64,000 bases of DNA from Thermoplasmata archaeon (lineage in GTDB: Archaea; Thermoplasmatota; Thermoplasmata; Lutacidiplasmatales; UBA184). The position numbers and the translations under genes were made by a program. The stretch is from contig JAKAWP010000004.1 of NCBI GenBank assembly GCA_021816955.1, forward strand, positions 117-64,116, in the 5' to 3' direction. The notes beneath the pieces are model-generated. The model searched no databases. It was not told where the DNA came from and saw only the letters and a program-made list of their open reading frames with translations. Of the stretch, positions 1 through 64,000 are shown one piece after another (position 1 is the first letter of the stretch; the number at the start of each line of letters is the position of its first letter).

Positions 1-123
1 ACCTCGCTCGAGCGGTTCGCGCGCGAAGTGCTCGGGGCGCCCCCCGAGCGGTACCACGAGGCGCTCGACCGGCTGTTTCACTCGGCGGGCGTCGCGGAGT
101 GGGGCGAGCGGACCGCCGAGTGA
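1..123 (+). CDS. 3' end of an unidentified protein gene (partial, continues upstream of the window)
   Basis: Frame 1 is open from base 1 to TGA at 121-123. Nearly every third codon position is G/C, as in the confident genes. The 40 aa (TSLERFAREVLGAPPERYHEALDRLFHSAGVAEWGERTAE) match no family I recognise. It overlaps the dph5 3' end convergently. Confidence 0.35.
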   Translation, partial: TSLERFAREVLGAPPERYHEALDRLFHSAGVAEWGERTAE

Positions 124-899
124 TCCCCGGGCCTCACCCGGAACGCTTCGATCGCCTCCCGCTCCTCGATGTGGAGCGTCGGGGCGAGGACGACGACCGA
201 GTGCGGCGGGGGTCCCGCCGACCACGTCGCGAGCTCGTCGGCCGTGCCGACCGCGGCCGACGCGTCCGCCCGGCCGACCCGCTCGACGATCGCAAACAGG
301 GCGTCCGTCGGCACCGACGGGCGACCGGGCCGCGGTCGGCTGAGCTCGGCGACGGCGTCCGGTCCGAGCCGAAAGCGGCCGGTCGGCGGATCGAGGTCGA
401 GCAGGACGAGCGTGTGGAGGCCGCGCCGGCGGTTCTCCGCGAGCTGCTCCCACGGCGAGACCGGGTCGAAGCCCGGCGCGACGAACGGCAACGAGACCGG
501 CCGACCGAATCGAGAATGCATCAGGCCGAGCCACGAAGCGACCGCGGTGAGCACGCTCGGGGCCGGGAGGTACTGCCAGGAGTGGCCGGCCCGAACGACG
601 GCCGACCGCAGGGCGACATGGGTCGTCGCGACGAACGGGTCGCCCGCGGTCACGAGCGCGACGCGCGCTCCGTCCCGGAGCGCGGCGAGGATCCTCGCTT
701 CGCCTTCGACCTCGGCCCGCGAGAGCCGGACGATCGGCCGGCCGAGCTCGGTGGCGAGACGCTCGAGCGTACCGGGGACGAACAGCGAGGTGTACTCCTC
801 GGCGAACAGTCGGTCGCACTCTCCGAGCGTCTGGACGGCCCGGCGCGACAGATCCCGCTCGTCCCCTAGGCCGGCGCCGACGAAATAGAGCGTCCCCAT
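78..899 (-). CDS. dph5: diphthine synthase (diphthamide biosynthesis methyltransferase)
   Basis: 273-aa ORF. The N-terminus MGTLYFVGAGLGDERDLSRRAVQTLGECDRLFAEEYTS is the typical tetrapyrrole-methylase-fold start of archaeal/eukaryotic Dph5. The ATG lies 9 nt after the USP stop codon. Confidence 0.9.
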   Translation of the reverse strand: MGTLYFVGAGLGDERDLSRRAVQTLGECDRLFAEEYTSLFVPGTLERLATELGRPIVRLSRAEVEGEARILAALRDGARVALVTAGDPFVATTHVALRSAVVRAGHSWQYLPAPSVLTAVASWLGLMHSRFGRPVSLPFVAPGFDPVSPWEQLAENRRRGLHTLVLLDLDPPTGRFRLGPDAVAELSRPRPGRPSVPTDALFAIVERVGRADASAAVGTADELATWSAGPPPHSVVVLAPTLHIEEREAIEAFRVRPGDHSAVRSPHSATPAE

Positions 900-908
900 C
901 GGCCCGAC

Positions 909-1715
909 CTATGACCGGAGCGCGAGCACCGGGCAGGGGGCCGCCCGGAAGACATCCTCGAGGAACCGGCGCGTGATCACCGGGCCCGCGGCGAGCTGAG
1001 GCTCCTCGCTCAACAGGACGAACCCGTAGCGCTCCCGCGCCGCGGCTTGGACGATCGGCTCCGCGCGCCGGTGCGCGCGGTGCAAGAGCGTCGGCGCGAC
1101 GGGAACGTGCTTCGTCGTGAACGCCACCCCGCGCTCCGTCGTTCCGTCCGCGTCGGGCGGGGTGTCGGCGTGGGTGCGGTCGCACAGCGCGAGCACGAGC
1201 AGCCGCGCGCCGGGAGAGCGGAGCGCGAGCGTCTCCGCGAGCCGAAGCGCTCGCGGATTCGGCTGCTCACCGAACGTCGGCAGGAGCAGCCGGCCGATGC
1301 GCGCCCCCGTCAAGGCGAGCCGGTTCGCGATCAGGACGTCCGAGCGGGCGTGATGGAGGAGCGCGCTCGCGGTGTGGCCGACGAACGGATTGCGGCTGCG
1401 TCGGTCGCCGCCCAGGGTGAGCAGGATCCCGTCGACGCCGTGCGACTCGGCGCTCTCCAAGATCTCGCCCGGGACGTCCGGGCTCGCTCGGACTTCGGGT
1501 TCGACCCGTAAGTCGAGCGCGGCGCCGGTCTCGTGCGCCGGGACGACGATGCTGACCGAGTTGCGCCACTGTCGGGTGACCTCGGGCAGCGTCGTCGTCG
1601 GGATGACGTGCAGCACTCGGATCTCCCCGTCCGGATCGACCAGCAGCGAAGCGAGGCGGATCGTGGGCTCGACTTCGTAGGCCTCCTTCACCGGCACGAG
1701 CAACTTCCGGTACAT
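909..1715 (-). CDS. tandem universal stress protein (two UspA-like domains), in the position of KdpQ
   Basis: Track ORF 909-1823 trimmed to the internal ATG (MYRKLLVPVKEAYE...), whose A is shared with the kdpC TGA (TGATG). It has two USP-like halves. The discarded 36 upstream codons are Arg/Gly-rich and overlap kdpC. Confidence 0.8.
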   Translation of the reverse strand: MYRKLLVPVKEAYEVEPTIRLASLLVDPDGEIRVLHVIPTTTLPEVTRQWRNSVSIVVPAHETGAALDLRVEPEVRASPDVPGEILESAESHGVDGILLTLGGDRRSRNPFVGHTASALLHHARSDVLIANRLALTGARIGRLLLPTFGEQPNPRALRLAETLALRSPGARLLVLALCDRTHADTPPDADGTTERGVAFTTKHVPVAPTLLHRAHRRAEPIVQAAARERYGFVLLSEEPQLAAGPVITRRFLEDVFRAAPCPVLALRS

Positions 1716-2413
1716 CACGCGCCTCCGAGACCGAGCGCCGCCCCCAACGCCGGGTACGCCTCGATAAGCGCCACGTCGAGCAGGAGAACGTTCACGTACG
1801 CGACCCCGACCCCGGGGAACCACGCGTAGGTGATCTGGCTATTGACGAGCGCGAGGAGCGTCGCGTCGGTGATGGTGGTGTTCGTCACATTCGACGCCGC
1901 CGCGCTGACGCGGGGGATCTGGACGAGCACGGCGCCGGGGGTAAGGTCCGGATCGAACCCGGAGCCCGACGGGGAGACCCACGGCAGCGCGGCGGTCACG
2001 TTGAACCGGCCATACCGGGCGAAGTACTCGAGGGTTTCGTTGATCAGCTGCGTCAGCGCCGGCGTCTGACTTCCCGGTGGCGCGTTCGTCCCGTTGAGGA
2101 AGTTGTAATCGTTGAGCGACGGGCGGTCCCAGAAGAGGAACGGACGCGAGAAGTTCTGCGCGACGAGCGACGAGCCGACGAGCGTTCCGTTGAGATAGAC
2201 GAGCGAGCCGTTCGCCCCGTGCGGGTTGATCAGGTCGGCGAGGCCGGTCACGACCAACGGGTAGCCCGCGCCGGTCACGACAATCGCGATCGCGAGCAGC
2301 ACGGTCGCCCCGCGCAGGTGCCGGGCCACGGCCGGCCCCGACCGTCGCCGCCGTCCCGGAGGCGGACGCGCCGCCGAACCGGCCGGGGGTGAACGTTCGG
2401 CGGGCGAGCTCAT
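1715..2413 (-). CDS. kdpC: K+-transporting ATPase subunit C
   Basis: This is the C-terminal 232 aa of track ORF 1715-3121. It has an N-terminal TM helix (VLLAIAIVVTGAGYPLVVTG) and the KdpC-like SGSGFDPDLTP motif. Its ATG overlaps the kdpB TGA (ATGA). Confidence 0.85.
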   Translation of the reverse strand: MSSPAERSPPAGSAARPPPGRRRRSGPAVARHLRGATVLLAIAIVVTGAGYPLVVTGLADLINPHGANGSLVYLNGTLVGSSLVAQNFSRPFLFWDRPSLNDYNFLNGTNAPPGSQTPALTQLINETLEYFARYGRFNVTAALPWVSPSGSGFDPDLTPGAVLVQIPRVSAAASNVTNTTITDATLLALVNSQITYAWFPGVGVAYVNVLLLDVALIEAYPALGAALGLGGA

Positions 2414-4563
2414 AGCCCTCCGAGCGGCAAATAATGGCCGACGGCCTGGGCGACCGCGGTCGCGATCGGCTGGGCGTACAGCCACGCCAGGAAGAGGTAG
2501 ACGAGCTTGATCCCGACGAATGCGCTCACGAGTCCCCCCACGCCGTAGGCGAGCAGGTTGCGGCGCAAGAGGTCGGTCGCCGACCGCGGGCGGAACCGCA
2601 CCCCGGCGAGCGCCAGCGGGATCAATAGCGGGATCACGAGGGCATTGAACAGGAGGGCCGACAGCACGGCGAGGGCCGGGTCGGAGAGCCCGAGGATGTT
2701 GAGCGGGGCGACCCCGGCGAGCACGGTGCCGCCCGCCACGACGAAGATCGCGGGGAGGATGGCGAAGTACTTCGCGACGTCGTTCGTGATCGAGAAGGTC
2801 GTGAGCGCCCCCCGGGTGATGAGCAGCTGCTTGCCGATCGAGACGATCTCGATCAGCTTCGTCGGGTCGCTGTCGAGATCGACCATGTTGCCGGCCTCCT
2901 TCGCCGCGCCGGTCCCGGAATTCATCGCCAAGCCGACGTCGGCGCGCGCAAGCGCGGGCGCGTCGTTCGTCCCGTCCCCGGTCATCGCCACGAGCCGCCC
3001 CTGGGCCTTCTCCCGGTTGATGACGAGCAGCTTCGTTTCGGGCTTCGCTTCCGCGATGAATTCGTCCACGCCGGCCTCCTTCGCGACCGCCGCCGCGGTC
3101 AGGCGGTTGTCGCCGGTGCACATGATCGTCCGGATGCCCATCGTCCGGAGCTCCCGGATCCGGTCGCGGATCCCCGGCTTCACCACATCCTTCAGGAGGA
3201 CAAGCCCGAGCGCCCGTCGGTCCCGCGCGATCACGAGCGGCGTCATCCCCTGGCGGGCCGCGTCGACGGCTTGCTGGCGGACGGCGGGCGGCAGCACGAC
3301 CCCGGCGCCCTCCATCGCGGAGATCGACCCCTTCACGGCCAACGATCCGTCCGGGAGCGTCAGTCCGCTCATCCGCCGCTCCGGCGTGAACGGCATCACT
3401 TGGAACGTGCCGGGCTCGAGCCGCGGCGCGACGGCGCCCCGCCGGGCGGCCAGGCGAACGATCGAGCGGCCCTCGGGCGTCTCGTCCAGCGCCGAAGCGA
3501 GCAGCGCCGTCTCGAGCAGCTCGTTCGCCGGAACGTCGGGCGCCGGCACGAACTGCACCGCGAGGCGATTGCCGATCGTGATCGTCCCCGTCTTGTCGAG
3601 GATCAGCACGTCCAGGTCGCCGGCCGCCTCGACGGCCCGGCCGCTCTTCGCGATCACGTTCGCGCGCGCGACGCGGTTGATCCCCGAGATCCCGATCGCG
3701 GGCAGTAACGCCCCGATCGTCGTCGGGATCAGGCAGACGAACAGCGCGATAAGGGTCGCGAGCGGGACCGTCGCGATCCCGGTCGAATCGGCGAGGTAGA
3801 TGAACGTCACGACGACCGTCGCGAGGGCGATGGTGAGCGACGCGAGCAGGACGCTGAGGGCGAGCTCGTTCGGAGTCGCCTCGCGGCCCGCGTGCTCGAC
3901 GAGCTCGATCAATCGGTCGAGGAACGAATGGCCTTCCGTGGCCGTGACCCGGACGCGGATCGATCCTTGGAGCACCCGGGTACCGCCGAGGACGCCGGTC
4001 TTGTCGCCGCCGCTCTCCCGCATGACGGCCTGCGACTCGCCGGTCATCATCGATTCGTCGACCAGCGCGGCCCCCGCCACGACGTCGCCGTCGATCGGAA
4101 TCGTTTCCGACGCTTCGACGGCGATGAGGTCGCCGATCTTGAGCTGGCTGGACGGCACCCAGACGGATGAGCCGGCCGCCTCGATCCGCCGGGCGCGAAT
4201 CCCGCCTTTGATCTCCCGGAGGCTGTCGGCCTGCGCCCGGCCCCGGGCTTCCGCGATCGCCTCGCTCAACGTGCCGAACCAGACGGTCAGGAACAGGATC
4301 ACCGTCGCGCTGAGGTAGTACGTCGCCGAGTAGTCGGCGGCGAGGTCGGGGAACGCCCGCGGCACGAGCGTGAGCACTGCGAGGAGGAGGAACAGGACGT
4401 AGACCGTGAACATCACCGGGTGGCGGAGCTGCGCGCGCGGATGGAAGAGTCGGAACGAGTCGCCGAGCACGCGGCGGAGGCTCGTGTGCGACGCGCCGCG
4501 TCCGGCGGTCGGCAACGCCGGGACGCGGACGAGCGGCGACTCGGATTCGACCGAAGCGTCCAC
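2410..4563 (-). CDS. kdpB: K+-transporting P-type ATPase subunit B
   Basis: 717 aa with the DKTGTIT phosphorylation motif, TGDN, and the GDGTNDAPALA hinge. GTG start 1 nt after the kdpA stop. Confidence 0.95.
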   Translation of the reverse strand: MDASVESESPLVRVPALPTAGRGASHTSLRRVLGDSFRLFHPRAQLRHPVMFTVYVLFLLLAVLTLVPRAFPDLAADYSATYYLSATVILFLTVWFGTLSEAIAEARGRAQADSLREIKGGIRARRIEAAGSSVWVPSSQLKIGDLIAVEASETIPIDGDVVAGAALVDESMMTGESQAVMRESGGDKTGVLGGTRVLQGSIRVRVTATEGHSFLDRLIELVEHAGREATPNELALSVLLASLTIALATVVVTFIYLADSTGIATVPLATLIALFVCLIPTTIGALLPAIGISGINRVARANVIAKSGRAVEAAGDLDVLILDKTGTITIGNRLAVQFVPAPDVPANELLETALLASALDETPEGRSIVRLAARRGAVAPRLEPGTFQVMPFTPERRMSGLTLPDGSLAVKGSISAMEGAGVVLPPAVRQQAVDAARQGMTPLVIARDRRALGLVLLKDVVKPGIRDRIRELRTMGIRTIMCTGDNRLTAAAVAKEAGVDEFIAEAKPETKLLVINREKAQGRLVAMTGDGTNDAPALARADVGLAMNSGTGAAKEAGNMVDLDSDPTKLIEIVSIGKQLLITRGALTTFSITNDVAKYFAILPAIFVVAGGTVLAGVAPLNILGLSDPALAVLSALLFNALVIPLLIPLALAGVRFRPRSATDLLRRNLLAYGVGGLVSAFVGIKLVYLFLAWLYAQPIATAVAQAVGHYLPLGGL

Positions 4564-4564
4564 G

Positions 4565-6256
4565 TCAGACCCCCAGCTGGGCGAACGGGCCCAGCACCAG
4601 GACCGGTAGGAACAACAGGCCGGACAAGATGATCACGAGGAGCGTGAGGAACATCGCAAACGTCCATCCGCGGGTCTGGAGCGTCCCCGGCCCCGGCTGG
4701 AGCACGTCCTGGTGGGCGAAGATCGAGCCGATGGCGAGCATGCCGATCATCGGCGCGAAGCGGCCGATCAGCATGATCGCGGCGCCGACGACATTGAAGA
4801 AGATCGTTCCGTCGGCGATCGGGCCCATCGCGCTCCCGTTGTTCGCGGCTTCGCTCGTGAACTCGTAGAGCACGGTCGTGAACGCGTAGGCGTTCGTCGG
4901 GATCGAACCGCCGGCGACCGCGACGAACCCGCCCACGGTCGCCACGACCAAGGGAACGAGGATCAGCGCCGGATGCAACAGGAGCACGCCGGCGGCCCAG
5001 CGCATCTGGGAGGTCCCGACCTTCTTGCCGAGGTACTCAGGCGTCCGACCGACCATCAGGCCGCCCACGAAGACCGCGATCACCGCGAAGACGAGGAGCA
5101 TCCCGAAGCCGGTCCCGTCGCCGCCGGGGGTCGACTGGGTGAACATGCCGAACAGCAACACGGCCTGGCTGAGCGGGGCGAGGCTTCCGATCTGCACGCT
5201 CGTCGCGCCGGTATTCGAGTAGACGCTGACGACCTGGAAGAGCGACGCCTCGGTCCCGCTGAACCGGGTCTCGAAGCCCGGCCCGGGGAACGCGCCCGAC
5301 GCGAACCCAAACGACGAGAGCGCCGGGTTCGACCCGGACTGGAAGAACAGGACGAGGCCCAACGCGACGAACAGGACGACCACGGACGTGGCGAGGAACG
5401 GAAACCCCTCCCCCGGACGGCGAACGATCTGGGCGAAGGCGAACGGGAACCCGAGCGGAATGAGCAGCATGAGCCCCGTCTGAAAGAGGTTCGACGCCGC
5501 GTTCGGATTCTCGAACGGCGACATCGCGTTCGCGGAGAACCAGCCGCCGCCGTTCGTGCCGAGCATCATGATCGACTCCCAGGAGGCGACCGGCCCGACG
5601 TAGATCGTCTGGGACCCTCCGCCGAGGGTGTGGGCGGTGAGGTCGTAGGCGAGCGTCTGGGGTACTCCGAACGCGACGAGAACGACGGCGCCCACGAGGG
5701 CGAGCGGAAGGAGGACCCGGGTCATCGTGCGGACCATGTCGACATAGAAGTTGCCGAGGGTGCCGTCCTTGTGCGTGAACCCCCGGATGAAGGCGGCGGC
5801 AACGCTCATCCCCATCGCGGGGGAGAGGAACAGCGCCGCTTGGAGGCCGAAGAGCGCCGCCCCGTACGACAGCTGGGATTGGGGGTTGAAGTGCGTGAAG
5901 TCGGTGTTCGTGAGGAAGCTCGCGGCGGTGTGGCTGGCGAGGTCCCACGTCATTCCGGGATCTCCCACCGGATTGAGCGGAAGGCTGGACTGCAGGGTGA
6001 GCAACAGCACGATCCACACAAACAGGCCGGCGCTCGTGAGCAATAGCGCCCCGACGTACTCCCGAAACCGCATCGAGATCCGAGGCGAGGTCCCGAGCAG
6101 GCGATAGATCGCCGTTTCGACCGGCGTGAGCAGGCGGTCCCCGAGGAGCGGTCGGTTCAGGTAGACGCGGCCCAGGTACTCTCCGAAGTACGGCGCGAAC
6201 GCGAGGACCGCGGCGAAGACGATCGCGATCTCAAGGAGGCCCCCGAGGTCGACCAC
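4565..6256 (-). CDS. kdpA: K+-transporting ATPase subunit A
   Basis: 563-aa polytopic membrane protein with the KdpA-type LGTNGGGWF selectivity-filter segment. GTG start. Confidence 0.95.
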   Translation of the reverse strand: MVDLGGLLEIAIVFAAVLAFAPYFGEYLGRVYLNRPLLGDRLLTPVETAIYRLLGTSPRISMRFREYVGALLLTSAGLFVWIVLLLTLQSSLPLNPVGDPGMTWDLASHTAASFLTNTDFTHFNPQSQLSYGAALFGLQAALFLSPAMGMSVAAAFIRGFTHKDGTLGNFYVDMVRTMTRVLLPLALVGAVVLVAFGVPQTLAYDLTAHTLGGGSQTIYVGPVASWESIMMLGTNGGGWFSANAMSPFENPNAASNLFQTGLMLLIPLGFPFAFAQIVRRPGEGFPFLATSVVVLFVALGLVLFFQSGSNPALSSFGFASGAFPGPGFETRFSGTEASLFQVVSVYSNTGATSVQIGSLAPLSQAVLLFGMFTQSTPGGDGTGFGMLLVFAVIAVFVGGLMVGRTPEYLGKKVGTSQMRWAAGVLLLHPALILVPLVVATVGGFVAVAGGSIPTNAYAFTTVLYEFTSEAANNGSAMGPIADGTIFFNVVGAAIMLIGRFAPMIGMLAIGSIFAHQDVLQPGPGTLQTRGWTFAMFLTLLVIILSGLLFLPVLVLGPFAQLGV

Positions 6257-6266
6257 CGAACTCCCC

Positions 6267-6374
6267 CTAGAACCGCTCCGGGTGGAGCATCGCGTAGACG
6301 AGATACGCGACGACTACCACCACGATCCCGGTGAACACCGCGAGCCCCAGGTTCTGCCAAACCGCGCTCAGCAC
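6267..6374 (-). CDS. kdpF: K+-transporting ATPase subunit F (35 aa, not in the ORF track)
   Basis: Hand translation from a GTG start gives VLSAVWQNLGLAVFTGIVVVVVAYLVYAMLHPERF then TAG. It is a single TM helix with a KdpF-like YLVYA-x-L-x-PE-x-F tail. The stop lies 10 nt upstream of the kdpA start. Confidence 0.7.
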   Translation of the reverse strand: MLSAVWQNLGLAVFTGIVVVVVAYLVYAMLHPERF

Positions 6375-6417
6375 GTCCGTGGCTGGTCCCCCGGGAGGCG
6401 GAGGAGCCGATCAGAGT

Positions 6418-6426
6418 GATTTAAGG
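6418..6426 (-). promoter_or_regulatory. TATA-like box (CCTTAAATC) upstream of kdpF
   Basis: This is the only A/T-rich element between the helicase 3' end and kdpF. It lies about 45-50 nt upstream of the kdpF GTG. Confidence 0.35.
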
Positions 6427-6455
6427 CCGGCGCCCGAACGGCCCGGCCCGGCAGC

Positions 6456-8210
6456 TTATGAACCGGACGGTCCGGCGCGCCGGGTACGACCCGGGGCGGG
6501 CGCCTCCCGCGACCGCCCCTGGCTGTCGGCGGGAGCGGAGGGGGTCTCGGCCGACGCGGTCCGAGCGCGGGCGAGGCGGCGGACGATGCGGCGCATCGCC
6601 CGTTCCCGCTGGACCTCGGCGCGTTGGTAGCCGACGTCGCGCGTTTCGGCGGTGAGGAGCACGATCACGCGGCCGACCGACGAGCGGCCGGTCCGTCCGC
6701 GCCGCTGGATCGTGCGAATCTCGCTCGGAATCGATTCGAAGAAGACGACGAGGTCGACGTCGGGAACGTCGAGCCCCTCTTCCGCGACGCTGCTCGCCAC
6801 GAGCACGGGAAAGGCGCCGTGGCGGAACGCGTCGAGGATGCGGCTCTGTTCCCGCTGGGTCATTCCGACATCCTGCGAGTCCCGGGTCGCCTGCCCGACG
6901 AACCGGCCGACGGTCCATCCCTGCCCTTCGAGGGCGGCGGTGATCGTCTGGATCGTGTCGCGATACTGCGCGAAGACCAGGATCCGGGGAGGGCGACCGA
7001 GCGGCCGCGCCAGCTCCTCCCGCACGATCTCGACGAGCGCGTCAAGCTTCGGATGGGACGCGCCCGTCCCCTCGGCCGCCACCGCTTCGGCGGCGGCGCA
7101 CGCCCGGACTACCTCGGGCCGGCTGAGAAACGCCCGGTCTCCCCGGGACGGTTTCTCCTTGTCCGCTACGCGGCGCACGTACGCCAGAAACGGGGCGACC
7201 CCCTGGGTTTCCAGCCGCTCGAGGGCGTGGTGGAGGTGCATCAGCTGCAGCTGGTGAAACAGCGGACCGAACTTTCGGGTCATCGGGCCGGGCCGGGCGA
7301 AAATCTCCTGACGCACCGCCAGGATGTCCTTGAGCGAGAGCGAGGCGATCGGTTTCGAGCGGAGAAACCCGATCCGCTGCAGCCGACGGGCGGTGTCGCG
7401 TTCCGCCTGCTTCAGTTCGGCTTGAATCGCCTTCACGGGGGGCGGCAACTCCACCCATCGGTAGTCGATATCGACCGGCTGCACGAACTCGCGGACCCCA
7501 TCGTCTTCTCGCGTCCGGGCTTCCACCCGCGGATGGCCGAGGTGGGCGACCACCTCCTCGATCCGCTCGTCCTTCCCCCCGGGGGACGCCGTCAATCCCA
7601 GCAGGCGGGCCGACGACGCGCGCTGGGCGAGGAAATCGGCGGCGATCCGGACGTACGCGTACTCCCCGACGGCATGGTGGGCCTCGTCCAGTACGAGGAG
7701 GTCGACCGTGTCGAGCGCGTACCGGCCGGCCGCGAGGTCGTTGCGGACGATTTCGGGCGTCGCAAAGACCAGATCGCTCTCCTCCCACGAGCCGGCACGG
7801 GAAGGGCGGCGAACGGACCCGGTAAACCGCGCGCTCCGGAACGGCGTCAGCCACCGCGAGAACGATTCGGCGTGCTGCTCCACGAGCGGCCGCGTCGGCG
7901 CCAAGAAGACGACCTTTCCGTCGCCCCGGCGCAACAGCTCGGCCGCGAGCAGCGCGGCGATCACGGTCTTTCCGAGGCCGGTCGGCAGCACGACGAGGAG
8001 ATCTTCCGTTAGGCCGAGACGGGCCAGCTCGAGTTGGAACGGGACCGCGCGCAACGTGCCCGGACGAACGAACGGATGGACCACCCAGCCGTCTTCGACC
8101 CTCCATGTCCCGTCCGGCGCCGGCGGGTGAGGTCGCGTCCGGGCCGGCGGCGGCCCGAGGATCGGCGCGTCCGGGCCGGAGAAATCGTCCAAGCGCCGCT
8201 GGGTCCCCAT
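6456..8210 (-). CDS. Hef/FANCM-family (ERCC4-related) DEAH-box helicase, helicase-only form
   Basis: Motifs present: PTGLGKT (Walker A), LVLDEAHHAV (DEAH), LTASPG, QRRGRTGR (motif VI). Trimmed to the internal ATG (MGTQRRLDDF...). The C-terminus is a basic tail and no nuclease domain is visible. Confidence 0.85.
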   Translation of the reverse strand: MGTQRRLDDFSGPDAPILGPPPARTRPHPPAPDGTWRVEDGWVVHPFVRPGTLRAVPFQLELARLGLTEDLLVVLPTGLGKTVIAALLAAELLRRGDGKVVFLAPTRPLVEQHAESFSRWLTPFRSARFTGSVRRPSRAGSWEESDLVFATPEIVRNDLAAGRYALDTVDLLVLDEAHHAVGEYAYVRIAADFLAQRASSARLLGLTASPGGKDERIEEVVAHLGHPRVEARTREDDGVREFVQPVDIDYRWVELPPPVKAIQAELKQAERDTARRLQRIGFLRSKPIASLSLKDILAVRQEIFARPGPMTRKFGPLFHQLQLMHLHHALERLETQGVAPFLAYVRRVADKEKPSRGDRAFLSRPEVVRACAAAEAVAAEGTGASHPKLDALVEIVREELARPLGRPPRILVFAQYRDTIQTITAALEGQGWTVGRFVGQATRDSQDVGMTQREQSRILDAFRHGAFPVLVASSVAEEGLDVPDVDLVVFFESIPSEIRTIQRRGRTGRSSVGRVIVLLTAETRDVGYQRAEVQRERAMRRIVRRLARARTASAETPSAPADSQGRSREAPAPGRTRRAGPSGS

Positions 8211-8371
8211 GAGAACGCCGCTATCGACTCCCCCCGTATGCGCCTTTGCCCCGACCGGAGGGCGACCGGAACGCCCGGGCCGTCGAGGTCGATTCGGCGG
8301 CGTCGGACCCGGAGCCGGCCCCATCGGCCAACTTTTTACCCCGGGCGTGCTCGGCGACGCGAGGGTCGATC

Positions 8372-9868
8372 ATGAGCGAGGCCTCCCCCGAATATGGGCT
8401 ATTTATCGGCGGCCGCTGGGAAACGCCGGACGGCGCCCGTCGGTTCACGACGGTCAATCCGGCGACGGGGGAGCCGGTCGGCTCGTTCGTCGCCGGGACG
8501 GCGGCCGACGTCGAGCGGGCGGTACGCGCCGCGGCCGAGGCGTTCCGCGACTGGCGGGCGACCCCGGCGCCGAAGCGCGGCGAACTTTTGCTCCGGGCGG
8601 CCGAGATCTTCCGGCGGCGGAAGGAGGAGCTGGCTCGGATCGTGACCCGCGAGATGGGCAAAGTGATCAGCGAGGGGCGCGGCGATGTCCAGGAGTCGAT
8701 CGACTTCGTCGAGTACATGGCGGGAGAGGGCCGGCGTCTCGCCGGCGAGACCGTCCCGTCCGAGCTGCGATCGAAATTCTGCCTGACGGTCCGCCAACCG
8801 AAGGGTGTAGTGGCCTGCATCACCCCGTGGAACTTTCCGACGGCGATCCCGAATTGGAAGATCGCGGCGGCGCTCATCTGCGGCAACACGGTCGTCTTCA
8901 AGCCGGCCTCCAACACCGCCCGCTGCGCCGCGGAAGTCGTGCGGGCGTACGAGGAAGCCGGTCTGCCCCCGGGGGTGCTCAACTTCGTGACGGGCTCCGG
9001 GGCGGAGGTCGGGCACGCGCTCGTTGCCCACCCGACCGTACGGACCGTTTCGTTCACCGGCGGGGTCGACACCGGCCGCGACGTCTACGTCCGCGGGGCC
9101 GAAGGGCTCAAGATGGTCCACCTCGAACTCGGGGGAAAGAACCCCGTGATCGCCCTGGAGGATGCCGACCTCGACCTCCTCATTGACGGGGTATTGTTCG
9201 GTGCGTTCGGCACCTCCGGCCAACGCTGTACCGCGACGAGCCGCCTGATCCTGCACGAAGCGATCTACGACGAGGCGCTGGAGCGACTCACCGACCGGCT
9301 CGATCGGTTCCCGGTCGGGGATCCGCTCGATCCGGCGACCGGGATGGGCCCCGTCGCCTCGGCCGACCAGGAACGGAAGATCCTCGCGTACATCGAGGTC
9401 GGACGGCGAGAGGCCCGGCTCCGCTACGGCGGGCAGAAGCTGACCGGCGGGATCTACGACCGCGGCCACTTCATCGCACCGACAATCTTCGAGACGCGCC
9501 ACGGCACGCGGATCTCCAAGGAGGAGATCTTCGGGCCGGTTCTCAGCGTGCTCAAGGCGGCGTCGTTCGAGGAGGCGGTCCGCATCGCCAACGACGTCGA
9601 CTACGGTCTCTCCTCCTCGATCTACACCCGGGATATCGACCGGGCGTTCCGGGCGATCGACGCGCTCGAGGCGGGGATCACCTACGTCAACGCGCCGACG
9701 ATCGGCGCGGAGGTTCAGCTCCCGTTCGGCGGGATCAAGAACACCGGCAACGGGGGCCGCGAGGCCGGGAGCGCCGCGATCGAGGAGTTCTCCGAGATCA
9801 AGACGGTGTTCATCGATTTCTCGCACCGGCTCCAGAAGGCCCAGATCGACGCGGAGAGCGCAGCGTGA
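8372..9868 (+). CDS. NAD(P)+-dependent aldehyde dehydrogenase
   Basis: Trimmed to MSEASPEYGLFIGGRWETPDG. Contains the catalytic Glu motif LELGGKNP and the catalytic Cys motif GQRCTATSR. Confidence 0.9.
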   Translation: MSEASPEYGLFIGGRWETPDGARRFTTVNPATGEPVGSFVAGTAADVERAVRAAAEAFRDWRATPAPKRGELLLRAAEIFRRRKEELARIVTREMGKVISEGRGDVQESIDFVEYMAGEGRRLAGETVPSELRSKFCLTVRQPKGVVACITPWNFPTAIPNWKIAAALICGNTVVFKPASNTARCAAEVVRAYEEAGLPPGVLNFVTGSGAEVGHALVAHPTVRTVSFTGGVDTGRDVYVRGAEGLKMVHLELGGKNPVIALEDADLDLLIDGVLFGAFGTSGQRCTATSRLILHEAIYDEALERLTDRLDRFPVGDPLDPATGMGPVASADQERKILAYIEVGRREARLRYGGQKLTGGIYDRGHFIAPTIFETRHGTRISKEEIFGPVLSVLKAASFEEAVRIANDVDYGLSSSIYTRDIDRAFRAIDALEAGITYVNAPTIGAEVQLPFGGIKNTGNGGREAGSAAIEEFSEIKTVFIDFSHRLQKAQIDAESAA

Positions 9869-10074
9869 GCGGCTTCCGGGGCACCGACGAGCGGCTCGAG
9901 GAGGAGATCGCGGCCCTGGAGGGGATCGTCCGGCTCCGTCTGCGCCGCGCGGCCGCCGACTTCCAGGAGCTCGATCGGCAGCTCGCGGCCCTCAAGCGCG
10001 AACGGGCGCGCCGGCGGGCCCGGGCCGTTTCGGTCGACGGCGTGCCGGCGGATGCCGTCGCCGAGCTCCCGTAG
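9865..10074 (+). CDS. small coiled-coil protein (69 aa), function unknown
   Basis: The GTG start overlaps the ALDH stop (GTGA). Third codon positions are strongly G/C. The sequence has a heptad-like pattern with charged residues (ERLEEEIAALEGIVRLRLRRAAADFQELDRQLAALKRERARR). Confidence 0.4.
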   Translation: MSGFRGTDERLEEEIAALEGIVRLRLRRAAADFQELDRQLAALKRERARRRARAVSVDGVPADAVAELP

Positions 10075-10096
10075 CCCCGGGCCGTTTCCCGCCGCC

Positions 10097-11515
10097 TCAG
10101 AGCGTCGATCGGACCGGGCTGTCGAAGTTCGTGAGCAGGGTCTGCCCGCGCACCCGCGGGCGGGCGATCGGGCGGACCACCGGATCGTCCTCGATCGCCG
10201 GCAGCGTCTCGGAGAGCGGAACGTCGAGCGTGATCTCCCGGGTCCGTCCGCCGCGGCCCTTCGATACGATCGTGGCCCGGACCAGGCCGAGCGACTCGAG
10301 CTCGCTGATGTGGTTGGAGATGCTTCGCGGATGCAGCGGCTGGAGACCGAGCCGGCGGACGAGGCTCGCGTAGCTGTCGTAGACCTCGCCCGTGAGCACG
10401 CTCGATCGCCGCTTCTCGTAGGCGAGCAAGATGGCGTACAACAGGACCTTGCAGTGGGACGGGAGCGTCCGGCAGCACTCCAAGATGATGTCTTGCTCGA
10501 GACGGTTCTTCGCCTTCACGACGTGGTCCGGGGTGATCCGCTTCGCGCGGTCGCGCTCGGCCATCTCCGCGGCGAGGCGGAGAAGGGCGAGCGCGCGTCG
10601 GGCATCGCCGTTCTCGAGCGCCGCATACGCCGCGCACCGCTCCACCACGCCGGGCTCGAGGACCCCGTCTCGGAACGCCGCCTGGGCGCGGTCGCGCAGG
10701 ATGTCCTGGAGCTGGAGGGCGTCATACGGGGGGAAGAGGATCTTCTCCTCGTTGAGCCGACTACGGATCCGGGCATCGAGCCGGTTCGTGAACTTGAGAT
10801 CGTTCGAGATCCCGAGGAGGGCGACGCGCGTCGCCTCCAGCTGGGTGTTGAGCTGGCTCAACGAGTAGAGCACGCCGTCCCCGCTCCGGTCAACGAGGCG
10901 GTCAATCTCGTCCAACACGAGGATCACCGTCCCCTTTCGGGCGTCCATCAGCCGCCGCATCGCCGCCTCGACGCGGTCGAGCGCCCAGCCGGTCGGGACC
11001 CGCTCGTCGTCCCGCGCCGCGAAGTGGTTCGCGATCGTTTGGAGCAGGCTGTACGGGGTGTCGATCGTTCCGCAGTTCACGTAGACGAAGGCGCTGATCG
11101 CGTGGCGGTCGTCGCGCTTCATCATCTCCTGCCGAACCTGGGCGACGACCGCGGTCTTGCCGGTCCCGATCTTTCCGTACAGAAGGAGGTTCGAGGGAAG
11201 GTGACCTTCGAGCGCCGGGGCGAGCACCTCCGCGACAGCCCGAAGCTGCTCTTCCCGGTGAGGAAGACGGCTCGGGACGTACGATTCCCGGAGAACTTCC
11301 CGGCTTCCCCGGAACAGGTCGGTCCGGGCGGAGAGGACCGAGTCGAAGAACGCCGAGGAGGTGCGGTCCGGTCCCCCAGGGGTCGGGGGAGACGCCGGCG
11401 GGGCCAGCAGATGCTCGTCGACCGAGGGCGTCGCCCCGGGAGCGCTGCGGCTGGCTTCGAATCGGTCCGGCGCTTCCGCCGACCGGTCCAGGGGAGTCGG
11501 TGGCACCGTCGACAC
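10097..11515 (-). CDS. cdc6: Orc1/Cdc6 replication initiator
   Basis: 472 aa with Walker A LLLYGKIGTGKTAV, Walker B VLVLDEIDRL, and a C-terminal winged helix (ISELESLGLVRATIVSKGRGGRTREITL). Confidence 0.9.
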   Translation of the reverse strand: MSTVPPTPLDRSAEAPDRFEASRSAPGATPSVDEHLLAPPASPPTPGGPDRTSSAFFDSVLSARTDLFRGSREVLRESYVPSRLPHREEQLRAVAEVLAPALEGHLPSNLLLYGKIGTGKTAVVAQVRQEMMKRDDRHAISAFVYVNCGTIDTPYSLLQTIANHFAARDDERVPTGWALDRVEAAMRRLMDARKGTVILVLDEIDRLVDRSGDGVLYSLSQLNTQLEATRVALLGISNDLKFTNRLDARIRSRLNEEKILFPPYDALQLQDILRDRAQAAFRDGVLEPGVVERCAAYAALENGDARRALALLRLAAEMAERDRAKRITPDHVVKAKNRLEQDIILECCRTLPSHCKVLLYAILLAYEKRRSSVLTGEVYDSYASLVRRLGLQPLHPRSISNHISELESLGLVRATIVSKGRGGRTREITLDVPLSETLPAIEDDPVVRPIARPRVRGQTLLTNFDSPVRSTL

Positions 11516-11668
11516 CTACCCGGGCCTCGGGTACGGGCGGGATGCCGGGCCGCGCTTATGTAGCTTTTCTCGAAGTTCGGGCCGTTCGCGGCGTTCGCCA
11601 TCGTCATCCGCCGATATTCGCGCGCGGCGCCCTCGACCGTCGGCCCGGCCAGACCGAACCGAACCGAT

Positions 11669-11935
11669 TTGAAGCCGCAGCTCGTGGTGGTCGTCGTGTC
11701 GACGTACGGTTCGACGGGCACCCACCCGGCCCACGCCAAGACGCCGATCCATATCGGCTACGTGATCGCGAGCTCGCTCGTCTGTGCCGCCGGTCTCACG
11801 CTCTTGTTCGTCTTCCTGATCAACCTCTCGCTGGCGATGGCCGACGTCCTCCTCATCCCGGGCTCGGCATTGCTCGCGGTCGGGTTTCTGATGCTGACGC
11901 GCAAGCGAGCCGGCCTCGACGGCGCCGCCCCGTAG
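11669..11935 (+). CDS. possible small two-TM membrane protein
   Basis: 88-aa track ORF with a TTG start (uncertain). It has two hydrophobic helices (IGYVIASSLVCAAGLTLLFVFLI and VLLIPGSALLAVGFLML) and G/C-rich third positions. It ends 13 nt before the IPK gene. Confidence 0.3.
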   Translation: MKPQLVVVVVSTYGSTGTHPAHAKTPIHIGYVIASSLVCAAGLTLLFVFLINLSLAMADVLLIPGSALLAVGFLMLTRKRAGLDGAAP

Positions 11936-11948
11936 CGCTCGAGGGCGG

Positions 11949-12779
11949 ATGGCGACGGGGCCTCCCGCCGACGGAGCGTCGCTCGTCGTGGTGAAGCTCG
12001 GCGGGAGCGTGCTGACGCGCAAGGCGCGAGCGGAGTCGCTGCGGCCCAAGGTGCTGGCCCGCCTGGCGCGGGAGATCGCCCGGGCTGACGGCGTGCGGAT
12101 CGTCCTGCTCCACGGCGCCGGGTCGTTCGGCCATCCAGGCGCTCGCCGCTTCCGCCTCGCCTCGCCGCCCGAGCCGGGCGCCCGTTCGGAGCATCGGCTC
12201 CGGGGAGCCGCGATCGTCTCCTCCGAGGTCCTCCGGCTCCACCTGGCGGTCGTGCGCGCCCTTGTCGCTGCGGGGGCGAATCCGATCTCGATGCCGCCTC
12301 ACCTGTACGCGACCCTGCGCGACGGCCGATTGGCCTCGCTCGATCTCACTGCGCTCCGCCGCACGGTGGACGCCGGGGCGCTTCCCGTGGCGTTCGGCGA
12401 CGTCGTGCCGGACGAGCACTGGGGGTTCGGGATCCTTTCGGCCGACGAGATCGCCGTCCGCCTTGCCGAGGAGTGGCGCCCGTCCCGCGTTCTCTTCGTG
12501 AGCGACGTCCCCGGCGTTCTCGCCCCTCGCGGGGCCGGTCGGCCCCGGCTGATCGAGTCCCTCTCCGAGACGACCGACGTCGAGCCGGTGACCCAGGGGG
12601 GGCGGGCGGACGTGACCGGGGGAATCCGAGCGAAAGTCGACGCGATGCGGCGGATCGCGCACGCCGGCGTTGACGTAGGCCTTATTAGCGGCCTCTCGGA
12701 TGGGCTGCTCTACCGAGCGTTGCGCGGCGAGACGGTCTATGGGAGCTGGTGGGGGCGGCACGTCGAAGGCTCCCGATGA
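11949..12779 (+). CDS. isopentenyl phosphate kinase
   Basis: Amino-acid-kinase fold with LVVVKLGGSVLT and the VLLHGAGSFGHP motif typical of IPK. Confidence 0.85.
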   Translation: MATGPPADGASLVVVKLGGSVLTRKARAESLRPKVLARLAREIARADGVRIVLLHGAGSFGHPGARRFRLASPPEPGARSEHRLRGAAIVSSEVLRLHLAVVRALVAAGANPISMPPHLYATLRDGRLASLDLTALRRTVDAGALPVAFGDVVPDEHWGFGILSADEIAVRLAEEWRPSRVLFVSDVPGVLAPRGAGRPRLIESLSETTDVEPVTQGGRADVTGGIRAKVDAMRRIAHAGVDVGLISGLSDGLLYRALRGETVYGSWWGRHVEGSR

Positions 12780-13845
12780 CCGATCGGGCCTCGATCTGAG
12801 CCACCGAAAGGCCGAGCACGTCAAGGTCGTCCTCGGACAGAACGTCGAGGGGCGCTATCGGTTCTGGGACGACATCGAGCTCGTCCACAACGCGCTACCC
12901 GAGATCGATTTTGACGACGTCGACCCTTCGGCCGAGCTGTTCGGACGAACCCTTCGGGCCCCGCTCGTCATCACCGGCATGACCGGCGGATTCCCCGACG
13001 CCCGCCAGATCAACTCCAACCTCGCCCGGGCCGCGGCCGACGCGGGAATCGCGATGGGCGTCGGGAGCGAGCGCGCCGCCATCGTGAAGGGACAGTTTCC
13101 CGAGAGCTACGCCTGCGTCCGCGACTACGCCGTCCCGCTCCGGTTCGCCAACGTCGGGGCGCCCCAGCTGATCGCGCAGGGGCCGTCCGACACCGTCCTG
13201 GGCGAGGACCAGATCCGCAGCGCGATGGAGCTCATCCACGCCGACCTGCTCGCGGTCCACCTGAACTTCCTCCAGGAGATGGTCCAGCCCGAAGGGGACC
13301 GGCGGGCGCGGGGCAGCCTCGAGCGGATCGGGGCGCTCGCCCGGACGGTTCCCCTCTTCGTCAAGGAGACGGGGGCGGGCCTCTCGCGCGAGGTCGCCGA
13401 GCGGCTCCGCTCGAAGGGGGTGCGCGGGTTCGACGTGAGCGGGACCGGCGGAACGAGCTTCGCCGCGGTCGAGCATTACCGGGCGCTCGAGCGGGGCGCC
13501 GTCCGGGAAGCGCGGGTCGGCAAAACGTTCTGGAATTGGGGGATTCCGTCCCCGGTGTCGGTCCTCGAGGTCGCTCCGCTCGGCCTCCCCGTGATCGCGA
13601 GCGGCGGGATCCGCTCCGGGCTCGACATGGCCCGCGCGATCGCCCTCGGCGCCCAAGCGGCCGGCGTTGCGGGAGGGATCCTGCGGGCCGCCGCTGAGTC
13701 GTACGAGGCGACGCGCGCCGAGATCGACCAATTGATCCACGAGTTTCGGGTCGCGATGTTCCTGACAGGGAGCCGGCGGATCTCGGATCTGGCCCGGGCC
13801 CCGTACGTCATCCGCGGCGAGACGCGCGCATGGCTCCGTCGGTAG
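12739..13845 (+). CDS. type 2 (FMN-dependent) isopentenyl-diphosphate delta-isomerase
   Basis: Contains HRKAEHV, ITGMTGG and SGGIRSGLDMARAIALGA motifs. The start is set at an internal ATG, giving a 41-nt overlap with IPK; the start is uncertain. Confidence 0.88.
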   Translation: MGAGGGGTSKAPDDRSGLDLSHRKAEHVKVVLGQNVEGRYRFWDDIELVHNALPEIDFDDVDPSAELFGRTLRAPLVITGMTGGFPDARQINSNLARAAADAGIAMGVGSERAAIVKGQFPESYACVRDYAVPLRFANVGAPQLIAQGPSDTVLGEDQIRSAMELIHADLLAVHLNFLQEMVQPEGDRRARGSLERIGALARTVPLFVKETGAGLSREVAERLRSKGVRGFDVSGTGGTSFAAVEHYRALERGAVREARVGKTFWNWGIPSPVSVLEVAPLGLPVIASGGIRSGLDMARAIALGAQAAGVAGGILRAAAESYEATRAEIDQLIHEFRVAMFLTGSRRISDLARAPYVIRGETRAWLRR

Positions 13846-15374
13846 CGGAATCGGCGTCGGACGCCGAACTCGAGCGGGCGAAGCGGGCGTGGACCCGCGC
13901 GCACGGCGGGGGATCGTTGCCGTCGAACGTAGAGTGGTGGGCGCTCGATCCGGCGGCGCGGGATCGATTCGCCGGTCGGCCGGCTCGTCGGCCGTCCCGC
14001 TCGCTCTCGGGCGTCGCGGTCGTGGCGGTCATGACCGCGCCGGCCCCGTGCCCGCACGGCCGCTGCAGCTACTGCCCGGGGGGACTGCCGCGCGGCTCTC
14101 CCCAGAGTTACACCGGCGAGGAGCCGTCCGCGCTTCGAGGGGCGGAGTTTCATTGGGACGCGGAGCAGATCGTGGCGCACCGGCTCGAGGCGCTCGAGGC
14201 GACCGGCCACCCCACGAGCAAGGTTGAGGTGATCGTGATGGGCGGAACGTTTCCCGCCCGGCCGGTGGCCTACCAGCGCGAGGTGTTCCGCAAGATCTAC
14301 GACGGGCTCAACGGCGTTCGGTCGGAGAGCCTCGCCGAGGCGCAACACCGCAACGAGACGGCGGCGCATCGGATGGTCGGCCTCACCGTCGAGACCCGGC
14401 CCGACTGGTGCGACGAGCGCGTCCTCCCGTTCCTGCTCGACGCGGGGGTGACGCGCGTCGAGATCGGGGTGGAGAGCCTCAACCCCGACGTGCTCGACCG
14501 GGTCGGCCGGGCCCACGGCGTCGGGGACGTCGAACGCGCGAGCCGCTCGGCCCGCGACCACGGCTTGAAGATCGGCTACCACATGATGCTCGGACTTCCC
14601 GGGACGACCCCGGCCGACGACCTCGCCATGTTCTCGCGGCTGTTCGACGAACCGTCCTTTCGGCCGGACTTTCTCAAGATCTACCCGACGCTGGTCGTGC
14701 CGGGGACCCCGCTCTTCGAGGAGTGGGAGGCCGGTCGCTATCAACCGTACTCGACCGAGACGGTCGTCCCGCTGCTCGCCGAGATCAAGCAGCGGATCCC
14801 GCCGTGGGTACGGATCCACCGGATTCAACGCGACATTCCGGCCCGCAACATCGCGGCGGGGGTGCGCGCGAGCAACCTGCGCGAACTCGTGCGGACCCAT
14901 CTCGAAGCGAGCGGGGGCCGCTGCCGCTGCCTGCGCTGCCGCGAAGCGGGGCGACGAGCCTCCCCTCCGCCCGAAGCGTTCCGGCTGTCGAGTCTCCGAT
15001 ACCCGGCCTCCGGCGGGATCGAGACGTTCTTCGCCTTCGAAGAGCCCGACAGCGACACGGTCGCCGGGTACCTTCGGCTTCGTTTCCCGTCGGACCAGAC
15101 GCCGAACGGCCTCTCCGCACCGGTGATCCGAGAGCTCAAAGTGCTGGGAGTCGAACTGCCGATCGCCGCTCGACCGCAGGGACGGGCCGACTACCAGCAC
15201 CGCGGCTTTGGCCGTCGGCTCGTCGACGCCGCCGTCGAGGCGGCCCGGGACGCCGGGTACGACGAGCTCTACGTGCGGAGCGCCGTCGGTACGCGCGAGT
15301 ACTACCGTCGGCTCGGCTTCGAGCCCGCGGGGCCGCACATGGCGAAGCGACTTTTCGCGGGGCGCAACCCGTAA
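13830..15374 (+). CDS. elp3: Elp3-type radical SAM/GNAT tRNA U34 modification enzyme
   Basis: Contains the radical-SAM cluster motif CPHGRCSYCPGG and a C-terminal GNAT motif (HRGFGRRLVDAAVEAARDAG). It overlaps the IDI2 3' end by 16 nt. Confidence 0.9.
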   Translation: MAPSVAESASDAELERAKRAWTRAHGGGSLPSNVEWWALDPAARDRFAGRPARRPSRSLSGVAVVAVMTAPAPCPHGRCSYCPGGLPRGSPQSYTGEEPSALRGAEFHWDAEQIVAHRLEALEATGHPTSKVEVIVMGGTFPARPVAYQREVFRKIYDGLNGVRSESLAEAQHRNETAAHRMVGLTVETRPDWCDERVLPFLLDAGVTRVEIGVESLNPDVLDRVGRAHGVGDVERASRSARDHGLKIGYHMMLGLPGTTPADDLAMFSRLFDEPSFRPDFLKIYPTLVVPGTPLFEEWEAGRYQPYSTETVVPLLAEIKQRIPPWVRIHRIQRDIPARNIAAGVRASNLRELVRTHLEASGGRCRCLRCREAGRRASPPPEAFRLSSLRYPASGGIETFFAFEEPDSDTVAGYLRLRFPSDQTPNGLSAPVIRELKVLGVELPIAARPQGRADYQHRGFGRRLVDAAVEAARDAGYDELYVRSAVGTREYYRRLGFEPAGPHMAKRLFAGRNP

Positions 15375-15397
15375 CGATTCGAACGGTTCGGGAAACT

Positions 15398-15404
15398 CTT
15401 AAAC
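15398..15404 (+). promoter_or_regulatory. TATA-like box (CTTAAAC) upstream of the SAM synthetase gene
   Basis: An A/T patch in otherwise GC-rich spacer, about 37 nt upstream of the ATG at 15438. Confidence 0.35.
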
Positions 15405-15437
15405 CCGCTTCCGGCTCGGCCGCCCCGAGTGAATTCC

Positions 15438-16634
15438 ATGGCCCGCAACGTCCAAGTCGAGCCGCTGAGGACCGTCCATATCGAAGAGCAGCAAGTCGAG
15501 CTGGTCGAGCGGAAGGGGCTCGGCCACCCCGATTCGATCGCGGACGGCGTCGCGGAGTCGGTCAGCCGGGCGCTCTCGCGCCTCTACTTGGACGAATTCG
15601 GCCGGATCCTCCACCACAACACCGACGAGACCCAGGTCGTCGGCGGCGCGTCCGAACCGAAGTTTGGCGGCGGCCGGGTGACGAAGCCGATCTACATCCT
15701 CCTCGTCGGGCGGGCGACGACCGAAGTGAACGGCGAGGAGCTCCCGTACCGGTCCACAGCGCTCGACGCGGCGAAGCGGTACGTCCGGAGCATCTGCGCT
15801 CATCTGGACGTCGACCGGCACGTCGATTTCGACTGCAAGATCGGCACCGGCTCGGTCGACCTGCGCGGCGTCTTCGACCAGAAGGCGGTCCTCGCGAACG
15901 ACACGTCGTTCGGCGTCGGCTTCGCTCCGCTGTCGGACACCGAGCGGCTCGTGCTCGAGAGCGAGCGGTTCCTGACGCTCAAGCTGAAGAAGAAGCTCCC
16001 CGCGCTGGGGGAAGATGTCAAGGTGATGGGGTACCGGCGGGGCGAGACGATCGGCCTTACCGTCGCGGCGGCGCTCGTCGACTCAGAAATCAACGGCCCG
16101 AAGGAGTACCAGGCCGTCTGCGAGGAGATCCGGGAGAAGCTCCAAGACCAAGCCGCTCGCCTGACGAAGCGCGAGGTCACGATCGACGTCAACACGGCCG
16201 ACGACCCGGAGCTCGGGCGCTACTACCTCACCGTCACCGGACTGTCGATGGAAGCGGGCGACGACGGCTCGGTCGGCCGCGGCAACCGGGCGAACGGCCT
16301 GATCACGCCGTGCCGGCCGATGAGCCTCGAGGCGACGGCGGGCAAGAACCCGGTCAACCACGTCGGCAAGATCTACAACCTGCTCGGCAACCTGATCGCG
16401 CAGGACGTGGTCCGGGAGACCGGCGGCAACGTCCAGGAGATCCACGTCCGGATCCTCTCCCAGATCGGAAAGCCGGTCGACGAGCCCCAAGTGGCGAGCC
16501 TCCAGATCCTGCCCGCGGACGGCGTCAAGCTCGCGCAGGTCCGTCGGGAGGCCGAGGCAATCGCAAACGACTGGCTGGGGAAGATCGACACCCTCCCGCA
16601 GCGGCTCCTCACCGACAAGCTCACGGTCTTTTAG
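15438..16634 (+). CDS. archaeal-type S-adenosylmethionine synthetase
   Basis: Starts [10 protein letters not shown]. Contains [14 protein letters not shown], and the whole length looks like archaeal MAT. Trimmed by 3 codons to the ATG. Confidence 0.95.
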
Positions 16635-16681
16635 GGCCGTTCGCGATCGGACCGGTCGGTCCGTCTCCGGAGGAGCGGGCG

Positions 16682-17992
16682 GTGGTCGACCGCGTCTACG
16701 TCGAGGCGTACGGCTGCGCCCAGAACCGCGGGGAGGCCCGCGACCTCGCGGAGACCCTCGCCGCGCGCTCGATCGAGATCGTCGACCGAGCCGAACGCGC
16801 CGAGCTCGCAATCCTCGTCACGTGCGGAGTGATCGGCGCCACCGAGTCCCGGATGCTCCGCCGGTGGAGATCGCTCACCGCTCACTGCCCGCAGGTCGTC
16901 GTCACCGGGTGCCTCGCCCCCCGGCCCGAACTGTTTGTCGGTCCCGGCCGGGACCGCACCACCTTCGTCGGAATCCGCGACCAGATCGCCTGGGCGGGAC
17001 GGCTCGCCGCCGATCGGCGGCTCGACCGCGGCCCGGCTCGGACAGCCGGCGGCCCGGGCCCGGATCCGCCCCGGCGGGAAGCCGCCCGAGAGGTGGTCAT
17101 TGCCCAAGGGTGCACGAGCAGCTGCAGCTACTGCTACAGTCGGCTCGCCCGGGGGCGTCTTCAGAGCGTCGGGAGCGTCCAGGTCGCCGAGCGCGCGCGA
17201 ACGGCCGCGAACCGGGGCGCCGTCGAGATCCGGCTGACCTCGCTCGACACCGCGGCGTGGGGCCTCGATCTGCCGTCGGGCGAGCGCCTGCCGGACCTCC
17301 TCCGCCACGTGCGGTCGGCGACGGCGTTTAGCGAGGTGCGCGTCGGGATGATGAGTCCGCAGCGGCTCGGGGAGATCGACGGGGCCCTCTGGGACGCGAT
17401 GGCCGCCGGACCGTTCTATTCGTTCCTCCACCTACCGGTCCAGAGCGGGTCGGACCGCGTGCTGGCCGAGATGCGGCGAGGATACACCGTGGATCGGTTC
17501 CGCTCGTTGGTCGACCGCGCGCGATCGCGCCTTCCGGACGCCACGCTCGCGACGGACGTGATCGTTGGGTTTCCCGGCGAGTCGGACGAGGACTTTCGAG
17601 CGACCGAACAGCTGCTCGAGGACGTCCGTCCCGAGATCGTCAATGTCACGCGCTACAGCCCGCGGCCGGGCACGTGGGCCGCCCGGCGTCCTCCCGTGTG
17701 GGCGGCGGTCGCGAAGGAACGGTCCCGCCGGATCACCCGGCAGAAGGCGGCGATCGGGCGGGCGTCGCTCGAGCGATGGATCGGACGGGCGGTCACGGCC
17801 CGGGTGGTCGAGCATGGCCCGGGCGGATCGTCCGTGGCTCGAACACGCAATTACCTGCCGATCGTCCTCCGCGAACGGCGTCCGTTCGGGGAACGGGTCG
17901 AGGTCGTGGTGCGGGGGGCGCGGGCGACCTATCTGACCGGGGCGGTGCGACGAGCGCTCCCGGGCGACGCCGGGGCGATCGGCCGCGTGTAA
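16682..17992 (+). CDS. MiaB/MtaB-like tRNA methylthiotransferase (archaeal CDKAL1 type)
   Basis: This is the last ~436 aa of the 1194-aa track ORF. It has the N-terminal Cys triad region (YGCAQN, VTCGV), the radical-SAM motif GCTSSCSYC and a TRAM-like C-terminus. The GTG start has GGAGGAG 8 nt upstream. Confidence 0.85.
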   Translation: MVDRVYVEAYGCAQNRGEARDLAETLAARSIEIVDRAERAELAILVTCGVIGATESRMLRRWRSLTAHCPQVVVTGCLAPRPELFVGPGRDRTTFVGIRDQIAWAGRLAADRRLDRGPARTAGGPGPDPPRREAAREVVIAQGCTSSCSYCYSRLARGRLQSVGSVQVAERARTAANRGAVEIRLTSLDTAAWGLDLPSGERLPDLLRHVRSATAFSEVRVGMMSPQRLGEIDGALWDAMAAGPFYSFLHLPVQSGSDRVLAEMRRGYTVDRFRSLVDRARSRLPDATLATDVIVGFPGESDEDFRATEQLLEDVRPEIVNVTRYSPRPGTWAARRPPVWAAVAKERSRRITRQKAAIGRASLERWIGRAVTARVVEHGPGGSSVARTRNYLPIVLRERRPFGERVEVVVRGARATYLTGAVRRALPGDAGAIGRV

Positions 17993-19284
17993 TCGTCGAG
18001 CGAACGCTGGTAGCGGAGCGCGCGCAGCAGGGAACTCTCGGCGATCCAGCGCGCGAGAGGTATCGCGAACGTCTGAGAGACGGTCTTCAGGAGAGCCTCC
18101 GTGCTCCCGAGCCGGATCGGCGCCGTGCGGAGCGCCGCCCGAACGTGCTCGCGAACGTTCCAGACTCCGAGAGGAAGGATCTCCCCCGGATGCACTTCGC
18201 GCAACACGAGGACCCCGGCCTGCCGCTGGCGGGCGAGCAATGCCTCGCTCGCGGCGAGCCGGGCGGCGTAGTAGCAGCCGCCCATCGAGGCGTACGTCGA
18301 TCGCCCGTGAAACCCTTCGTGGTCGCCGAGCATGACGACCCTCGAACGGCTCGGGTTCCAGAACGTCTCGGGATACCACGCTTCGATCGACTCGTAGCGG
18401 TACGCCCCGGGCAGCCAGGCGATCAGCCAGCGATTGTCCAGCGCCGTGAACCGGTAGACCTCGATCTCCGAGAGCTCGGGCAAGTAGCGGAGCCGCTCGA
18501 CGTTCGCCTTCGACACGAGATCGTCGACGGCGGTGATGCTCCAGCGGGTCGGCACGAGCCGACGACGGCCCTGCCGGCCGAGGGTGCCGACGCTGAATGC
18601 CCGTTGGATCCGACTCACCCGGACCCCTCGGCCGTACAGTTCGAGCACGGCGGTCCGGGCGTCCGCGTGAACGTCCGAACGGAGCCGGTCGAGGGCGGGG
18701 TCGATCCGGCGAACGTCGAGACGCAGTCGTTCGAGCGGGGCGGACGGCCCGACCGGGGGCGCCGTGTCCGAGAGGGCCAACGTTCCTCGCGGCGGCCGCC
18801 GGAACTCCGCCTCCGCCTCCACGGATTCGGTCGCCAACCCGAGCCATTGGAGGTCGTCGAGCCAGCCGCTCGGTCGGTCGGCGTCCGTCACTCGCGCTCG
18901 CCGGGTCCCGCGGACGAGCCCGGCCCGGAATCCGACCAGCTCGTCCACGGGTCGGCCGACCCATTCCTCGGGGGTGTCGAACAGAAGCGTATCGCCGTGC
19001 CGGGGGCTCACCAACGGGCCGACCGAGACGTTCGGGTAGCCGAAACGGCCGACGAACACCCCGGGAGGCGAGGAGCCGTCGAGCTCCCGCCCTGCGACCA
19101 ACGGTAGGGTCCGTAGGAGGGCATCATACCGGAGCAAGAGCGGGCAGACCGGCTTGCCGCAGAGGAGTTGCGCCGAGCGGCAGCGCAAGCAAAGCGACGG
19201 GTCGTCGTCAAGCCCGGGGATCGACCAGGAGAGCCCCGCGGTGGACGGGAGGGACGGGATCGGAGAGTCGGACGATCGGAGCAC
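17929..19284 (-). CDS. Nre-family DNA repair protein
   Basis: It has an N-terminal Cys cluster CLRCRSAQLLCGKPVCPLLLRY followed by GVFVGRFGYPNVSVGPL, as in archaeal NreA/NreB. The start is set at a GTG 26 nt downstream of a TATA-like box. The track ORF's further 74 codons run antisense through tRNA-Pro. Confidence 0.75.
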   Translation of the reverse strand: MLRSSDSPIPSLPSTAGLSWSIPGLDDDPSLCLRCRSAQLLCGKPVCPLLLRYDALLRTLPLVAGRELDGSSPPGVFVGRFGYPNVSVGPLVSPRHGDTLLFDTPEEWVGRPVDELVGFRAGLVRGTRRARVTDADRPSGWLDDLQWLGLATESVEAEAEFRRPPRGTLALSDTAPPVGPSAPLERLRLDVRRIDPALDRLRSDVHADARTAVLELYGRGVRVSRIQRAFSVGTLGRQGRRRLVPTRWSITAVDDLVSKANVERLRYLPELSEIEVYRFTALDNRWLIAWLPGAYRYESIEAWYPETFWNPSRSRVVMLGDHEGFHGRSTYASMGGCYYAARLAASEALLARQRQAGVLVLREVHPGEILPLGVWNVREHVRAALRTAPIRLGSTEALLKTVSQTFAIPLARWIAESSLLRALRYQRSLDDYTRPIAPASPGSARRTAPVR

Positions 19285-19304
19285 GACTCTCTGCAGGCCG
19301 TGAG

Positions 19305-19314
19305 GGATAATAGA
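19305..19314 (-). promoter_or_regulatory. TATA-like box (TCTATTATCC) for a leaderless Nre mRNA
   Basis: An A/T-rich decamer centred about 26 nt upstream of the proposed GTG at 19284. Confidence 0.45.
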
Positions 19315-19413
19315 GGGGAAGAGGAGGGGGTGAAACACCCCAATCGCCTCGACGGGCCGACCGGCGTCGCCATACGTTAAAATACCGCTCCCGAGTGGTC
19401 CTCCGGTCGGCAC

Positions 19414-19488
19414 GGGACTGTGGGGTAGCTTGGTCCATCCTTCGGGGTTCGGGACTCCGAGACGCCAGTTCGAATCTGGCCAGTCCCA
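19414..19488 (+). tRNA. tRNA-Pro (anticodon CGG)
   Basis: Hand-folded 75 nt. The acceptor GGGACUG/CAGUCCC is perfectly paired. The anticodon stem is CGGGG/CUCCG with loop UUCGGGA. The T arm is GCCAG-UUCGAAU-CUGGC, and the discriminator is A. No CCA is encoded. Confidence 0.9.
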
Positions 19489-19965
19489 TTGCACTCCGGC
19501 GCTCAATTGCGGAGTTCGATAGGTGGGACCAGCCCCTCCAAAGGCCCGGGCCCTATGGATTGGCTCGTTTCCGTTCGGGACTGTCGTTCACCGGTCTCGT
19601 CAGTACCCGACCAAAGCACGATTCACCCCACCGACCACGCACGTTCCAAGGGACCCTGGCCGACAAAACGTCGCCGTCCGCTTCGTGACTGCGTGCCAAG
19701 GCCGCCCGAGCTGTCGTGCCTCGGCGCTTCCCATCGACGAACACCGACGGGGTTCTGCCAGTACCGTTGCTCAGTGTCCGGTGGGCGGCGAGTTTCGTTC
19801 CCGTTCTGACAAGGCCGACGAGGGATGTCGTCCAAGCGAGGGCGGGCGGCGAACGGGAGGTCCGTCGAGCCCCACCTCGTGGTTCGGATCTCAGTGGTTC
19901 GGGTATCTGTCGCTGACATCCGTCCTTGTCTTCGCACCGCCCCCTCGGCCGTGGCAAGCCACACC

Positions 19966-20015
19966 GGGTCCTTCGGGGAGACGGACGGTCGCAGTTCGAA
20001 GGTCTCGGGTCCATC
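19966..20015 (+). pseudogene. degenerate tRNA-Pro-derived fragment (possible att/integration scar)
   Basis: GTCCTTCGGGG-AGACG-...-CAGTTCGAA-GGTCTCGGGTCCA repeats, in the same order and orientation, the anticodon-stem 5' strand, variable region, T-loop and 3' acceptor of the intact tRNA-Pro 530 nt upstream. The anticodon loop is missing. Confidence 0.3.
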
Positions 20016-20454
20016 AGGAAGCGCGGCGGAGTCGAGGTTGCGTATCGTCCGGAAGTTGGACGGACGAATGCCGGCAACCCTCAAAACTCGAGGAGACCGG
20101 GCGTGGGGTGGCCAGCGCGACCTGCGTCGTTGCGGACCGGGGCTCGGAGAATCGGGGGCACGAATCGATCGACTCCGTCGGATACTCGGCGGCTTGCGCC
20201 GTGTCCTTCGTTTCGCTCTTGCGCAACGGGCGAGACACCGAGGAGCGATCCGGCGCACTGAACGACCGCGTGATCTCGGGTGCGGGCATTGACGCCGGAA
20301 CGAACGCCGAACTCGTGTCGCCGTAGACGATCTCGGCGCCGTGTCGGTCGGCTTCCGCGTCGAGAACGGCCCGCCGTGCGTGCGCCCCGCGGGCTATCGT
20401 CGCCCCGAGAATTGGCGAGAAGAGTTCGTCTGGCGCCTCGACCGGGGCGCCGAC

Positions 20455-20796
20455 CTATTCGAACGTCTCCGCGGATTCGAGGCGGTCGGTCCCCAACTCG
20501 CCGTCGTCCCGTTTGACGTTGGATTCCACGAACCCGCGGTAGCGGGCCGTGTGGACAGGAATCTTCAACTCCAGCCTACTCGCCTTTCGGCCCTGGCGTT
20601 TCTCCCCCTTCTCCACGAGGCCGGCCTCGGTCAACCTTTGAACGAGGCGTTCCACAGAGCCCACTTCCGTTCCGAGAATCCAGATCGGATCGAGCGTCCA
20701 CCGGCCCGCCGGGAGGGGGGAGACCGCGCCGACACTCCTTGGAACCCTGCCGCCCGGAAGCGTCCCGGCGATTGCGTCGGGCCGACGGTGGGGCAT
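20455..20796 (-). CDS. possible winged-helix DNA-binding protein (113 aa)
   Basis: This is the ATG-initiated tail of the 539-aa track ORF. The segment ILGTEVGSVERLVQRLTEAGLVEKGEKRQGRKASRLEL looks like a wHTH recognition helix plus wing. Its codon usage is visibly less G/C3-biased than that of flanking genes. The start is uncertain (an alternative GTG lies at 20958). Confidence 0.4.
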   Translation of the reverse strand: MPHRRPDAIAGTLPGGRVPRSVGAVSPLPAGRWTLDPIWILGTEVGSVERLVQRLTEAGLVEKGEKRQGRKASRLELKIPVHTARYRGFVESNVKRDDGELGTDRLESAETFE

Positions 20797-21059
20797 CGTC
20801 ACGCCCCCTCCCGTAGTGACGGGGCAGCACCTCCGAGTCGGAGCATCGCCCTTGGTCGAGTCCGGCGACCGCACGGGCAAGAGATCTCCCCGGAACCTCG
20901 GTTCGATCTCATCGCGGTCGAAGGGGGCCCGGCACGTCTCCTCCGCAGACGTATCCACCTCCGTGCTGAACCGCAACCGCCGCCTCCGACGGACGCCCCT
21001 TTCGTTCACGGGGGGAGCGGGGCCGCTCCCCGGCGCTCCGGTGCCTTCGCAGCCCTGGC

Positions 21060-22130
21060 TTACGCCCTCTCGCGTTCGCTCAGGTCGACCTGACCGTCCG
21101 TCTTGGCGACCGTCTCGGGCTCGACCGCGCGGTTGATCGTGATCTCGTTCACGATCCCCAGCATCTGCGCCGCCTGGATGAGGTTCGATACGATTCGCTG
21201 TACCGCAACGGCAGTTGTCGAGTCGCGAACTCTCCGGGCGAGGGAGGTGCCCAGGGCGTGGTAGTTCGGGAGATGCTCTCGAATCGAGTTGAGAGCGGCG
21301 TTGGCCCGGGTGACGGAGAGATGGGTGAACGCGTCCATCGTGGCGACGAGGTGGGCGTCCAGCTCCTGGAAGCATTCGGATAGGTCGTGGGGAAAATCTC
21401 GGGATACCTTCGGAAGGTCGGTGTGGATTCCCTCCAGCTCCCGGCCGATGTGGGTGAGGAGGTCGCCGATCTCCTCCAGCATCTTGACGACGACCCGGTA
21501 CCCCATCTGGTAGTGATGGCTCGCCACGCCGATCTCCCGCGCCACCCGGAAGTCGTTGGATGCGATCAGGAGTTGTCGGATCATCAGAAGATGCAGCCGG
21601 TCGATCTCCTCCTCCATGCCCGGAAGCTCCGCGAGCCCCTTCGATTCGTGCCCCGAGAGCGCCTGGAGGCAGGCCTGGAGTTGGGCCCGGAGCATTCGCA
21701 CGACCTGATCCAAGATCCGAGACAGGGGGTACTTCGCAGGATCCACGAAGTTCTGGATCTCGATCCCCTCGGAAGATTCGGCGACCACGCTCATGCCGAG
21801 GATCCGACCGACGGTCTGCCCGACTTCTTGGCGTTGGGACGCCGAGAGGCCTCCCGGCGCCGTGATCTGCACGAGATCGTGGCCGGTGACGTAGGCACCG
21901 ACCAGGACTCTCGACAGCAGGTTGGGCGGAAGACGGGTCGCCTCGATCCGGAGCCGCCGCTCTCCGGCGGGTCGTCGGGATTCCGAGGGCACGAGGGAGA
22001 GCTCGAGGCGTCCTTCGCCCAAGTCGTGGAACTGGATGGCAGTCCCGACACGCACTCTCATCGCGGCGGTCCACGCCTTCGGTAGCGTCACGGCAAGGGA
22101 GGAGCCGCCCGTACGCTGTACGCGGCGCAT
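21060..22130 (-). CDS. AbrB/SpoVT-domain plus PhoU-domain regulator (archaeal phosphate-uptake-regulator type)
   Basis: Trimmed to MRRVQRTGGSSLAVTLPKAW (an AbrB-like swapped hairpin). This is followed by helical PhoU-like repeats (...EIDRLHLLMIRQL..., ...AFTHLSVTRANAAL...). Confidence 0.8.
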   Translation of the reverse strand: MRRVQRTGGSSLAVTLPKAWTAAMRVRVGTAIQFHDLGEGRLELSLVPSESRRPAGERRLRIEATRLPPNLLSRVLVGAYVTGHDLVQITAPGGLSASQRQEVGQTVGRILGMSVVAESSEGIEIQNFVDPAKYPLSRILDQVVRMLRAQLQACLQALSGHESKGLAELPGMEEEIDRLHLLMIRQLLIASNDFRVAREIGVASHHYQMGYRVVVKMLEEIGDLLTHIGRELEGIHTDLPKVSRDFPHDLSECFQELDAHLVATMDAFTHLSVTRANAALNSIREHLPNYHALGTSLARRVRDSTTAVAVQRIVSNLIQAAQMLGIVNEITINRAVEPETVAKTDGQVDLSERERA

Positions 22131-22312
22131 CGAGCCGGGACGGTTGTCCCGACCTTCGGTTTCACTGCCGACTCCGGGCACGCTGGACCATCCACCTCCC
22201 GGTCTTAACGGTTGACGAGACGCCTCTATGCAGCCCCGGGTCTCTCGCCGGTCTCCTGATTCTCCGTGCGGTAGGGAGAACACCCACATGAGGGGACGGG
22301 TCGATATTGCCA

Positions 22313-22329
22313 TTGACCCAAAGGGTCAA
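22313..22329. promoter_or_regulatory. perfect 7-3-7 inverted repeat TTGACCC-AAA-GGGTCAA (candidate operator)
   Basis: Read directly from the sequence. It sits between an A/T patch (TCGATATTGCC, 22301-22311) and the GGAGG/ATG of the DoxX-like gene. Confidence 0.4.
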
Positions 22330-22339
22330 CGGAGGCAAC

Positions 22340-22921
22340 ATGACGACATCGCACGCGGGGATACAACTGGCAGAAGAGATTCGGGCGACCGCCAAGGTGT
22401 TCCAGGTACCGTCGGCAGCCGAGACCAACGCAAGGGGGACCGTGAAGACGCTCTCTGCGATGCGGGTCCTGTTCGGAGCGATCTTTCTGTTCGACGGGAT
22501 TCTCAAGTGGCAGCTGTTCGCGACCGGACAGATGCAGGGTGTCATCGACGGACAGGTGTACACCCCGGCCTGGCTGACGTCAAATTGGGTGCTCTTTGGA
22601 ACGTTGGTCGGCCTCGGAGAGACGGCCGGTGGCCTGTTCCTCATCCTTGGCATCTTTCAGCGGCCGGCCGCCCTGTGGAGTGCGCTCTTGATGGGGTTCA
22701 TCTGGGCCTTCGGCGGCTTCGGTGGTTTCCCCAGTGCCATCGGAGCGTCCTGGAACACCGCCGGATACACCGATCTGGGAGGGGACCTCATGCTGAGCCT
22801 CGTGTTCGTGGTCCTCGTCTTTGCTCCCTATGCCTACGGGCTGGCAAAGGCATGGAAGCTCCGCGAACGGTTCAGCGGCGCCGGCATGCGGGACCGGGTC
22901 CTCCGGGCGCTCCTCACCTAA
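22340..22921 (+). CDS. DoxX-family membrane protein
   Basis: Trimmed to the ATG preceded by GGAGG. It has four hydrophobic helices and the DoxX-like AMRVLFGAIFLFDGILKW segment. Confidence 0.6.
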   Translation: MTTSHAGIQLAEEIRATAKVFQVPSAAETNARGTVKTLSAMRVLFGAIFLFDGILKWQLFATGQMQGVIDGQVYTPAWLTSNWVLFGTLVGLGETAGGLFLILGIFQRPAALWSALLMGFIWAFGGFGGFPSAIGASWNTAGYTDLGGDLMLSLVFVVLVFAPYAYGLAKAWKLRERFSGAGMRDRVLRALLT

Positions 22922-24246
22922 ACCCCTTCGGAGCGGGAGTCCTTCACGACGGCGGGTTCCGGCTGCCCTTGGCCACCGGCCGTGATGGACTCCTTGTTCG
23001 TCTCGTGGTAAACGAACCGGCCTTACGGCGCGCCTCCGTGACTCGGGCCTTCACCCGATCGCGGGCTTGGCGGACATGCCTTCGGTCTTGCCGGACAGCA
23101 TCGGGAACGCGGGGCTGGGGTCCAGGGCGGAGAGAGCGTCGATGGACCTGGCCGTCTATCCCTAGTTCTCACCGGGCACCTCCGAGTGCTCACGAGAGCT
23201 GGCCCAGTACTGGGCGGGGTTCTCGCTTCCGTCCTCGACACGCGGCCCCGAGGGCCGCTTCAATGAGATCACCGTCCGGGCCCATATGCCTGCCGTGCGA
23301 GGAAGTCGGCCTGCCAACTCCGAGAGACCCTCGGGATCCCCTTGGCGGTGCTTTGGACAACCCGGTCGACTACACCCTCGGTGGCCTTGTCCATCTCGAC
23401 CGGGAGGACTAGGCTCTTTGCGGGCATTGCGAGCCTATGCCGGGACGGATATTTTTCTCCCGGTCTCATTCTCATCCGGCAAATCGGACCGGCCTCTGCG
23501 CTGCCGAACCCTCCATCTTCATCGAACGGAAACGCCGACTCCTATCGACGGGGCGGTCGAAGGCGCGACGGACCGGGCTGCCGCGGTCCTCCGATTGCCG
23601 GGGAGAAGCGGTCGCGGTAGAGCGCGGGCCGATCGATATCGGACGCCCTTCGGCGGCTGAAACGAGCCTTGGTCGAACCCCTTCCCGTTCGACCCACTGT
23701 GGATCGCGACCTCCCCTCGGGCGGGGCGAGCCGCCGGGGGGCGAGTAGGATGTTCAAAGGACGAGGCGCGCCGAGAGACTGGTACGACTGGTGTGCCTCC
23801 GCAATCTGGAGCCTGATCGCACTCCTGCGGTGGGCGAGAAGACGCCGGCAATCTCTCCCCCCCTCGCTCCGCGAGGTTGTCCGAAATGCCGATCCGATAC
23901 CGCGCGGCGCGTTGGAAACCGCCGGTCGGCCCGAACCTTCGGCCGTCCGTTCCCGGCATCGCCGCTGCCACAGCCGCGCCTCTCTCGTCACTAGGCCCGT
24001 CGGTCGCGCACCCGGCCGCTATCGGAGGAAGCGCGGCCAGGGTGCCTAACTGTTCCCTCGGAAACCCCGCAAGTCGCCATGGGCTGCCCAGCGGCTCCTC
24101 TCGTTCAGGATCAGCGATCTCGCGTCGGAGTCCGTGAGACGCCGTGCCCTTCCCCGTCCCCGAACGAACCCCATCGCCTCGATCGCTCCTCCCTCCGCCC
24201 CGAAGGCGTGGGTTGAGGCGGCCGCGCGTGCCCGGGGTGTCGGCAA

Positions 24247-27200
24247 TCAGCCGATCGGTGCGCCGCACCGAGTACAGAACCGAAGTCCGGGCCGGACCAC
24301 GTTGCCGCACTGCGGACACGCCCGTCCGCCCTCAGGTCCGATCGCTCCCGGGACGGTCGGCGGCGGGGATGGGCGAGGGTCCGTCGGGGACGGGGCCGCG
24401 AATCTCTCGCTCGGAGAGCTCCGCGGCGGAGTGGGTGGTGCGGCGGGAGCCGCCGGGCCTGGCGCCTCGGCAAGGAATCGGCCACCCAGCGGCGCGCCGC
24501 ATTCGCGGCAGAAGCGATCATTCGGGAGGTTCGAGCGGCCGCAATGCGCGCACGTCGCGATCCCTTGCGGACGGGGGGAGACCGGGAGAGACGGGGCGAC
24601 TGGAACCGGCGATGTCCCACCGGGCCCCGCCGGGGTTGGAGAAGGAGGGGGTGCCGGCGTTGGAGCCGACCATTGAGCGCGAATGGTGGACGGCGGCGAA
24701 GGGGGACCCGGCGGGGAAGGGGGCGTCGAGAGCGAGGCGGCGGGCGGAGGTGGGGGGTACCGAGGCGGAGGCGGTGGGACGTGCGTCGGCGGTACCGGCG
24801 CAGTGGTAGGGGGAGGGGGCCAGTGGTACCCGTACCCGGTCGCCGCCAGAGGTGGGCCCTCCGGCGGCTTCGGGTACTGGGCGGGTGCCGTCGGTGGAGG
24901 GGGATACAGGGGGGCGCCGGGCCAAGCGTAGCCTCCCGTGCCCGGGGCCGAGCCGGGCGGGGGAGGATAGGCCGTGGGAGGAGGACCAGTCTGGATCGCG
25001 CGCCGTCGGCGGGCGCGACGTCGGGCGGATCCGACCGACGCGGCAACGATGATCAGAATGACGATCACCAGCACCAGCCAAAAGCCGAGCGGGCCAAGGC
25101 CGAGGAACGAGAAGAACGATTCCAGGGTCGATAGGAAATTCCCTCCTCCGCCCGGGGCGACCGTGAAATTCAGGAAGACGGTCAGGTTCTTGGCCACCGA
25201 TAGCGGTCCGTTTGCCGGGGTGCTTGCGTAGCCGGACGGTGCGGAAACGGTGTACGTGTAATTGCCGCTCGGTAGGAGGAAGCTGAGCGTCGAAGCCGAG
25301 GTACTGTTCGTGCGGTACGGTGAAGATCCCACCTGGATCGTGACGGACCACGACGCGTTCCGCGTGCCGTTCGCGTGGAAGACCACAGAGTACTGAGGTC
25401 CTCCACCGTCCAGCGTGGAGAGGTTGGTCGCATAGATCGAGCCCCAGCCGGTGACCAGGTCGTACCCTGCCAAGGCCGGATAGCGGTAGTTGCTACCGGC
25501 CGTCACATCGTAGAACGCATTGAGCGACAGTCGGCCGGCCGTCTGGTTGGTGCCGAGACTATAAAGCGCGGGATTCAGGTAGCCGAGAGGTTCCAAGTGG
25601 CGCACGGCGTGCACTGCATCGATGGTGGCGATCAGTCCCGCCGTCAGCGGGCTCGCGATCGAGGTGCCCCAAACGCCAACGGTCGGGTTGAACTGGCCGT
25701 TGCTCGAGATCGCGATGATCGTGTTGTTCGCGATGGCCGATAGGTCCGGGACGGCCCGTTGGGCTCCCTGGCCGGCCCCTAAGATCACCGAATTCGCGGA
25801 GCTCGCCACCTGCCAGTTCGGCTCCGCGAAATTGGGAGAGATCCCGCCGACGCAACCCGCCGGCCCTCCATCCGCGGCATCGGAAATGTACCACGCGATC
25901 TGCTGCTGGATCGCAAGGCTACTCGAGAGGGTCACCGTTGTCCCTCCGACCGCCGAAACCCCGTACGTGTTGTACGCCATCGTCGACGGGAACTCCACGC
26001 CGTCCGGGGTGCCGCTGGTCCACTTGGAGCTCGCCGGGTTGTCGCCCGAGTCGCCGGTCGACGCGAGCACGGTGATCCCTCGCGCCGCGCACTCTTGAAG
26101 CGGGGAGGTCCATCCGCTCTGGAGGCCGTCAGAACCCCCCCAGGAGTTCGTGATCACTTGGACGGACGGCAGGTTCACGGCCGTCACGAACGCGCTCAAC
26201 AAATTGGCGAATGTGGGGCTTGGACCGTAGACGTTGTAGATCGTCGCCCCGGGCGCGGTGCTACCGACCATCTCGAGGTCGAGCGTGTTTTCGAGCGTCG
26301 CATCGGTGGTGTCGTACTGGGCGCTCGGGCCCGGCGGGGGAGCTCCTCCGACCGGATCCCCGATCACCGTGGCATGGGGCTGTCCGGCCGGTAGCGTGGC
26401 GTTGAAGTACGCCTGGATGTCGGCCGGGTCAAACGGGCCGACCGGAGTTCCGCTCGCATTCGTCCCGGACCAAAGGACCGTGGCGACGACCTCGGTCGTC
26501 GGATAAGCGACGCTGAACAGCGGAACCTCATCGTACGCCGGCTGGAGGTCGCTCCCGTAGATGTACTGGGCGCCGTTCGCGCCGGTGATCGGCGAGGGGT
26601 ACCCCTGCGCCGATTCGATCGAATGGGAAGCGGTCGAAGCGACCGGGGTGACCGACCGAAGAGCTTCCCCGAGCGGAGCAAAGTGGGCCGTTGCATAGTC
26701 GTCGAGGCCGTAGACCCCCGAAACCATGCCCGCGAGCACAGCGGGCAAGGAGGGGGGGTGAACCGGAGCGTAGAACGCGCCCTGTCCCGGGGAGACGAAA
26801 CTCCCCCATCGGGTCGAAAAGAGCGCGCCCAAGGCCGTCGCGCTTCCCGAGACGCCGATGTTCGATCGGTCCGAGAACGCATGGACCGTAACCCCGGGGA
26901 ACGAGCCGAGGTAGGCGAGCGCGGCCTCGTAGGCGGAGGAAGGCACCCCGAACTCCTGCGCGAACTCGGCCGCGGTGAGGTAATGATGATAGTCGGGGGC
27001 CGACGGATCGTTGAGCGAGGCCAAGAGGGCCGCAAGCTCGGCCTCGTGCGAGAACTTCAGCTCGATCGTCGCCTCGATGGTTCCTGTGTAGCTCCCGACC
27101 AAGGGAGCTCCGCTCGGCCAGTCGACCGGGCTCGCGACCGAGACTCGAGGCGAGGCGGCGATGTCGGCGAGCGTCAGATCGGACCCCGGCGCTCCCGGAG

Positions 27201-27348
27201 CCCCGGCGCCTTCGGCGGCAGTCATCGGAATGACCAAAGCGAACGAGACGAGCGCGCCGAAGACAACCCCGGCGGCGAGAAGCCCTCGAAGCCACGTCGT
27301 CCGACCGGCCGACGGAGGCCCCGGGGTCTTGCCGCCCTTACGTTCCAT
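24247..27348 (-). CDS. membrane-anchored S53 (sedolisin/kumamolisin-type) serine peptidase with a cytoplasmic Pro-rich tail and two zinc ribbons
   Basis: Trimmed to MERKGGKTPG...LLAAGVVFGALVSFALVIP (signal anchor). It has a pro-kumamolisin activation-domain segment (DYHHYLTAAEFAQEFGVP) and the S53 motifs ENTLDLE, SWGG and WGTSIASPLTAG. These are followed by a second TM helix, a basic stop-transfer RRRARRRR, and the zinc ribbons CAHCG..CRECG and CPQCG..CTRCG. Confidence 0.85.
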   Translation of the reverse strand: MERKGGKTPGPPSAGRTTWLRGLLAAGVVFGALVSFALVIPMTAAEGAGAPGAPGSDLTLADIAASPRVSVASPVDWPSGAPLVGSYTGTIEATIELKFSHEAELAALLASLNDPSAPDYHHYLTAAEFAQEFGVPSSAYEAALAYLGSFPGVTVHAFSDRSNIGVSGSATALGALFSTRWGSFVSPGQGAFYAPVHPPSLPAVLAGMVSGVYGLDDYATAHFAPLGEALRSVTPVASTASHSIESAQGYPSPITGANGAQYIYGSDLQPAYDEVPLFSVAYPTTEVVATVLWSGTNASGTPVGPFDPADIQAYFNATLPAGQPHATVIGDPVGGAPPPGPSAQYDTTDATLENTLDLEMVGSTAPGATIYNVYGPSPTFANLLSAFVTAVNLPSVQVITNSWGGSDGLQSGWTSPLQECAARGITVLASTGDSGDNPASSKWTSGTPDGVEFPSTMAYNTYGVSAVGGTTVTLSSSLAIQQQIAWYISDAADGGPAGCVGGISPNFAEPNWQVASSANSVILGAGQGAQRAVPDLSAIANNTIIAISSNGQFNPTVGVWGTSIASPLTAGLIATIDAVHAVRHLEPLGYLNPALYSLGTNQTAGRLSLNAFYDVTAGSNYRYPALAGYDLVTGWGSIYATNLSTLDGGGPQYSVVFHANGTRNASWSVTIQVGSSPYRTNSTSASTLSFLLPSGNYTYTVSAPSGYASTPANGPLSVAKNLTVFLNFTVAPGGGGNFLSTLESFFSFLGLGPLGFWLVLVIVILIIVAASVGSARRRARRRRAIQTGPPPTAYPPPPGSAPGTGGYAWPGAPLYPPPPTAPAQYPKPPEGPPLAATGYGYHWPPPPTTAPVPPTHVPPPPPRYPPPPPAASLSTPPSPPGPPSPPSTIRAQWSAPTPAPPPSPTPAGPGGTSPVPVAPSLPVSPRPQGIATCAHCGRSNLPNDRFCRECGAPLGGRFLAEAPGPAAPAAPPTPPRSSPSERFAAPSPTDPRPSPPPTVPGAIGPEGGRACPQCGNVVRPGLRFCTRCGAPIG

Positions 27349-27378
27349 CGTGCGTGCGGCTATGTATCCCCGAGCAGG

Positions 27379-27387
27379 GGATAAAGC
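27379..27387 (-). promoter_or_regulatory. TATA-like box (GCTTTATCC) upstream of the S53 peptidase gene
   Basis: An A/T patch about 35 nt upstream of the ATG at 27348, inside the 61-nt spacer after the MBL gene. Confidence 0.35.
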
Positions 27388-27409
27388 TACGCGCCGTCGA
27401 ATCCGCGAC

Positions 27410-28078
27410 TCAGAGTCGAGTGACGAGGGTGCGGAGTTTGGCGCCCGCGCCTTTGAGGAACGGGCCGCCGTGGTAGGTGAAGAGCGATTCGATGGAGAGC
27501 TGGGCCACCCGGCGGGCGGAGATCTGGGCGGTCGGAGAATGCAAGGTGAACTCCTTCGGCGTGAGCGACACCTCCGAGGCGTCCCCGAAGAACAGATCGC
27601 CCGAGAACAGCCACCGCTTTTCGGGCTGATAGAAGACGAGATGGCCGGGGGTGTGGCCGGGAGTGTGGTACGCCACGAGCCCTCCCGCCGCATCGACCGA
27701 ATCGCCATCCTTGAGAACCTCGTCGATCGTAACCGGCTCGGCCGGCGGCACTCCCGGGCCGTCGTACGGCGGCTTCTGGGCGATGAACGCAGATTCGATC
27801 CAGTGCGCGAACGTTCGCGCTCCCGTCAGTTCGATGAGCCGTCGCAGGCTGCCCGTGTGGTCGCGGTGGAGATGGGTGATCAAGATTTTCTTCACCTGCC
27901 GCGGCTCGGCGCCGATCCGTCCGAGGTAGCTCATGATCGCCGAATCCGATCCGGGAAGGCCCGTGTCCAAGAGCGTCCAGTTCCCTCCGCGGTCCTTGAG
28001 CAGATAGACGTGGGTCGAGAAGTCCGGCGATGGGTCGACGCCCTCCACGAGGTGCACTCCGGGTGCGATTTCGGGCAT
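27410..28078 (-). CDS. MBL-fold metallo-hydrolase
   Basis: 222 aa with the HLHRDHTGS (HxHxDH) and HTPGHTPGH motifs. Confidence 0.85.
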   Translation of the reverse strand: MPEIAPGVHLVEGVDPSPDFSTHVYLLKDRGGNWTLLDTGLPGSDSAIMSYLGRIGAEPRQVKKILITHLHRDHTGSLRRLIELTGARTFAHWIESAFIAQKPPYDGPGVPPAEPVTIDEVLKDGDSVDAAGGLVAYHTPGHTPGHLVFYQPEKRWLFSGDLFFGDASEVSLTPKEFTLHSPTAQISARRVAQLSIESLFTYHGGPFLKGAGAKLRTLVTRL

Positions 28079-28138
28079 GGGATTCCTCGGCGCCCCCCAA
28101 GCCGGTGTCCCATAAATCGGTGCGTGAGCGCGGCCAAA

Positions 28139-29137
28139 CTAGCCCGCTTGAGCGCTCCACCGGGCGCCGAGCGCCGCGACGGACGAGCGGACATCGTCCG
28201 CCGGTAGCCCGCCAAAGTCGAACAACCCGAGGACCTCGTCGACTCCCAGGGACTGAAAGGTCGAGAGGCGGTCCGCGACCTCCGCCGGGCGACCGAAGAG
28301 GGCAAAGCCGGCCTTCTCGATCGCCTCCGGGGTCGCGTGGGCGGGGTCGCGTCGCGCCTTGTCGGCATAGAACGTGCTCTGCGTCGCCAGCCGCGTCGCG
28401 AGGTACTGCCGAAGCGCGGCGCGCGCCCGCGCTGGGTGATCGCCGGCGTACAGGTGGACGCCGATGGCGACCTCGACCTTCACTCCCGCGGGAGCGGCGG
28501 ATCGGAAGAGGCGGATCTCTTCGGCGAGCTCGTCGAGCCCCGAGACCGTCGCGTACGGGATGAGGGCAAGCGACGCGCCGCGCCGGGCCACGAACGGAAT
28601 CGCCTCCTTCCGTTGAACCGCGATCCAGAGCGGCGGATGCGGCGTCTGAACGGGCCGGACGTTCAGGGCGACTTCCGGACCGTGCGGGCCCGCCGGGCGA
28701 ACGGGCTCGCCGACCCAGGCCCGGAGGATCGTCGCCAGCGCGGCGTCGAACCGCTCCCGCTTGTCGCTGGCCGGGACGCCGAACGCCTCGAGCTCGAGCG
28801 CCAGATAGCCGCTCCCGACCCCGAAGTTCAAGCGGCCGTGGGACAGCTGATCGACGAGCGCGTACTGCTCGGCGATCTCGACGGGCGCGTGGAACGGTAG
28901 GACGCTCACCATCGCTCCGAGCCGGAGGCGACGGGTTCGCGCGGCCACCGCCGCGAGCGCGATCGGGGGAGATGGCAACACGCCGCCCGGTTGGAAGTGA
29001 TGCTCCGCGACCCAGAAGGCGGAGAGGTCAGCCGCGTCAGCGGCGTCGCCGAGCGCGAGGAGCTCGGAGTACCGATCCCGCTTAGCGGCTTCTTCCGAGG
29101 GAAAGGCGTCGACCACACTGAATGCGCTGAGCTTCAC
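28139..29137 (-). CDS. LLM-class (luciferase-like) flavin/F420-dependent oxidoreductase
   Basis: Trimmed to the GTG (VKLSAFSVVDAF...). Contains FWVAEHHF and GRLNFGVGSGY segments typical of the family. The upstream 199 codons of the track ORF are junk. Confidence 0.85.
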   Translation of the reverse strand: MKLSAFSVVDAFPSEEAAKRDRYSELLALGDAADAADLSAFWVAEHHFQPGGVLPSPPIALAAVAARTRRLRLGAMVSVLPFHAPVEIAEQYALVDQLSHGRLNFGVGSGYLALELEAFGVPASDKRERFDAALATILRAWVGEPVRPAGPHGPEVALNVRPVQTPHPPLWIAVQRKEAIPFVARRGASLALIPYATVSGLDELAEEIRLFRSAAPAGVKVEVAIGVHLYAGDHPARARAALRQYLATRLATQSTFYADKARRDPAHATPEAIEKAGFALFGRPAEVADRLSTFQSLGVDEVLGLFDFGGLPADDVRSSVAALGARWSAQAG

Positions 29138-29450
29138 CCGGTCCGTCCCTCCGTCAGGGGTGAGGGTTGGCAAACGCCCGGCCGTCTTAACCCGGACTCC
29201 TTCCCGCCGCGTTCGCGAGGCGCAGGGGTCTTGGGCGCCGGCGCGCTTCACGGGCCGCACCGTGAAGCTCCGGGGTGTCGCCGTGCAGGCCGGAACCGCG
29301 ACGGCCGTCCTCCGCCTCCGACCGGTCCAGGACGGTCGCCCGGGGTGGGTAGCGGCCACCCAATCGCCGGTGCCACGGCCCGCCGCACTGTTCGGTCGGG
29401 GGCTTCGCGGGTGGATCGTCGGAAGCCGGTGGACGCGCCGCCCCTCTTTC

Positions 29451-30185
29451 GTGCCGCGCGTGCCGATCGTCGCCGGGATCGACCTCGACGCGCTCCGTGA
29501 AGGAGACGTGGTCAGAATCGACGGAGCGGCCGGTGACGTTCGCGTGATCGGCGTGAAGGCGGTGAACGTCGTCACCGCCTTTCTCGAGCGCGCCGACGGG
29601 CGAATATTGCTGCTGAAGCGGTCCTCGCGCGTTGGCTCCTTCCAAGGACGGTGGGCCGGGGTTTCCGGGTACCTCGAGGACCCGACACCGCTCTCCCAGG
29701 CCCTTCGCGAGATCCGAGAAGAGACCGGTATCATCCGTTCGAAGCTGCGCCTGGTTGCCCGGGGGCGTCCGTTGTGGGCTCGGGACGGCCCCCGGGCGTT
29801 TCGGGTTCACCCGTTCCGGTTCCGCACCCGGACCGTTCGCCTTCGACTCGACTGGGAGCATACGGCTGCGGCCTGGGTCGATCCGGCGACCCTCCGTCGC
29901 CGACGCACCGTCCCGAAGCTGGACGAAGCATGGTCGAGCGTCGCCGACCGTCCCCTGCCGGCGGCTTCCGCCGCGAGAAGGCATAAGACCGAGAAACCAT
30001 CCGCGAACCGCTGGGCTGGTAGATCAGTTGGAAGATCGCCGGTTTTGCAAACCGGAGGCCTCGGGTTCGAATCCCGACCAGTCCATCCCGAGAACGGCTC
30101 CGACCCGTCGGCGACCTCGCCACCGGGCGCGACACCTTCGGACACGGAGAACCGGCCCGGTGGTACGGTCTCCGGTGAGGGTTGA
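29451..30185 (+). CDS. NUDIX hydrolase (both ends uncertain)
   Basis: Contains the Nudix box GVSGYLEDPTPLSQALREIREETGI. The proposed start is the GTG at 29451 (or 29460). The frame has no stop until 30183-30185, so it reads through tRNA-Ala on the same strand. Confidence 0.6.
   Translation: MPRVPIVAGIDLDALREGDVVRIDGAAGDVRVIGVKAVNVVTAFLERADGRILLLKRSSRVGSFQGRWAGVSGYLEDPTPLSQALREIREETGIIRSKLRLVARGRPLWARDGPRAFRVHPFRFRTRTVRLRLDWEHTAAAWVDPATLRRRRTVPKLDEAWSSVADRPLPAASAARRHKTEKPSANRWAGRSVGRSPVLQTGGLGFESRPVHPENGSDPSATSPPGATPSDTENRPGGTVSGEG
30013..30085 (+). tRNA. tRNA-Ala (anticodon UGC)
   Basis: Hand-folded 73 nt. The acceptor GGGCUGG/CCAGUCC includes the G3:U70 alanine identity pair. The D arm is GAUC-AGUUGGAA-GAUC. 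The anticodon stem is CCGGU/ACCGG with loop UUUGCAA. The T arm is UCGGG-UUCGAAU-CCCGA. Confidence 0.92.
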
Positions 30186-30381
30186 CCGCCCGCGAATCAG
30201 CGGGGCCCGCGCCTCCTACCGGAGGCGCGCCGATCGTGCCACGAGGATTCTCCCTCTACGATCGCCCCGCAGACACTGACCTTCCAAGGGAGCAGTCCTA
30301 CCCGGACCGGAGCGCGGGGCCTCCGGCCCTAGGGCGGGAAACCCGAGTTCGGCTCTCCGCGCGCCGGCTCCCCGGCGAGCG

Positions 30382-32724
<2,343 letters not shown>

Positions 32725-32884
32725 TCAAGACCCGGCCGCTCCGGGCGGCCGACAACGTTCGCGGCATCGCGACTCCGGCCGATCCCCTCGAGGGAGCGCT
32801 CCCCTCGGGCCCCGCTCGGGATCGAAAGGGGTTCGGACGATCGCGAAGATGTAGGTGACGCCGGTCGTGAAACGGGCATCGGAC

Positions 32885-32899
32885 CTATAATTATTATAA
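32885..32899. promoter_or_regulatory. PerR-box-like 7-1-7 inverted repeat CTATAAT-T-ATTATAA
   Basis: It matches 14 of 15 positions of the Bacillus PerR box TTATAATNATTATAA as I remember it. It sits in the only strongly A/T-rich island between katG and the divergent Fur-family gene, and is directly followed by TATATAA (32901-32907). Confidence 0.5.
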
Positions 32900-33134
32900 G
32901 TATATAACTCATAACCGGACTCCGTGCCTCGACCGACCACTCGCCTCGATCCCCCGCCGGTCGGAATCCGCCAATCCGGAGAGCCGTGGAGCGACAACGA
33001 GAGCGATCCCCCTCTCCTTGGCCCGCGGAGGGCCTGATGCCGGCGGAACGCGTGCCCGCACCCGGCCGGCCTTGCGGCTTTCGAGCGAGGGCAACTCCCG
33101 TGCCGGGAGCGGGACCGAGGGGGTGGCGCCGGCG

Positions 33135-33713
33135 GTGAAGGGCAAGAACCCCCGCCTCCGGGATCGGTCGAAGGTCGGGAGCGCGCCGACGATCCGTTCG
33201 CCGGCGTCGGCGGGCGTCGCCGAGACTCTACGGAGTCTGTTGCAGAGCCACGGAGTCCGACTCTCCGCTCCGCGGTCGGCCGTCATCCGAGCTCTCGTGA
33301 GTCGGGGGGAAAGTCACCCCACCGCCGAAGAGGTCTTCTGGGAGGTGAGACGTCGAGGGCAGCGGATCGGCATCGCCACGGTGTACAACACCCTCGAGCT
33401 TCTCCGCGGGCTCGGAGCGGTTTCCGAACTCGGGTTTTCGGCGGGCCCCACGCGCTTCGACCTCAACTTGGCCCCGCATGCGAACTTGGTGTGCACGAAC
33501 TGCGGACGGATCTCGGATTACGAACTGGGGCCATTGGCCGATTGGACCCGAAAGCTGGGCGCAAGGGCGAATTTTGAAGTGCGACGGCAACGGCTGGACC
33601 TCTATGGTCTCTGCTCGGATTGTCGATCCCGCGAAGTGGCCCATCCCGAGGTGGCGCACCCGAAGTCACGGACGGTCCCCCTCGATCGCGATCGATCGGC
33701 GCTTCGCCGATAA
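33135..33713 (+). CDS. Fur-family (PerR-like) metalloregulator
   Basis: It has a winged-helix part (RSAVIRALVSRGESHPTAEEVFWEV...IATVYNTLELLRGLG) and CxxC pairs (CTNCG, CSDC). The start is uncertain: GTG at 33135 or 33123, or TTG at 33018. Confidence 0.8.
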   Translation: MKGKNPRLRDRSKVGSAPTIRSPASAGVAETLRSLLQSHGVRLSAPRSAVIRALVSRGESHPTAEEVFWEVRRRGQRIGIATVYNTLELLRGLGAVSELGFSAGPTRFDLNLAPHANLVCTNCGRISDYELGPLADWTRKLGARANFEVRRQRLDLYGLCSDCRSREVAHPEVAHPKSRTVPLDRDRSALRR

Positions 33714-33985
33714 CGCGACCGAGCGCGCTCGCCCAAGGACGCGGCCCTGGGGACATCTGTCGCCGGCCGCAACTGCTCTCCTTCGCACGATCACGGAACG
33801 TTCAGGGTTCCGACGCGAGCCCGCCCCGTTCGCGGGTCGTGGTCGTCGGGCGCACGGCCGTCGCGCCGTCTTCCCCGCAGAATTTGATCACGATCGGAGC
33901 CCAAGACCCGTTCCTATCCGTTCGGGAGCTGTTCGCCCCCGAGGACGTGAATGGAAGAGGCGGATACGCCGACTCGTAACCCTGG

Positions 33986-36900
33986 CTACAGATACTGGGA
34001 GCACCGGTGGCAGTAGAACCGACCGTACTGCGGGTAGAACGTCGCGGCGTTCCCGCATCGGGGGCAGTTCGCGGCCATCGGGGTCGGGACCGTTCGAGCC
34101 GCGGTCGAACCCGCGGGGGACGGCATCGTTCCCGCCGGTGGGGAACTCCCCGGCGGCGGGAACCCGCTTCCCGATCCCGAACCGCCGGAACGAACGGAGG
34201 GAGCCGCGCCCGTCGCCGGCGGCCGGCCCCGGCGGCCCGCCCGCGAGGCGACTACGGCCCCGACGATCGCAACGATTCCCACGACGACCGCAATCTCGAC
34301 GTAAAGCATCGGGATCCCGAAGAGTGTCCCGCTCCCCCCACCGCCACCGGTGGGATTGAACGTCACGGTCGGACCGCTCGTGGCACCGGCGACCGTGAGC
34401 GTCCCGCTGCCGCCGCTATAGCCGGACGCCGTCGTGGAGTACTGATACGTGCCGTTCGGAAGCGCGACCACGATCGTCGCCCGACCGTCGGACCAGACGG
34501 TGATCGAGCTCCAGGGGGGCGGAAAGCCGGGGGCCGAAGGCGAACTCGCCGGGGCGAGCGTGAGCGACCAGTTCGTCCCCGACGGAAGGCCCGAGGCGGT
34601 GAACGACACCGAAAACGCCCGCTCGAACTCGATGGGAACGACGGAGCCGCGGCCCGCCACGACCACCGTGCCCGATGCGATGTTCGGGATCCATCCGGTC
34701 ACGTTCGCGACCTCGTACGGATACGTCCCGTTATCGAGCAGGACCACGATCGTCGATCCCGACGAGGCATCTTCCACCCCGTCCACGAACACGGCCCAGA
34801 GCGCGCCCGTCGGCAATCCGCTCTCGCTGAAGGTCACCGGATACGCGCCCGCCGGTACCGAATGGAAGCCGATCTGCTTGACCTGCCCAGCCCCCAAGAC
34901 GAACACCGCGCCCGAGCTCGGCGAGGGAACGTACCCGGTCACGAGACTGACCTGGTACGCATACGTCCCGTTCCCCGCAGTATAGGTGAGCGTCGAAGAC
35001 GTCGTCGTGCTTTGCGTACCGTTGAACGTCACGCCCCAGAGCGTACCCGTCGGCAACCCGATCTCTTCAAACGTCACGTTGTAAACCCCACTCGGCGAGA
35101 CCGAAGTGAAGACGATCCCTTGGGTGGCGGGACCGCCGTCGATCGCGACGACCCCCGATGGCGGCGATGCCGAATAGCCCGCGACCCGGCCCACAGTGAA
35201 CGCATACGACCCGTTGGTAGCGTTGAGGTCGATGATCGCCGTGACCGAGCTGTACGACCGGTTGCCCACCACGACCGACCACGGCGTGCCGACCGGAAGG
35301 CCGATCTCCTCAAAGCGGAGCTGATAGGTCGTCGGCGCGAACTGGAGAAGGACGGTCAGGTTTCCGTTCAGGGAGACCGATGACCGGTACGGAATGGTCG
35401 TCTGGAAGTATCCGGGAACCAACCCGAGGGTCCGCTCGTACCCCCCGCTCGGAAGTGTGAAACCGAGCACGCTGCCCGTCGTCGCATTGAAGGCCACCCG
35501 GGAGGAGGTGGTGCTGTTCATCCACATCTCCCACGCGGTCCCGACGGGCAGTCCTGTCTCTTCTACCGTCATCGTGTAGTTTGTGACCGGGAGCGGCCGG
35601 AACACGATCGCTTCGCTCGTGTTCTGGCCGGCGATCGTGATCGTCCCGCTCTCCGGAGAGGCAGCGAAGCCGCTCGCGTTCACCGAAAAGGCGTACGTGC
35701 CGTTCGTGAGACCGACAACCGTGACGTTGGCCGGCGCCGTCTGCGTGTTCGATTCCCCATTGATCGTCACCGTCCAGGGGGTTCCCGCCGGCAACCCGGA
35801 CTCTGCAAAGGTCGCCTGATACGTGCGGGGCGTCGCCACCGGGACGTACGACAGGACGCCCTGTTCTGGGCTTCCTCCGACCACGCTCAGCCCGTAGGTG
35901 TTCGCGCCGGTCCGGTTCCAAGAGAGGTTCGCGGCGATCTCGCCCGTCTGATCGACCTGCTGATCGAAGACGGCCGTCCGGGCGGGAACGAACGAGGACG
36001 AGCCGTACGGCTGAACCATCGCGACGAGCGATCCGTTCGTCGGTCGCTGAAATTCGCCGGTGGCACCGGACGGCCCGCCCACGAGTCCGAACTGCGGCGA
36101 GAGCCCGCCGAGCATTGGATTGTTGGGGTACGGACCGTTCGAGTAGTTCCTCCCCTGCCAGGAGTAGTTGTAGCCGAGCGAGCCGATGACGTACGCCGCC
36201 CCCGGCACGGGAAGGGTCAGGTTCTGGCCCGCCACGGAGAAGTCGATTTCCTGGCTGTTGAATCCCGGCGGACGGATCAGCGTGGTGCGGATCACGAACG
36301 TCTTCGGCAGAGAAACGGTTACATTCGGCGGGAAGTTGTACTCGTACACGGACTGTTGGGGATACAACCCGTAGAACGGGAAGATCACCCAACCGGTGTA
36401 CGCCATCCCCCACTGGGACGGCCCGCCTCGGATGTAGATCACGTTCTGGACCCAGTAGATCGGTGCGCCGAGACTGTTCGCGAGGAAGAAGTTCTGCTGA
36501 ATGGAGGCGTTGTACGTCGTGTAGATGCTACCCGATTTGTAGGACGTCACCTTAAGCGCGTTCAGGGACAGCGTATCCTCGACTCCCGAGAGCCGCCCGC
36601 TCACTCCGTTCGAATTGACGTTCAACATGTACATCGTGTAGTTGTACGCGTCGATCGATCCCCAACCGGTGACGAGGTCCCAACCTCGCAACGCTCCGTA
36701 TACCTGATTGTGGCCGCTCGTGACGTCGTAGAAGGGGAGCGTCGGAAGCGGCGAGTTATACGTTGACCCCGGAGAGGGGATGAATCCCACGTACCCCGTC
36801 GAATTGAACGGGGCCGCCTGGCGATCCCCGAGGGCGTACAGGCTCGGGTTCAGGAACCCGAGCCAAGCGTTCCCGTCCGCCTTCAAGACGTGGTCGATCG

Positions 36901-38713
36901 TCGCCACCACGCCCGCTTCAAGGGGAGACGCCACGCTCGTTCCGGCGATCGGAAAGAACGGCCCTCCGGTCGACGCGTTGGTCGCATCGTAGGTCATCGT
37001 TCCGACGGTGATCGTGAGAAGCGTGTTGTTCGCGAGCGCCGCGATGTCCGGCGTCGCGCGCCCGGACATTCCGGTCGACTGGATCACACGGTTCGCCGAG
37101 CTGTTCCTCTGCCAACTCGGCTCGGGGAAGACCGAACTGACCCCGCCGGTGGAGCCCTCCTTGTTCGTCTGATACCACACCGTTTGGTTCGCCAAGGTCA
37201 GATAGCCCGGCGTTCCGCTCGCCGCATCCAATGTCGGGGTGGTTCCGCCGACCGCGGTGACCCCGAACGAATCGTACGCCATGGTCGACGGAAAATTGAC
37301 ATCGGAGTTGCCCGAATCCCCGGAGGCGGCCAAGACCGTGATGCCGCGCGCTTGCGCCTCTTCGAGACCCGTGTACCAGGCCGTGTCGTTCTGGTCGGTG
37401 CCGCCCCAAGAGTTCGTCACCACCGAGACGTTGCGGAGGGGGGAACCGGCCGGCGGGTTCAATACGGTCGTGAAGGCGGCATCTAGATTGACGAGCGTGG
37501 GGTTCGGTCCGTAGACGTCGACGATGGTGGAGCCGGGGGCCGTGCTCCCGATCATTTCGAGGTCAAGCGTCGTCTCGACGGATGCGCCCGTGACATCGAA
37601 CGCCGCGGACGGCCCGGGCGAGAGCGCACCGTTCACCGGCAGACCCTCGATCTGGGGATGCGGCTCGCCGGCCGGAAGCGTTTCATTGAAGAACAGGTTC
37701 ACATTGCTCGGCACGTACGGCGCGGTGTAGTTCGAAGGCGAGCACGGGACCGAGGTGCTGGCCGGGACGCGGCACCCTCCCCACAGGATCGACGCGACGA
37801 CCCCATTGGTCGGATACCCGGCGTTCTGGAACAACCCGAGCTCATCATAGGCGACCTGGAAATCCGGAGCGTACTCGTACTGAACCCCGTTCACCGTGGC
37901 CGGTGGTACGTACCCGCCTTGGACGGACGCCGGGACGCTACGGGTCACGGGCGGCCCGTGCACCGAGGGAAGTAAGCGGAGCGAGACGGGGTGGACCGTG
38001 TACATCGAGTACGTGCTCAACCCGACGACTTCCGCCACATACGGCGCGACCGGGGAGGGCAACCTCGGACTCCCCGTCGGCGCTAGGTAGGCTCGCCCGT
38101 GAAGCACGTACTCTCCGAGTTGGACCCCAAAGATCTCGGCGATTTGGCGGGGCGTTGCCTCGAAGGTGAGCGACAGTCGGTCGGCGGTCGTCGTGATCGG
38201 CGCCACCCCGAACGATCGAACGAACGCTTCGAGGGCGTGATACGGCCCCGGCGCCCCCCCGAACTCGTGATCGAACTGCTGTTGGGTCAGATATCGGTGG
38301 TACAGCGGAGAGAGCGGATTCGACAACGCCAAAAGAAAATCGCCGAGAGCCGAACTATTCGTCGTCCGGAGGCTGATCAGGATCGGCACAGGGGCGGCGG
38401 GTGCCGGCCCGACCCATTGCGCGCCCGCGAGCCCGATGCCGGGCTCCCGATCCGGCACGTCGACCCGCGGAGCCAAGGCAAGCGCTCCGAGACCGCCAGC
38501 GATCGCGGGCGGGGTCGGACCCGGCGACGCGGGGAGCCCTGAGGGTGCCGAGGTGAGCGTGGAAGGAACGAAGAAGACGGCCGCGACCGCGACCACGAGC
38601 GCAAGTTGGACCGGCGTTGGTCGTCCGAATCGTCGATGCGCCCCTATCTCCACGGGATTCACCGATGTGGATTGTTGGTACGTGCGGCTGCTTAATACAG
38701 TGACTCTGCCCAT
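33986..38713 (-). CDS. giant membrane-anchored S53 peptidase with a thermopsin-like segment, six tandem beta-sandwich-type repeats, a TM helix and a C-terminal zinc ribbon
   Basis: It has a pro-kumamolisin segment (LSPLYHRYLTQQQFDHEFG) and the S53 motifs ETTLDLE, SWGG and AGTSVASPLEAG. A thermopsin-like segment follows (NASIQQNFFL...YWVQNV). The repeats are YxVTFxExGLPxGTxW modules. The TM helix is YVEIAVVVGIVAIVGAVVA, and the tail ends CPRCGN...CHRCSQYL. The start is the ATG at 38713; an alternative GTG at 38662 lies ~30 nt after a TATTAAG box. Confidence 0.85.
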   Translation of the reverse strand: MGRVTVLSSRTYQQSTSVNPVEIGAHRRFGRPTPVQLALVVAVAAVFFVPSTLTSAPSGLPASPGPTPPAIAGGLGALALAPRVDVPDREPGIGLAGAQWVGPAPAAPVPILISLRTTNSSALGDFLLALSNPLSPLYHRYLTQQQFDHEFGGAPGPYHALEAFVRSFGVAPITTTADRLSLTFEATPRQIAEIFGVQLGEYVLHGRAYLAPTGSPRLPSPVAPYVAEVVGLSTYSMYTVHPVSLRLLPSVHGPPVTRSVPASVQGGYVPPATVNGVQYEYAPDFQVAYDELGLFQNAGYPTNGVVASILWGGCRVPASTSVPCSPSNYTAPYVPSNVNLFFNETLPAGEPHPQIEGLPVNGALSPGPSAAFDVTGASVETTLDLEMIGSTAPGSTIVDVYGPNPTLVNLDAAFTTVLNPPAGSPLRNVSVVTNSWGGTDQNDTAWYTGLEEAQARGITVLAASGDSGNSDVNFPSTMAYDSFGVTAVGGTTPTLDAASGTPGYLTLANQTVWYQTNKEGSTGGVSSVFPEPSWQRNSSANRVIQSTGMSGRATPDIAALANNTLLTITVGTMTYDATNASTGGPFFPIAGTSVASPLEAGVVATIDHVLKADGNAWLGFLNPSLYALGDRQAAPFNSTGYVGFIPSPGSTYNSPLPTLPFYDVTSGHNQVYGALRGWDLVTGWGSIDAYNYTMYMLNVNSNGVSGRLSGVEDTLSLNALKVTSYKSGSIYTTYNASIQQNFFLANSLGAPIYWVQNVIYIRGGPSQWGMAYTGWVIFPFYGLYPQQSVYEYNFPPNVTVSLPKTFVIRTTLIRPPGFNSQEIDFSVAGQNLTLPVPGAAYVIGSLGYNYSWQGRNYSNGPYPNNPMLGGLSPQFGLVGGPSGATGEFQRPTNGSLVAMVQPYGSSSFVPARTAVFDQQVDQTGEIAANLSWNRTGANTYGLSVVGGSPEQGVLSYVPVATPRTYQATFAESGLPAGTPWTVTINGESNTQTAPANVTVVGLTNGTYAFSVNASGFAASPESGTITIAGQNTSEAIVFRPLPVTNYTMTVEETGLPVGTAWEMWMNSTTSSRVAFNATTGSVLGFTLPSGGYERTLGLVPGYFQTTIPYRSSVSLNGNLTVLLQFAPTTYQLRFEEIGLPVGTPWSVVVGNRSYSSVTAIIDLNATNGSYAFTVGRVAGYSASPPSGVVAIDGGPATQGIVFTSVSPSGVYNVTFEEIGLPTGTLWGVTFNGTQSTTTSSTLTYTAGNGTYAYQVSLVTGYVPSPSSGAVFVLGAGQVKQIGFHSVPAGAYPVTFSESGLPTGALWAVFVDGVEDASSGSTIVVLLDNGTYPYEVANVTGWIPNIASGTVVVAGRGSVVPIEFERAFSVSFTASGLPSGTNWSLTLAPASSPSAPGFPPPWSSITVWSDGRATIVVALPNGTYQYSTTASGYSGGSGTLTVAGATSGPTVTFNPTGGGGGSGTLFGIPMLYVEIAVVVGIVAIVGAVVASRAGRRGRPPATGAAPSVRSGGSGSGSGFPPPGSSPPAGTMPSPAGSTAARTVPTPMAANCPRCGNAATFYPQYGRFYCHRCSQYL
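34349..35821 (-). repeat. six tandem ~76-89-aa domain repeats (Y/F-x-V/L-T/R-F-x-E/A-x-GLP-x-GT-x-W ... NGTY-x-Y/F)
   Basis: Read from the translation. The repeat starts are YQATFAESGLPAGTPW, YTMTVEETGLPVGTAW, YQLRFEEIGLPVGTPW, YNVTFEEIGLPTGTLW, YPVTFSESGLPTGALW and FSVSFTASGLPSGTNW. Confidence 0.8.
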
Positions 38714-38777
38714 ATGCTTACGGGGCGAGGTCCGGGCCGAACGGCGGGTCTCGATACGGCCGCCACGCGCCGGCAAA

Positions 38778-38787
38778 CCCTATAGTG
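38778..38787 (+). promoter_or_regulatory. TATA box (CCCTATAGTG) for a leaderless SRPBCC gene
   Basis: Centred about 25 nt upstream of the GTG at 38808. Confidence 0.45.
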
Positions 38788-38807
38788 TCCGTCGGTCCCG
38801 CCCTTCC

Positions 38808-39266
38808 GTGGCCGAGGAACCGCTCGACCCGATCCTGCTCCAGGTAACGATCCCGCTACCGGTGTCGATGATCTACGACGCGTTCGTCGAGGCCGGCAAG
38901 ATCACGGGATGGCTGGCCGACCGGGCGACCGTCGAGCTTCGCGTGGGCGGCGCCTATCGACTGGCGTGGGACGCGCCCGAGCGATTCGACAGTGACGGGA
39001 GAATCATCGCCTTCCACCGGGAGGTCGACCTCGACTTCACTTGGCAGTTCCCTCCCGCGTTCCGAGCGCTCGAGGGGGACCGCGCTGAACCGAGCCATGT
39101 CTACGTGCGGCTGCAGGAGTCGCCGGAAGGGATCGACGTCACTCTGGAACATGCCGGCTGGGCGAGCGGACCCCGCTGGGAAGACGCCCGGTCGTGGCAC
39201 TTCCATTTCTGGGACGAGCGGTTGCGGCGGCTCAAGGAGTACCTGATCGCCGAAGCCTACGGGTGA
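38808..39266 (+). CDS. SRPBCC/AHSA1 (START-like) family protein
   Basis: Trimmed to the GTG (VAEEPLDPILLQVTIPLPVSMIYDAFVEAGKITGWL...), a typical Aha1/BPI-like start. 152 aa. Confidence 0.75.
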   Translation: MAEEPLDPILLQVTIPLPVSMIYDAFVEAGKITGWLADRATVELRVGGAYRLAWDAPERFDSDGRIIAFHREVDLDFTWQFPPAFRALEGDRAEPSHVYVRLQESPEGIDVTLEHAGWASGPRWEDARSWHFHFWDERLRRLKEYLIAEAYG

Positions 39267-39472
39267 TGGGCGGCCGGCCCCGGTCGGCGGCCGATCGGGA
39301 GATACCCCCGGCACCCGTGCGCGCCGCAGGCGGAACAAGGGCCGACCGGGGCGAGTCGAAAGTTCGCGGAGCCTTCCACGGGTCGGACGACCATGTGGTC
39401 CGTCGGCCAGTGGCCGCAGCGGCAGCGCGCCGGAGCGTCGGCGCCCGGTCCGCCGGCCGTTCGGTCGGTCAC
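39257..39472 (-). CDS. possible Cys/His-rich zinc-binding mini-protein (71 aa)
   Basis: GTG start. Contains CRCGH...(31 aa)...CSACGAHGC. It exactly fills the gap between two confident genes. An AAAACGTTT patch lies about 29 nt upstream, and third positions are G/C-rich. Confidence 0.4.
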   Translation of the reverse strand: MTDRTAGGPGADAPARCRCGHWPTDHMVVRPVEGSANFRLAPVGPCSACGAHGCRGYLPIGRRPGPAAHHP

Positions 39473-39557
39473 GGGGGCGAAGAGGCGGGCCGAGGCAAAA
39501 CGTTTCGTGGCACGTCGCGTGCCCGTCCGGCGATCGCGAGCGAGGAAGACGACCGAG

Positions 39558-40271
39558 ATGACCGACGTACACGGCTGCTGGCTACCGGACGACCGACGCT
39601 ACAGCCTCGCGCACGACGTCTGGCTTCAGGCCACGGCGGACGGGACCGTTCGGCTCGGCCTGATGAGCCCGCTCGTGGCGTTCATGGGGATCGCCACGTC
39701 GTTTTCGTTTCGACCGGACGAGCCGGTCTCCGAACGAGGACGCAGCGTCGGGACGGTGGAGTCGGTCCGTTTCACGGGGGCCGTGCGACTGCCGCTCGCG
39801 GCCCGGGTGATCGAGCGAAACGGGCGACTCCTGTCGACGCCCCGGCTGCTAAACGACGATCCGTACGGCGAGGGGTGGGTCGTGCGCATCGCCCCGGTCT
39901 CGCCGTCGGACGTCGACCGGTACACCGTACCCGCCGAGGCGACCGTGGCCGAGTTGGACGAACGGATCCGGCGGCTCGGCATTCGCTGCTGGCCGAGGGT
40001 CCCCGACGTCGAGCTCGTCGAACTCGGACTCGAATGTTCGGCGATCTTCGCCAAGTTGGACGACGAGCTTGCGCGTCGGCCGAGCGGTTCGGCGGTCCTG
40101 CTCGTGACCGACGATCCGACCAGCCCGATCGAGATGGTCCGCTACACCGACCGGACGGGTCACGCGGTGCTCGCCCACCGAACGGAGGACGATCGCCATT
40201 ACTTCCTCGTTCGAAAGCGATCGGAGGGCGACCGAGGCGGCGTCGGGACGGACGGGCGACGTTTCGGATGA
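39558..40271 (+). CDS. GcvH-like domain (lipoyl Lys replaced by Arg) fused to a TusA-like sulfur-carrier domain
   Basis: The N-terminal half aligns with glycine-cleavage H protein (YSLAHDVWLQ..., GTVESVRFTGAV..., LLNDDPYGEGWVVRI). The C-terminal half aligns with TusA (VELGLECSAIF..., LLVTDDPTSPIEMVRYTDRTGHAVL, HYFLVRKR). Confidence 0.75.
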   Translation: MTDVHGCWLPDDRRYSLAHDVWLQATADGTVRLGLMSPLVAFMGIATSFSFRPDEPVSERGRSVGTVESVRFTGAVRLPLAARVIERNGRLLSTPRLLNDDPYGEGWVVRIAPVSPSDVDRYTVPAEATVAELDERIRRLGIRCWPRVPDVELVELGLECSAIFAKLDDELARRPSGSAVLLVTDDPTSPIEMVRYTDRTGHAVLAHRTEDDRHYFLVRKRSEGDRGGVGTDGRRFG

Positions 40272-40276
40272 TCCGG

Positions 40277-41131
40277 CTACTTCTCGATGGGGGTTCGCAC
40301 GAGATTCCCCCACTCGGTCCATGACCCGTCGTAGTTCCGCACGTCGGGATAGCCGAGCAGGTGCGTCAGGACGAACCAAGTGTGACTCGACCGCTCGCCG
40401 ATGCGGCAGTACGTGATCACCGGCTGGTCCGGTTTCACCCCGTGCCCCCGGTAGAGCGCCTCGAGCTCCTCGCGCGATTTGAACGTCCCGTCGTCCCGCA
40501 CCGCTTGGGCCCACGGGATGTTCTTCGCGCCGGGGATGTGGCCGCCGCGCTGGGCGTGCTCGGTCGGATACTCCGGGGGCGCCGTGATCTCGCCGGAGAA
40601 CTCCTTCGGGCCGCGAACGTCCACGAGCGCCCGGCGACCCGCCCGGACCTCGTCGAGCGCCGCGCGAACATCGTCGAGGAAGACTCGGAGCCTCGGATCG
40701 GGGGCCCCGGCCTTCGCGTGTCCGCGCGGAGGGTGCGGCGGCTCCTTCGTGAGCGGGCGGTCCTCGCTGATCCACTTCTTGCGGCCCCCGTTCATCAGCG
40801 CGAGCGATCGGAGACCGTAGTAGCTGAACACCCAGAAGGCGAACGCCGCGAACCAGTTGTTGAAATCGCCGTACAACACGATCCGCGTGTCGGGGTCGAC
40901 GCCGGCCCGCTCGAGGTACGCCGTGAGCGCATCGCGCGACAAGATGTCGCGTCGGACGGGGTCGTTGATATCCTTGCGCCAGTCGGCGAGCACCGCGCCG
41001 GGAATATGGCCGAGGTCGTAGTTCGCGGCGGGGTCGTAGTCGACCTCGATGATCCGCACCTTCGGGTCGTTAAGGTGCTCGGCGACCCACGACGTCTCGA
41101 CAACCGTCTCCGGATGCGCGTACTCGGCCAT
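40277..41131 (-). CDS. tandem-rhodanese sulfurtransferase (thiosulfate/3-mercaptopyruvate type)
   Basis: 284 aa with two rhodanese domains and the active-site loop CRIGERSSHTWF. Confidence 0.9.
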   Translation of the reverse strand: MAEYAHPETVVETSWVAEHLNDPKVRIIEVDYDPAANYDLGHIPGAVLADWRKDINDPVRRDILSRDALTAYLERAGVDPDTRIVLYGDFNNWFAAFAFWVFSYYGLRSLALMNGGRKKWISEDRPLTKEPPHPPRGHAKAGAPDPRLRVFLDDVRAALDEVRAGRRALVDVRGPKEFSGEITAPPEYPTEHAQRGGHIPGAKNIPWAQAVRDDGTFKSREELEALYRGHGVKPDQPVITYCRIGERSSHTWFVLTHLLGYPDVRNYDGSWTEWGNLVRTPIEK

Positions 41132-41154
41132 AGCGGACCCGTCTAGCGACGGTC

Positions 41155-41164
41155 GAATATAATC
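41155..41164 (-). promoter_or_regulatory. TATA box (GATTATATTC on the minus strand) for a leaderless rhodanese mRNA
   Basis: An A/T-rich patch centred about 29 nt upstream of the ATG at 41131. Confidence 0.45.
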
Positions 41165-41191
41165 TCTTCGAGGTGATTTAATTCGGCTCGA

Positions 41192-41509
41192 CTAGCCCCG
41201 CCGCCCGCGCTTCGGGAGCTGCGCGTCGCTCACCTCGATCGTCTCGGGGTCGAAGCCGAGACGGGCGAGCTCGTCGCGGATGCGGGGTCGGTGGTCCCCC
41301 TGCAGGTACACTTCCCCGTCGACGACGCTCCCGCCGGTCGCGAGGCGATTCTTGAGCGAGCGGGTCGTCTCTTCGAGGTCGACGCCGGGGGGAAAGCCGG
41401 AGATCACCGTCGCCGGCTTGTTGTACCGGCGCGGCTCGACCCGCACCCGGATCCGGGCGCTTTCCCGATCGAGGGCGCTCAGGATCTCGTCAAACTCGTT
41501 GTTGCTCAT
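41192..41509 (-). CDS. translation initiation factor aSUI1/eIF1
   Basis: Trimmed to MSNNEFDEILSAL. Contains RVEPRRYNKPATVISGF and LKNRLATGGSV. A GGAGGGGA lies 10 nt upstream of the ATG. Confidence 0.9.
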   Translation of the reverse strand: MSNNEFDEILSALDRESARIRVRVEPRRYNKPATVISGFPPGVDLEETTRSLKNRLATGGSVVDGEVYLQGDHRPRIRDELARLGFDPETIEVSDAQLPKRGRRG

Positions 41510-41679
41510 CTCGGCCCGGTCCCCTCCCGATGGTCGCCCAAGGGGAGAAGCAAGCGGAAGACCGAGCCGCGGATCGACGACGGGACCGCGCCGCGGGACC
41601 GCCACGAACGGCTGGGGGCGGGAAGACCACTCACCGATGCCCCCTACGCGCTAGGAACGGATGAACTTTTGGCTCCCCG

Positions 41680-42459
41680 CTAGCCCGGGCGCCAGCGGTA
41701 GAGGCGGAGCGCGATCGTCACGCCGATGGCGGTGCTCAGCCCGAGAAGGCCGGCGTAGAGGAGCAGGGTGTCGGTCGCCGCAGGGGTGATGCCGAGGACC
41801 CCTTGGACGAGGAGCGCGGCGTAGGTCGTCGGAATGCCGTGCGCGACGAGCTGCCAAGCGGGCGGCAAGTAGCTGATCGGGTAGTACAGCGGGCTCAGCA
41901 TGCCGAGGACCGCGAACGTGAGGTTCCCGACCGGCCAGATCTCCCGTTGGGTCTTCACCCGACTCGAGATCGCGATGCCGATCGACGAGAAGAGGACCCA
42001 GAGCGCGAACAGCACGCCGAGCAGGATCAGCCACGCATAGAACGGCACCGGCGTCCCCCGGTCCCACTCGACGTACCCGAGGAGGGTGCCGAGGATGACG
42101 AGCGCCGGGATCATCGCGATCAGGTTGGAGAACGCGATCCCGAACAGGTAGCGGAGCCGCCCCATCGGACTCGCGACAAACAGGTCCTGGAGCGACGCCT
42201 CGATCCGCCAGGAGGCGCTGTCGCCGAGCACCCAGCTGCCGATGTTCTGCAGGGTGAACAGCATCGCCCCCACGATCTCGAGGGGCAACAGCTCGGCGGG
42301 GCTGATCAGGCTGAGGAAGTACAGGAAGATGAACGGAAGAAGGATCGGGGCGATCGCCACCGCCGGGTTCCGGCCGATCCACCGCCAGCCGATGATCAGG
42401 AAGGCGGGAAGGCTCCGGCCCTCCGTCGGAAGGTTGGCCGAGCGTACGGGCTGGGCCAC
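41680..42459 (-). CDS. ABC-2 type transporter permease
   Basis: 259 aa with six hydrophobic helices. It lies immediately after a paralogous permease and an ABC ATPase. Confidence 0.75.
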   Translation of the reverse strand: MAQPVRSANLPTEGRSLPAFLIIGWRWIGRNPAVAIAPILLPFIFLYFLSLISPAELLPLEIVGAMLFTLQNIGSWVLGDSASWRIEASLQDLFVASPMGRLRYLFGIAFSNLIAMIPALVILGTLLGYVEWDRGTPVPFYAWLILLGVLFALWVLFSSIGIAISSRVKTQREIWPVGNLTFAVLGMLSPLYYPISYLPPAWQLVAHGIPTTYAALLVQGVLGITPAATDTLLLYAGLLGLSTAIGVTIALRLYRWRPG

Positions 42460-42462
42460 GGT

Positions 42463-43227
42463 TCACGGCTCCCGGGCGGTCCGTCGGGCCCACAGCGCGG
42501 CGCCCACGAAGCACGCCATCACTTCGACCGCCAGGCTGCCCGAGGCGAGCCACACGCCGTTCGTCGATAAGGCGATCGTCCCGAGGGCGGATTGGACGAG
42601 CGCGGCGGCGGCGCTCGGGGGAAGGACCAGCGCGATCGGCTGGAGGGCGGGCGGAAACAGCGTGAGGGGATAGAAGACGGGAAAGAGCACGCCGAACAGG
42701 TTGAAGAACAGGCTCGAGTACGCCCAGATCGCCCGGTTCTCGCGGAAGAACGTCGAGAAGATGTAGCCGACCGACGCGCTGAACAGCCAAACGCCGGCGC
42801 TGACGGCGAACAACAGGAGCGCGAGGGACGGCGTGTACGCCACGACCCAGAGCGAGACCGCGGCGATCGCCACGACCGGCCAGATGTACACGAGCAGGAT
42901 CCCGAGCGCCATCCCGAGGAAGTACGCTTCCGGCTGGAGCGGGGAGGCAAAGTACAGGTCGTTCGACCGGTGGTCGATGCGCAAGTACGCCGCTTCGTTC
43001 AGCACCCGGTTCCCCATCGTGAACATGCTGAACACGATCGCTCCAACGAACGCGACCGGAAGCAATCCGGGGTTCAGGATCCAGACGAAGACGAGGAGCA
43101 CTCCCTGGACGACCATCGAGGTCGCCATCGCGAGGGTCTCGTGGCCTTGGACGAGCAGCTCCGTGAAGACGAACCACCGCAACCCCCGGAACGGGCGGGA
43201 CGGCGAAAGGACGACGTCACTCGTCAT
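42463..43227 (-). CDS. ABC-2 type transporter permease
   Basis: 254-aa polytopic protein. It overlaps the ATPase stop by 11 nt. Confidence 0.75.
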   Translation of the reverse strand: MTSDVVLSPSRPFRGLRWFVFTELLVQGHETLAMATSMVVQGVLLVFVWILNPGLLPVAFVGAIVFSMFTMGNRVLNEAAYLRIDHRSNDLYFASPLQPEAYFLGMALGILLVYIWPVVAIAAVSLWVVAYTPSLALLLFAVSAGVWLFSASVGYIFSTFFRENRAIWAYSSLFFNLFGVLFPVFYPLTLFPPALQPIALVLPPSAAAALVQSALGTIALSTNGVWLASGSLAVEVMACFVGAALWARRTAREP

Positions 43228-44143
43228 TGATCGAACGGCCCACTGAGCGCAGGAACGCCTCCTCGAGCGTCACCGGTCCGACCGTCGCCGCCTTCTCGTG
43301 CGCCACGGCGAAGTCGAGCAGCTCGCGGAGTCGGGACGGGTCGACGATCACGGTCACCGCCCCGCCGTCGGCGACGCACTCCCCGAACGACCGGAGCGTT
43401 TCTTCGAGACCGCGTCCGTCGGCGATCGTGACCTTGAGCGTGCCGCCGAGCGACCGCTTCAGCTCGTCCGCGGTCCCGGCCGTGAGGACCCGTCCGCCCT
43501 CGATGATGTACAGCCGGTCGCTGAGCACCTCGGCCTCGTCGAGGTAGTGGGTCGTGAGGAGGAGCGTCGACCCCTTGCGCGTGAGCCCCTTGAGGGAGTC
43601 CCAGACGCCTCGGCGGGCGAACGGGTCCATCCCGATCGACGGCTCGTCGAGGAAGAGAAGCGGCGCCTCGGTCGCGATCACCGTCGCGACCATCGTTCGC
43701 TGGCGCTGGCCGCCGGACAGCGTGATCGAGAGCCGGTCCGCGACGCTTTCGAGCCCCATCTGGGCGATGGCGGCCTCGCAGCGGCTCTTCGCCGTCTCTC
43801 GCCCGATCCCCCGGGCGCGCAGGTAGGTGTAGATCTGCTCGCGGGGCGTCAGATGGAAGAACGGCTTGCCTTCTTGGGGAACGACCGCGATGTACGGCCG
43901 CGCCCGCTCGGGATGACGGTCGGCATCCTCTCCGAAGATCTCGATCGTCCCCGACGTCGGCCGCAACAGCGTGGAGGCGATCTTGAGGAACGTCGTCTTG
44001 CCGGCCCCGTTGCGGCCGAGCAGGCTCACCCGCTCCCCGCGACGGACCTCGATCGATACCCCGCGCAGCGCCTCGACGGGCGGAGTTCCTCGCGAGTGGT
44101 AGGTCTTGCGGAGATCGACGCTCCGCAAGGCTTCTTCGCTCAC
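43217..44143 (-). CDS. ABC transporter ATP-binding protein (ABC-2/DrrA-like exporter type)
   Basis: Contains Walker A GRNGAGKTT, the signature LSGGQRQR and Walker B LLFLDEPS. Trimmed to a GTG preceded by GGAGGGAGGG. Confidence 0.9.
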   Translation of the reverse strand: MSEEALRSVDLRKTYHSRGTPPVEALRGVSIEVRRGERVSLLGRNGAGKTTFLKIASTLLRPTSGTIEIFGEDADRHPERARPYIAVVPQEGKPFFHLTPREQIYTYLRARGIGRETAKSRCEAAIAQMGLESVADRLSITLSGGQRQRTMVATVIATEAPLLFLDEPSIGMDPFARRGVWDSLKGLTRKGSTLLLTTHYLDEAEVLSDRLYIIEGGRVLTAGTADELKRSLGGTLKVTIADGRGLEETLRSFGECVADGGAVTVIVDPSRLRELLDFAVAHEKAATVGPVTLEEAFLRSVGRSINDE

Positions 44144-44247
44144 GACGCGCGACCCTCCCTCACGAATCGACGGCCGGAACCGGCCGCGCCTTCCACGGCG
44201 TCGGCCGTCTCGCGGCGATCGCCGCCCAGAGAAGGTTGCCCGAGCGC

Positions 44248-44643
44248 TTATCCACCGCAGCCGCAGCCGCCGCCGTTCGCCGAGCTCGACCCGCACGAAC
44301 CGCAGCCGCCCGTCATCCCGGCTTCGTCGGGGGTGGGGAGCTTCGGATTCGTGATCTGGAAGCCGGACTCCTCAAGCCCTTCGATGTAGTCGATGACCGC
44401 TCCATCGACCATCGGCGCGCTCGCCGGGTCGACGAGGAGCGTGAGCCCGTCGCGCTTGACCACGAGATCGTCCTTGCGGGGTTTCGCGAACGCCAGTCCG
44501 AACTGGACGGCCCCCGCCCCGCCCCCGCAGCACCCACCGCCCCCCGGTTGGGCGTAGACCCGAATGCCGACGTCGGGGGTCTGGCCCCGGATCAGGCTCT
44601 GAATCTGGCTCACGGCCGCCGGCCGCATCTCAATCTGCACCAT
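44248..44643 (-). CDS. HesB/IscA-family iron-sulfur cluster insertion protein
   Basis: 131 aa. It has an IscA-like fold start (MVQIEMRPAAVSQIQSLI), a GGGGCCGGG segment and a C-terminal Cys-Gly cluster (GGCGSCG...GGGCGCGG). Confidence 0.85.
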   Translation of the reverse strand: MVQIEMRPAAVSQIQSLIRGQTPDVGIRVYAQPGGGGCCGGGAGAVQFGLAFAKPRKDDLVVKRDGLTLLVDPASAPMVDGAVIDYIEGLEESGFQITNPKLPTPDEAGMTGGCGSCGSSSANGGGCGCGG

Positions 44644-44842
44644 GGAGTCGACCTCTCCGGCGCATCTAGTCGGTCGGATGCCTTAAGCTCTGCGCCGCTC
44701 GGGCCGCACACCCGGGCGGTTCCGCTGGCCGCCCACCGACCGAGGGGGGACCCGGTCCGAGGGCGTCCTCCCCCGCTCCTCGCGGTTCGTACCTACTCCC
44801 ATAAACGGCTTGGCCCTTCCCGCGCTGTCCCGAGAGCCGAGC

Positions 44843-46105
44843 ATGGTCGTAGCGAAGCCTCCCTTGGTGGACCAGCCGAGGGACCGGGAAGGCGTCGGGC
44901 CGGCGGTCGCCCCGGACCCGGGAATCGACCTCGTCAACTTCGCGGTCAGCATCGACTCGGGATCGATCGAGACGTTGGAACTGGCGAACCGACGGATCGG
45001 CCCGGCGTTCGTACAGGAGCGCTTCGATCAGATTTCGGGCACCCACGAAGTCGCGGTCCTCAAGACGTGCCATCGCACGGAGCTGTTCGTGCTCGGGGGC
45101 AGCGCTTCCGATCGGGACCGCTGGGCCGATGCGCTCTCGGAGATCGGGGGACCGTGGACGCGGCGGGACGGGGCGGCCGCCGTCTCGCACCTGTTCCGCG
45201 TGGCCGCCGGATTGGAGTCGACGGCGGTCGGCGAAGCGGAGGTACGGCGACAGGTCCGCGACGCGGCGGCGAAGGTGACGAGCCGCTACCCTCGGCCCGT
45301 CTTGCGGCCGCTCTTCGAGCGGGCCGTGGCGACCGCCGAAGCGCTCCTGCCGACCGTAGGGCCCGAGCGATCGATCGCCGCGGTCGCCGCCAGCCGGGTC
45401 CTCGAGACGGTCGGCCGGCCGTTTCCTCGGGTCGTGGTCGTCGGTAGCGGGGTGGTCGGTCGCCAGGTCGCCGATCTGCTCGCTCCGTTCGCCCGCCTGA
45501 CCGTCGTCTACCGTTACCATCCGCCCGAGGAAACGTTCCTGCGGACCATCGGGGCCCGGGCGGCCCCGATCGAGGGCCTCTCGGACGAGCTCGACGTCGC
45601 CGATGCGGTCGTCGCCTGTGCGAAGAGCGGCTCGACGGTCGTCTCGCTCTCGAAGCCACGGACGGCCCACCCCCTCGTGGTCGTCGACCTGGGCGTTCCC
45701 CGCAACGTCGACCCGAACGCCGCGACCGTTCCCGGGGTCACGGTGGTCGACCTCGAGTCGCTCTACCGGACGGCGCGCCTCGCGCCGCTGCCCGCCGCGA
45801 CGATGGCAGAACTCGAGCGACGCGCGGCCGCCGCGGTCGACGAGCTGCGACAGGAGCAGCGGACGGCGCGGATCGATCGCCTGTGGCGGGAGGCCGAATC
45901 CGCCCGGCAGGCGGAACTCGACGTCGCCCGGCCGTTCCTGGGCCCGCTCACCCCCGTCCAACAGGCCGCCGTCGATCGCCTCACCCGTCGGCTCGTCATC
46001 CGTCTTCTCGCTCGTCCGCTCTCTCGCCTCAAGTCCGTTCGGGCCCGACCGGACGACGAGGCCGAATTCGAGGCGGCGCTCGAGCTGTTCACCGACCGGC
46101 CGTGA
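44843..46105 (+). CDS. hemA: glutamyl-tRNA reductase
   Basis: Contains the active-site segment LKTCHRTELF and the NADPH-binding motif VVVVGSGVVGRQV. The start is set at the first ATG. Confidence 0.9.
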   Translation: MVVAKPPLVDQPRDREGVGPAVAPDPGIDLVNFAVSIDSGSIETLELANRRIGPAFVQERFDQISGTHEVAVLKTCHRTELFVLGGSASDRDRWADALSEIGGPWTRRDGAAAVSHLFRVAAGLESTAVGEAEVRRQVRDAAAKVTSRYPRPVLRPLFERAVATAEALLPTVGPERSIAAVAASRVLETVGRPFPRVVVVGSGVVGRQVADLLAPFARLTVVYRYHPPEETFLRTIGARAAPIEGLSDELDVADAVVACAKSGSTVVSLSKPRTAHPLVVVDLGVPRNVDPNAATVPGVTVVDLESLYRTARLAPLPAATMAELERRAAAAVDELRQEQRTARIDRLWREAESARQAELDVARPFLGPLTPVQQAAVDRLTRRLVIRLLARPLSRLKSVRARPDDEAEFEAALELFTDRP

Positions 46106-46992
46106 GCAGCGCCTTGCGCATCGGCACCCGGCGGAGCCGGCTCGCCCTCGCCCAGACCGACCTGGTCGTGCGCGCGCTCGCCCGCCGCTCCCCTCGGCTT
46201 CGGACCGAGGTCGTTCCGCTCGTGACGTCGGGCGACCGCCGCCGCGGACGGACCCCGGACTTCACCGACTCGCTCGAACGGGCCCTCGAGCAGGACGCGA
46301 TCGACGTCGCCGTCCACAGCGCGAAGGATCTGAACCGGGACCTGCGACCGGGCCTCACGATCGCGGCGACCCTCCCGCGGGCCGACCCGCGTGACGCGTT
46401 CGTCCGGCCCCGGGGAGCGTCCCGTCCCCTGCCGGCGGACGGGGTGACGGTCGGATCGAGCAGTCCGCGACGACGCGCCCAGCTGCTGCGCGGGCGACCG
46501 GGCTGGGAGGTGGTCGAACTGCGGGGGAACGTCGACCGACGGCTCGATCAGCTCGACCACGGCCGATTCGACGTTCTTTGCCTCGCCGTCGCCGGGCTCG
46601 AGCGGCTCGGCGCCGCGGATCGGATCGCGGAGCGGTTGCCGGTCGGGCGGTTCGTTCCGTCCCCCGGGCAGGGGACGATCGCGCTCGAGGTTCGAGAGGA
46701 CGATCGGGCGACGCTTCGAGCGGTCCAACGGATCGACCATCCCGTGAGCCGGGCACGGCTCACGGCCGAACGGGCGGCCGCCCGGGCCGTCGACGGCGAC
46801 TGCGATCGGCCGTTCGGGGCGTTGGCGGTGGCCCACGGACGCCGGCTCGACCTTATCGCCGAGGCCCTGTCGAGCGACGGACGCCGAACGGTCCGGGTCC
46901 GGGCGTCCGGCTCGATCGCGGCGCCGTCGGACGTCGGGCGACGGGCCGGCGCGGCGCTGACGACCCGGGGAGCGCATCGGCTCTGGGCGTAG
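46102..46992 (+). CDS. hemC: hydroxymethylbilane synthase (porphobilinogen deaminase)
   Basis: The GTG overlaps the hemA TGA (GTGA). Contains LRIGTRRSRLALAQT and VTSGDR motifs. Confidence 0.9.
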   Translation: MSSALRIGTRRSRLALAQTDLVVRALARRSPRLRTEVVPLVTSGDRRRGRTPDFTDSLERALEQDAIDVAVHSAKDLNRDLRPGLTIAATLPRADPRDAFVRPRGASRPLPADGVTVGSSSPRRRAQLLRGRPGWEVVELRGNVDRRLDQLDHGRFDVLCLAVAGLERLGAADRIAERLPVGRFVPSPGQGTIALEVREDDRATLRAVQRIDHPVSRARLTAERAAARAVDGDCDRPFGALAVAHGRRLDLIAEALSSDGRRTVRVRASGSIAAPSDVGRRAGAALTTRGAHRLWA

Positions 46993-47004
46993 CGAGGCTG
47001 GGCC

Positions 47005-47766
47005 GTGACCGAACGCCCGACAATCCTCTTGCTCGCCTCCGACCGGACGTTCCCCGGGTTCGAGCGGCGGCTCGGCGGTCGGGCGTTTGAGGTCGTCCGG
47101 TGGGAGACCGTTCGGTTCCGTCCGGTGGCGCCGCACCTCATCACGCGGCGGCTCCGCCGGTTCGGCCCGTTCGACACCGTCGTGGTGACCAGTGGGCCGG
47201 GGGCGCGGGCGCTAGTCGATTGGTCGCGGCGCCAGCTGTTGGGTGTTCGACCTTCCGAACTGGAGATCTGGGCCGTCGGACCCGCCACGGCCCGCGCCGT
47301 CCGCACCGCCGGCGGAAATCGCGTTCGGACCGCCGCCGGTACTGGCGCCGCCGCCATCGCCCGGGAGTTTGCGCGGCTGCCACCGCGCCGGGTCGTGCGG
47401 GTACGGTCGGATCGAGCCGGCCCAGCCCTCGCCCGGAGTCTCCGACGCTCGGGGCATACGGTGCTCGATCTGATCGGCTATCGCGTCGCCGCCCCGGACC
47501 GACCGAGCCGCCGGCTCCGGCGCGCCGTCGACCGGGCCACGGTGGTGGTCGCCACGAGCCCGTCGGCGATCTCCCTGGCGCGGCTCCGGCTCGCCCCGAC
47601 CCGCTTCGCGCGGTTGAGGCACCGCGCCATCGCCTTCGGAGTCGGGATCCGGACGGTCCGGGCGTTGCGGGGTCACGGCTTCCGCCGGGTCCGCGCGCTC
47701 TCGCCCTCCGGCGCACAACGATTTACGGCCCGCCGCCTCCGCGAGGAAGTCGATGGCCTCTCTTGA
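47005..47766 (+). CDS. hemD: uroporphyrinogen-III synthase
   Basis: 253 aa with HEM4-like VVVTSGPGARALV and VVATSPSAISLA segments. Its position between hemC and hemB supports the call. Confidence 0.8.
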   Translation: MTERPTILLLASDRTFPGFERRLGGRAFEVVRWETVRFRPVAPHLITRRLRRFGPFDTVVVTSGPGARALVDWSRRQLLGVRPSELEIWAVGPATARAVRTAGGNRVRTAAGTGAAAIAREFARLPPRRVVRVRSDRAGPALARSLRRSGHTVLDLIGYRVAAPDRPSRRLRRAVDRATVVVATSPSAISLARLRLAPTRFARLRHRAIAFGVGIRTVRALRGHGFRRVRALSPSGAQRFTARRLREEVDGLS

Positions 47767-48748
47767 CCGAGCCCCCGTTCGAAGCCGGTTGCGGCTGCGC
47801 CGGATGCGGCGGCTGGCAGCGGTCCGCCGGTGGACCGCCGGGCCGACGGTCGACGTGGAGCGGTTGATGTGGCCGATCTTCGTCCGGCCCGGCGCGGGTG
47901 CTCCCGAGCCGGTCGCCGCGCTCCCGGGCGTCGAACGGTACTCCGTCGGTCGCGTCGACCGGCTCGCCCGAACGATCCAATCCGAGGGCCTCCGTTCTGT
48001 TCTTGTCTTCGGCGTGCCCCGGCGGAAGGACGACCTCGGGTCGGGCGCCGTCGCCCCGAACGGGCTGGTCCCGCAGGCGATTCGGGCCATCAAGCGGGCG
48101 GCGCCCGATCTGGTGGTGGCGACGGACGTCTGCTTGTGCGCGTACACCCGGTACGGGCACTGCGGCGTGGTGCGGGGCCGCGAGGTCGACAACGACCGGA
48201 CCGTCGAGCAGTTGGCCCGCATGGCCGTCGCGCACGCGCGAGCGGGGGCCGACTTCGTTGCGCCGAGCGCGATGATGGACCACCAGGTCGGCGCGATTCG
48301 GGACGCCCTCGATCGCGCCGGTCACACCTCCACCGGCATCCTCGCGTACGCGGCGAAGTTCGCAAGCGCCTTCTACGGCCCGTTCCGCGAAGCCGCCGAT
48401 TCGGCCCCGGCATGGGGAGACCGACGCGGCTACCAACTCCCGCCGGACCACCTCCGGGCGGCCCTCGAGGAGATGGCGGAGGACGCCGCGGAGGGCGCCG
48501 ACGTGCTGATGGTCAAGCCCGGGCTCCCGTACCTCGATGTGCTCGCGCGCGCCCGGGAGCGGTTCGACCGGCCGCTCGCGGCGTACCAGGTGAGCGGGGA
48601 GTACGCGATGCTCAAGGCGGCGGCTCGGGCCGGTGCACTCGACGAGCGGGCCGCCGTCGACGAGTCGATCGTCGCGCTCCACCGCGCGGGCGCCGACCTG
48701 ATCGTCTCCTATTTCGCCCGCGAGATCGCCCAACGGAGGGGACGGTGA
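47753..48748 (+). CDS. hemB: porphobilinogen synthase (ALA dehydratase)
   Basis: 331 aa containing RLRRMRR...PIFV, APSAMMDHQVGAIRDAL and VKPGLPYLDV. It overlaps hemD by 14 nt. Confidence 0.93.
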   Translation: MASLDRAPVRSRLRLRRMRRLAAVRRWTAGPTVDVERLMWPIFVRPGAGAPEPVAALPGVERYSVGRVDRLARTIQSEGLRSVLVFGVPRRKDDLGSGAVAPNGLVPQAIRAIKRAAPDLVVATDVCLCAYTRYGHCGVVRGREVDNDRTVEQLARMAVAHARAGADFVAPSAMMDHQVGAIRDALDRAGHTSTGILAYAAKFASAFYGPFREAADSAPAWGDRRGYQLPPDHLRAALEEMAEDAAEGADVLMVKPGLPYLDVLARARERFDRPLAAYQVSGEYAMLKAAARAGALDERAAVDESIVALHRAGADLIVSYFAREIAQRRGR

Positions 48749-49470
48749 GCGACCCGACCCCTTCGGAGCCGCCGGGCGGCCCCCGGGATGTCGTCAAGTA
48801 CACGTTCTTCCACGTTCGACCGGAGTGGCGTCGCCGCCCGGCGAGCGAGCGCCGGGAGGCGCGGGAGGAGTTCGCCCGGACGCTCGAACGACCGATCGCC
48901 GACCTCCTCTGGCGGACGTACTCGCTCGTCGGAACGCGGGCGGAAGCCGATCTCTTGCTCTGGACGATCGCCCCCCGCCTCGAGCCGATCCAGACCCTCC
49001 ACGGGCGGCTCAACGCGACGGCGCTCGCCGGGTACCTCGATGTGCCGTACTCCTACCTCGGGATGGCCCGCCGCAGCGAGTACCTCGGCGAGCACGCCCA
49101 CGGCGGCGAGGGGAGTTCGGCCCGTCGCCGTCCGCTCGACCGACCGTACCTCTTCGTCTACCCGTTCATCAAGAAGCGCGAGTGGTACGGCCTCCCGTTC
49201 GAGGAGCGGCGGCGGATCATGGCCGAGCACTTCCGTATCGGTCACCGCTACCCGAGCGTCGAGATCCACACCGGCTACTCCTTCGGGCTCGACGACATGG
49301 AGTTCATCCTCGCCTTTGAGGCCGACGATCCGGCGACGTTCCTCGACCTCGTCGCCGAGCTCCGGCCGTCGGAAGCCAGTCGGTACACCGCCCTCGAGAC
49401 CCCGATCTTCACCGCCCGCCAGATGGACGTCCGCGAGGCGTTGGCCCTCGCGGACGGCGCCCCCGAATGA
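48745..49470 (+). CDS. hemQ: chlorite-dismutase-family protein, HemQ/ChdC-like coproheme decarboxylase
   Basis: The GTG overlaps the hemB TGA. Contains YTFFHVRPEW, FVYPFIKKREWY and MAEHFRIGHRY segments typical of Cld-like/HemQ proteins. Confidence 0.8.
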   Translation: MSDPTPSEPPGGPRDVVKYTFFHVRPEWRRRPASERREAREEFARTLERPIADLLWRTYSLVGTRAEADLLLWTIAPRLEPIQTLHGRLNATALAGYLDVPYSYLGMARRSEYLGEHAHGGEGSSARRRPLDRPYLFVYPFIKKREWYGLPFEERRRIMAEHFRIGHRYPSVEIHTGYSFGLDDMEFILAFEADDPATFLDLVAELRPSEASRYTALETPIFTARQMDVREALALADGAPE

Positions 49471-50783
49471 CGGGCGGGGCCGGGCCGACGTCCCGTCGGC
49501 TCTTTCGCCGGGCCCGCCGGGCCCTCGTCGGCGGCGTCGACAGCCCGGTCCGGTCGTTCCAGGCCGTGGGAGGATCGCCGGTCTTCTTCCGGTCGGGCCG
49601 GGGCGCCTACCTCGCGGACGTCGACGGACGACGGTACCTCGATCTCGTGAATTCGTGGGGTGCCGATCTCCTGGGGCACGCCCCTCCCGCGGTCCTCCGG
49701 GCGGTGCGCGCGGTCGCGCGGGACGGGCTGTCGTTCGGTGCGCCGTCCCCGCTCGAGCACGAGCTCGCGGAACGGATCGAGCGGGCGATCCCCGAGATCG
49801 AACGGCTTCGGTTCGTGACCTCGGGAACTGAGGCGGTGATGAGCGCGGTGCGCGTCGCCCGGGCCGCCACGTCGCGCTCGAAGGTGGTGAAGTTTGACGG
49901 GGGGTACCACGGCCACTCGGACGGACTCTTGGTCCGCGCCGGCTCGGGGGTGCTCACCCACGCGCAGCCCGGCTCGGCCGGCGTGCCCGAATCGATCGCG
50001 GCGGAGACGCTCGTCGTCCCGTACAACGACGTCGACGCGCTCGCCGAGCTGTTCGAACACCGAGGCCGCGAGATCGCCGCGGTCGTCGTCGAGCCGATCG
50101 CGGCGAACATGGGGCTCGTTCCTCCGACTCCCGGCTTTTTGCCGAGCGTGAGCCGGCTCGCGCATGCGAACGGGGCCGTCGTGATCGCCGACGAGGTGAT
50201 CACCGGTTTCCGCCTGCGGCGAGGGGCGGTCGCCCGAACGCTCGGCCTCGACGCCGACCTCGTCGCGTTGGGCAAGGTCATCGGGGGCGGCCTGCCGATC
50301 GGCGCGTACGGGGGCCGCGCGGCGCTCATGGACCGGGTGGCGCCGAGCGGGCCAGTCTACCAGGCCGGGACGCTCGCCGGCAACCCGCTCGCCATGGCCG
50401 CCGGGGCGGCCGTGCTCGACGCGATCTCCCCGACCGATTATCGCCGGCTCGAGCGAACGGCGGCCGACGTCGAACGGGCGTGGAAGGAGGCGCTCGAGGG
50501 CCGGCTCGAGCCGTGGACGCTCCACCGACGGGGGTCGATGTTCGGGCTGTTCTTCGCCGCCGGACCGATCGTCCACCGGACGGACGCCGAGCGAACCGAC
50601 CGGGCACGCTACGCGACGTTCTTCCACCACGCCCTCGACGCCGGCGTCTACCTGCCCCCGTCGCCGCTCGAGACGGCGTTCCTGTCGCTCGCGTTCGGTC
50701 CGTCGGAGGTCGCGCGGCTCGCCCGCGCGCTCGGACGGGCGGCCGCGCGGTCGGCGTTGGAGGGCGGATGCGCCGCCGGCTGA
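49467..50783 (+). CDS. hemL: glutamate-1-semialdehyde 2,1-aminomutase
   Basis: 438 aa. The ATG overlaps the hemQ TGA (ATGA). Contains VNSWG, YHGHSD and DEVITGFR motifs. Confidence 0.95.
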   Translation: MTGGAGPTSRRLFRRARRALVGGVDSPVRSFQAVGGSPVFFRSGRGAYLADVDGRRYLDLVNSWGADLLGHAPPAVLRAVRAVARDGLSFGAPSPLEHELAERIERAIPEIERLRFVTSGTEAVMSAVRVARAATSRSKVVKFDGGYHGHSDGLLVRAGSGVLTHAQPGSAGVPESIAAETLVVPYNDVDALAELFEHRGREIAAVVVEPIAANMGLVPPTPGFLPSVSRLAHANGAVVIADEVITGFRLRRGAVARTLGLDADLVALGKVIGGGLPIGAYGGRAALMDRVAPSGPVYQAGTLAGNPLAMAAGAAVLDAISPTDYRRLERTAADVERAWKEALEGRLEPWTLHRRGSMFGLFFAAGPIVHRTDAERTDRARYATFFHHALDAGVYLPPSPLETAFLSLAFGPSEVARLARALGRAAARSALEGGCAAG

Positions 50784-51799
50784 TCGACGCGCTCGAGGGC
50801 CAACCGGTCGACACGATCCCGATCTGGCTGATGCGCCAGGCCGGTCGGTACCTGCCCGGCTACCGCGCCCTACGGGCGCGCCACTCGATCCTCGAGATCG
50901 CCCGGACCCCCGATCTCGCCTGCGAGGTGACGCTCGAACCCGTGCGGCGGTTCGACGTCGACGCCGCCGTCGTCTTCGCCGACATCACGCTGCCGTTCGC
51001 GGGCCTCGGCGTCGACTTCTCGATCGACCCCGGGGTCGGACCGGTGATCCCGAGGCCGATCCGCACCGCCGCCCAGGTCGAGGCGCTGCGGCCGTTCGAC
51101 GCGCGCGCGAGCGTGCCGTTCGTCGGCCAGGCGATCGAGCGGTACCGCGCCGCCGAGCACGATCGGCCGATCATCGGATTCGCGGGCGCGCCGTTCACGC
51201 TGGCCTCGTACCTGATCGAGGGCGGCCCGTCGCGGGAGTACGCCGAGACGAAGCGCCTGCTCTACGCCGAACCCCGGACCTTCGACCGGCTCCTCGACCG
51301 ATTGACGGAAGCGACGATCGACTACCTCGCCCGACAGGCCGAGGCCGGGGCCGCGGCGCTCCAGCTGTTCGACACCTGGGTCGGCACGCTCGGGCTCCGG
51401 CGCTACGAACGCCATGTCGTGCCGTTCCTCGAGCGCCTGCGCGACGGGCTCGCGCCGTGGAAGCGACCGGTCATCTACTTCGCGACCGGGGCGAGCCACC
51501 TTCTCGAACGGGCCGGCCGCCTCGGCTTCGCGGCGCTCGGCGTCGATTGGCGGGAGTCGCTCGGCCGGCTGCGGCGACGCCTCGGAGACGGGGTGACCCT
51601 GCAGGGCAACCTCGACCCCGGCGCGCTCCTGGCGGGCCGCGCGACGCTGGAAGCCGAGGCCCGGGCGGTCCTCGCCGAGATCCCCGACCACGATCGGCAC
51701 GTCTTCAATTTAGGCCACGGTGTGCTCCCCGCGACCGACCCCGAGCGGGTGAACGCCTTGGTCGAGCTCGTTCACGAGGAGGGCACCGCGCGACGATGA
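50768..51799 (+). CDS. hemE: uroporphyrinogen decarboxylase
   Basis: Trimmed to MRRRLIDALEGQPVDTIPIWLMRQAGRYLPGY, the canonical HemE start. It overlaps hemL by 16 nt. Confidence 0.93.
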   Translation: MRRRLIDALEGQPVDTIPIWLMRQAGRYLPGYRALRARHSILEIARTPDLACEVTLEPVRRFDVDAAVVFADITLPFAGLGVDFSIDPGVGPVIPRPIRTAAQVEALRPFDARASVPFVGQAIERYRAAEHDRPIIGFAGAPFTLASYLIEGGPSREYAETKRLLYAEPRTFDRLLDRLTEATIDYLARQAEAGAAALQLFDTWVGTLGLRRYERHVVPFLERLRDGLAPWKRPVIYFATGASHLLERAGRLGFAALGVDWRESLGRLRRRLGDGVTLQGNLDPGALLAGRATLEAEARAVLAEIPDHDRHVFNLGHGVLPATDPERVNALVELVHEEGTARR

Positions 51800-52740
51800 G
51801 CCCGGAGCCGACGGAGGCCGGAACCCCCCGACCGTTCGACGCGGTCCTCTTGATGGGCTACGGCAGCCCGTCCGGCCCGGCCGACCTACCGGAGTACCTC
51901 ACCGAAGTGATGCACGGACGCCGACCGTCTCCCGAGGTCGTCGCCGATTTCGCCCGGCGGTACGAGCGGATCGGCGGTTCGCCGCAGGCCAAGATCCTCG
52001 CCTCGCTCCGCTCCAAGCTCGAATCGCGGCTCGCCCGGGAGCGCCGACCGCTTCCCGTCTATCTCGGCACGAAGCACTGGCATCCCAACATCGCCGAGGT
52101 CGTTCCGCGCATCCGCGCGGACGGCCATCGTCAGGTCGTCGCGGTCCCGCTGAGCCCGTACGCCTCCACCTGGATCATGGAACCGTACGAAGCGGCTGTG
52201 AAGGCCGGGACGGCAGCGGCCGGGGGCGAGGTGACGGTCGAGCTGCGCGCGGGTTGGCACCTCGATCCCCATTGGATCGGCTATTGGGCGAAGGCGATCC
52301 GGGAGGCGTGGCGCCGGCTCGACGACCCCACCGCGGCGGTCCACCTCTCGGTCCACAGCCTGCCGCAGCGCTACCGCGACCAGGGCGACCCGTACCCGGG
52401 GCTGGTCCGGGCCACCGCGGACGCGGTCGCCGCCGCGGCCGGACTCGACCGCTGGTCGTTCACCTACCAGAGCCCGGGGAACACGACCGAACCGTGGCTG
52501 GGGCCCGACATCACCGAGCAGATCGTCGCCTGGAAGGAACGCGGCGCGCGCCGGCAGATCGTCGCGTCGATCGGATTCGTGTTCGACCACCTCGAGGTGC
52601 TGTACGACCTCGACGTCGTCGTCCGAGAGTTCGCGGAGGCCGCGGGCGTCGAGTACCATCGGGTGCCGATGCCGAACGACGGGCCCGAGGTCGTCGAGGC
52701 GCTCGCCGCGTGCGTCACGCGGCCCGCCTCCTCGGGCTGA
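51796..52740 (+). CDS. hemH: ferrochelatase (probably coproporphyrin ferrochelatase type)
   Basis: The ATG overlaps the hemE TGA. Contains LLMGYGSP, SVHSLPQRY and FVFDHLEVLYDLD motifs. Confidence 0.9.
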   Translation: MSPEPTEAGTPRPFDAVLLMGYGSPSGPADLPEYLTEVMHGRRPSPEVVADFARRYERIGGSPQAKILASLRSKLESRLARERRPLPVYLGTKHWHPNIAEVVPRIRADGHRQVVAVPLSPYASTWIMEPYEAAVKAGTAAAGGEVTVELRAGWHLDPHWIGYWAKAIREAWRRLDDPTAAVHLSVHSLPQRYRDQGDPYPGLVRATADAVAAAAGLDRWSFTYQSPGNTTEPWLGPDITEQIVAWKERGARRQIVASIGFVFDHLEVLYDLDVVVREFAEAAGVEYHRVPMPNDGPEVVEALAACVTRPASSG

Positions 52741-53401
52741 GCCGGCGGAGGCGGGACGGCGGCGAGGCCTCCCGGCGAACCGCCCGCACGCGACGGCGCT
52801 GTCCGCCGCTGGGGGCCCGGCGGAAGACCGCCCAGTAGTGGAACTCGCCGAGCGGCCCGTCGCGACGACGGTGAAGGCCGATCCGCGCGAGCTCGCGGGT
52901 GAGCTCATCGAGGGTCTTGCGCCGCGCGAGCGGCGGCCCGCCCGGAGTCGGAACCTTCTTCCACTCGATCACGAGGAGGCGGCCGCGCGGGGCGAGGAGG
53001 CGAAGCCCTTCCGCGATCGTCGCGCGCGGAAGCCCGTGATAGACGTTCGCCCAGAGCTCGGTGGTCGCGACGCCCGACGGCAACGGCACGCGGTCCGAAG
53101 TGGAGAGGACCGGAAAGAGCGCCGGGATCCGCTCCCGACGGCGCCGCTCCCACAGGTACTCCACGAGCGGTTCGGAGATGTCGACCGCATAGACGCGGCC
53201 GCGGGGGCCCACTCGTCGCGCCGCCTCGGCGGCGAAGAAGCCGGTACCGGCCCCGATCTCGACGACGCGCTCTCCCCGGGCGAGACCGACGGTCGCCCAC
53301 CAGCGCCGGGGCGACTGGTGCCGGTACCGGTGGGGACCTTCGAGGCGCTCGAGCGCATCGGCCAGCGACCAGCCGCCTTCGTCGAATCGGGACGGGCGCA
53401 T
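52715..53401 (-). CDS. class I SAM-dependent methyltransferase
   Basis: 228 aa with motif I VVEIGAGTGFF, followed by VYAVDISE. Confidence 0.8.
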   Translation of the reverse strand: MRPSRFDEGGWSLADALERLEGPHRYRHQSPRRWWATVGLARGERVVEIGAGTGFFAAEAARRVGPRGRVYAVDISEPLVEYLWERRRRERIPALFPVLSTSDRVPLPSGVATTELWANVYHGLPRATIAEGLRLLAPRGRLLVIEWKKVPTPGGPPLARRKTLDELTRELARIGLHRRRDGPLGEFHYWAVFRRAPSGGQRRRVRAVRREASPPSRLRRLSPRRRAA

Positions 53402-53475
53402 GCCGGCCCCGAGCCCGGCATCGTTGAAAGCATATCGGGGGCCTCACCGGCGGCCCCCGAGCCGGCGGCCGCGGG

Positions 53476-55224
53476 TCACGGCGGGGCCCGCGGCCGCTCC
53501 CGCATCTCCCCCGGCTCCGACGAAAGCGGGGCTAAGGTCGGTAGCTCGCGGACGCCCGAAAAGACATCCGGTAGCTCCGTCTGCCGGAGACGAGGGAGGC
53601 GTTCGGCCTCGAGCGGGACGACGACGATCGACGGGTCGGTCCGCCAGCAGACCCGGGCGAGGATCCGTCGGATCCGCCAGGGAACTCCGACCGACCGGCC
53701 CACCGACTCGACGTCCGAGCGCGACAGTTCTCCGATCGCCGCGAGCACGACGAAGTAGACCGCGTAGCCGAGCACGACGCCGGCGAACAACTGGTAGTAG
53801 CGGTTGACCGGCAGGATGACGTTCAAGCGGGAGACCGCGAAGAAGGCGACGGCCGCGCTCAGCACGATCGACCCGATCGATCGGAGCCGGATCTGGACGG
53901 CCAGGATCCGCTCCAGGTAGTACAGATTGATCGCCAGCGCGACCAGCGAGGAGGCGAGCTGCGCCAGGGCGATCGAGTCGAGCGCGAGGCCGGCGGGGAG
54001 GAGCGAAACCGGCGGAAGCAACAGGTACGCCGTGCCGAACATCGCGACGACCTGGGCGGCGGTGATGTACAGCTCCAAGCGGCGGTAGCCGACCGCGATG
54101 AGCGCGGTGAAGATGATGACGGCGAGCGTCGCCGGTAGGACGCTCACCGCGAGGATCGCGAGCGGCGTCGCGCCGCCCACGTACCCGCCGTTGTAGAAGA
54201 TGTAGAGGAAGTTCACGCGGTAGACCACGAGGGCGATCATGCCGGGAACGACGACGATCGAGCTGTACCGGATCGTCTGCCAGGTCAGTTCACGGACCCG
54301 GTTGTACTCTCGCCGCTGATGCAGGCCCGATAGGAGCGGAAAGAGCGGGGTGATGATCGCCGACGAGACGCTGAGGGCCAGGATCCGAAATCCGTTCGCG
54401 GCGTTGTAGACGGCGAGCTGCGCCGCCCCCGCCGCGGCGTTCACGAGGAACGGGAGGGCGTTCGTGACGACGTACGTCAGGGCGAGACCGCCCATCAGCG
54501 GCCAGGCGAACCGGAACATGAGCGCACCCTGGTCGCGCCGGAACTTCTCGACGCGGGCGAGCACCGCGGGCGCGCTGTAGACGGCGGAGACCGTGGCGCC
54601 CACGACGTAGGCGAGGGTGAGCCCTTCGAGCGTCGGAACGTAGAACGCCGCCGCGATCAATAGCGGCGTGCGCACGCTGGCTTCGATGAGCGTCGGGTAC
54701 TGCGCCTTCAGGGAGTCTCCCTGGGAGATGTAGAACTGGTTGTAGACGGTCGGGAACGTCCAAAGGAGCGGCAGGACGAGGAATCCCCCGAGAATCGCGA
54801 GGTTCGCACCGCTCGCGAGCGGCCCGGCCCCGAATATTTGGGCCGGGGCGATGACGAACAGAAGGACGGCGCCGGCGCCGACCATCACGAACCGCAGGAC
54901 GAGGTACGTCGCGGTCTGCGCGAGCGGCGAGGTTCCCCGCGCGAGGAAGAAGGTGTACGCGGAGCCGATCCGCAGATCCGCCGTCGCGTTGATCGAGGAG
55001 CCAATCAAGAGGAACAGTTGGACCGTACCGAGCAAGGCCCGACCGCTCTCGGTCAATCCGATCAACTTCGCCAGAAACAGGCTGGCGACGAACCCGACCA
55101 GCTGGACGGCGAGGCCGGCTAGGAAGACGGCCGTCGAGTTGCGGGCCAGGGACCGGGGGGCGACCGGCACCGCGTCCGACCGGTCCGGGGGCGTCGCGCC
55201 GACCGCTGAAGACGCCCCGACCAT
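53476..55224 (-). CDS. MOP/Wzx-type oligosaccharide or polysaccharide flippase
   Basis: 582 aa with 12 or more hydrophobic helices. The N-terminal region resembles polysaccharide biosynthesis proteins (NSTAVFLAGLAVQLVGFVASLFLAKLIG). Confidence 0.8.
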   Translation of the reverse strand: MVGASSAVGATPPDRSDAVPVAPRSLARNSTAVFLAGLAVQLVGFVASLFLAKLIGLTESGRALLGTVQLFLLIGSSINATADLRIGSAYTFFLARGTSPLAQTATYLVLRFVMVGAGAVLLFVIAPAQIFGAGPLASGANLAILGGFLVLPLLWTFPTVYNQFYISQGDSLKAQYPTLIEASVRTPLLIAAAFYVPTLEGLTLAYVVGATVSAVYSAPAVLARVEKFRRDQGALMFRFAWPLMGGLALTYVVTNALPFLVNAAAGAAQLAVYNAANGFRILALSVSSAIITPLFPLLSGLHQRREYNRVRELTWQTIRYSSIVVVPGMIALVVYRVNFLYIFYNGGYVGGATPLAILAVSVLPATLAVIIFTALIAVGYRRLELYITAAQVVAMFGTAYLLLPPVSLLPAGLALDSIALAQLASSLVALAINLYYLERILAVQIRLRSIGSIVLSAAVAFFAVSRLNVILPVNRYYQLFAGVVLGYAVYFVVLAAIGELSRSDVESVGRSVGVPWRIRRILARVCWRTDPSIVVVPLEAERLPRLRQTELPDVFSGVRELPTLAPLSSEPGEMRERPRAPP

Positions 55225-55248
55225 CGCGGAATGGGAAGGGAGGGGGGG

Positions 55249-55258
55249 TATCTATCTA
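55249..55258 (-). promoter_or_regulatory. TATA-like box (TAGATAGATA on the minus strand) for a leaderless flippase mRNA
   Basis: An A/T patch centred about 30 nt upstream of the ATG at 55224. Confidence 0.4.
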
Positions 55259-55280
55259 CCCGTCGGTCGACTTCGGAGGT

Positions 55281-55682
55281 TCATCGGGGCACCCGCGACG
55301 CCGGCGTCTCTTCGTCCTCCACCGCTTCAAAGAGCTCGATCCAGATCCCGTCCGGATCCGACAGGAAGGCGAGCCGGGTCCGCCCCTCCACGAACGGAGG
55401 AATCTCCATCCGGGCCCCGAGCGAAACCAATCGGGCGGCGACCGCATCGAGGTCATCCACCCGAAAGCCGAGGTGATCGAGCTCGTCCCCCGGCCGGTAC
55501 GGGATGTCGCCCGGATAGTAGTTGAGTTCGAGGCGGCTACCGGAGTCCGGGTCGCGAAGCTCGAGCCACACGCCGCCCGCTGCCATCCGACCGCTCTTCT
55601 CCACGCGCAAGCCGAGGCCGTCCGTGTAGAAGCGGCGGGCGCGGTCCAGATCGCGGACCCGCACCCCGACGTACTCCAGCAT
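55281..55682 (-). CDS. VOC-family (glyoxalase I-like) protein
   Basis: 133 aa. MLEYVGVRVRDLDRARRFYTDGLGL and a second beta-alpha-beta-beta-beta half (LDHLGFRVDDLDAV). Confidence 0.8.
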   Translation of the reverse strand: MLEYVGVRVRDLDRARRFYTDGLGLRVEKSGRMAAGGVWLELRDPDSGSRLELNYYPGDIPYRPGDELDHLGFRVDDLDAVAARLVSLGARMEIPPFVEGRTRLAFLSDPDGIWIELFEAVEDEETPASRVPR

Positions 55683-55753
55683 CTCGGGCGTCGAGGACGA
55701 GTGTTATTTGACGTACGTCGGGGCGCCGGTCGGCCGGTTTCGCTCGGATCGGC

Positions 55754-55903
55754 TCAACGGGACCGGGGTTGGCCGGGAGGACAAGTCCGGCAGCACGCGG
55801 CATCGACGGCGCAGCAGGCGCAGCAGTGACAGCATCCTTCGGGACAATCGCAGCAGGCGCAGGACGGTCGCGGGGGGCGCCGGGCGCCCGATGTTTTCGT
55901 CAT
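55754..55903 (-). CDS. Cys-rich mini-protein (49 aa, 13 Cys), metallothionein-like
   Basis: This is the ATG-initiated tail of track ORF 55754-56242: MTKTSGARRPPRPSCACCDCPEGCCHCCACCAVDAACCRTCPPGQPRSR. A GGAG lies 7 nt upstream of the ATG. It fills an otherwise empty 388-nt gap between the V4R and VOC genes. Confidence 0.45.
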   Translation of the reverse strand: MTKTSGARRPPRPSCACCDCPEGCCHCCACCAVDAACCRTCPPGQPRSR

Positions 55904-56069
55904 GGTAGGCTCCGTCCGACCGAATCGTACCCGGTACCGCGCCGGGAAACGATAGGCTCTTCGCCTTCCACCGGGCCGCGACTCGCGACCCGAATAGAGG
56001 CGGCGACAACCGGGGCCGCCATCCCGTCCGGTTCCCGGCTCGTCGGATCGTTCCGCGGGCCTCTGCGGG

Positions 56070-56873
56070 CTACCGGGACCGCACGATCTCAAATTCGCAC
56101 GCCGGATCTCCCATCGCGAGGCATTTTCGTTCCGTGCACGTGACCTCCCCTCCGAGGATGACCGTGCCCGCTCCCGCGAGATAGCCGCGGTAAAACTGAG
56201 AGTAGGGAGCGTACGCCTGGCGGCCGGCGCACTCCAAGCCATCCTCCAGCCGGAGCCGCATCGACCGGCCGCTCGGATCGATGGTGGCGCTCCGCACGCG
56301 GCCCCACCCTACCGCCGCCCACACGCGGAACGCATATTCGAGATGCTGACGGCCCCACTCCACCCCGACCTTCCCGAAGTACCCCGCGAAGGCGGCCCGC
56401 CCTAAGTTGGACCCTTGTTCGTAGATCAGCACCGAACCGCCCGTTCCCATCCGGTCCCGGATGGCATCCAGCATGTTGAAGAAGTAGGTGCTTGTTAGCG
56501 AGAGGACGCGCTCACCGGATTCGATCGACCGCACCGGCAGCGCCGTTCCGACGAGCAACCCGTCCTCGCCGGATTCGACCCGAACCTCTTGGACGACGTC
56601 GATCGCGCGAAGCTTTTCCGTGAGGTGATCGGCCGAGAGCTTCGGCCCCTCCGCAAACATGTGGAGTATCCCATAACCGCGGCTCGACACGGCCGATCCG
56701 GAGAGGTGGAGCACGTTGATCGACTCGGACCGCACGACATTGGTCACGGCAGTGACCGCGCCCGGGCGGTCGACGAGCCGGATCGAGAACCGATACAACT
56801 CCTTCCCGGGCCGGTGAAAATAGATCGGGACTTCGTACCAAGCGAACGGGTCCCCTTCGGACGACGTTCCCAT
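56070..56873 (-). CDS. ACT-like domain plus V4R (4-vinyl reductase) small-molecule-binding domain protein
   Basis: 267 aa with an ACT-like YRFSIRLVDRPGAVTAVTNVV and the V4R C-terminal signature GLECAG...CTERKCLAMGDPACEFEI. Confidence 0.8.
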   Translation of the reverse strand: MGTSSEGDPFAWYEVPIYFHRPGKELYRFSIRLVDRPGAVTAVTNVVRSESINVLHLSGSAVSSRGYGILHMFAEGPKLSADHLTEKLRAIDVVQEVRVESGEDGLLVGTALPVRSIESGERVLSLTSTYFFNMLDAIRDRMGTGGSVLIYEQGSNLGRAAFAGYFGKVGVEWGRQHLEYAFRVWAAVGWGRVRSATIDPSGRSMRLRLEDGLECAGRQAYAPYSQFYRGYLAGAGTVILGGEVTCTERKCLAMGDPACEFEIVRSR

Positions 56874-57601
56874 CGGTTCACCCCCCCGCGCCGACTCGGC
56901 CCCCTCCGCACGAGTCGGACGATCGCGAGCCCTCGGCCGGTAACCGACGTCCGATCGACCTCCCCTCGAGAAGAGGGCGTTTCCACTCCGCCCGGCCGGC
57001 CGCCTCGGCGGAACCCCCGAAGAAGCGGCGGCCCGCCGTACGAGTCGGCCGAGTACGGAATAGCCGGATGGATTGTCGGCCGCCGCCGATTCCTTGGCCG
57101 CGGCCGGCCCATTGGTCCGGCATGCTCTCCGTCCTTATCCCAAAGAGAGCGAAGATGTTCAAGAACTCTTGGGAGAAGGCAAACCCGGGAGATCTTGGCT
57201 GCGGTGAGAGGGAGACGACACAGATAGGACGATCGGGGGTCGGACTAGGCGGAATAGGTCCGTCCGGCTTACCGATTTGCCGGGTTCCGTGAAGCGTCAC
57301 GAGCGGGCGGTCCGGTGTTGCCGAATTGATCGGGCGCCGGGGAGGTCACCACGTCGTCCCGGCAATGCTCGATCGGACCGGGTCGGGCCGTATCTGGGGC
57401 GACGATCGAAGTGGGCACCGGGCGTTCCCGCGGTGAGACGGCCGCCGGATACGCGACCCGCGATGCCCCACGACACTCACGGAGCGCGAGATCGGACACC
57501 TCTCGACGCACTCGCCGATGGGGGCTCCTCCGGACAGCGTCCGCCGGCCTGCGAAGACGGAAGGTCCAAATCGATCTCGTCCGGAATAGACACCGGAGGA
57601 G

Positions 57602-57760
57602 TGGGAGCACGGGGATTTGAACCCCGATATGCGGGTCTCTCCGCGCGCTCCAGTCATTCGTCATCGGGGCTGTCGCCCCTCCGCAGACCCTATTCTTTCC
57701 AGGAGGTCGATCGACCTCCTGACTGGAGCCCGCTGGTCTGCCAGGTTAGCCTATGCTCCC
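57602..57760 (-). tRNA. tRNA-Trp (anticodon CCA) interrupted by an 86-nt intron at the canonical 37/38 position
   Basis: Hand-folded. The acceptor GGGAGCA/UGCUCCC is perfect. The T arm is CGGGG-UUCAAAU-CCCCG. The anticodon stem is GCGGG/CCCGC, and the spliced loop is CU-CCA-GA. The mature length is 73 nt. The D stem has one C-A mismatch. Confidence 0.85.
57637..57722 (-). other. tRNA-Trp intron with a bulge-helix-bulge splice motif
   Basis: A central 4-bp helix CUCC/GGAG is flanked by 3-nt bulges AG|U and AG|A that contain both splice sites. The intron carries a perfect 20-nt palindrome AGGAGGTCGATCGACCTCCT (57701-57720) and a GGGGC-GACA-GCCCC hairpin. Confidence 0.75.
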
Positions 57761-57951
57761 CTCCGAGCGGGCGAACGAGGGGGGCGTTGAAAGCCTTTGC
57801 TTCCTCCCCCTACCCGCCCGCCGGTACGACCGGAGAGGACGGCACAACCGGCCGACCGGCGGCCGCCTTCGCCGAGTCCCTCAGACCGTCGACCCGGCCC
57901 TTCGGGTAAGCGATCCGCCCGACCCCGACCCCGCCGGATCACGCGAATCGC

Positions 57952-57957
57952 TAAATA
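57952..57957 (+). promoter_or_regulatory. TATA box (TAAATA) for a leaderless ABC substrate-binding-protein mRNA
   Basis: Centred about 26 nt upstream of the ATG at 57981. Confidence 0.45.
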
Positions 57958-57980
57958 CAACTGTGCTTGATGTTTTTCCA

Positions 57981-59027
57981 ATGTCGTTGAACTCGGCCCC
58001 TAATCCCGTGCCCCGTCGCCCGTTCCCGCTCGCGATCTTTGTCGTGGCGATCGTCCTCGCCGCCGGAGTTTCCGTCACGGTGACCGCCGTCTACTACAAC
58101 CTGAAGCCGTCGGCCTCGGGATCCGGCAACGTGACCGTGATCGACGACTTGGGCCGCTCCGTCTCCGTGCCGTACAACCCCGCTCGGGTGGTGGTGCTCG
58201 GCCCGTCGATCGTCGACAGCCTGGTCCGGCTCGGTCTGCGGGACCGGATCCAAGGGGTCGACTGCTCCAGTTCGGCGTACGGCGGTCTCCTGGGGGACTA
58301 CACGCCCGCCCAAGTCGCCGCCTGGAACCTCTCGGCCTCGATGTGCGTAACGGCGTACCCCGCCCTCTCGCTGGTCCAGATCCTCAACTTCACCCCCCAG
58401 ATCGTCTTCGCGGCCTCGATCGTCTCCGTGAGCACGATGGAAGGATTCCAAGCGACCTACGGAATCCCGGTGGTATTCCTCGCGCCGAGCACGCTCGGCG
58501 GGATTGTCTACGACGTCAATCTGATCAGCCAAGTGTTCTCGACCGGGGCGACCGGGGCCCGGCTGGTCGGCCAGCTCCAACGGACGCTCGCCGAGGCGGG
58601 ATCGTTTGTGAGTAACCTCTCCTTGAACGGGACTCCGCTTCGGAGCGTCCTGCTGACCTACTACGTGACGCCGGCGTCGAGCCCCTACGCGGGCTACTCG
58701 ACCTTCGGTCCCGGCTCATTCGGCCAGTCGTTGATCGATTCGGCGGGGGGTGTCAACATCGCCGGGGCCTCGTCGGCCGGCGCGTACCCGACCCTTTCCG
58801 GCTCGCAGGTGCTCGCCGCCAACCCCTCGGTGATCGTGGCCGGGTACGGCTTCGGCGTTACGAACGCGAGCTACGCCCAAGGACCCGACTGGTCCTCGTT
58901 TCCCGCCGTCCAGCACGGCAACGTGACGTACGTGGACGTTACCTTAATGACCGAAGCCGACCCGACGCTGGTCCTGTGGATCCCGACGTTCGCGGAGATT
59001 CTGTACCCGACGATCCCGTTCGTCTGA
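57981..59027 (+). CDS. iron-chelate/cobalamin-type ABC transporter substrate-binding protein
   Basis: Trimmed to MSLNSAPNP...LAIFVVAIVLAAGVSV (N-terminal anchor). It has a class III periplasmic-binding-protein-like core (RVVVLGPSIVDSLVRLGL, PQIVFAAS). Confidence 0.8.
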   Translation: MSLNSAPNPVPRRPFPLAIFVVAIVLAAGVSVTVTAVYYNLKPSASGSGNVTVIDDLGRSVSVPYNPARVVVLGPSIVDSLVRLGLRDRIQGVDCSSSAYGGLLGDYTPAQVAAWNLSASMCVTAYPALSLVQILNFTPQIVFAASIVSVSTMEGFQATYGIPVVFLAPSTLGGIVYDVNLISQVFSTGATGARLVGQLQRTLAEAGSFVSNLSLNGTPLRSVLLTYYVTPASSPYAGYSTFGPGSFGQSLIDSAGGVNIAGASSAGAYPTLSGSQVLAANPSVIVAGYGFGVTNASYAQGPDWSSFPAVQHGNVTYVDVTLMTEADPTLVLWIPTFAEILYPTIPFV

Positions 59028-59035
59028 CGGCCCCG

Positions 59036-60145
59036 ATGGCCGTCGCGGATCCGGCCGCTCCGGATTCCGAAAGGACCGAGCGCTCGCGCGCGCTCCACCG
59101 ACGGTGGACGTCGGTGGGCATCGGGGGGGCGTTGGTCGCCCTCTTTCTGATCGGGGTCCTCTTCGGGCCGGTACCGATCCCGCCGGCCACCGTCTTCCAC
59201 ATCCTCGCCTACCAGTTGACGTTCGGTCTCCTCGGAGGCTCCCCGTGCGGCGCGGAGGTGTCGGCCGCTCGTTGCGGAACCCTCGTCCTGATCGTCTGGG
59301 GAGCGCTCGTCCCGGAAATCGTCTTGGCGTTCGCCGCGGGGGCCCTGCTCGGCCTTTCCGGCGGGCTCCTTCAGGGCATCTTCCGGAACCCCCTCGCCGA
59401 CCCGTACCTTCTTGGGATCTCGACGGGCGCGGCGATCGGGGCGGCGCTCTTGTTCGTCTTCAACGTGGGCCTCCAGGTCGCGAACGTCGCCCTACCGCTC
59501 TTCGCCTTCGTCGGTGCCGTGCTGACCGGGGCCGTGATCTTGATCGCGGCCCGGAGCTCGCGCAGCTCCACCGAAACGTTGCTATTGACCGGCGTCGCGC
59601 TCAACGCCTTCTTGTCCGCGGTGCTTGTCTTCACCTTGATCTACAATCCGGTCGGGAACCTCCAACTGGACTACTGGCTGCTCGGCGGGGTCTTTGGGGC
59701 GAACTGGCCGAACGACGGACTGATCGTCGGGGGGCTGTTCGTGGTCGGGGTCGTGATCAGCCTCGAGGCCCGGGGAGTCAATCTCCTCCAGCTCGGCGGG
59801 GACGTCGCCCAGAGCCTCGGGGTCGACGCGCGTCGTCTCGTCTCCCGGTCGATCCTCTTCGCGTCGATGGCGACCGCCCTCGCGGTCGCGTTCACCGGTG
59901 TGATCGGCTTCGTCGGCCTGATCGCCCCGCACCTCGTCCGCCGCCTGTTCGGCTACGACTACCGCCGGGTCCTGCCCTTGTCGGGCGTGTTGGGAGCGAT
60001 CTTGCTCGGGGGGGCGTTCGATCTTTCGTTCAACGTCGTCCGCGCGACCGAGCTTCCGATCGGGGTGCCGATGGCGTTCCTAGGAGGGCCGTTCTTCGTC
60101 TACGTGCTCTACCGATACCGCCGCGATCCGAGGAGGGGGTGGTGA
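59036..60145 (+). CDS. FecCD/BtuC-family ABC transporter permease
   Basis: Polytopic, with the typical RNPLADPYLLGISTGAA segment. Trimmed to the ATG 9 nt after the binding-protein stop. Confidence 0.9.
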   Translation: MAVADPAAPDSERTERSRALHRRWTSVGIGGALVALFLIGVLFGPVPIPPATVFHILAYQLTFGLLGGSPCGAEVSAARCGTLVLIVWGALVPEIVLAFAAGALLGLSGGLLQGIFRNPLADPYLLGISTGAAIGAALLFVFNVGLQVANVALPLFAFVGAVLTGAVILIAARSSRSSTETLLLTGVALNAFLSAVLVFTLIYNPVGNLQLDYWLLGGVFGANWPNDGLIVGGLFVVGVVISLEARGVNLLQLGGDVAQSLGVDARRLVSRSILFASMATALAVAFTGVIGFVGLIAPHLVRRLFGYDYRRVLPLSGVLGAILLGGAFDLSFNVVRATELPIGVPMAFLGGPFFVYVLYRYRRDPRRGW

Positions 60146-61479
60146 TCGCCGTCGACGCCGTCCCAGATCCCCTGGTCGTCCGCGAGGTTGTCGCCCGGTA
60201 CGGCGAGCGGACGGTACTCCATCGGGTCTCCCTGCGGCTCCGGCCGGGCGAATTCCTCGCGCTCACAGGCCCCAACGGCTCCGGCAAGACGACCCTCTTG
60301 CGGACGATCCTCGGCTTGGAAGCGCCGGTCGCCGGGCGGGTGATTCTCGCCGGCCGCGACGTGGAAGCGTATTCGGTCCGGGAGCGCGCGCGCGTCGTGG
60401 CATGGATGCCGCAGCAGGAAGAGCTGCGCGAGAACCTCCGGCTCGACCAGTATGTGCTCTATGGGCGGCATGCCCATCTCCCCCCCTTCGAAGGGGAATC
60501 AGATCGGGACCGGGCCGCCGCCGACGAGGCGCTCGCCGCGGTCGATCTGCGGGCGAAAGCCGCCCGCGGCATCCTTGAGCTGAGCGGCGGGGAGCGCCAG
60601 CGGGCGGTCCTCGCCCGCGTGCTCGCCCAAGCGACCCCGATTCTGCTGCTGGACGAGCCGACGGCCCATCTCGACCTCGGTCATCAGCTCGACCTCCTCT
60701 CGCGGGTCCGTCACCTGTGCCGCGAGCGCGGCAAGTCGGCGATCGTCGCCCTCCACGACCTCAACTTGGCGGCGCGATTCGCCGACCGGGTGGTCGTGCT
60801 CGACCGGGGGCGTGCGGTCGCGGACGGCCTCCCGCGGGAGGTGCTCCGGCCGGAGCTATTGCTCGCCGTCTGGGGCATCGTGGCCGAGATGAAGGAAGAC
60901 CCCCGGACCCAGATCCCGTACCTGGTGCCCGTCCTTCCACCGTCGTCGACGCTCCGAGTCCCGGCGGGACTGGGACGTTGGATCCATGTCGTCGGAGGCG
61001 GCGGTTCCGCTTCGCCGATCGTCCGGCACCTCGTCGACGAAGGCTACCGGCTCTCCGTCGGCGTGGTACCGCTGTTGGACAGCGACACCGAGGTCGCCGA
61101 ATCGCTCCACATCCCCGCCGTGGTCGAGCTTCCCTTCGCGCCGATCTCCCCGTCCACCCGGGCCCGGCAGCGCGAGCTGCTCGCCGCCGCCGATGCCGTG
61201 GTCGTCGCTCCGTTCGCGGTCGGGCCGGGGAATCTGGCGAATCTCGAGGACGTGGAGCCGATCGTGGGGCAGAAGCCGGTCGTCTTGGTCGAGTCGACGA
61301 CGACTGGCCGGCGCGACTTCACCCCCGACGGGGCCGCGGACCGGCTCCTCGCCCGCCTGCGCGCGCGCGGCGCCGTGACGGTCGCGAACCTACCGGAGCT
61401 CACGGGAGCGTTGGAGCGTCGGCTCGGGGCGGCGTCGACCGGGGCGCCTATGACTCCCGGGCCGCGAGAGTTCGTCTAG
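60142..61479 (+). CDS. FepC/BtuD-type ABC ATPase fused to a ~190-aa C-terminal Rossmann-like domain
   Basis: The GTG overlaps the permease TGA. Contains Walker A GPNGSGKTT, the signature LSGGERQR and Walker B LLLLDEPT. The extra C-terminal domain starts IHVVGGGGSASPIVRHLVDEGYRLSVGVV. Confidence 0.88.
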   Translation: MIAVDAVPDPLVVREVVARYGERTVLHRVSLRLRPGEFLALTGPNGSGKTTLLRTILGLEAPVAGRVILAGRDVEAYSVRERARVVAWMPQQEELRENLRLDQYVLYGRHAHLPPFEGESDRDRAAADEALAAVDLRAKAARGILELSGGERQRAVLARVLAQATPILLLDEPTAHLDLGHQLDLLSRVRHLCRERGKSAIVALHDLNLAARFADRVVVLDRGRAVADGLPREVLRPELLLAVWGIVAEMKEDPRTQIPYLVPVLPPSSTLRVPAGLGRWIHVVGGGGSASPIVRHLVDEGYRLSVGVVPLLDSDTEVAESLHIPAVVELPFAPISPSTRARQRELLAAADAVVVAPFAVGPGNLANLEDVEPIVGQKPVVLVESTTTGRRDFTPDGAADRLLARLRARGAVTVANLPELTGALERRLGAASTGAPMTPGPREFV

Positions 61480-62280
61480 GCGGACGGTCCGAATCGGGAT
61501 CCGTTCGAGGCCGGTGAACGTCGCGAGGAAGCGAGGAAGCTCTTCTTCCTCGATAAAGCCCAGGACCGAGACGCCGAGCCGGACCGCTTCGAGGGCCGCC
61601 GCGGCGAAGCCAAAGCGGACCGGCGCAAGCCGAAGCCGGCCGGTTAGGTAGACCGCGGCCGTCCCCTGGGCTCCCACGAGCCCGTGGGGAAACCGTCGCA
61701 CCGCCGCGCGCGCCGCCGAGAGATCCCGAACCGATGGGGGGGGCCGCGTGGGCACGACCACCAAGTAGATCGTCGCCGGCGGGATCGCGACGATCCCGCT
61801 CAGCTCGGCCACCTCCACGAGCTCGCCGTTCTCGGCCCCGGCGCGGGCGATCCCTTGGGAGCCGGCCGACGCCCCCCGCCGCGCGACGAGGACTCCGTCG
61901 GACAGCTCGAGCCGGACCCGGGCACCGGGTGGGATGCGCTCGCCGGCGATGGCGAGGGCGGTGCGCACGATGCGCAGCCGCTCGCGACGTCGGGCGAGAT
62001 CGCCCTCGAGCTCGGTCAGCGCTCGGTGCAGCCAAGAGACTCCCTCGACGGTTGGCCGGTACTCCCCTTGGTCGGTGCGCACCAGCCCCCGGCTCGCCAA
62101 CTGCCGGTAGAGGTGCGACGCCGCTTGGACCGTGAGCCCCAGCCGGTCGGCGACCGTCCTCAGGCGGCGAACTGGCTGGGTGGCACATTCGTATAGGAAG
62201 AGGAGCTCCGAGGCCGCGCCGGCGCGCCGCAGTTCGGCGAGCCCCCACGCGATCTCGCGCTGCCGGCCGGCCGCCGCCAT
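61390..62280 (-). CDS. winged-helix transcriptional regulator with an uncharacterised C-terminal domain
   Basis: 296 aa with an N-terminal wHTH (VRRLRTVADRLGLTVQAASHLYRQLASRGLVRT). The last ~30 codons overlap the ABC ATPase 3' end convergently. Confidence 0.6.
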   Translation of the reverse strand: MAAAGRQREIAWGLAELRRAGAASELLFLYECATQPVRRLRTVADRLGLTVQAASHLYRQLASRGLVRTDQGEYRPTVEGVSWLHRALTELEGDLARRRERLRIVRTALAIAGERIPPGARVRLELSDGVLVARRGASAGSQGIARAGAENGELVEVAELSGIVAIPPATIYLVVVPTRPPPSVRDLSAARAAVRRFPHGLVGAQGTAAVYLTGRLRLAPVRFGFAAAALEAVRLGVSVLGFIEEEELPRFLATFTGLERIPIRTVRLDELSRPGSHRRPGRRRPEPTLQRSRELR

Positions 62281-62302
62281 CGCCTCGGCGAAGAGTCGGC
62301 GG

Positions 62303-62309
62303 GTAAATC
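62303..62309 (-). promoter_or_regulatory. TATA-like box (GATTTAC on the minus strand) for a leaderless regulator mRNA
   Basis: Centred about 26 nt upstream of the ATG at 62280. Confidence 0.4.
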
Positions 62310-62413
62310 GGCATCGGAACGTCCACCGGGGATCGCGGTGCGGCGGCCCGGAGAGGCCCGGCGGTGCCCCGATGCACCGATGAGGCTTAGGAGGAGAAGG
62401 CGATCGGGCGCTA

Positions 62414-62938
62414 ATGGAAAGGCCCGCGCCGCCGGGGGCGCCCGACCTCGACGAGGGGAGAGCCGCGGACGATCCGCTTCGGACCGTCCGGCTCCTCCGA
62501 CGCAGCTGGATCTACCTCTCCGAGACGGTGCGGACGGTGACGGCACCCGAGGGGTTGTCGCCGATCGACTATCTGGCGCTGTACTACGTTGACCGAGCCG
62601 ATGGACTCCACCCATCCACCCTCAGCCGCACGCTGGGGGTCCGCCCACCCGCGGTCAGCGAGATCTTGGACCGACTCGAAGCGCGGCAGTGCCTCGCCCG
62701 AACCCGCGAGGAACCCGACCGACGCACCGTGACCGTACGGATCCGGCCGGCCGGCCACGCGCTCGTCGAACAGCTCAGCGAGCGGATCGCATCGTCCCTC
62801 GCCCGCCTTTTCGAGCGCCTCTCCCCCTCGATCCGCTCGGTGCTCGGCCCCGGCCTCCAAGAGTTCGTGGCGATGCTTCGGCAACAGGCTGCGATCGACG
62901 GACTGCCCGACGTCGTGCAGTGGGCCGACGAACCCTAG
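62414..62938 (+). CDS. MarR-family transcriptional regulator
   Basis: 174 aa with LSPIDYLALYYV, LSRTLGVRPPAVSEILDRLEARQCLAR and DRRTVTVRIRPAG (the wing). Confidence 0.85.
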   Translation: MERPAPPGAPDLDEGRAADDPLRTVRLLRRSWIYLSETVRTVTAPEGLSPIDYLALYYVDRADGLHPSTLSRTLGVRPPAVSEILDRLEARQCLARTREEPDRRTVTVRIRPAGHALVEQLSERIASSLARLFERLSPSIRSVLGPGLQEFVAMLRQQAAIDGLPDVVQWADEP

Positions 62939-64000
62939 CCCGCCCGGCGCCGGGGCGCCGGGGGGACGGCCGCCGACGAGGGGGCGGTTCGCTTGAGCGC
63001 CCGGAGCCGGTCGCGGATCCGCGCCGCTTCCTCGAAGTCGAGGCGTTCGGCCGCCAGCCGCATCTCCTCTTCGAGCTGGGCGAACAGCAGGGGGAGCTTC
63101 GACTTCCACTTTCGGCCGAGTCCGGCCGTCGACAGTTCGCCGGACGGCGCGGCCTCCTCCGGGGCGAGCAGGCTCAGCACTTCCTTTCGGATCGACTCGG
63201 GAACGATCCCGTGCTCGGCGTTGTAAGCGAGCTGCCGCTCGCGCCGGCGCCGCATCTCCGCGATCGCGCGGGCCATCGATCCGGTCGTCCGGTCGGCGTA
63301 GAGGACGACCCGTCCCCCCGAGTGACGGCTCGCGCGACCGGCGGTCTGGATGATCGACGTCTCGCTGCGCAAGTACCCTTCCTTGTCGGCGTCGAGGATC
63401 GCGACGAAGCTGACCTCGGGAAGGTCGAGTCCCTCCCGCAAGAGGTTGATGCCGACGAGCACGTCGAACCGACCGAGGCGTAGATCGCGCAGGATCTCGA
63501 TCCGCTTCATCGTCTCGACCTCGCTGTGGAGGTAGCGGACCCGTAGCCCGAGCTTCGACAGGTGCTCGGCGAGCTCTTCGCTGGTCGCCTTCGTCAACGT
63601 CGTCACGAGGGCCCGGTCGCCGCGCGCCACGCACGCCTCCAGCTCCCGCACGAGGTCGGCGATGTGGCCGGCGAGCGGCCGAACCTCGACGGCGGGGTCG
63701 ACGAGACCGGTCGGCCGGATGATCTGCTCCACGATGGCGCTCGAATACTTCCGCTCGAACGGTCCGGGCGTCGCGGAGACGAAGACCGCCTGCGGGACGC
63801 GCGCCAGGAACTCGGGGAACGTGAGGGGGCGGTTGTCCCGGCACGATGGGAGCCGCCAGCCGAAGTCGACCAGGTTGTCCTTGCGGCTGCGGTCGCCCTT
63901 GTACATCCCCTCGAGCTGCGGGATCGTGACGTGCGACTCGTCGAGGAAGACCAGGAAGTCGGGCGGGAAGAAGTCGAGCAGCGTGTACGGCGGGGCGCCC
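62935..64000 (-). CDS. uvrB: excinuclease ABC subunit B (C-terminal part; the gene continues past the window end)
   Basis: Contains helicase motifs V-VI (LVGINLLREGLDLPEVSFVAILDADKEGYLRS, QTAGRASR) and the C-terminal UVR domain (LEEEMRLAAERLDFEEAARIRDRL). The frame is open to base 64000. Confidence 0.95.
   Translation of the reverse strand, partial: GAPPYTLLDFFPPDFLVFLDESHVTIPQLEGMYKGDRSRKDNLVDFGWRLPSCRDNRPLTFPEFLARVPQAVFVSATPGPFERKYSSAIVEQIIRPTGLVDPAVEVRPLAGHIADLVRELEACVARGDRALVTTLTKATSEELAEHLSKLGLRVRYLHSEVETMKRIEILRDLRLGRFDVLVGINLLREGLDLPEVSFVAILDADKEGYLRSETSIIQTAGRASRHSGGRVVLYADRTTGSMARAIAEMRRRRERQLAYNAEHGIVPESIRKEVLSLLAPEEAAPSGELSTAGLGRKWKSKLPLLFAQLEEEMRLAAERLDFEEAARIRDRLRALKRTAPSSAAVPPAPRRRAG

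Follow-up and report, generated by a model that had tools for sequence, protein, structure and literature searches.

A Thermoplasmata S53 peptidase with a C-terminal membrane anchor and a predicted cytoplasmic zinc-ribbon tail

Results and discussion

Analysis of a 64-kb window, i.e. the whole stretch of 64,000 nucleotides under study, from an uncultured high-GC Thermoplasmata archaeon of an acid mine drainage habitat revealed a gene whose product is best explained, with moderate confidence in the statement as a whole, as a type-I anchored, acid-active S53 protease with an accessory cytoplasmic docking tail. The S53 identity together with the membrane topology is very probable, and the reading of the tail as a tethered docking or localisation handle is put forward tentatively. 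The features of the gene were assigned as follows.

24247..27348, minus strand: complete gene of an S53 (sedolisin-family) pre-pro-peptidase with C-terminal TM anchor and zinc-ribbon tail (stop codon 24247-24249)
27381..27386, minus strand: candidate TATA-like element CTTTAT, ~35 nt 5' of the ATG, tentatively assigned by reading the sequence
27199..27348, minus strand: export signal or signal anchor, aa 1-50, with basic n-region (hydropathy peak aa 22-40; AlphaFold helix 17-38)
26659..27198, minus strand: prodomain, aa ~51-230 (Pfam Pro-kuma_activ aa 90-217; superposed on 1t1e)
25411..26613, minus strand: S53 catalytic domain, aa ~246-646 (alignment, PDB sequence matches, Foldseek)
26290-26292, minus strand: codon of catalytic E353
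26278-26280, minus strand: codon of catalytic D357
26050-26052, minus strand: codon of oxyanion D433
25660-25662, minus strand: codon of nucleophile S563
25159..25395, minus strand: single beta-sandwich module, aa 652-730 (AlphaFold 8 strands, block-mean pLDDT 77-94)
25021..25095, minus strand: transmembrane helix, aa 752-776, hydrophobic core 756-773 = FWLVLVIVILIIVAASVG (Kyte-Doolittle 3.08; AlphaFold helix 752-776)
25000..25023, minus strand: stop-transfer basic cluster RRRARRRR, aa 776-783 (motif location; K/R count)
24553..24999, minus strand: Pro-rich linker, predicted disordered, aa 784-932, ~150 aa (block-mean pLDDT mostly <50, maximum 55)
24499..24552, minus strand: zinc ribbon 1, CAHC-N10-CREC, CAHCGRSNLPNDRFCREC, aa 933-950 (Pfam Zn_Ribbon_1 933-954, DZR 933-1029)
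24319..24498, minus strand: Pro/Ala-rich spacer between the ribbons, aa 951-1010 (translation; low pLDDT)
24265..24318, minus strand: zinc ribbon 2, CPQC-N10-CTRC, CPQCGNVVRPGLRFCTRC, aa 1011-1028 (Pfam Zn_ribbon_3 and DUF7575 at ~1007-1032)

Gene integrity

According to the ORF translation, the frame runs uninterrupted on the minus strand from the ATG at 27348 to the stop over 1033 aa, and the identical protein, P0001, is present in a public protein collection. Upstream of the ATG the frame remains open to 27708/27825. As this extension appears non-coding by codon statistics (GC3 0.60-0.70 and GC2 0.82-0.84, against a GC3 of 0.74-0.90 in the protease body) and overlaps a metallo-beta-lactamase gene at 27410-28078, the ATG at 27348 is a reasonable start. 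The candidate TATA-like CTTTAT lies in the gap of 61 nt between the S53 gene and the upstream MBL-fold gene.

The architecture proposed in the original prediction presupposed that no stop or frameshift had been missed near position 25000, and none was found. Two Logan matches, which are assembled contigs from two other mine-drainage samples and not raw reads, span the junction without indels: the first covers 24115-26489 with one SNP and no gaps, the second 23800-25757 without any difference. The gene is thus intact, with an indel-free junction between protease, TM helix and tail. No transcript of the S53 gene was found in three small metatranscriptomes belonging to the same study, a result that is uninformative at an organism depth of 7-10x.

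Protease domains and membrane topology

In the N-terminal signal, the AlphaFold helix (aa 17-38) is followed by AAEGAGA, and a twin-arginine motif is absent from aa 1-50. The prodomain was recognised as Pro-kuma_activ (PF09286) at aa 90-217 with an E value of 3e-16 and 60.4 bits versus a cut-off of 23.5, and was modelled, as was the catalytic domain, with pLDDT values >90. Catalytic motifs were located at aa 353-359 (ENTLDLE), 402-405 (SWGG) and 560-571 (WGTSIASPLTAG), and E353, D357, D433 and S563 are all invariant in the family alignment (121/121 relatives). Sequence matches in the PDB included TPP1 (1.9e-9) and sedolisin (~3e-7), with GDSG and GTSxASP aligned to both. Foldseek comparison of the AlphaFold model with the PDB matched kumamolisin, sedolisin and TPP1 at E values of 1e-20 to 1e-34, including pro-kumamolisin 1t1e (E 1.4e-34, TM-score 0.80), kumamolisin-As (~1e-21, TMt 0.82) and sedolisin (~5e-21), while subtilisins reached merely ~1e-10. 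Judged by sequence and predicted structure, the full Ser-Glu-Asp triad with its oxyanion Asp, the prodomain and the sedolisin fold mark the protein as an S53 peptidase. Activity at acidic pH is predicted from the family and from the acid-mine-drainage origin, the latter being circumstantial; for Thermoplasmatales and Lutacidiplasmatales, the extracellular acid proteases that have been reported are S53 peptidases (PMC5155288, PMC9287336). Among acidophilic Thermoplasmata, this family supplies the main proteases of that kind. Residues D535, G634 and G636 of the calcium-site region are conserved. At position 639, where the aligned sedolisin residue is a calcium-site Asp, P0001 carries Tyr, compared with Asp in 76/121 and Asn in 35/121 relatives. 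Tyr639 may therefore weaken the calcium site, with the catalytic residues intact.

The single beta-sandwich represents one copy of a ~85-aa repeat (family consensus Y.V.F.E.GLP.GT.W...NGTY.Y), several copies of which occur in longer paralogues, and carries 6/11 of the N-glycosylation sequons of the protein. Pfam, the alignment and AlphaFold agree with the domain order, the intact catalytic residues and the one sandwich module that had been read from the sequence at the outset. Directly N-terminal to the TM helix lies the motif FFSFLGLGPLG. Lys and Arg residues number 0 in the 20 aa before the helix and 7 in the 20 aa after it, as expected for the positive-inside stop-transfer that had been proposed. 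Since, in addition, all 11 sequons precede the helix and none follows, all 8 ribbon cysteines follow and none precedes, and the tail is basic (the ectodomain being acidic), the previously predicted location of the tail on the cytoplasmic side is supported, with the ectodomain outside and a type-I anchor. AlphaFold modelling, which the original prediction had recommended, returned the pro-kumamolisin fold, the helix at 752-776 and a disordered linker.

The zinc-ribbon tail

The 261 residues that follow the TM helix in P0001 form the longest tail among the sets examined and contain 31% Pro over their whole length; no tandem repeat was detected at the DNA level in the Pro-rich linker (24553..24999). 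Pfam assigned Zn_Ribbon_1 (PF13240) in two stretches with an E value of 1.3e-11 and 44.3 bits (cut-off 25) and DZR (PF12773) with 1.4e-10 and 41.6 bits (cut-off 27.3), both models, like Pro-kuma_activ, exceeding their gathering scores. Two zinc ribbons had been predicted and two are present, but the spacing is CxxC-N10-CxxC and not N11. In the AlphaFold model ribbon 2, which ends 5 aa short of the C-terminus, forms short strands (block-mean pLDDT 66-82), and ribbon 1, where there is little alignment depth, reaches a pLDDT of ~30. By their motifs both are CPxCG-type ribbons and predicted zinc sites. Apart from the Cys knuckles, no sequence relatives of the tail were detected, and the Pfam search yielded only generic zinc ribbons in it and no additional effector domain.

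Distribution of the architecture

The S53-TM-zinc-ribbon combination is not unique to this gene: it occurs twice in the window, and a C-terminal zinc ribbon was found in 12/120 best homologues, in 14/150 best 50%-identity family representatives and in 2/40 complete archaeal loci of GTDB species representatives. The second case in the window is the following gene.

33986..38716, minus strand: S53 paralogue, ~10 kb away, with TM and one C-terminal ribbon CPRCGNAATFYPQYGRFYCHRC (Pro-kuma_activ 1.2e-19; motifs)

This paralogue, whose database version (P0185, 1496 aa) starts at 38476 and leaves out the signal peptide, holds the motifs ETTLDLE, SWGG, ASGDSG and AGTSVASP and is arranged as prodomain, catalytic motifs, large middle domain, about six beta-sandwich repeats, TM, SRAGRRGR, a G/S/P-rich linker and the ribbon. 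Throughout the 64-kb window the pattern CxxC-N8-16-CxxC is confined to the two S53 paralogues, save for a Cys-rich ORF at 55754-56308 (minus strand) that is probably spurious.

Most family members end 3-15 aa past the TM helix, and no ribbon is present in P0002, the relative with the best score. As most paralogues thus manage without it, whatever role the ribbon may have must be a dispensable or specialised one. Ribbon-tailed members fall at ≥5 places on the family tree and vary both in linker length (36 to ~150 aa) and in ribbon number. Similar C-terminal ribbons were found on unrelated membrane proteins in related contigs, namely an Rce1-like CPBP protease, a DUF6114 protein and a 120-aa TM protein. 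Based on this scattered occurrence, the low counts given above and the unrelated carriers, we infer that the tail is an accessory cytoplasmic module that has been gained or lost repeatedly.

Orthologues do not uniformly lack the tail, an outcome that would have spoken against the proposed architecture. The syntenic orthologue P0003 keeps two ribbons next to the same PhoU/MazE-like and DoxX neighbours, which in the window flank the S53 gene together with an MBL-fold hydrolase. In an orthologous clade of eight soil Thermoplasmata members, 8/8 keep one ribbon ≤8 aa from the C-terminus, on linkers of 36-112 aa with 16-47% Pro and at an ectodomain identity of 47-66%; three of them (P0009, P0011 and P0041) share a neighbourhood with PurS/PurL upstream and, where the sequence extends, RNA polymerase genes downstream. 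Because the ribbon is kept at the extreme C-terminus at this level of divergence while the linker drifts, selection appears to act on the ribbon itself, which argues that the tail is real and under selection. Within the immediate neighbourhoods, no neighbour gene was common to all ribbon-tailed loci and no site-2 protease, rhomboid or regulator was conserved, so that gene context gives no support for a binding partner of the tail.

Proposed function and alternative explanations

By analogy with kumamolisin and TPP1, the precursor would be exported via its N-terminal signal, the prodomain would be removed autocatalytically at low pH, and the mature enzyme would then reside on the cell surface, held solely by the C-terminal helix. 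There it would digest extracellular protein and thereby feed a peptide-scavenging acidophile. The tail, which as an accessory module would stand outside the catalytic mechanism, would remain in the cytoplasm, a near-neutral and reducing compartment in which a Cys4 zinc site should keep its metal. As a docking handle, its one or two zinc-ribbon knobs on a flexible spacer of variable length would bind a shared cytoplasmic partner, either protein or nucleic acid, and this binding would govern placement, clustering, retention or turnover of the surface enzyme.

It is unlikely, in our view, that the ribbon is a passive element without a specific partner, be it a small, fast-folding basic domain on a Pro-rich spacer that locks the C-terminus inside or stabilises the anchor, or a near-neutral add-on spread by recombination among membrane-protein genes. 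Patchy gain and loss over the tree, highly variable linkers, the like ribbons on unrelated membrane proteins and the missing conserved partner gene are in agreement with this possibility. However, a lock is unnecessary given that short-tailed paralogues reach the same topology with 3-15 post-TM residues, and diverged orthologues have kept the ribbon at their extreme C-terminus despite linker drift, which points to selection on the ribbon itself.

The original prediction had favoured a link from the outside protease to an inside binding or signalling module. In such a scheme the ectodomain would sense or process material outside, and the tail would be a tethered regulator, freed by intramembrane proteolysis or altered in binding, with transcription or some other process in the cytoplasm as its target. 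Predicted sensor-type gene pairs do include single-TM proteins that carry a zinc ribbon on the cytoplasmic side (PMC12419801), and the ribbon is kept across the orthologous clade; nevertheless, ~90% of the family including P0002 are tailless, neither a cleaving protease (site-2 or rhomboid) nor a regulator is conserved in the immediate neighbourhoods, the ribbons are of the generic Zn_Ribbon_1 type without an additional effector domain, and members differ in both linker length and ribbon number. Considering also the ribbons on unrelated proteins, we found no support for the tail as carrier of a signal from the protease and regard this coupling as clearly improbable. A released regulator of the ToxR-like or anti-sigma kind was considered separately and rejected, as the tail consists only of generic ribbons and no cognate protease or regulator lies in the immediate neighbourhood. 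The other suggestion of the original prediction, namely a tail that serves to anchor or sort the protease, agrees better with these results than signalling does, although anchoring itself needs no ribbon.

Many family members show a short conserved motif directly before the TM (F(L/F)GLP, FSLFGLSG or TELY), the helix itself and a short basic C-terminus, and this tripartite look resembles a C-terminal sorting signal. Archaeosortase-like cleavage as in PGF-CTERM would leave the protease lipid- or surface-linked and the TM helix with its ribbon tail as a discarded or separately acting remnant. This is highly improbable, since the 261 post-TM residues of P0001 are unlike known sorting signals, NCBIfam C-terminal sorting models gave no match at E ≤ 1, and the pre-TM motif is not uniform in the family; FFSFLGLGPLG is not a known signature. 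An assembly or gene-calling artefact that fused the protease gene with a separate zinc-ribbon gene has next to no probability, for although long spurious open frames are common in high-GC DNA and the tail GC3 (0.62-0.76) is less distinctive than that of the protease body, the junction is free of indels in two independent contigs of other samples, both ribbons exceed Pfam thresholds in frame, and the same fusion is seen in the window paralogue and in ≥14 independent clusters of other metagenomes.

Returning to the docking handle, a broader version would make C-terminal CPxCG ribbons on Pro-rich tethers a general Thermoplasmata address tag for surface enzymes (S53, CPBP and others) that couples them to a common cytoplasmic machine, for example a cytoskeletal or membrane-remodelling scaffold, a quality-control or extraction ATPase, or the transcription apparatus. 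We consider this generalisation quite unlikely; if true, it would imply inside-out positioning, clustering or removal of exposed proteases. Many Thermoplasmata lack a cell wall, and a specific partner of the ribbon would bear on how wall-less archaea organise their surface enzymes and provide a foothold on a very common, uncharacterised small module of prokaryotic membrane proteins. If there is no such partner, the outcome is the correct annotation of an ordinary nutrient-scavenging protease.

Comparison with known systems

We found no paper describing an S53 protease combined with a cytoplasmic zinc ribbon, in keeping with the original prediction, to which no described sedolisin of this kind was known, although automatic domain annotation of P0001 already exists in databases. 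Likewise, no established function for the zinc-ribbon module in a membrane-protein context was found in the literature. The ribbons share with the generic ones of membrane proteins (PF13240, PF12773; CPxCG) the signature CPxCG...(R/H)(F/Y)CxxCG above gathering thresholds and the tie of a cytoplasmic ribbon to a TM helix through a low-complexity linker. On membrane proteins this module is usually described at the N-terminus, whereas here and in the other Thermoplasmata examples it occupies the extreme C-terminus, in this case of a type-I exported enzyme.

ADAMs, MT1-MMP and furin, which likewise place an extracellular protease on one TM helix with a cytoplasmic tail, offer an analogy only: they belong to other protease classes without homology, and their tails lack a zinc ribbon. 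On the archaeal side, a partner domain comparable to SH3 or WW is not known. ADAM tails are Pro-rich and used for localisation and partner binding (PMC10049710, PMC12940518).

With the sedolisin/kumamolisin/TPP1 group (MEROPS S53; 1t1e, 1ga1, 3edy), P0001 shares the Pro-kumamolisin activation domain, the triad and oxyanion Asp in ExxxD, GDSG and GTSxxxP, an acidic habitat and a predicted fold that superposes on pro-kumamolisin (TM-score 0.80); it differs from sedolisin in the Tyr that replaces one calcium-ligand Asp. Characterised S53 enzymes, in contrast, are soluble, secreted or lysosomal and end soon after the catalytic domain, without TM helix or cytoplasmic tail, and the bacterial relatives found (Acidobacteriota and others, 560-750 aa) are likewise devoid of a TM helix at the C-terminus. 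The family proper of P0001 is the C-terminally anchored S53 expansion of Thermoplasmata ('S53 family peptidase' of Cuniculiplasma and Oxyplasma), with 40-50% identity over pro and catalytic domains and the same type of beta-sandwich repeat, C-terminal TM and basic stop-transfer. Compared with its 1200-1800-aa members, P0001 has one beta-sandwich and no large middle domain; compared with the majority that stop shortly after the TM helix, it adds ~250 aa and two zinc ribbons. Archaeal S53 enzymes are typically cell-bound type-I membrane proteins, as opposed to the soluble sedolisins of the textbooks, and a recurring minority of ~10% carries a cytoplasmic zinc-ribbon handle like that on other membrane proteins.

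Gene, protease domain and membrane topology

The window S53 gene is an open frame on the minus strand with its stop end at 24247, and translation from the ATG at 27348 gives 1033 residues identical to a protein that is already public as P0001 on a 64.8-kb contig. The frame stays open further upstream to 27708; GC3 and GC2 there are 0.60–0.70 and 0.82–0.84, compared with a GC3 of 0.74–0.90 in the protease body, and the extension overlaps a genuine metallo-beta-lactamase-fold gene that occupies 27410–28078 (Pfam Lactamase_B, 3.7e-30). On account of this codon-position GC and the overlap the longer start was discarded, which leaves the originally predicted start at 27348 as the reasonable one. 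The following features accompany the gene:

about 35 nt upstream of ATG 27348, minus strand: candidate CTTTAT element, proposed from sequence inspection
about 25084–25119, minus strand: motif region preceding the TM helix of P0001 (aa 744–755)
21060–22921 (7294–9154 on the orthologous JGI contig L001): PhoU/MazE(AbrB)-like and DoxX genes adjoining the S53 gene
19414–19488, plus strand: tRNA-Pro(CGG)
30012–30088, plus strand: tRNA-Ala(TGC)
about 33986–38776, minus strand: second, much larger S53 paralogue of the same plan with one terminal ribbon

Relative to the PhoU/MazE-like and DoxX genes, the S53 gene is inverted in the window compared with L001, and inspection for inversion scars around it revealed only short chance-level repeats and no flanking inverted repeats. 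The interval from DoxX to the S53 3' end (22922–24246, about 1.3 kb), unusually long by the standards of compact archaeal genomes, holds no convincing ORF and gave no Rfam match, only a sub-threshold SECIS hit. Elsewhere in the window, an Arg-rich ORF at 55754–56242 (minus strand) has a Cys cluster at its end (CACCDCPEGCCHCCACC). This frame overlaps the real gene at 56070–56873 and is probably one of the spurious ones that high GC produces.

All motifs quoted in the original prediction were recovered in P0001. Pfam places a pro-kumamolisin activation domain at aa 90–217 (3e-16), while the NCBIfam scan returned nothing informative, and a PDB sequence search retrieved human TPP1 (1.9e-9) and Pseudomonas sedolisin (about 3e-7) the GDSG and GTSxASP motifs being aligned. 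Among 121 aligned relatives, E353, D357, D433 and S563 are invariant, as are D535 and the calcium-site residues G634 and G636. Position 639 (25432–25434), the aligned counterpart of a calcium-ligand Asp in sedolisin, is Tyr in P0001 and Asp or Asn in 76 and 35 of the 121 relatives, respectively, a minor reservation about the calcium site. An AlphaFold2 model built from 97 homologues reached pLDDT values >90 across the pro and catalytic domains, followed by an eight-strand beta-sandwich (652–730), a helix (752–776) and a disordered tail. Foldseek matched this model to intact pro-kumamolisin (1t1e, E 1.4e-34, TM-score 0.80) and to TPP1 precursors, with subtilisins as far weaker matches. Membership in family S53 is established as far as sequence and predicted fold can tell.

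The cytoplasmic location originally predicted for the tail is backed by several asymmetries. Lys and Arg number zero in the 20 residues preceding the TM helix and seven in the 20 following it, every one of the 11 N-x-S/T sequons precedes the helix, and the ectodomain contains 45 Asp+Glu versus 14 Lys+Arg, the tail 7 versus 22. Furthermore, the ribbon ligands account for eight of the ten cysteines of P0001. Since a Cys4 zinc site would lose its metal if exposed to a very acidic and oxidising medium outside, site chemistry likewise favours the inside. Taken together, sequence and model show P0001 to be a complete pre-pro-S53 peptidase, predicted to be exported, to be held by one C-terminal membrane anchor and to carry its zinc-ribbon tail in the cytoplasm.

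The second paralogue comprises about 1500–1575 aa with a big middle domain, about six beta-sandwich repeats, its own TM helix, basic cluster and G/S/P-rich linker, and one C-terminal ribbon (CPRCGNAATFYPQYGRFYCHRC) of a different subtype without a Pfam match at E <= 0.01. Its database call (P0185, start 38476) leaves out the signal peptide.

Frequency of the ribbon tail

The 120 best homologues of P0001 all derive from metagenomes or genomes, and every named source among them is Thermoplasmata/Thermoplasmatota, including Cuniculiplasma and Oxyplasma. Nearly all combine an N-terminal hydrophobic signal with a C-terminal TM helix followed by Arg/Lys, and most end 3–15 residues past this helix. 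The survey of the S53–TM–ribbon architecture proposed with the original prediction finds it recurrent, in a minority of the family: a TM–linker–zinc-ribbon tail is present in 12 of these 120 homologues and in 2 of 40 archaeal loci that are complete at the 3' end and come from GTDB species representatives. An exhaustive search yielded 218 clusters at E <= 1e-30, and the tails were classed in the best 150 representatives at 50% identity. Fourteen of these carry the ribbon tail, 63 have tails of <=20 aa, 25 have tails of 21–50 aa and seven have longer Cys-free tails; in the remaining 41, many of them fragments, a C-terminal TM helix was not detectable. In a neighbour-joining tree built from the pro and catalytic region, ribbon-tailed proteins occur at no fewer than five places.

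Possible role of the tail

The tail of P0001 is the longest among those examined, and its two ribbons share the generic signature CPxCG...(R/H)(F/Y)CxxCG.PL and exceed the Pfam thresholds of Zn_Ribbon_1 and DZR; each follows CxxC-N10-CxxC rather than the N11 spacing first reported. A search with the tail alone (aa 925–1033) against 5.8 billion proteins gave 128 candidates with one weak match (E 0.025), and no relatives of the tail could be traced outside the Cys motif. Growth of the Pro-rich linker by slippage was rejected, as the DNA is free of tandem repeats. In 633 kb of Thermoplasmata DNA, other ribbon-bearing membrane proteins likewise carry the ribbon at the C-terminus, and no N-terminal ribbon–TM protein was seen. 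Three unrelated examples on other Thermoplasmata contigs follow the pattern CxxC-N10-14-CxxC:

L001 15156–16250: Rce1-like CPBP intramembrane protease, C-terminal ribbon
L018 5801–6163, minus strand: 120-aa single-TM protein, C-terminal ribbon
L043 5386–6561: DUF6114 protein, C-terminal RanBP-type ribbon

We tentatively infer that the tail may be an accessory, tethered docking handle common to several membrane proteins. At about 0.3 nm per residue of extended chain, the 149-residue Pro-rich spacer could span tens of nanometres.

P0002, the closest relative by score, ends in a Cys-free tail of 76 aa. P0003 shares the PhoU/MazE-like and DoxX neighbours of the window gene and is therefore a positional orthologue; with two ribbons on a tail of just 102 aa, it shows that orthologues do not uniformly lack the tail, a possibility raised with the original prediction. 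A separate eight-member ribbon-tailed clade from soil Thermoplasmata was treated as orthologous because the three members with known gene context (P0009, P0041 and P0011) share it: PurS/PurL lie upstream in all three, and P0009 and P0041 are followed by a 57-aa ORF, AsnC, UPF0147 and RNA polymerase genes, while the P0011 contig stops just past the gene. All eight members have one ribbon <=8 aa from the C-terminus, at an ectodomain identity of 47–66%, while the linker varies between 36 and 112 aa in length and between 16 and 47% in Pro content. This suggests that the ribbon is retained by selection where it occurs, yet is dispensable for the S53 family overall.

A passive or neutral add-on is an unlikely alternative to the docking handle, and signalling or regulated release through the tail seems improbable. 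An outside protease joined to an inside zinc module would suit such a role; among the ribbon-tailed loci, neighbourhoods vary by clade and no conserved neighbouring gene points to a partner. The conserved 57-aa acidic ORF (MEELICNVEFLRGG...) immediately 3' of the ribbon-tailed gene on two contigs (L082 10083–10256 and L084 9984–10157) has no Pfam match and was rejected as a conserved partner, since it lies in the soil clade and has no counterpart in the window.

Still less probable is removal of the tail as part of a sortase-like sorting signal. Many family members (P0009, P0011, P0028, P0037, P0052, P0056, P0082, P0111 and others) have a short conserved motif immediately N-terminal to the TM helix, in the variants F(L/F)GLP, FSLFGLSG and (S/T)xTE(L/I)Y, and together with the helix and short basic C-terminus it has the tripartite appearance of a sorting signal; the curated C-terminal sorting models gave no match to this arrangement.

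That the protease–tail fusion is an artefact is hardly credible, as Logan contigs from two samples, which are assemblies rather than raw reads, cross the beta-sandwich and TM helix into the tail without an indel (24115–26489, one substitution and no gap; 23800–25757, zero differences), and the same fusion in many independent assemblies is stronger evidence still for a single-unit gene. The metagenomes holding the locus are labelled 'mine drainage'; three metatranscriptomes of the same study contained no contig of the S53 gene and were uninformative. The one substitution noted above is 25854 A>T, carried by contigs of samples X1 and X3; it replaces Cys499 with Ser, and the ectodomain has just one other cysteine. 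Contigs of very high word depth (300–830, versus 7–10 for the window organism) match only 26224–26289 and 25438–25467, at 90–95%; these stretches are conserved S53 motif regions, here belonging to relatives that are far more abundant in those mine-drainage communities.

Comparison with known systems

By analogy with kumamolisin and TPP1, the prodomain would be cut autocatalytically at low pH, which would also free the enzyme from its N-terminal anchor and leave the mature protease tethered by the C-terminal helix alone, where it may break down extracellular protein. This agrees with the extracellular-protein-degrading role reported for S53 enzymes in Thermoplasmatales and Lutacidiplasmatales (PMC5155288, PMC9287336). 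The protease belongs to S53 and the ribbons to Zn_Ribbon_1/DZR, a combination already auto-annotated in databases. The searchable literature on S53 peptidases in Thermoplasmata and on membrane zinc ribbons offers just general statements on S53 in Thermoplasmatales and generic zinc-ribbon remarks and does not describe the S53–TM–ribbon architecture, in line with the original prediction, in which no sedolisin with a cytoplasmic zinc-ribbon module was known. The combination recurs as a variant in an expansion of membrane-anchored sedolisins that is specific to Thermoplasmata; bacterial S53 relatives, mainly from Acidobacteriota, are in contrast proteins of 560–750 aa without a C-terminal TM helix.

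Follow-up and report, generated by a model that had tools for sequence, protein, structure and literature searches.

The 1575-aa protein encoded on the minus strand at positions 33986–38713 of the window (the whole stretch of 64,000 nucleotides from a Thermoplasmata archaeon analyzed here) is best explained as a whole, and probably correctly, as a cell-surface acid protease of an acidophilic archaeon. The enzyme would be exported via an N-terminal signal peptide, lose its pro-domain autocatalytically at low external pH, as kumamolisin does, and be held in active form on a glycosylated stalk at the cell surface. There it may break down proteins outside the cell, and the resulting peptides would be taken up by these cell-wall-less scavengers. 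[quoted passage not shown] The features of the gene, all on the minus strand, are:

33986–38713 (−), including the stop codon: whole gene, membrane-anchored S53 protease, 1575 aa (ORF, GC3, identity to P0027)
38549–38713 (−): N-terminal region, signal peptide or anchor, aa 1–55, RRFGRPTPVQLALVVAVAAVFFVPSTLTS (read from sequence; homologue N-termini)
38012–38404 (−): Pro-kumamolisin activation (pro) domain, aa 104–234 (Pfam PF09286)
36623–37939 (−): S53 (sedolisin) catalytic domain, aa ~259–697 (phmmer against the PDB)
35822–36622 (−): middle all-beta domain, 267 aa, aa 698–964 (family alignment, AlphaFold2, hhalign)
34349–35821 (−): six tandem ~80-aa beta-sandwich repeats, YxVTFxExGLPxGTxW...NGTYxY, aa 965–1455, predicted glycosylated stalk (repeat analysis)
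34247–34324 (−): transmembrane (TM) helix, aa 1464–1489, followed by SRAGRRGR, positive-inside (read from sequence)
34067–34246 (−): cytoplasmic Gly/Ser/Pro-rich linker, aa 1490–1549 (read from sequence)
34001–34066 (−): C-terminal four-cysteine zinc ribbon, CPRCG-x13-CHRC, aa 1550–1571 (read from sequence)

Reading frame and assembly

Counted from its ATG, the gene is a single intact ORF, and the frame is open up to a TTG at 38776. GC3 in this frame is 0.83, and every motif quoted in the first-pass annotation was found in the ORF when checked in the sequence. The database protein P0027 (1496 aa) is the same protein, identical from residue 80 on; its gene call starts at that residue and leaves out the signal peptide. 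The N-termini of homologues are basic and then hydrophobic, like that of the 1575-aa protein, and on this comparison we favor the longer start of the first-pass annotation over that of P0027. The start codon may be the ATG at 38713 or an in-frame GTG 18 codons downstream. An operon context for proteolysis was considered and rejected: the neighbors encode KatG, Fur, an AHSA1-like protein, a GcvH-TusA fusion, and a rhodanese, none of them related to proteolysis.

The contig was binned from a metagenome, and among the database relatives several are fragments with frameshifts, which would fit a long ORF assembled as a chimera from collapsed or joined repeats, a danger that the first-pass annotation had named. 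We consider this highly improbable, because the DNA copies of the repeat, nowhere more than 82% identical and then over no more than 57 nt, are too diverged for mis-joining, because TRF found no tandem array in the repeat DNA, and because about 70 independent protein clusters and 68 genomic loci show this domain order as well. The GC content by codon position, uniform as in a real gene, also speaks against a chimera.

The S53 protease unit

A complete S53 unit had been proposed from its motifs, and the profile searches bear this out. The pro-domain matches PF09286 over aa 104–234 (E = 1.2e-19; 71.4 bits against a Pfam cutoff of 23.5), and phmmer against the PDB finds kumamolisin-As (1SIO) over aa 348–628 (E = 1e-20). 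In the latter alignment, E78, D82, D164, and S278 of kumamolisin correspond to E380, D384, D466, and S593, so that all four catalytic residues are aligned. The quoted motifs lie at aa 380–386 (ETTLDLE), 435–438 (SWGG), and 590–601 (AGTSVASPLEAG). The tetrad (catalytic Glu, Asp, and Ser plus the oxyanion Asp) is conserved in 64–69 of 73 family representatives, about 88%.

In Pfam and NCBIfam searches with the whole protein and with the isolated middle and S53 segments, Pro-kuma_activ was the sole match. Peptidase_S8 (PF00082) was not matched at E ≤ 10 by the whole protein or by aa 259–697, although two relatives, P0107 and P0108, match this model. The S53 fold is assigned because of the PDB match, Peptidase_S8 being unmatched. 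Taken together, the protein is predicted to be an S53 zymogen with a complete catalytic tetrad.

Relation of the middle domain to thermopsin

The segment behind the S53 domain had been likened to thermopsin (A5) peptidases through short matching strings. The thermopsin strings are genuine: the sequence that contains them matches Pfam Thermopsin at 2.9e-88 and is 100% identical to Sulfolobus acidocaldarius thermopsin (P0007). The middle domain itself has no Pfam, NCBIfam, or PDB sequence match. Pfam Thermopsin (PF05317) was not matched even at E ≤ 10, with either the whole protein or the isolated segment, and no similarity emerged when the middle domain was compared with thermopsin by BLASTP. 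Run with --max, the thermopsin HMM scored no family member above 12.6 bits and gave the window protein 4.0 bits. Searching the PDB with profiles of the middle-domain and thermopsin families likewise returned nothing at E ≤ 10.

Profile–profile comparison gave a borderline result, with hhalign scores above shuffled controls and HH-suite probabilities below 50% (12–44% overall). The local alignment reached P = 3.9e-4 and a probability of 36%, with a score of 35.5 against 13.5 ± 2.5 for shuffled profiles (shuffled maximum 25.4). Globally, over 237 columns, P was 3.7e-5 and the probability 44%, and the score of 27.3 compares with a column-shuffled maximum of 8.2. One of 60 block-shuffle controls reached the real global score, which indicates that most of the signal lies in one motif. 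The C-terminal halves alone still gave P = 0.02, with two further motifs aligned, and a second thermopsin subfamily returned the same alignment at P = 0.0023.

The similarity goes beyond the two strings first compared, since three collinear motifs spread over the full domain are aligned: A[ST]xQxN...YWxQ[DN]V, [LI][VL]GG.xG...F, and TxExAxN[LV]. In the window protein, NASIQQNFFL occupies aa 735–744, YWVQNV 753–758, and QFGLVGGPSGATGEF 874–888. The thermopsin invariants Q109, N111, Q128, T303, and E305 (each present in 70/70 thermopsins) correspond to Q739, N741, Q756, T923, and E925, whose conservation is 61–68 of 80 relatives. The near-invariant D144, N148, D228, and D257, candidate catalytic acids of thermopsin, have no counterpart in the middle-domain alignments, and the invariant E259 falls on Gln874 (Q in 73/80, E in 4/80) or on a neighboring residue. 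E925 is the only well-conserved carboxylate of the middle domain. The proposed resemblance thus holds for the profile similarity and the order of the motifs, which outscore shuffles, and fails at the level of Pfam and HMM thresholds. We consider it likely that the middle domain and the thermopsin domain are homologous and have diverged.

The domain appears to have a conserved polar site of its own, made of Gln/Gln/Asn, Trp-x-Gln-Asn, Pro-Gln, and Thr-Gly-Glu; the conserved residues are Q739, Q740, N741, W754, Q756, N757, P873, Q874, T923, and E925. A literature search for thermopsin together with sedolisin, for a description of the thermopsin fold, or for PDB entry HC7, found nothing useful.

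Fold model of the middle domain

AlphaFold2, given 37 aligned sequences from the representative search, produced an all-beta model (pLDDT 92.2, pTM 0.91), and a beta-sandwich is confidently predicted. Foldseek found no match at E ≤ 0.001 for this model; the best E-value was 4.5e-3, and TM-scores were at most 0.40 for the beta-sandwich matches listed. The PDB matches of best probability are beta-sandwiches, headed by ulvan lyase and including a GH16 xyloglucan transglycosylase, neurexin LNS domains, and the glutamic peptidase neprosin. The neprosin match (7ZVC) is weak (E = 0.017, probability 0.95, TM-score 0.38/0.40, large rmsd).

Repeats, membrane anchor, and zinc ribbon

The six ~80-aa repeats described in the first-pass annotation are present. 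They measure 81, 84, 81, 80, 76, and 89 aa in order and are diverged copies; 299 copies were gathered across the family. Against Pfam they gave sub-threshold matches only (PEGA, CarboxypepD_reg, and SpaA prealbumin-like), and the repeats are Ig-like or prealbumin-like. The same 77-aa repeat stands behind genuine Thermopsin domains in P0193, P0194, P0197, and P0198.

The abundance of N-x-S/T sequons, also pointed out earlier, is well founded: the protein has 37, against 14.0 ± 3.2 expected from 1000 shuffles, and all 37 lie N-terminal of the TM helix. The predicted ectodomain is therefore strongly enriched in N-glycosylation sequons. Surface display is proposed because of this excess, its restriction to the ectodomain side, and the positive-inside tail.

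Between the TM helix and the ribbon lies the Gly/Ser/Pro linker, as noted at first reading, in which no sequons were found. CPRCG begins at aa 1550 and CHRC at aa 1568, so the claimed ribbon is there but with 13 residues between the two motifs instead of 15 (C-x2-C-x14-C-x2-C). Against Pfam ribbon models of the PF13240/PF13248 type it scores 15.6 bits (E = 0.016), below the cutoffs. The tail of P0036 is near-identical to it, and eight family members carry ribbons. A C-terminal TM helix is found in most members. Many genuine thermopsin-family proteins also end in a TM helix and a zinc ribbon. The ribbon is a putative cytoplasmic zinc-binding tail, and a role in anchoring or partner binding is a guess. 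Tails of this kind are seen repeatedly on surface proteases of archaea, both S53 and A5, and are so far undescribed.

A family across Thermoplasmata

A locus search with a 62-aa core alignment identified 68 loci in species-representative genomes, nearly all of which carry Thermoplasmata, Cuniculiplasma, or I-plasma in the title. The middle domain occurs in 90 representative proteins, about 70 of which have the order pro-domain, S53, middle domain, repeats, TM helix. The S53-middle-repeat-TM family is represented by about 80 protein clusters and by these 68 loci, and this order, as predicted from sequence, is what the family normally shows across Thermoplasmata. The first-pass annotation had presented the architecture as one not seen described; it is the norm in these clusters, and TM-ribbon tails are found on thermopsins and on a second S53 gene in the window. 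A literature search found no paper that characterizes or dissects any of these large S53 proteins. For annotation, the conserved domain of ~270 aa, which has no database model, constitutes a new domain family present in most of them.

The second S53 gene, a paralogue at 24247–27708, has ribbons that pass Pfam (PF13240, 1.7e-11) and lacks the middle domain. Conversely, the beta-propeller proteins P0111 and P0112 carry the middle domain with its motifs intact, and these motifs are kept in members with a dead S53 site. For these three reasons, the middle domain is an autonomous module, dispensable for S53.

Possible roles of the middle domain

We lean towards binding of a substrate, either polypeptide or glycan, at the conserved site. 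That the site belongs to a second carboxyl peptidase, of Gln/Glu type, is a tentative idea to which we give somewhat less than even weight. In its stronger form, which the first-pass annotation took for granted when it spoke of two acid-protease folds, the middle domain would be a second active thermopsin-type acid endopeptidase, giving one polypeptide two activities of different specificity. The S53 half of that statement stands, and the other half was an assumption. Its attraction is the remote collinear likeness to thermopsin, which includes the invariant Gln, Asn, Gln, and Glu, together with the retention of the motif residues in about 80–90% of 80 relatives and in members with no S53 domain or an inactive one. 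A Gln and Glu pair suffices for catalysis in eqolisins, and the fold model weakly resembles neprosin, which shares with thermopsin a sensitivity to pepstatin and EPNP (PMC9343461). Against it, the domain has a single well-conserved carboxylate, a Gln replaces E259, and D144, N148, D228, and D257 are missing. Moreover, the catalytic residues of thermopsin are reported as unknown, and homologues that are not peptidases are suspected among its family (PMC3842238); one member, Saci1846, acts as an S-layer anchor. On balance, we regard a second active endopeptidase as rather unlikely.

The likeness to thermopsin could instead be convergent or due to chance, the middle domain being an unrelated beta-sandwich of the concanavalin-like or jelly-roll kind that serves as a lectin, a carbohydrate-binding module, or a P-domain-like support of S53. 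The missing Pfam match, an HH probability below 50% dominated by one short motif, and the sugar-active and LNS structures among the Foldseek matches would all agree with this, as would the conserved Trp, Gln, Asn, and Glu, typical of sugar-binding sites. We judge this unlikely, since three motifs occur in the same order, the C-terminal halves score alone, two separate thermopsin subfamilies yield one alignment, the domain lengths match, and the same repeats and TM-ribbon tails follow genuine thermopsin domains. The S53 paralogue that lacks the domain argues in particular against an obligatory P-domain role.

If homology with thermopsin is accepted, a bolder proposal is that both belong, as separate branches, to a single superfamily of beta-sandwich carboxyl peptidases whose fold is related to that of eqolisins and neprosin. 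Q109, N111, Q128, and E305, with the E259/Gln874 position, would then mark the A5 active site, A5 would be a family of glutamic, not aspartic, peptidases, and the 1575-aa protein would be a genuine fusion of two proteases (serine-carboxyl and Gln/Glu-type) on an archaeal surface. We hold this to be unlikely. To our knowledge, the catalytic mechanism of thermopsin has gone unexplained since 1990. Setting the two diverged families side by side narrows the candidates for functional residues in thermopsin to a few Gln, Asn, and Glu positions, which are open to direct mutagenesis.

Comparison with known systems

The protein resembles kumamolisin and sedolisin (MEROPS S53; 1SIO, 1T1E) in its pro-kumamolisin activation domain, its Glu-Asp-Asp-Ser set, and its origin in an acidophile, and acid-pH autoactivation would be expected of it too. 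Characterized sedolisins, in contrast, are soluble and consist of the pro- and catalytic domains, to which the 1575-aa protein adds about 880 residues: the beta-sandwich domain, six repeats, a TM anchor, and the cytoplasmic zinc ribbon. Its Peptidase_S8 similarity is also below threshold.

Like thermopsin (MEROPS A5, PF05317; P0007), the middle domain is all-beta, measures about 270 aa, and occurs in archaeal acidophiles; the two have collinear motifs in common, and some thermopsins continue with the same 77-aa repeats and TM and zinc-ribbon tails. It differs in falling below Pfam and HMMER thresholds, in lacking the four acidic or Asn positions listed above, and in carrying Gln at E259. Thermopsin domains follow a signal peptide, whereas the middle domain sits behind an S53 domain.

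Saci1846 and M164_1049 (PMC12207459), thermopsin-family proteins known to be membrane-anchored at the archaeal cell surface, offer a further parallel: a signal peptide and a domain of thermopsin type are combined with Ig-like domains, and a TM helix lies at the C-terminus. Unlike the present protein, they come from Sulfolobales and contribute to S-layer anchoring; they lack an S53 domain, and no ribbon is reported for them. Thermoplasmatales are reported to be devoid of a paracrystalline S-layer (PMC12448462).

Finally, the glutamic peptidases (neprosin, G3, 7ZVC; eqolisins, G1) have a beta-sandwich fold to which the middle-domain model is weakly matched by Foldseek; they are active in acid and rely on Glu plus Gln or on a Glu pair. 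The middle domain departs from them in a TM-score of 0.38–0.40 and in sharing no sequence similarity, and its putative dyad is proposed from the linear conservation of Q739, Q756, Q874, and E925.

Gene structure and domain organization

The predicted S53 surface protein is encoded in the following context (window positions):
24247-27708 (-), second S53 gene, about 6 kb from the S53 surface protein gene
within 28139-33713, luciferase-like monooxygenase
30012-30088, tRNA-Ala
30382-32625 (-), KatG catalase-peroxidase
33018-33713 (+), Fur-family regulator
33986-38713 (-), S53 surface protein
38799-39266 (+), AHSA1/SRPBCC-like protein
39393-40271 (+), GcvH-TusA fusion
40277-41131 (-), double rhodanese

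The flanks form an oxidative-stress and sulfur-relay neighbourhood with no relation to the protease. The S53 surface protein gene is a single unbroken ORF, of 1575 aa counted from its ATG; the frame stays open upstream as far as a TTG at 38776. GC3 is 0.83, and GC by codon position is as in a real gene. Copies of the repeat DNA share at most 82% identity over at most 57 nt, a divergence that makes mis-assembly through the repeats unlikely. In the NCBI entry for the same protein (P0027, 1496 aa), an internal TTG at residue 80 is taken as the start codon. This call removes the signal peptide (affected stretch 38476-38713, (-)), so that the protein would be mispredicted as non-secreted. Since the N-termini of homologues are basic, then hydrophobic, the longer start is preferable.

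Every motif quoted in the first-pass annotation was found at its place, and the six repeats span aa 965-1455, with 76-89 aa apiece. The reported richness in sequons also held (37 N-x-S/T against 14.0 ± 3.2 in shuffles), all 37 lying N-terminal to the TM helix (aa 1464-1489). A basic stretch just after this helix would place the tail in the cytoplasm. The C-terminal ribbon is present, with C-x2-C-x14-C-x2-C spacing and not the one first given.

Pfam detects a pro-kumamolisin activation domain (aa 104-234, E=1.2e-19), and phmmer against PDB sequences matches kumamolisin-As to aa 348-628 (1e-20). In this alignment, kumamolisin E78/D82/D164/S278 correspond to E380/D384/D466/S593. Judged from its sequence, the protein is a sedolisin zymogen, complete with pro domain and catalytic residues.

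The middle domain defines a family

Between the S53 domain and the repeats lies a segment predicted to be all-beta (aa 698-964), hereafter the middle domain. A word-indexed search returned six relatives only, fragmentary and from mine drainage. With a profile built from these six, an exhaustive search of representative proteins identified 90 proteins carrying the domain, about 80 of which measure 1000-1900 aa, with the domain near residues 620-920. Local domain mapping gave the usual order: signal, pro, S53, middle domain, 1-9 repeats, TM; a C-terminal zinc ribbon is added in 8 members. Scanning species-representative genomes revealed 68 loci, frequently several in one genome; nearly all are titled Thermoplasmata, Thermoplasmatales, Cuniculiplasma or I-plasma, with acid mine drainage, peat and soil as their sources. 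Far from being an isolated curiosity, the middle domain constitutes a family. That S53 and thermopsin peptidases secreted to the outside are characteristic of these acidophiles is on record in genome papers (PMC5155288, PMC9287336, PMC10354927); in such papers we found no description of the S53-middle-repeat-TM architecture.

The domain also occurs C-terminally in two beta-propeller proteins, P0111 (BNR, aa 390-578) and P0112 (FG-GAP, aa 545-791), which keep the SIQQNF, WxQNV and QTGE motifs and have no protease domain. Among 73 family representatives, 9 have a dead S53 site, with the catalytic Glu and Ser (E380 and S593) replaced (P0063, P0079, P0082, P0086, P0089, P0090, P0095, P0096 and P0100); several of them retain the middle-domain motif QQNWQ[NS]PQTE. 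Conversely, among the most divergent members, some keep S53 intact but no longer carry the middle-domain motifs. As either part can lose its motifs while the other stays, S53 and middle domain are under separate selection. In several members of the dead-S53 subgroup, a conserved ..PDEL/PTEL/PDEI/PDEF motif closes the C-terminus.

The second S53 gene encodes a pro-kumamolisin domain, S53 with an intact site (ENTLDLE, SWGG, TGDSG, GTSIASP), one copy of the same type of repeat, a TM helix, a Pro-rich tail of ~200 aa and two zinc ribbons (PF13240, 1.7e-11; DZR, 1.6e-10). Translation of this gene probably begins around codon 121 of the ORF. This protein has no middle domain, indicating that S53 does not need one. 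Its ribbons suggest that such tails are habitual on surface proteases of this lineage.

Probable relation to thermopsin

The thermopsin strings quoted in the first-pass annotation are authentic. A reconstructed thermopsin sequence matches Pfam Thermopsin at 2.9e-88 and shows no difference from that of S. acidocaldarius thermopsin (P0007). On the middle domain, Pfam Thermopsin (PF05317) gave no match even at E<=10, and BLASTP against thermopsin gave none; HMM-to-sequence scores between the families reached at most 12.6 bits. The domain is therefore not a member of PF05317 as defined. Profile-profile comparison gave a signal that rises with deeper alignments.

Profile-profile comparison of the middle domain with thermopsin (sequences, middle domain vs thermopsin; P; probability; columns)
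7 vs one; 0.044; 1.2%; 27
7 vs 16; 0.0026; 12%; 36
37 vs 16; 7.6e-4; 25%; 195
80 vs 70, local; 3.9e-4; 36%; 57
80 vs 70, global mode; 3.7e-5; 44%; 237
80 vs 5, second thermopsin subfamily; 0.0023; 13%; 169

Column-shuffled thermopsin profiles scored 13.5 ± 2.5 in local mode (maximum 25.4 of 100) against 35.5 for the real one, and 2.2 ± 1.7 in global mode (maximum 8.2) against 27.3. When blocks were shuffled, 1/60 equalled the real global score, which places most of the signal in the first motif. With this motif taken out, the C-terminal halves still align (P=0.02), pairing LSPQFGLVGGPSG..F with YDAELVWGGGGNG..F and QTGExAxNL with DTAEAAYNV.

Architecture offers a further parallel. The 77-aa repeat, of which 299 copies were collected across the middle-domain family, comes after genuine Thermopsin domains in P0193, P0194, P0197 and P0198, so the middle domain occupies a position held elsewhere by thermopsin. 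A C-terminal CxxC...CxxC zinc ribbon (PF13240/PF13248) was found in 11 genuine thermopsin-family proteins (P0138, P0143, P0152, P0164, P0166, P0174-P0176, P0179, P0180 and P0182), some named Nitrososphaerota or Thaumarchaeota, with a TM helix detected ahead of it in 9/11; we found no published description of this tail. Remote homology of the middle domain to thermopsin is likely on these profiles. The proposed thermopsin-like segment shows a remote similarity above column shuffles and no PF05317 match; overall, the original observation is confirmed and its interpretation partly supported. The protein combines a sedolisin, an unmodelled domain probably related to thermopsin, and a surface-anchor tail.

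Candidate residues, fold and proposed role

Thermopsin Q109, N111, Q128, T303 and E305, invariant in 70 sequences, align with middle-domain Q739, N741, Q756, T923 and E925. Each of the latter is kept in 61-68 of the 80 relatives. The middle domain has its own independent conserved polar site, and we lean towards a putative role in substrate or glycan binding. A second peptidase of Gln/Glu type is conceivable, though we consider it the less probable reading. Profile alignments showed no middle-domain counterparts of thermopsin D144, N148, D228 and D257, of which N148 and D228 are also fully invariant among the 70 thermopsins. E259, which with E305 makes up the two fully invariant thermopsin glutamates, pairs with Gln874 in the second-subfamily alignment and with the adjacent F875 in the global 80 vs 70 alignment. 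Rawlings stresses that the catalytic residues and fold of thermopsin are not known (PMC3842238), so catalytic competence of the middle domain cannot be read from sequence.

No solved structure in the PDB matches the middle-domain or thermopsin family by sequence. AlphaFold2 (37 sequences) predicted an all-beta middle domain of about 21 strands (pLDDT 92.2, pTM 0.91). Foldseek of this model against the PDB gave no match at E<=0.001; the high-probability matches were all beta-sandwiches, namely an ulvan lyase (probability 0.99), neprosin, which is a glutamic peptidase (0.95, TM 0.38-0.40), HC7 and a neurexin LNS domain.

The analysis shows which domains the protein has, that its catalytic residues are conserved, which topology signals it carries and how the family is distributed. 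Beyond this, the protein would be exported, would autoactivate in acid by analogy with kumamolisin, and would stay tethered on a glycosylated stalk, where it may scavenge peptides on the outside of an acidophile that lacks a cell wall. These results are chiefly of value for a new domain family and for a handful of candidate functional residues, open to testing, in the thermopsin family, which has long been unresolved. The 2013 analysis of that family (PMC3842238) does not count E259 among its candidates; it reasoned that the pepstatin sensitivity of thermopsin excludes a glutamic mechanism. Neprosin, a beta-sandwich enzyme active in acid and equipped with a Glu pair, is inhibited by both pepstatin and EPNP (PMC9343461), and the exclusion is for this reason no longer valid. 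The link of neprosin to thermopsin and the modelled middle domain is suggestive only; the E259/E305 pair of thermopsin recalls the Glu pair of this pepstatin-sensitive glutamic peptidase.

What the first reader, a model, noticed from the sequence alone, without database searches (positions are those of the whole stretch)
38808..41131. Candidate sulfur-relay cluster built around a GcvH-like/TusA fusion whose lipoyl lysine is replaced by arginine
The N-terminal half of ORF 39558-40271 aligns with glycine-cleavage H protein. At the lipoylation site it reads VESVRFTG instead of the canonical ESVKA, so it cannot be lipoylated. The C-terminal half aligns along its length with TusA (LGLECSAIF...LLVTDDPTSPIEMVRYTDRTGHAVL). 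The carrier cysteine is retained, but CPxP has changed to CSAI. A tandem-rhodanese sulfurtransferase (CRIGERS active site) is convergent to it. An SRPBCC protein and a Cys/His mini-protein lie immediately upstream. Lipoate-binding GcvH-like proteins, TusA and rhodaneses cooperate in known sulfur-oxidation and thiolation relays. A covalent GcvH(K-to-R)-TusA fusion looks like an undescribed variant.
Basis: partly seen in the sequence, partly recalled or inferred. Interest (0 to 1): 0.6.

Follow-up and report, generated by a model that had tools for sequence, protein, structure and literature searches.

The report
Lysine-less LbpA-TusA fusion beside rhodanese
An acid-mine-drainage archaeon encodes an unstudied two-domain sulfur-carrier protein next to an ordinary thiosulfate-type sulfurtransferase; the carrier has lost its lipoate-bearing lysine but keeps three cysteines, so sulfur is probably handed on by cysteines alone.

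Summary
ORF 39558-40271 (237 aa) has a GcvH-fold domain (Pfam E 1.9e-17) and a TusA-fold domain (E 4e-6 whole protein; 29.1 bits alone, cut-off 28.6). The AlphaFold model has pLDDT 92.

Arg71 occupies the lipoyl-lysine column, and this domain contains no lysine. The N-domain is LbpA-type rather than GcvH-type. It keeps the two signature cysteines of sHdr lipoate-binding proteins (Cys7 and Cys144; Cys7/Cys145 in Thioalkalivibrio LbpA2). It aligns end to end with genuine LbpAs (hhalign E 4e-46).

Cys7, Arg71, Cys144 and Cys160 are invariant in 120 close relatives. In 41 distant fusions from several archaeal lineages, the TusA cysteine is 41/41 and the pair 40/41. One protein lost both pair cysteines. 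The lysine site switches between K and R repeatedly.

An orthologous tandem rhodanese (invariant CRIGER loop) adjoins the fusion in 7 of 9 distinct lineages. This genome shows no sHdr or DsrE.

The best reading is a lipoate-independent cysteine sulfur relay, function untested. The SRPBCC gene and the Cys/His mini-gene are real but specific to the close clade. I found no paper on the fusion. This scan has reported the same pair in at least 21 other genomes.

The parts
39558..40271 (+). LbpA-like/TusA-like fusion protein, 237 aa, with exactly three cysteines. Key codons: Cys7 39576-39578, Arg71 39768-39770, Cys144 39987-39989, Cys160 40035-40037.
   Evidence: Pfam hits. AF2 pLDDT 92. Foldseek matches to GcvH and TusA. 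120/120 conservation of C7, R71, C144 and C160. The start codon is set by orthologues that begin ME(I/V)xGC.
39558..40001 (+). N-terminal LbpA-type domain, residues 1-148. GcvH fold with the Cys7/Cys144 pair, Arg71 at the lipoyl-lysine position and no lysine in the domain.
   Evidence: hhalign against genuine LbpAs: probability 100%, E 4e-46, with C7-C7, R71-K71 and C144-C145 aligned. LbpA cysteine pair described in the literature. PDB profile alignment. Lysine count 0.
40002..40220 (+). C-terminal TusA-like domain, residues 149-221. Cys160 starts helix 1; the motif is ECSAI instead of CPxP; the DDPTSPIE motif is kept.
   Evidence: Pfam TusA 29.1 bits for the C-half. NCBIfam TusA E 9.4e-4. Foldseek 3lvj_C TMt 0.85. 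Cys160 conserved in 161/161 sequences.
40277..41131 (-). Tandem-domain rhodanese, 284 aa, thiosulfate-sulfurtransferase type. Its single cysteine, Cys242 (codon 40406-40408), lies in CRIGERS. It is convergent with the fusion, and only 5 bp separate the two stop codons.
   Evidence: Pfam Rhodanese, two stretches, E 5.7e-34. Orthologues beside fusions in other phyla are 56-80% identical. Genome survey.
39257..39472 (-). Cys/His mini-protein gene, 71 aa, divergent from the fusion gene. Invariant pattern: R-C-x-C-G-H-x4-H ... F-x-L-x-P-x-G-P-C-x-x-C-x(3-4)-C. Found only in the close clade.
   Evidence: Found in the same place and orientation in L001, L003, L004, L027, L028 and L029. Coding signature. 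No known family or fold.
38808..39266 (+). SRPBCC/AHSA1-family protein, 152 aa. Upstream neighbour in the close clade only. Its 3' end overlaps the mini-gene's 3' end by 10 nt.
   Evidence: Pfam AHSA1 E 7.9e-16. Present in L001, L004 and L003 (apparently frameshifted in L003), absent from the distant loci.
39473..39557 (.). 85-bp divergent spacer between the mini-gene and the fusion gene. It holds an AAAACGTTT box at 39497-39505 (AAAAGGTT in orthologues), possibly a shared TATA-like element.
   Evidence: Sequence. Alignment of six orthologous spacers shows a loosely conserved A-rich box and little else. The promoter role is inferred only.
41680..44146 (-). ABC-2 type exporter: permeases 41680-42459 and 42463-43227, DrrA-like ATPase 43217-44146. 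A recurrent neighbour whose link to the pair is unproven.
   Evidence: The same three genes follow the rhodanese and SUI1 in L001, L003 and L004. Probable orthologues lie directly downstream of the fusion in two Aigarchaeota-type loci (L023, L024): ATPases 39-44% identical, permeases 29-33%.

Best explanation
The gene pair encodes a lipoate-independent, cysteine-based sulfur relay.

The tandem rhodanese forms a persulfide on Cys242 in its CRIGERS loop, from thiosulfate or another sulfane-sulfur donor. It passes that sulfur to the fusion protein. Cys160 of the TusA-like domain is the primary acceptor. The covalently attached LbpA-like domain has given up the lipoyl arm (Arg71, no lysine in the domain). 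It offers its Cys7/Cys144 pair as a second thiol/disulfide site that takes over, resolves or hands on the sulfur.

Shown here: both folds, the residue pattern and its conservation, the LbpA-type signature, and the conserved rhodanese neighbourhood. Inferred: every chemical step, the direction of transfer, and the final acceptor.

This genome shows no sHdr complex and no DsrE. The relay therefore more likely serves sulfur assimilation, biosynthesis or handling of sulfane sulfur than sHdr-type sulfur oxidation.
For: 1. Both domains are statistically and structurally supported.
2. The protein has exactly three cysteines. Cys7, Cys144 and Cys160 are 120/120 in the close clade. In 41 distant fusions, Cys160 is 41/41 and Cys7 and Cys144 are each 40/41. 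The single exception, P0172, lost both pair cysteines together.
3. Cys7/Cys144 correspond to LbpA's signature pair. Cao et al. 2018 (PMC6067878) describe two conserved cysteines near the termini that GcvH lacks. In the 2026 preprint they are positions 7 and 145 of TK90 LbpA2, modelled within disulfide distance. hhalign against LbpAs gives E 4e-46 with these columns aligned. The LbpAs used lie in real shdr/lipS/slpl clusters.
4. The lipoyl site is not held as lysine. It is R in 26, K in 11, V in 2, T in 1 and S in 1 of the distant fusions, with K and R interleaved in at least five sister pairs. Arg also occurs in genomes of 33% GC that use 12-14 lysines elsewhere in the domain, so it is not a GC artefact.
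5. A rhodanese orthologue adjoins the fusion in the window clade and in Thermoprotei, Bathyarchaeia, another Thermoproteota lineage, Sysuiplasma, Aigarchaeota and one unnamed lineage. In Bathyarchaeia the same-strand order is rhodanese, fusion, DsrE-like, TusA, cysteine desulfurase.
6. In 301 sampled genomes of the phylum, a full-length fusion occurs in 4. All 4 have the rhodanese orthologue next to it. Only 4 of the other 297 have that orthologue.
7. Published work shows rhodanese-TusA sulfur exchange and co-purification of TusA with LbpA (PMC11094781).
8. Complex prediction of rhodanese with the fusion gave weak support: score 0.60, best control 0.00. The mark was reached by 58 of 80 solved complexes and 2 of 110 mismatched pairs. 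At 0.60 or under, only 7 of those 80 solved complexes reached it, and so did both mismatches that passed. The runs agree in at least 94% of contacts and partner pLDDT is at least 86.
Against: - There is no biochemical evidence for any member of the family.
- The TusA motif lacks both prolines of CPxP, and the Pfam score is at the threshold (27.0 bits whole protein, 29.1 bits domain alone, cut-off 28.6).
- The genes are convergent here, so they are not co-transcribed.
- Two lineages (Nitrosocosmicus L018, Calditenuaceae L023) have the fusion without an adjacent rhodanese.
- One near-complete relative (G206) has the rhodanese orthologue without a fusion.
- I could not read model coordinates, so the distance between Cys160 and the Cys7/Cys144 pair is unknown.
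- The complex prediction is only weak support.
- Genomes of one family are not independent observations.
Confidence: 0.55

Rival explanations
1. The chemistry is the same, but the role is housekeeping. The pair feeds sulfur from cysteine desulfurase or thiosulfate into biosynthesis (tRNA thiolation, molybdenum cofactor, Fe-S clusters). A possible route is the rhodanese domain of the genome's MoeZ/Uba4-like E1 enzyme, as TUM1 feeds Uba4 in eukaryotes and TusA serves IscS in E. coli.
For: - The family occurs in metabolically diverse archaea, including ammonia oxidisers and Bathyarchaeia.
- The Bathyarchaeia operon ends in TusA and a cysteine desulfurase.
- This genome has a ThiF-rhodanese fusion on contig C22 and several cysteine desulfurases. 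No sHdr or DsrE was found.
- Neighbours in some loci are translation or tRNA genes: SUI1, TiaS, TrmO.
- An A-type Fe-S carrier gene lies at 44248-44643.
Against: No direct link to any thiolation enzyme was found. The neighbouring translation genes differ between lineages and may be chance. Most archaea make these cofactors without this fusion: 297 of 301 sampled genomes of the phylum lack it.
Confidence: 0.25
2. The three invariant cysteines together bind a metal ion or an Fe-S cluster. The protein would then be a metallochaperone, redox sensor or cluster carrier rather than a persulfide carrier.
For: - The protein has exactly three conserved cysteines.
- Many stand-alone LbpA-type relatives end in a CxxC motif, which gives them three cysteines as well.
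- His202 is present in 107 of 120 close relatives.
- In one lineage the pair sits inside a complex I operon. Here an A-type Fe-S carrier gene lies nearby.
Against: His202 is not conserved in distant fusions, where N, H, Q and Y occur. A fourth ligand is not evident. Cys160 sits exactly where TusA carries its persulfide. The conserved neighbour is a sulfurtransferase, not a metal-handling protein. P0172 keeps Cys160 while lacking the other two cysteines.
Confidence: 0.1
3. The fusion is a non-catalytic adaptor or regulator. It would be a decayed carrier that merely docks onto the rhodanese or the neighbouring ABC-2 exporter and tunes its activity.
For: The lipoyl lysine and the CPxP prolines are both lost. 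An ABC-2 exporter recurs nearby in two phyla.
Against: Decay does not explain three cysteines that are invariant over 161 sequences from several phyla, nor the confident compact model (pLDDT 92, pTM 0.82).
Confidence: 0.07
4. The N-domain is still a cofactor carrier. It would be lipoylated, or modified in some other way, at another residue or on Arg71 itself.
For: Eleven of 41 distant fusions keep Lys at the site. The genome has two LplA-like genes.
Against: Residues 1-148 of this protein contain no lysine. Arg71 is 120/120 in the clade. Lipoate ligases require the lysine amine (established knowledge; Cao 2018). The genome has a separate canonical GcvH with VLESVKT for its ligases.
Confidence: 0.03

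Closest known systems
[quoted passage not shown] 2018, PMC6067878; bioRxiv 10.64898/2026.10.01.755906)
   Same: GcvH-like fold of about 148 residues. One conserved cysteine near the N-terminus and one near the C-terminus (7 and 144 here; 7 and 145 in TK90 LbpA2). Less acidic than GcvH (pI 6.7 for this domain, 4.2-5.6 for the canonical GcvH sample). End-to-end profile match, E 4e-46. A functional link to TusA and rhodaneses.
   Different: The lysine that is strictly conserved in 95 LbpAs is Arg here, and is K, R, T, V or S across the fusion family. The domain is covalently fused to a TusA-like domain. It is not encoded with shdr, slpl(AB) or lipS1/S2 genes, and this genome shows no sHdr or DsrE. 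The tree does not resolve whether the fusions are sister to LbpA.
TusA sulfur-carrier protein (PF01206; E. coli TusA, PDB 3lvj and 1dcj)
   Same: Two-layer alpha/beta fold (TMt 0.85, rmsd 1.4). The conserved cysteine lies at the start of helix 1, in the same column as Cys19 of E. coli TusA. The DDP(T/A) motif is kept. Rhodanese-to-TusA transfer is known from sulfur oxidisers (PMC11094781).
   Different: CPxP is replaced by C-S-A-(I/V). The sequence score is at the Pfam threshold. It is a domain of a larger protein. It is the only TusA homologue detected in this genome, with no DsrE/TusBCD partner.
GcvH, H protein of the glycine cleavage system
   Same: Fold (TMt 0.90-0.92 to 1onl and 3a8i). 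The ES-x-[K/R] hairpin and the NxxPY..GW motifs.
   Different: No lipoyl lysine. An extra cysteine pair. Not acidic. The genome has a separate canonical GcvH (contig C35, 126 bits, VLESVKT, no cysteine). Canonical GcvHs form their own well-supported clade (99/97).
Tandem-domain thiosulfate sulfurtransferases (rhodanese; CRxGx[R/T] active-site loop)
   Same: The neighbouring gene has two rhodanese domains. The N-terminal domain lacks a cysteine and the C-terminal domain carries CRIGERS.
   Different: Nothing unusual in the enzyme itself. What is particular is its tight, cross-phylum linkage to the fusion gene.

Membership tests
LbpA (sHdr-associated lipoate-binding protein) | GcvH-like single-domain fold | tested here: met
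   Foldseek TMt 0.90-0.92 to GcvH structures. hhalign to LbpA alignment A5: probability 100%, E 4e-46 over residues 1-147.
LbpA (sHdr-associated lipoate-binding protein) | Two conserved cysteines, one near the N-terminus and one near the C-terminus, which GcvH lacks | tested here: met
   Cys7 and Cys144 are 120/120 in the close clade and 40/41 each in distant fusions. They align with Cys7/Cys145 of LbpAs. The feature is defined.
LbpA (sHdr-associated lipoate-binding protein) | Strictly conserved lipoyl-attachment lysine | tested here: not met
   Arg71 is in that column and is 120/120 in the clade. Residues 1-148 contain no lysine.
LbpA (sHdr-associated lipoate-binding protein) | Encoded in or beside an shdr cluster, with sLpl(AB)/LipS1/LipS2 | tested here: not met
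   No Hdr gene lies in any of the 10 fusion loci. The own genome (93.5% complete) has one CCG protein, which lies beside succinate dehydrogenase genes by my reading of their N-termini, and no DsrE. In contrast, the stand-alone relatives L083 and L065 sit in shdr/lipS/slpl clusters.
TusA (PF01206) | TusA fold with the conserved cysteine at the N-terminus of helix 1 | tested here: met
   3lvj_C TMt 0.85, rmsd 1.4. Cys160 begins helix 160-172. Conserved in 161/161 sequences.
TusA (PF01206) | Sequence score over the curated cut-off | tested here: inconclusive
   27.0 bits for the whole protein and 29.1 bits for residues 125-237, against a cut-off of 28.6. 29.7 bits in the genome search.
TusA (PF01206) | CPxP motif around the cysteine | tested here: not met
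   The motif is ECSAI here. In distant fusions the residue after Cys is S in 18, A in 7, N in 6 and P in 6.
TusA (PF01206) | Accepts and donates sulfane sulfur as a Cys persulfide | not testable with these tools
   Needs persulfidation assays with mass spectrometry.
GcvH (glycine cleavage H protein) | Lipoyl lysine in the ESVK hairpin | tested here: not met
   VESVRFTG.
GcvH (glycine cleavage H protein) | Groups with canonical GcvH in a tree | tested here: not met
   Eight canonical GcvHs, including this genome's own, form a separate clade with 99/97 support.
Tandem rhodanese / thiosulfate sulfurtransferase (neighbour gene) | Two rhodanese domains, with a CRxGx[R/T] loop in the second | tested here: met
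   Pfam finds two stretches, E 5.7e-34. CRIGER is invariant in 10 orthologues.

The most novel reading that the evidence does not exclude
The fusion is a natural lipoate-free LbpA. Its Cys7/Cys144 dithiol would do, on the protein itself, the job that the dihydrolipoyl arm does in rhodanese-lipoate chemistry. Together with the TusA cysteine and the dedicated rhodanese it would form a self-contained machine. That machine would turn thiosulfate or persulfide sulfur into a usable form (sulfide or a carrier-bound persulfide) without sHdr. If so, it would also reveal the still unknown function of the conserved cysteine pair of all LbpA proteins.
Probability: 0.25. Interest if true: 0.7.

Novelty: new variant of a known kind. 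Interest (0 to 1): 0.55.

Why it matters
LbpA, TusA and rhodaneses are known partners in cytoplasmic sulfur oxidation, but the role of LbpA's two conserved cysteines is still open. The 2026 preprint shows only that they are not needed for recognition by the ligase.

In this archaeal family, evolution removed the lipoate, kept the cysteine pair, welded the domain to TusA and kept a dedicated rhodanese beside it. This happened in organisms without sHdr. The family is therefore a ready-made test case for what the cysteine pair does on its own.

It also points to a sulfur-trafficking route in Thermoplasmatota, Thermoprotei, Bathyarchaeia, Aigarchaeota-type lineages and some ammonia-oxidising archaea that annotation pipelines currently label 'glycine cleavage system H protein' or 'hypothetical'.

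Tried and rejected
- **Locus search with the diverse alignment:** The search for related loci with A2 failed for lack of a conserved stretch. I used look-ups by identity and the genome search instead.
- **Expression:** no RNA holder was listed. Only three DNA runs of one mine-drainage study hold the stretch.
- **Mini-protein:** no Pfam or NCBIfam hit. The protein atlas gave only unnamed clusters at 0.90. The AF2 model has pLDDT 67.5, with a beta-hairpin between Cys/His knuckles. Foldseek found no match with E below 2.8. Its fold and function stay open.
- **sHdr context:** rejected for this genome. The only CCG-domain protein lies next to genes I read from their N-termini as succinate dehydrogenase, and no DsrE was found.
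- **GC artefact for Lys-to-Arg:** rejected.
- **GcvH-like hits elsewhere in the phylum:** hits of profile A2 covering positions 2-140 in other Thermoplasmatota are ordinary GcvH genes without the N-terminal cysteine. They are not relatives of interest.
- **Tree of N-domains:** it separates canonical GcvH cleanly. It does not resolve whether the fusions are sister to LbpA (LbpA clade 85/38; fusions in at least two groups).
Full report
**1. What is in the sequence**

The window is high in G+C (about 69%). Its genome is an uncultured Thermoplasmata archaeon from mine drainage: 1.42 Mb, 93.5% complete.

Between 38808 and 41131 lie four genes:
- 38808-39266 (+): an SRPBCC/AHSA1 protein, Pfam E 7.9e-16.
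- 39257-39472 (-): a 71-codon Cys/His-rich ORF.
- 39558-40271 (+): the 237-aa fusion protein.
- 40277-41131 (-): a two-domain rhodanese, E 5.7e-34, convergent with the fusion. Its stop codon lies 5 bp from the fusion's. Its single cysteine sits in YCRIGERS.

The longer reading frame that opens at 39393 is not used. More than 100 orthologues start at the position of 39558 with ME(I/V)xGC.

**2. The fusion protein**

- Pfam GCV_H matches residues 14-128 (E 1.9e-17). TusA matches residues 157-220 (E 4e-6). The TusA score is 27.0 bits for the whole protein and 29.1 bits for the C-terminal half alone, against a cut-off of 28.6.
- A profile of 30 orthologues finds solved GcvH structures at E 2e-18 and E. 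coli TusA at E 5e-4. The printed alignment places Arg71 of VESVRFTG under the lipoyl lysine of VESVK.
- AlphaFold2 gives pLDDT 92 and pTM 0.82.
- Foldseek matches GcvH at TMt 0.90-0.92 (rmsd 1.4-1.6) and TusA (3lvj_C) at TMt 0.85 (rmsd 1.4).
- Cys160 opens helix 160-172, exactly where TusA carries its persulfide cysteine. The motif is ECSAI rather than CPxP.
- The protein has just three cysteines: 7, 144 and 160. Residues 1-148 contain no lysine.

**3. The N-domain is LbpA-type**

Cao et al. (2018, PMC6067878) describe the lipoate-binding proteins (LbpA) of the sHdr sulfur-oxidation pathway. [quoted passage not shown] A 2026 preprint (10.64898/2026.10.01.755906) gives their positions in Thioalkalivibrio LbpA2 as 7 and 145. 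It models them within disulfide distance and shows they are dispensable for recognition by the ligase, so their function remains open.

Evidence gathered here:
- After other fusions, the best hits of an exhaustive profile search are stand-alone proteins of about 147 aa. They have the N-terminal GC, ESGKWVGP and a C-terminal cysteine, often flanked by glycines or in a CxxC motif.
- I confirmed that such proteins are genuine LbpAs. In a Hyphomicrobiaceae locus the gene follows a Fer4/CCG protein, two radical-SAM genes, an FAD protein and an LplA-like ligase. In an Acidiferrobacteraceae locus it follows CCG and ferredoxin-like genes.
- Profile-profile comparison of the fusions with these LbpAs gives probability 100% and E 4e-46. 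Cys7 aligns with Cys7, Arg71 with Lys71, and Cys144 with Cys145.
- The N-domain is less acidic than GcvH. Its pI is 6.7 here and the median for fusions is 6.3. LbpA-type proteins have median 5.3 and canonical GcvH 4.7. This is the direction the preprint reports for LbpA.
- A maximum-likelihood tree puts canonical GcvHs, including this genome's own (contig C35, VLESVKT, no cysteine), in a separate clade (99/97). It leaves the relation between fusions and LbpAs unresolved.

**4. Conservation**

- In 120 close relatives (54-61% identical, mostly labelled Thermoplasmata MAGs), Cys7, Arg71, Cys144 and Cys160 are invariant.
- The exhaustive search also found about 30 clusters (at 50% identity) of full-length fusions. 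Named sources are Sysuiplasma, Methanomassiliicoccales, Thermoprotei, Bathyarchaeia, Nitrosocosmicus, and Caldarchaeum and other Aigarchaeota-type archaea. One MAG is labelled Saccharimonadales and shares a 90% cluster with Thermoproteota sequences.
- In 41 such distant fusions, Cys160 is 41/41, and Cys7 and Cys144 are 40/41 each. One protein, P0172, lost both together, which fits the two acting as a pair.
- The lysine site is R in 26, K in 11, V in 2, T in 1 and S in 1. K and R alternate within at least five well-supported sister pairs.
- Lipoylation needs lysine, so repeated K/R exchange argues that the family as a whole does not depend on lipoate. A basic residue at the hairpin tip is merely preferred.
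- Arg is not a by-product of high G+C. Genomes of 33% G+C also have Arg there while using 12-14 lysines elsewhere in the domain.

**5. Neighbourhood**

In the close clade the order is fixed: SRPBCC, mini-gene (opposite strand), fusion, then on the other strand rhodanese, SUI1, two ABC-2 permeases and an ABC ATPase.

Beyond the clade only the rhodanese is consistently kept:
- Convergent with the fusion in Thermoprotei (L019), in another Thermoproteota lineage where the pair sits inside a complex I operon (L021), and in Sysuiplasma (L022).
- Upstream on the same strand in an Aigarchaeota-type locus (L024), an unnamed lineage (L025) and Bathyarchaeia (L020).
- In L020 the same-strand order is rhodanese, fusion, DsrE-like, TusA, cysteine desulfurase.
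- Nitrosocosmicus (L018) and Calditenuaceae (L023) have no rhodanese nearby.

These rhodaneses are orthologues, 56-80% identical with CRIGER invariant. They are far better conserved than the fusions themselves.

In 301 sampled genomes of the phylum, a full-length fusion was found in four, all in the window's family. All four have the rhodanese orthologue adjacent. Only four of the other 297 have that orthologue at E of 1e-90 or better, three of them on short contigs of incomplete genomes. These genomes are kin, so the count is descriptive, not a statistical test.

An ABC-2 exporter recurs beside the fusion in L023 and L024. Its ATPases are 39-44% identical to the window's, against 27-31% for an unrelated ABC ATPase. 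Its family assignment is generic, DrrA-like.

**6. Genome context**

- The fusion is the only TusA homologue over the cut-off.
- No DsrE was found.
- The only CCG-domain protein lies beside two genes that I read as succinate dehydrogenase subunits from their N-terminal sequences. An sHdr complex is therefore not evident.
- The genome has a canonical GcvH, two LplA-like genes, several cysteine desulfurases and a ThiF-rhodanese (MoeZ/Uba4-like) fusion.

**7. Mechanism**

The best-supported reading is a cysteine-only sulfur relay. Rhodanese Cys242 persulfide passes sulfur to TusA-domain Cys160, and from there to the Cys7/Cys144 pair of the LbpA-like domain or to an external acceptor.

Rhodanese-TusA exchange and TusA-LbpA association are documented in bacteria (PMC11094781).

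A complex prediction of the rhodanese with the fusion gave weak support: score 0.60, best control 0.00. The mark was reached by 58 of 80 solved complexes and 2 of 110 mismatched pairs. At 0.60 or under, only 7 of those 80 solved complexes reached it, and so did both mismatches that passed. The runs agree in at least 94% of contacts and partner pLDDT is at least 86.

The chemistry, the direction of transfer and the end acceptor are inferred. Without sHdr or DsrE, an assimilatory, biosynthetic or sulfane-sulfur-handling role is more likely than dissimilatory oxidation. Rivals are a metal or cluster site on the three cysteines, a non-catalytic adaptor, and residual cofactor carriage.

**8. The mini-gene and the SRPBCC gene**

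The mini-ORF is a real gene. Third-position differences number 367, against 191 and 187 at positions one and two. Synonymous codon changes are 209 in frame, against 50 and 59 out of frame.

Seven orthologues share R-C-x-C-G-H-x4-H ... F-x-L-x-P-x-G-P-C-x-x-C-x(3-4)-C. The gene always lies divergent from the fusion gene and occurs only in the close clade. No family or fold match was found.

The 85-bp spacer holds a loosely conserved AAAA(C/G)GTT box. The SRPBCC gene is likewise specific to the clade.

**9. Novelty**

Five full-text searches found no paper on an LbpA- or GcvH-TusA fusion. Only six papers mention both GcvH and TusA, and none of their titles or abstracts concerns a fusion. Automatic pipelines do see both domains; IMG names some members 'glycine cleavage system H lipoate-binding protein/TusA-related sulfurtransferase'.

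I reached the LbpA reading from the literature before consulting earlier notes. The scan's own records then showed that the same pair has been reported and read the same way in at least 21 other genomes.

I rate it a new variant of a known kind, of moderate interest.

Noticed in passing
window 39257-39472 (-): Conserved 60-70 aa mini-protein with five invariant Cys and two invariant His. It always lies divergent from the fusion gene in the close clade, was missed by gene callers in all related contigs, and has no known family or fold.
   Followed up: partly
L021:4564-7102: In one Thermoproteota lineage the fusion-rhodanese pair is inserted inside a complex I (nuo) operon. It lies between the ferredoxin-like subunit (Fer4 domains; nuoI-type) and the Oxidored_q3 subunit (nuoJ-type), and the fusion start overlaps the upstream gene by 4 nt.
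   Followed up: no
L020:2165-5899: Bathyarchaeia operon on one strand: tandem rhodanese, LbpA-like/TusA fusion (with a CPGP motif), DsrE-like protein, stand-alone TusA, cysteine desulfurase. This is the most complete sulfur-relay context seen for the family.
   Followed up: partly
window 41680-44146 (-); L023:5717-7391; L024:5675-7335: A DrrA-like ABC-2 exporter recurs next to the fusion in Thermoplasmata and in two Aigarchaeota-type lineages (ATPases 39-44% identical). In L024 the ATPase start overlaps the fusion stop by 4 nt. The substrate is unknown.
   Followed up: partly
G000 contig C22:2373-3449 (-): A ThiF/MoeB domain and a rhodanese domain lie in one open frame (MoeZ/Uba4-like E1 enzyme). 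It is a possible downstream acceptor of relay sulfur.
   Followed up: no
window 44248-44643 (-): A-type Fe-S carrier (IscA/ErpA family, TIGR00049 63 bits) directly upstream of the ABC ATPase gene. The same arrangement occurs in L004 but not in L001 or L003.
   Followed up: no
L003:5107-5715: The SRPBCC gene of this relative appears frameshifted: gene callers placed opposite-strand genes over it, yet the conserved C-terminus is still readable. This may be an assembly error or a pseudogene. The mini-gene next to it is intact.
   Followed up: no
proteins P0177, P0181, P0185, P0189, P0201, P0204 and others: Many stand-alone LbpA-type proteins end in a CxxC motif (CFRC, CMRC, CVHC) rather than a single glycine-flanked cysteine. 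With Cys7 this gives them three cysteines. I saw no mention of this variant in the passages of the LbpA papers that I read.
   Followed up: no
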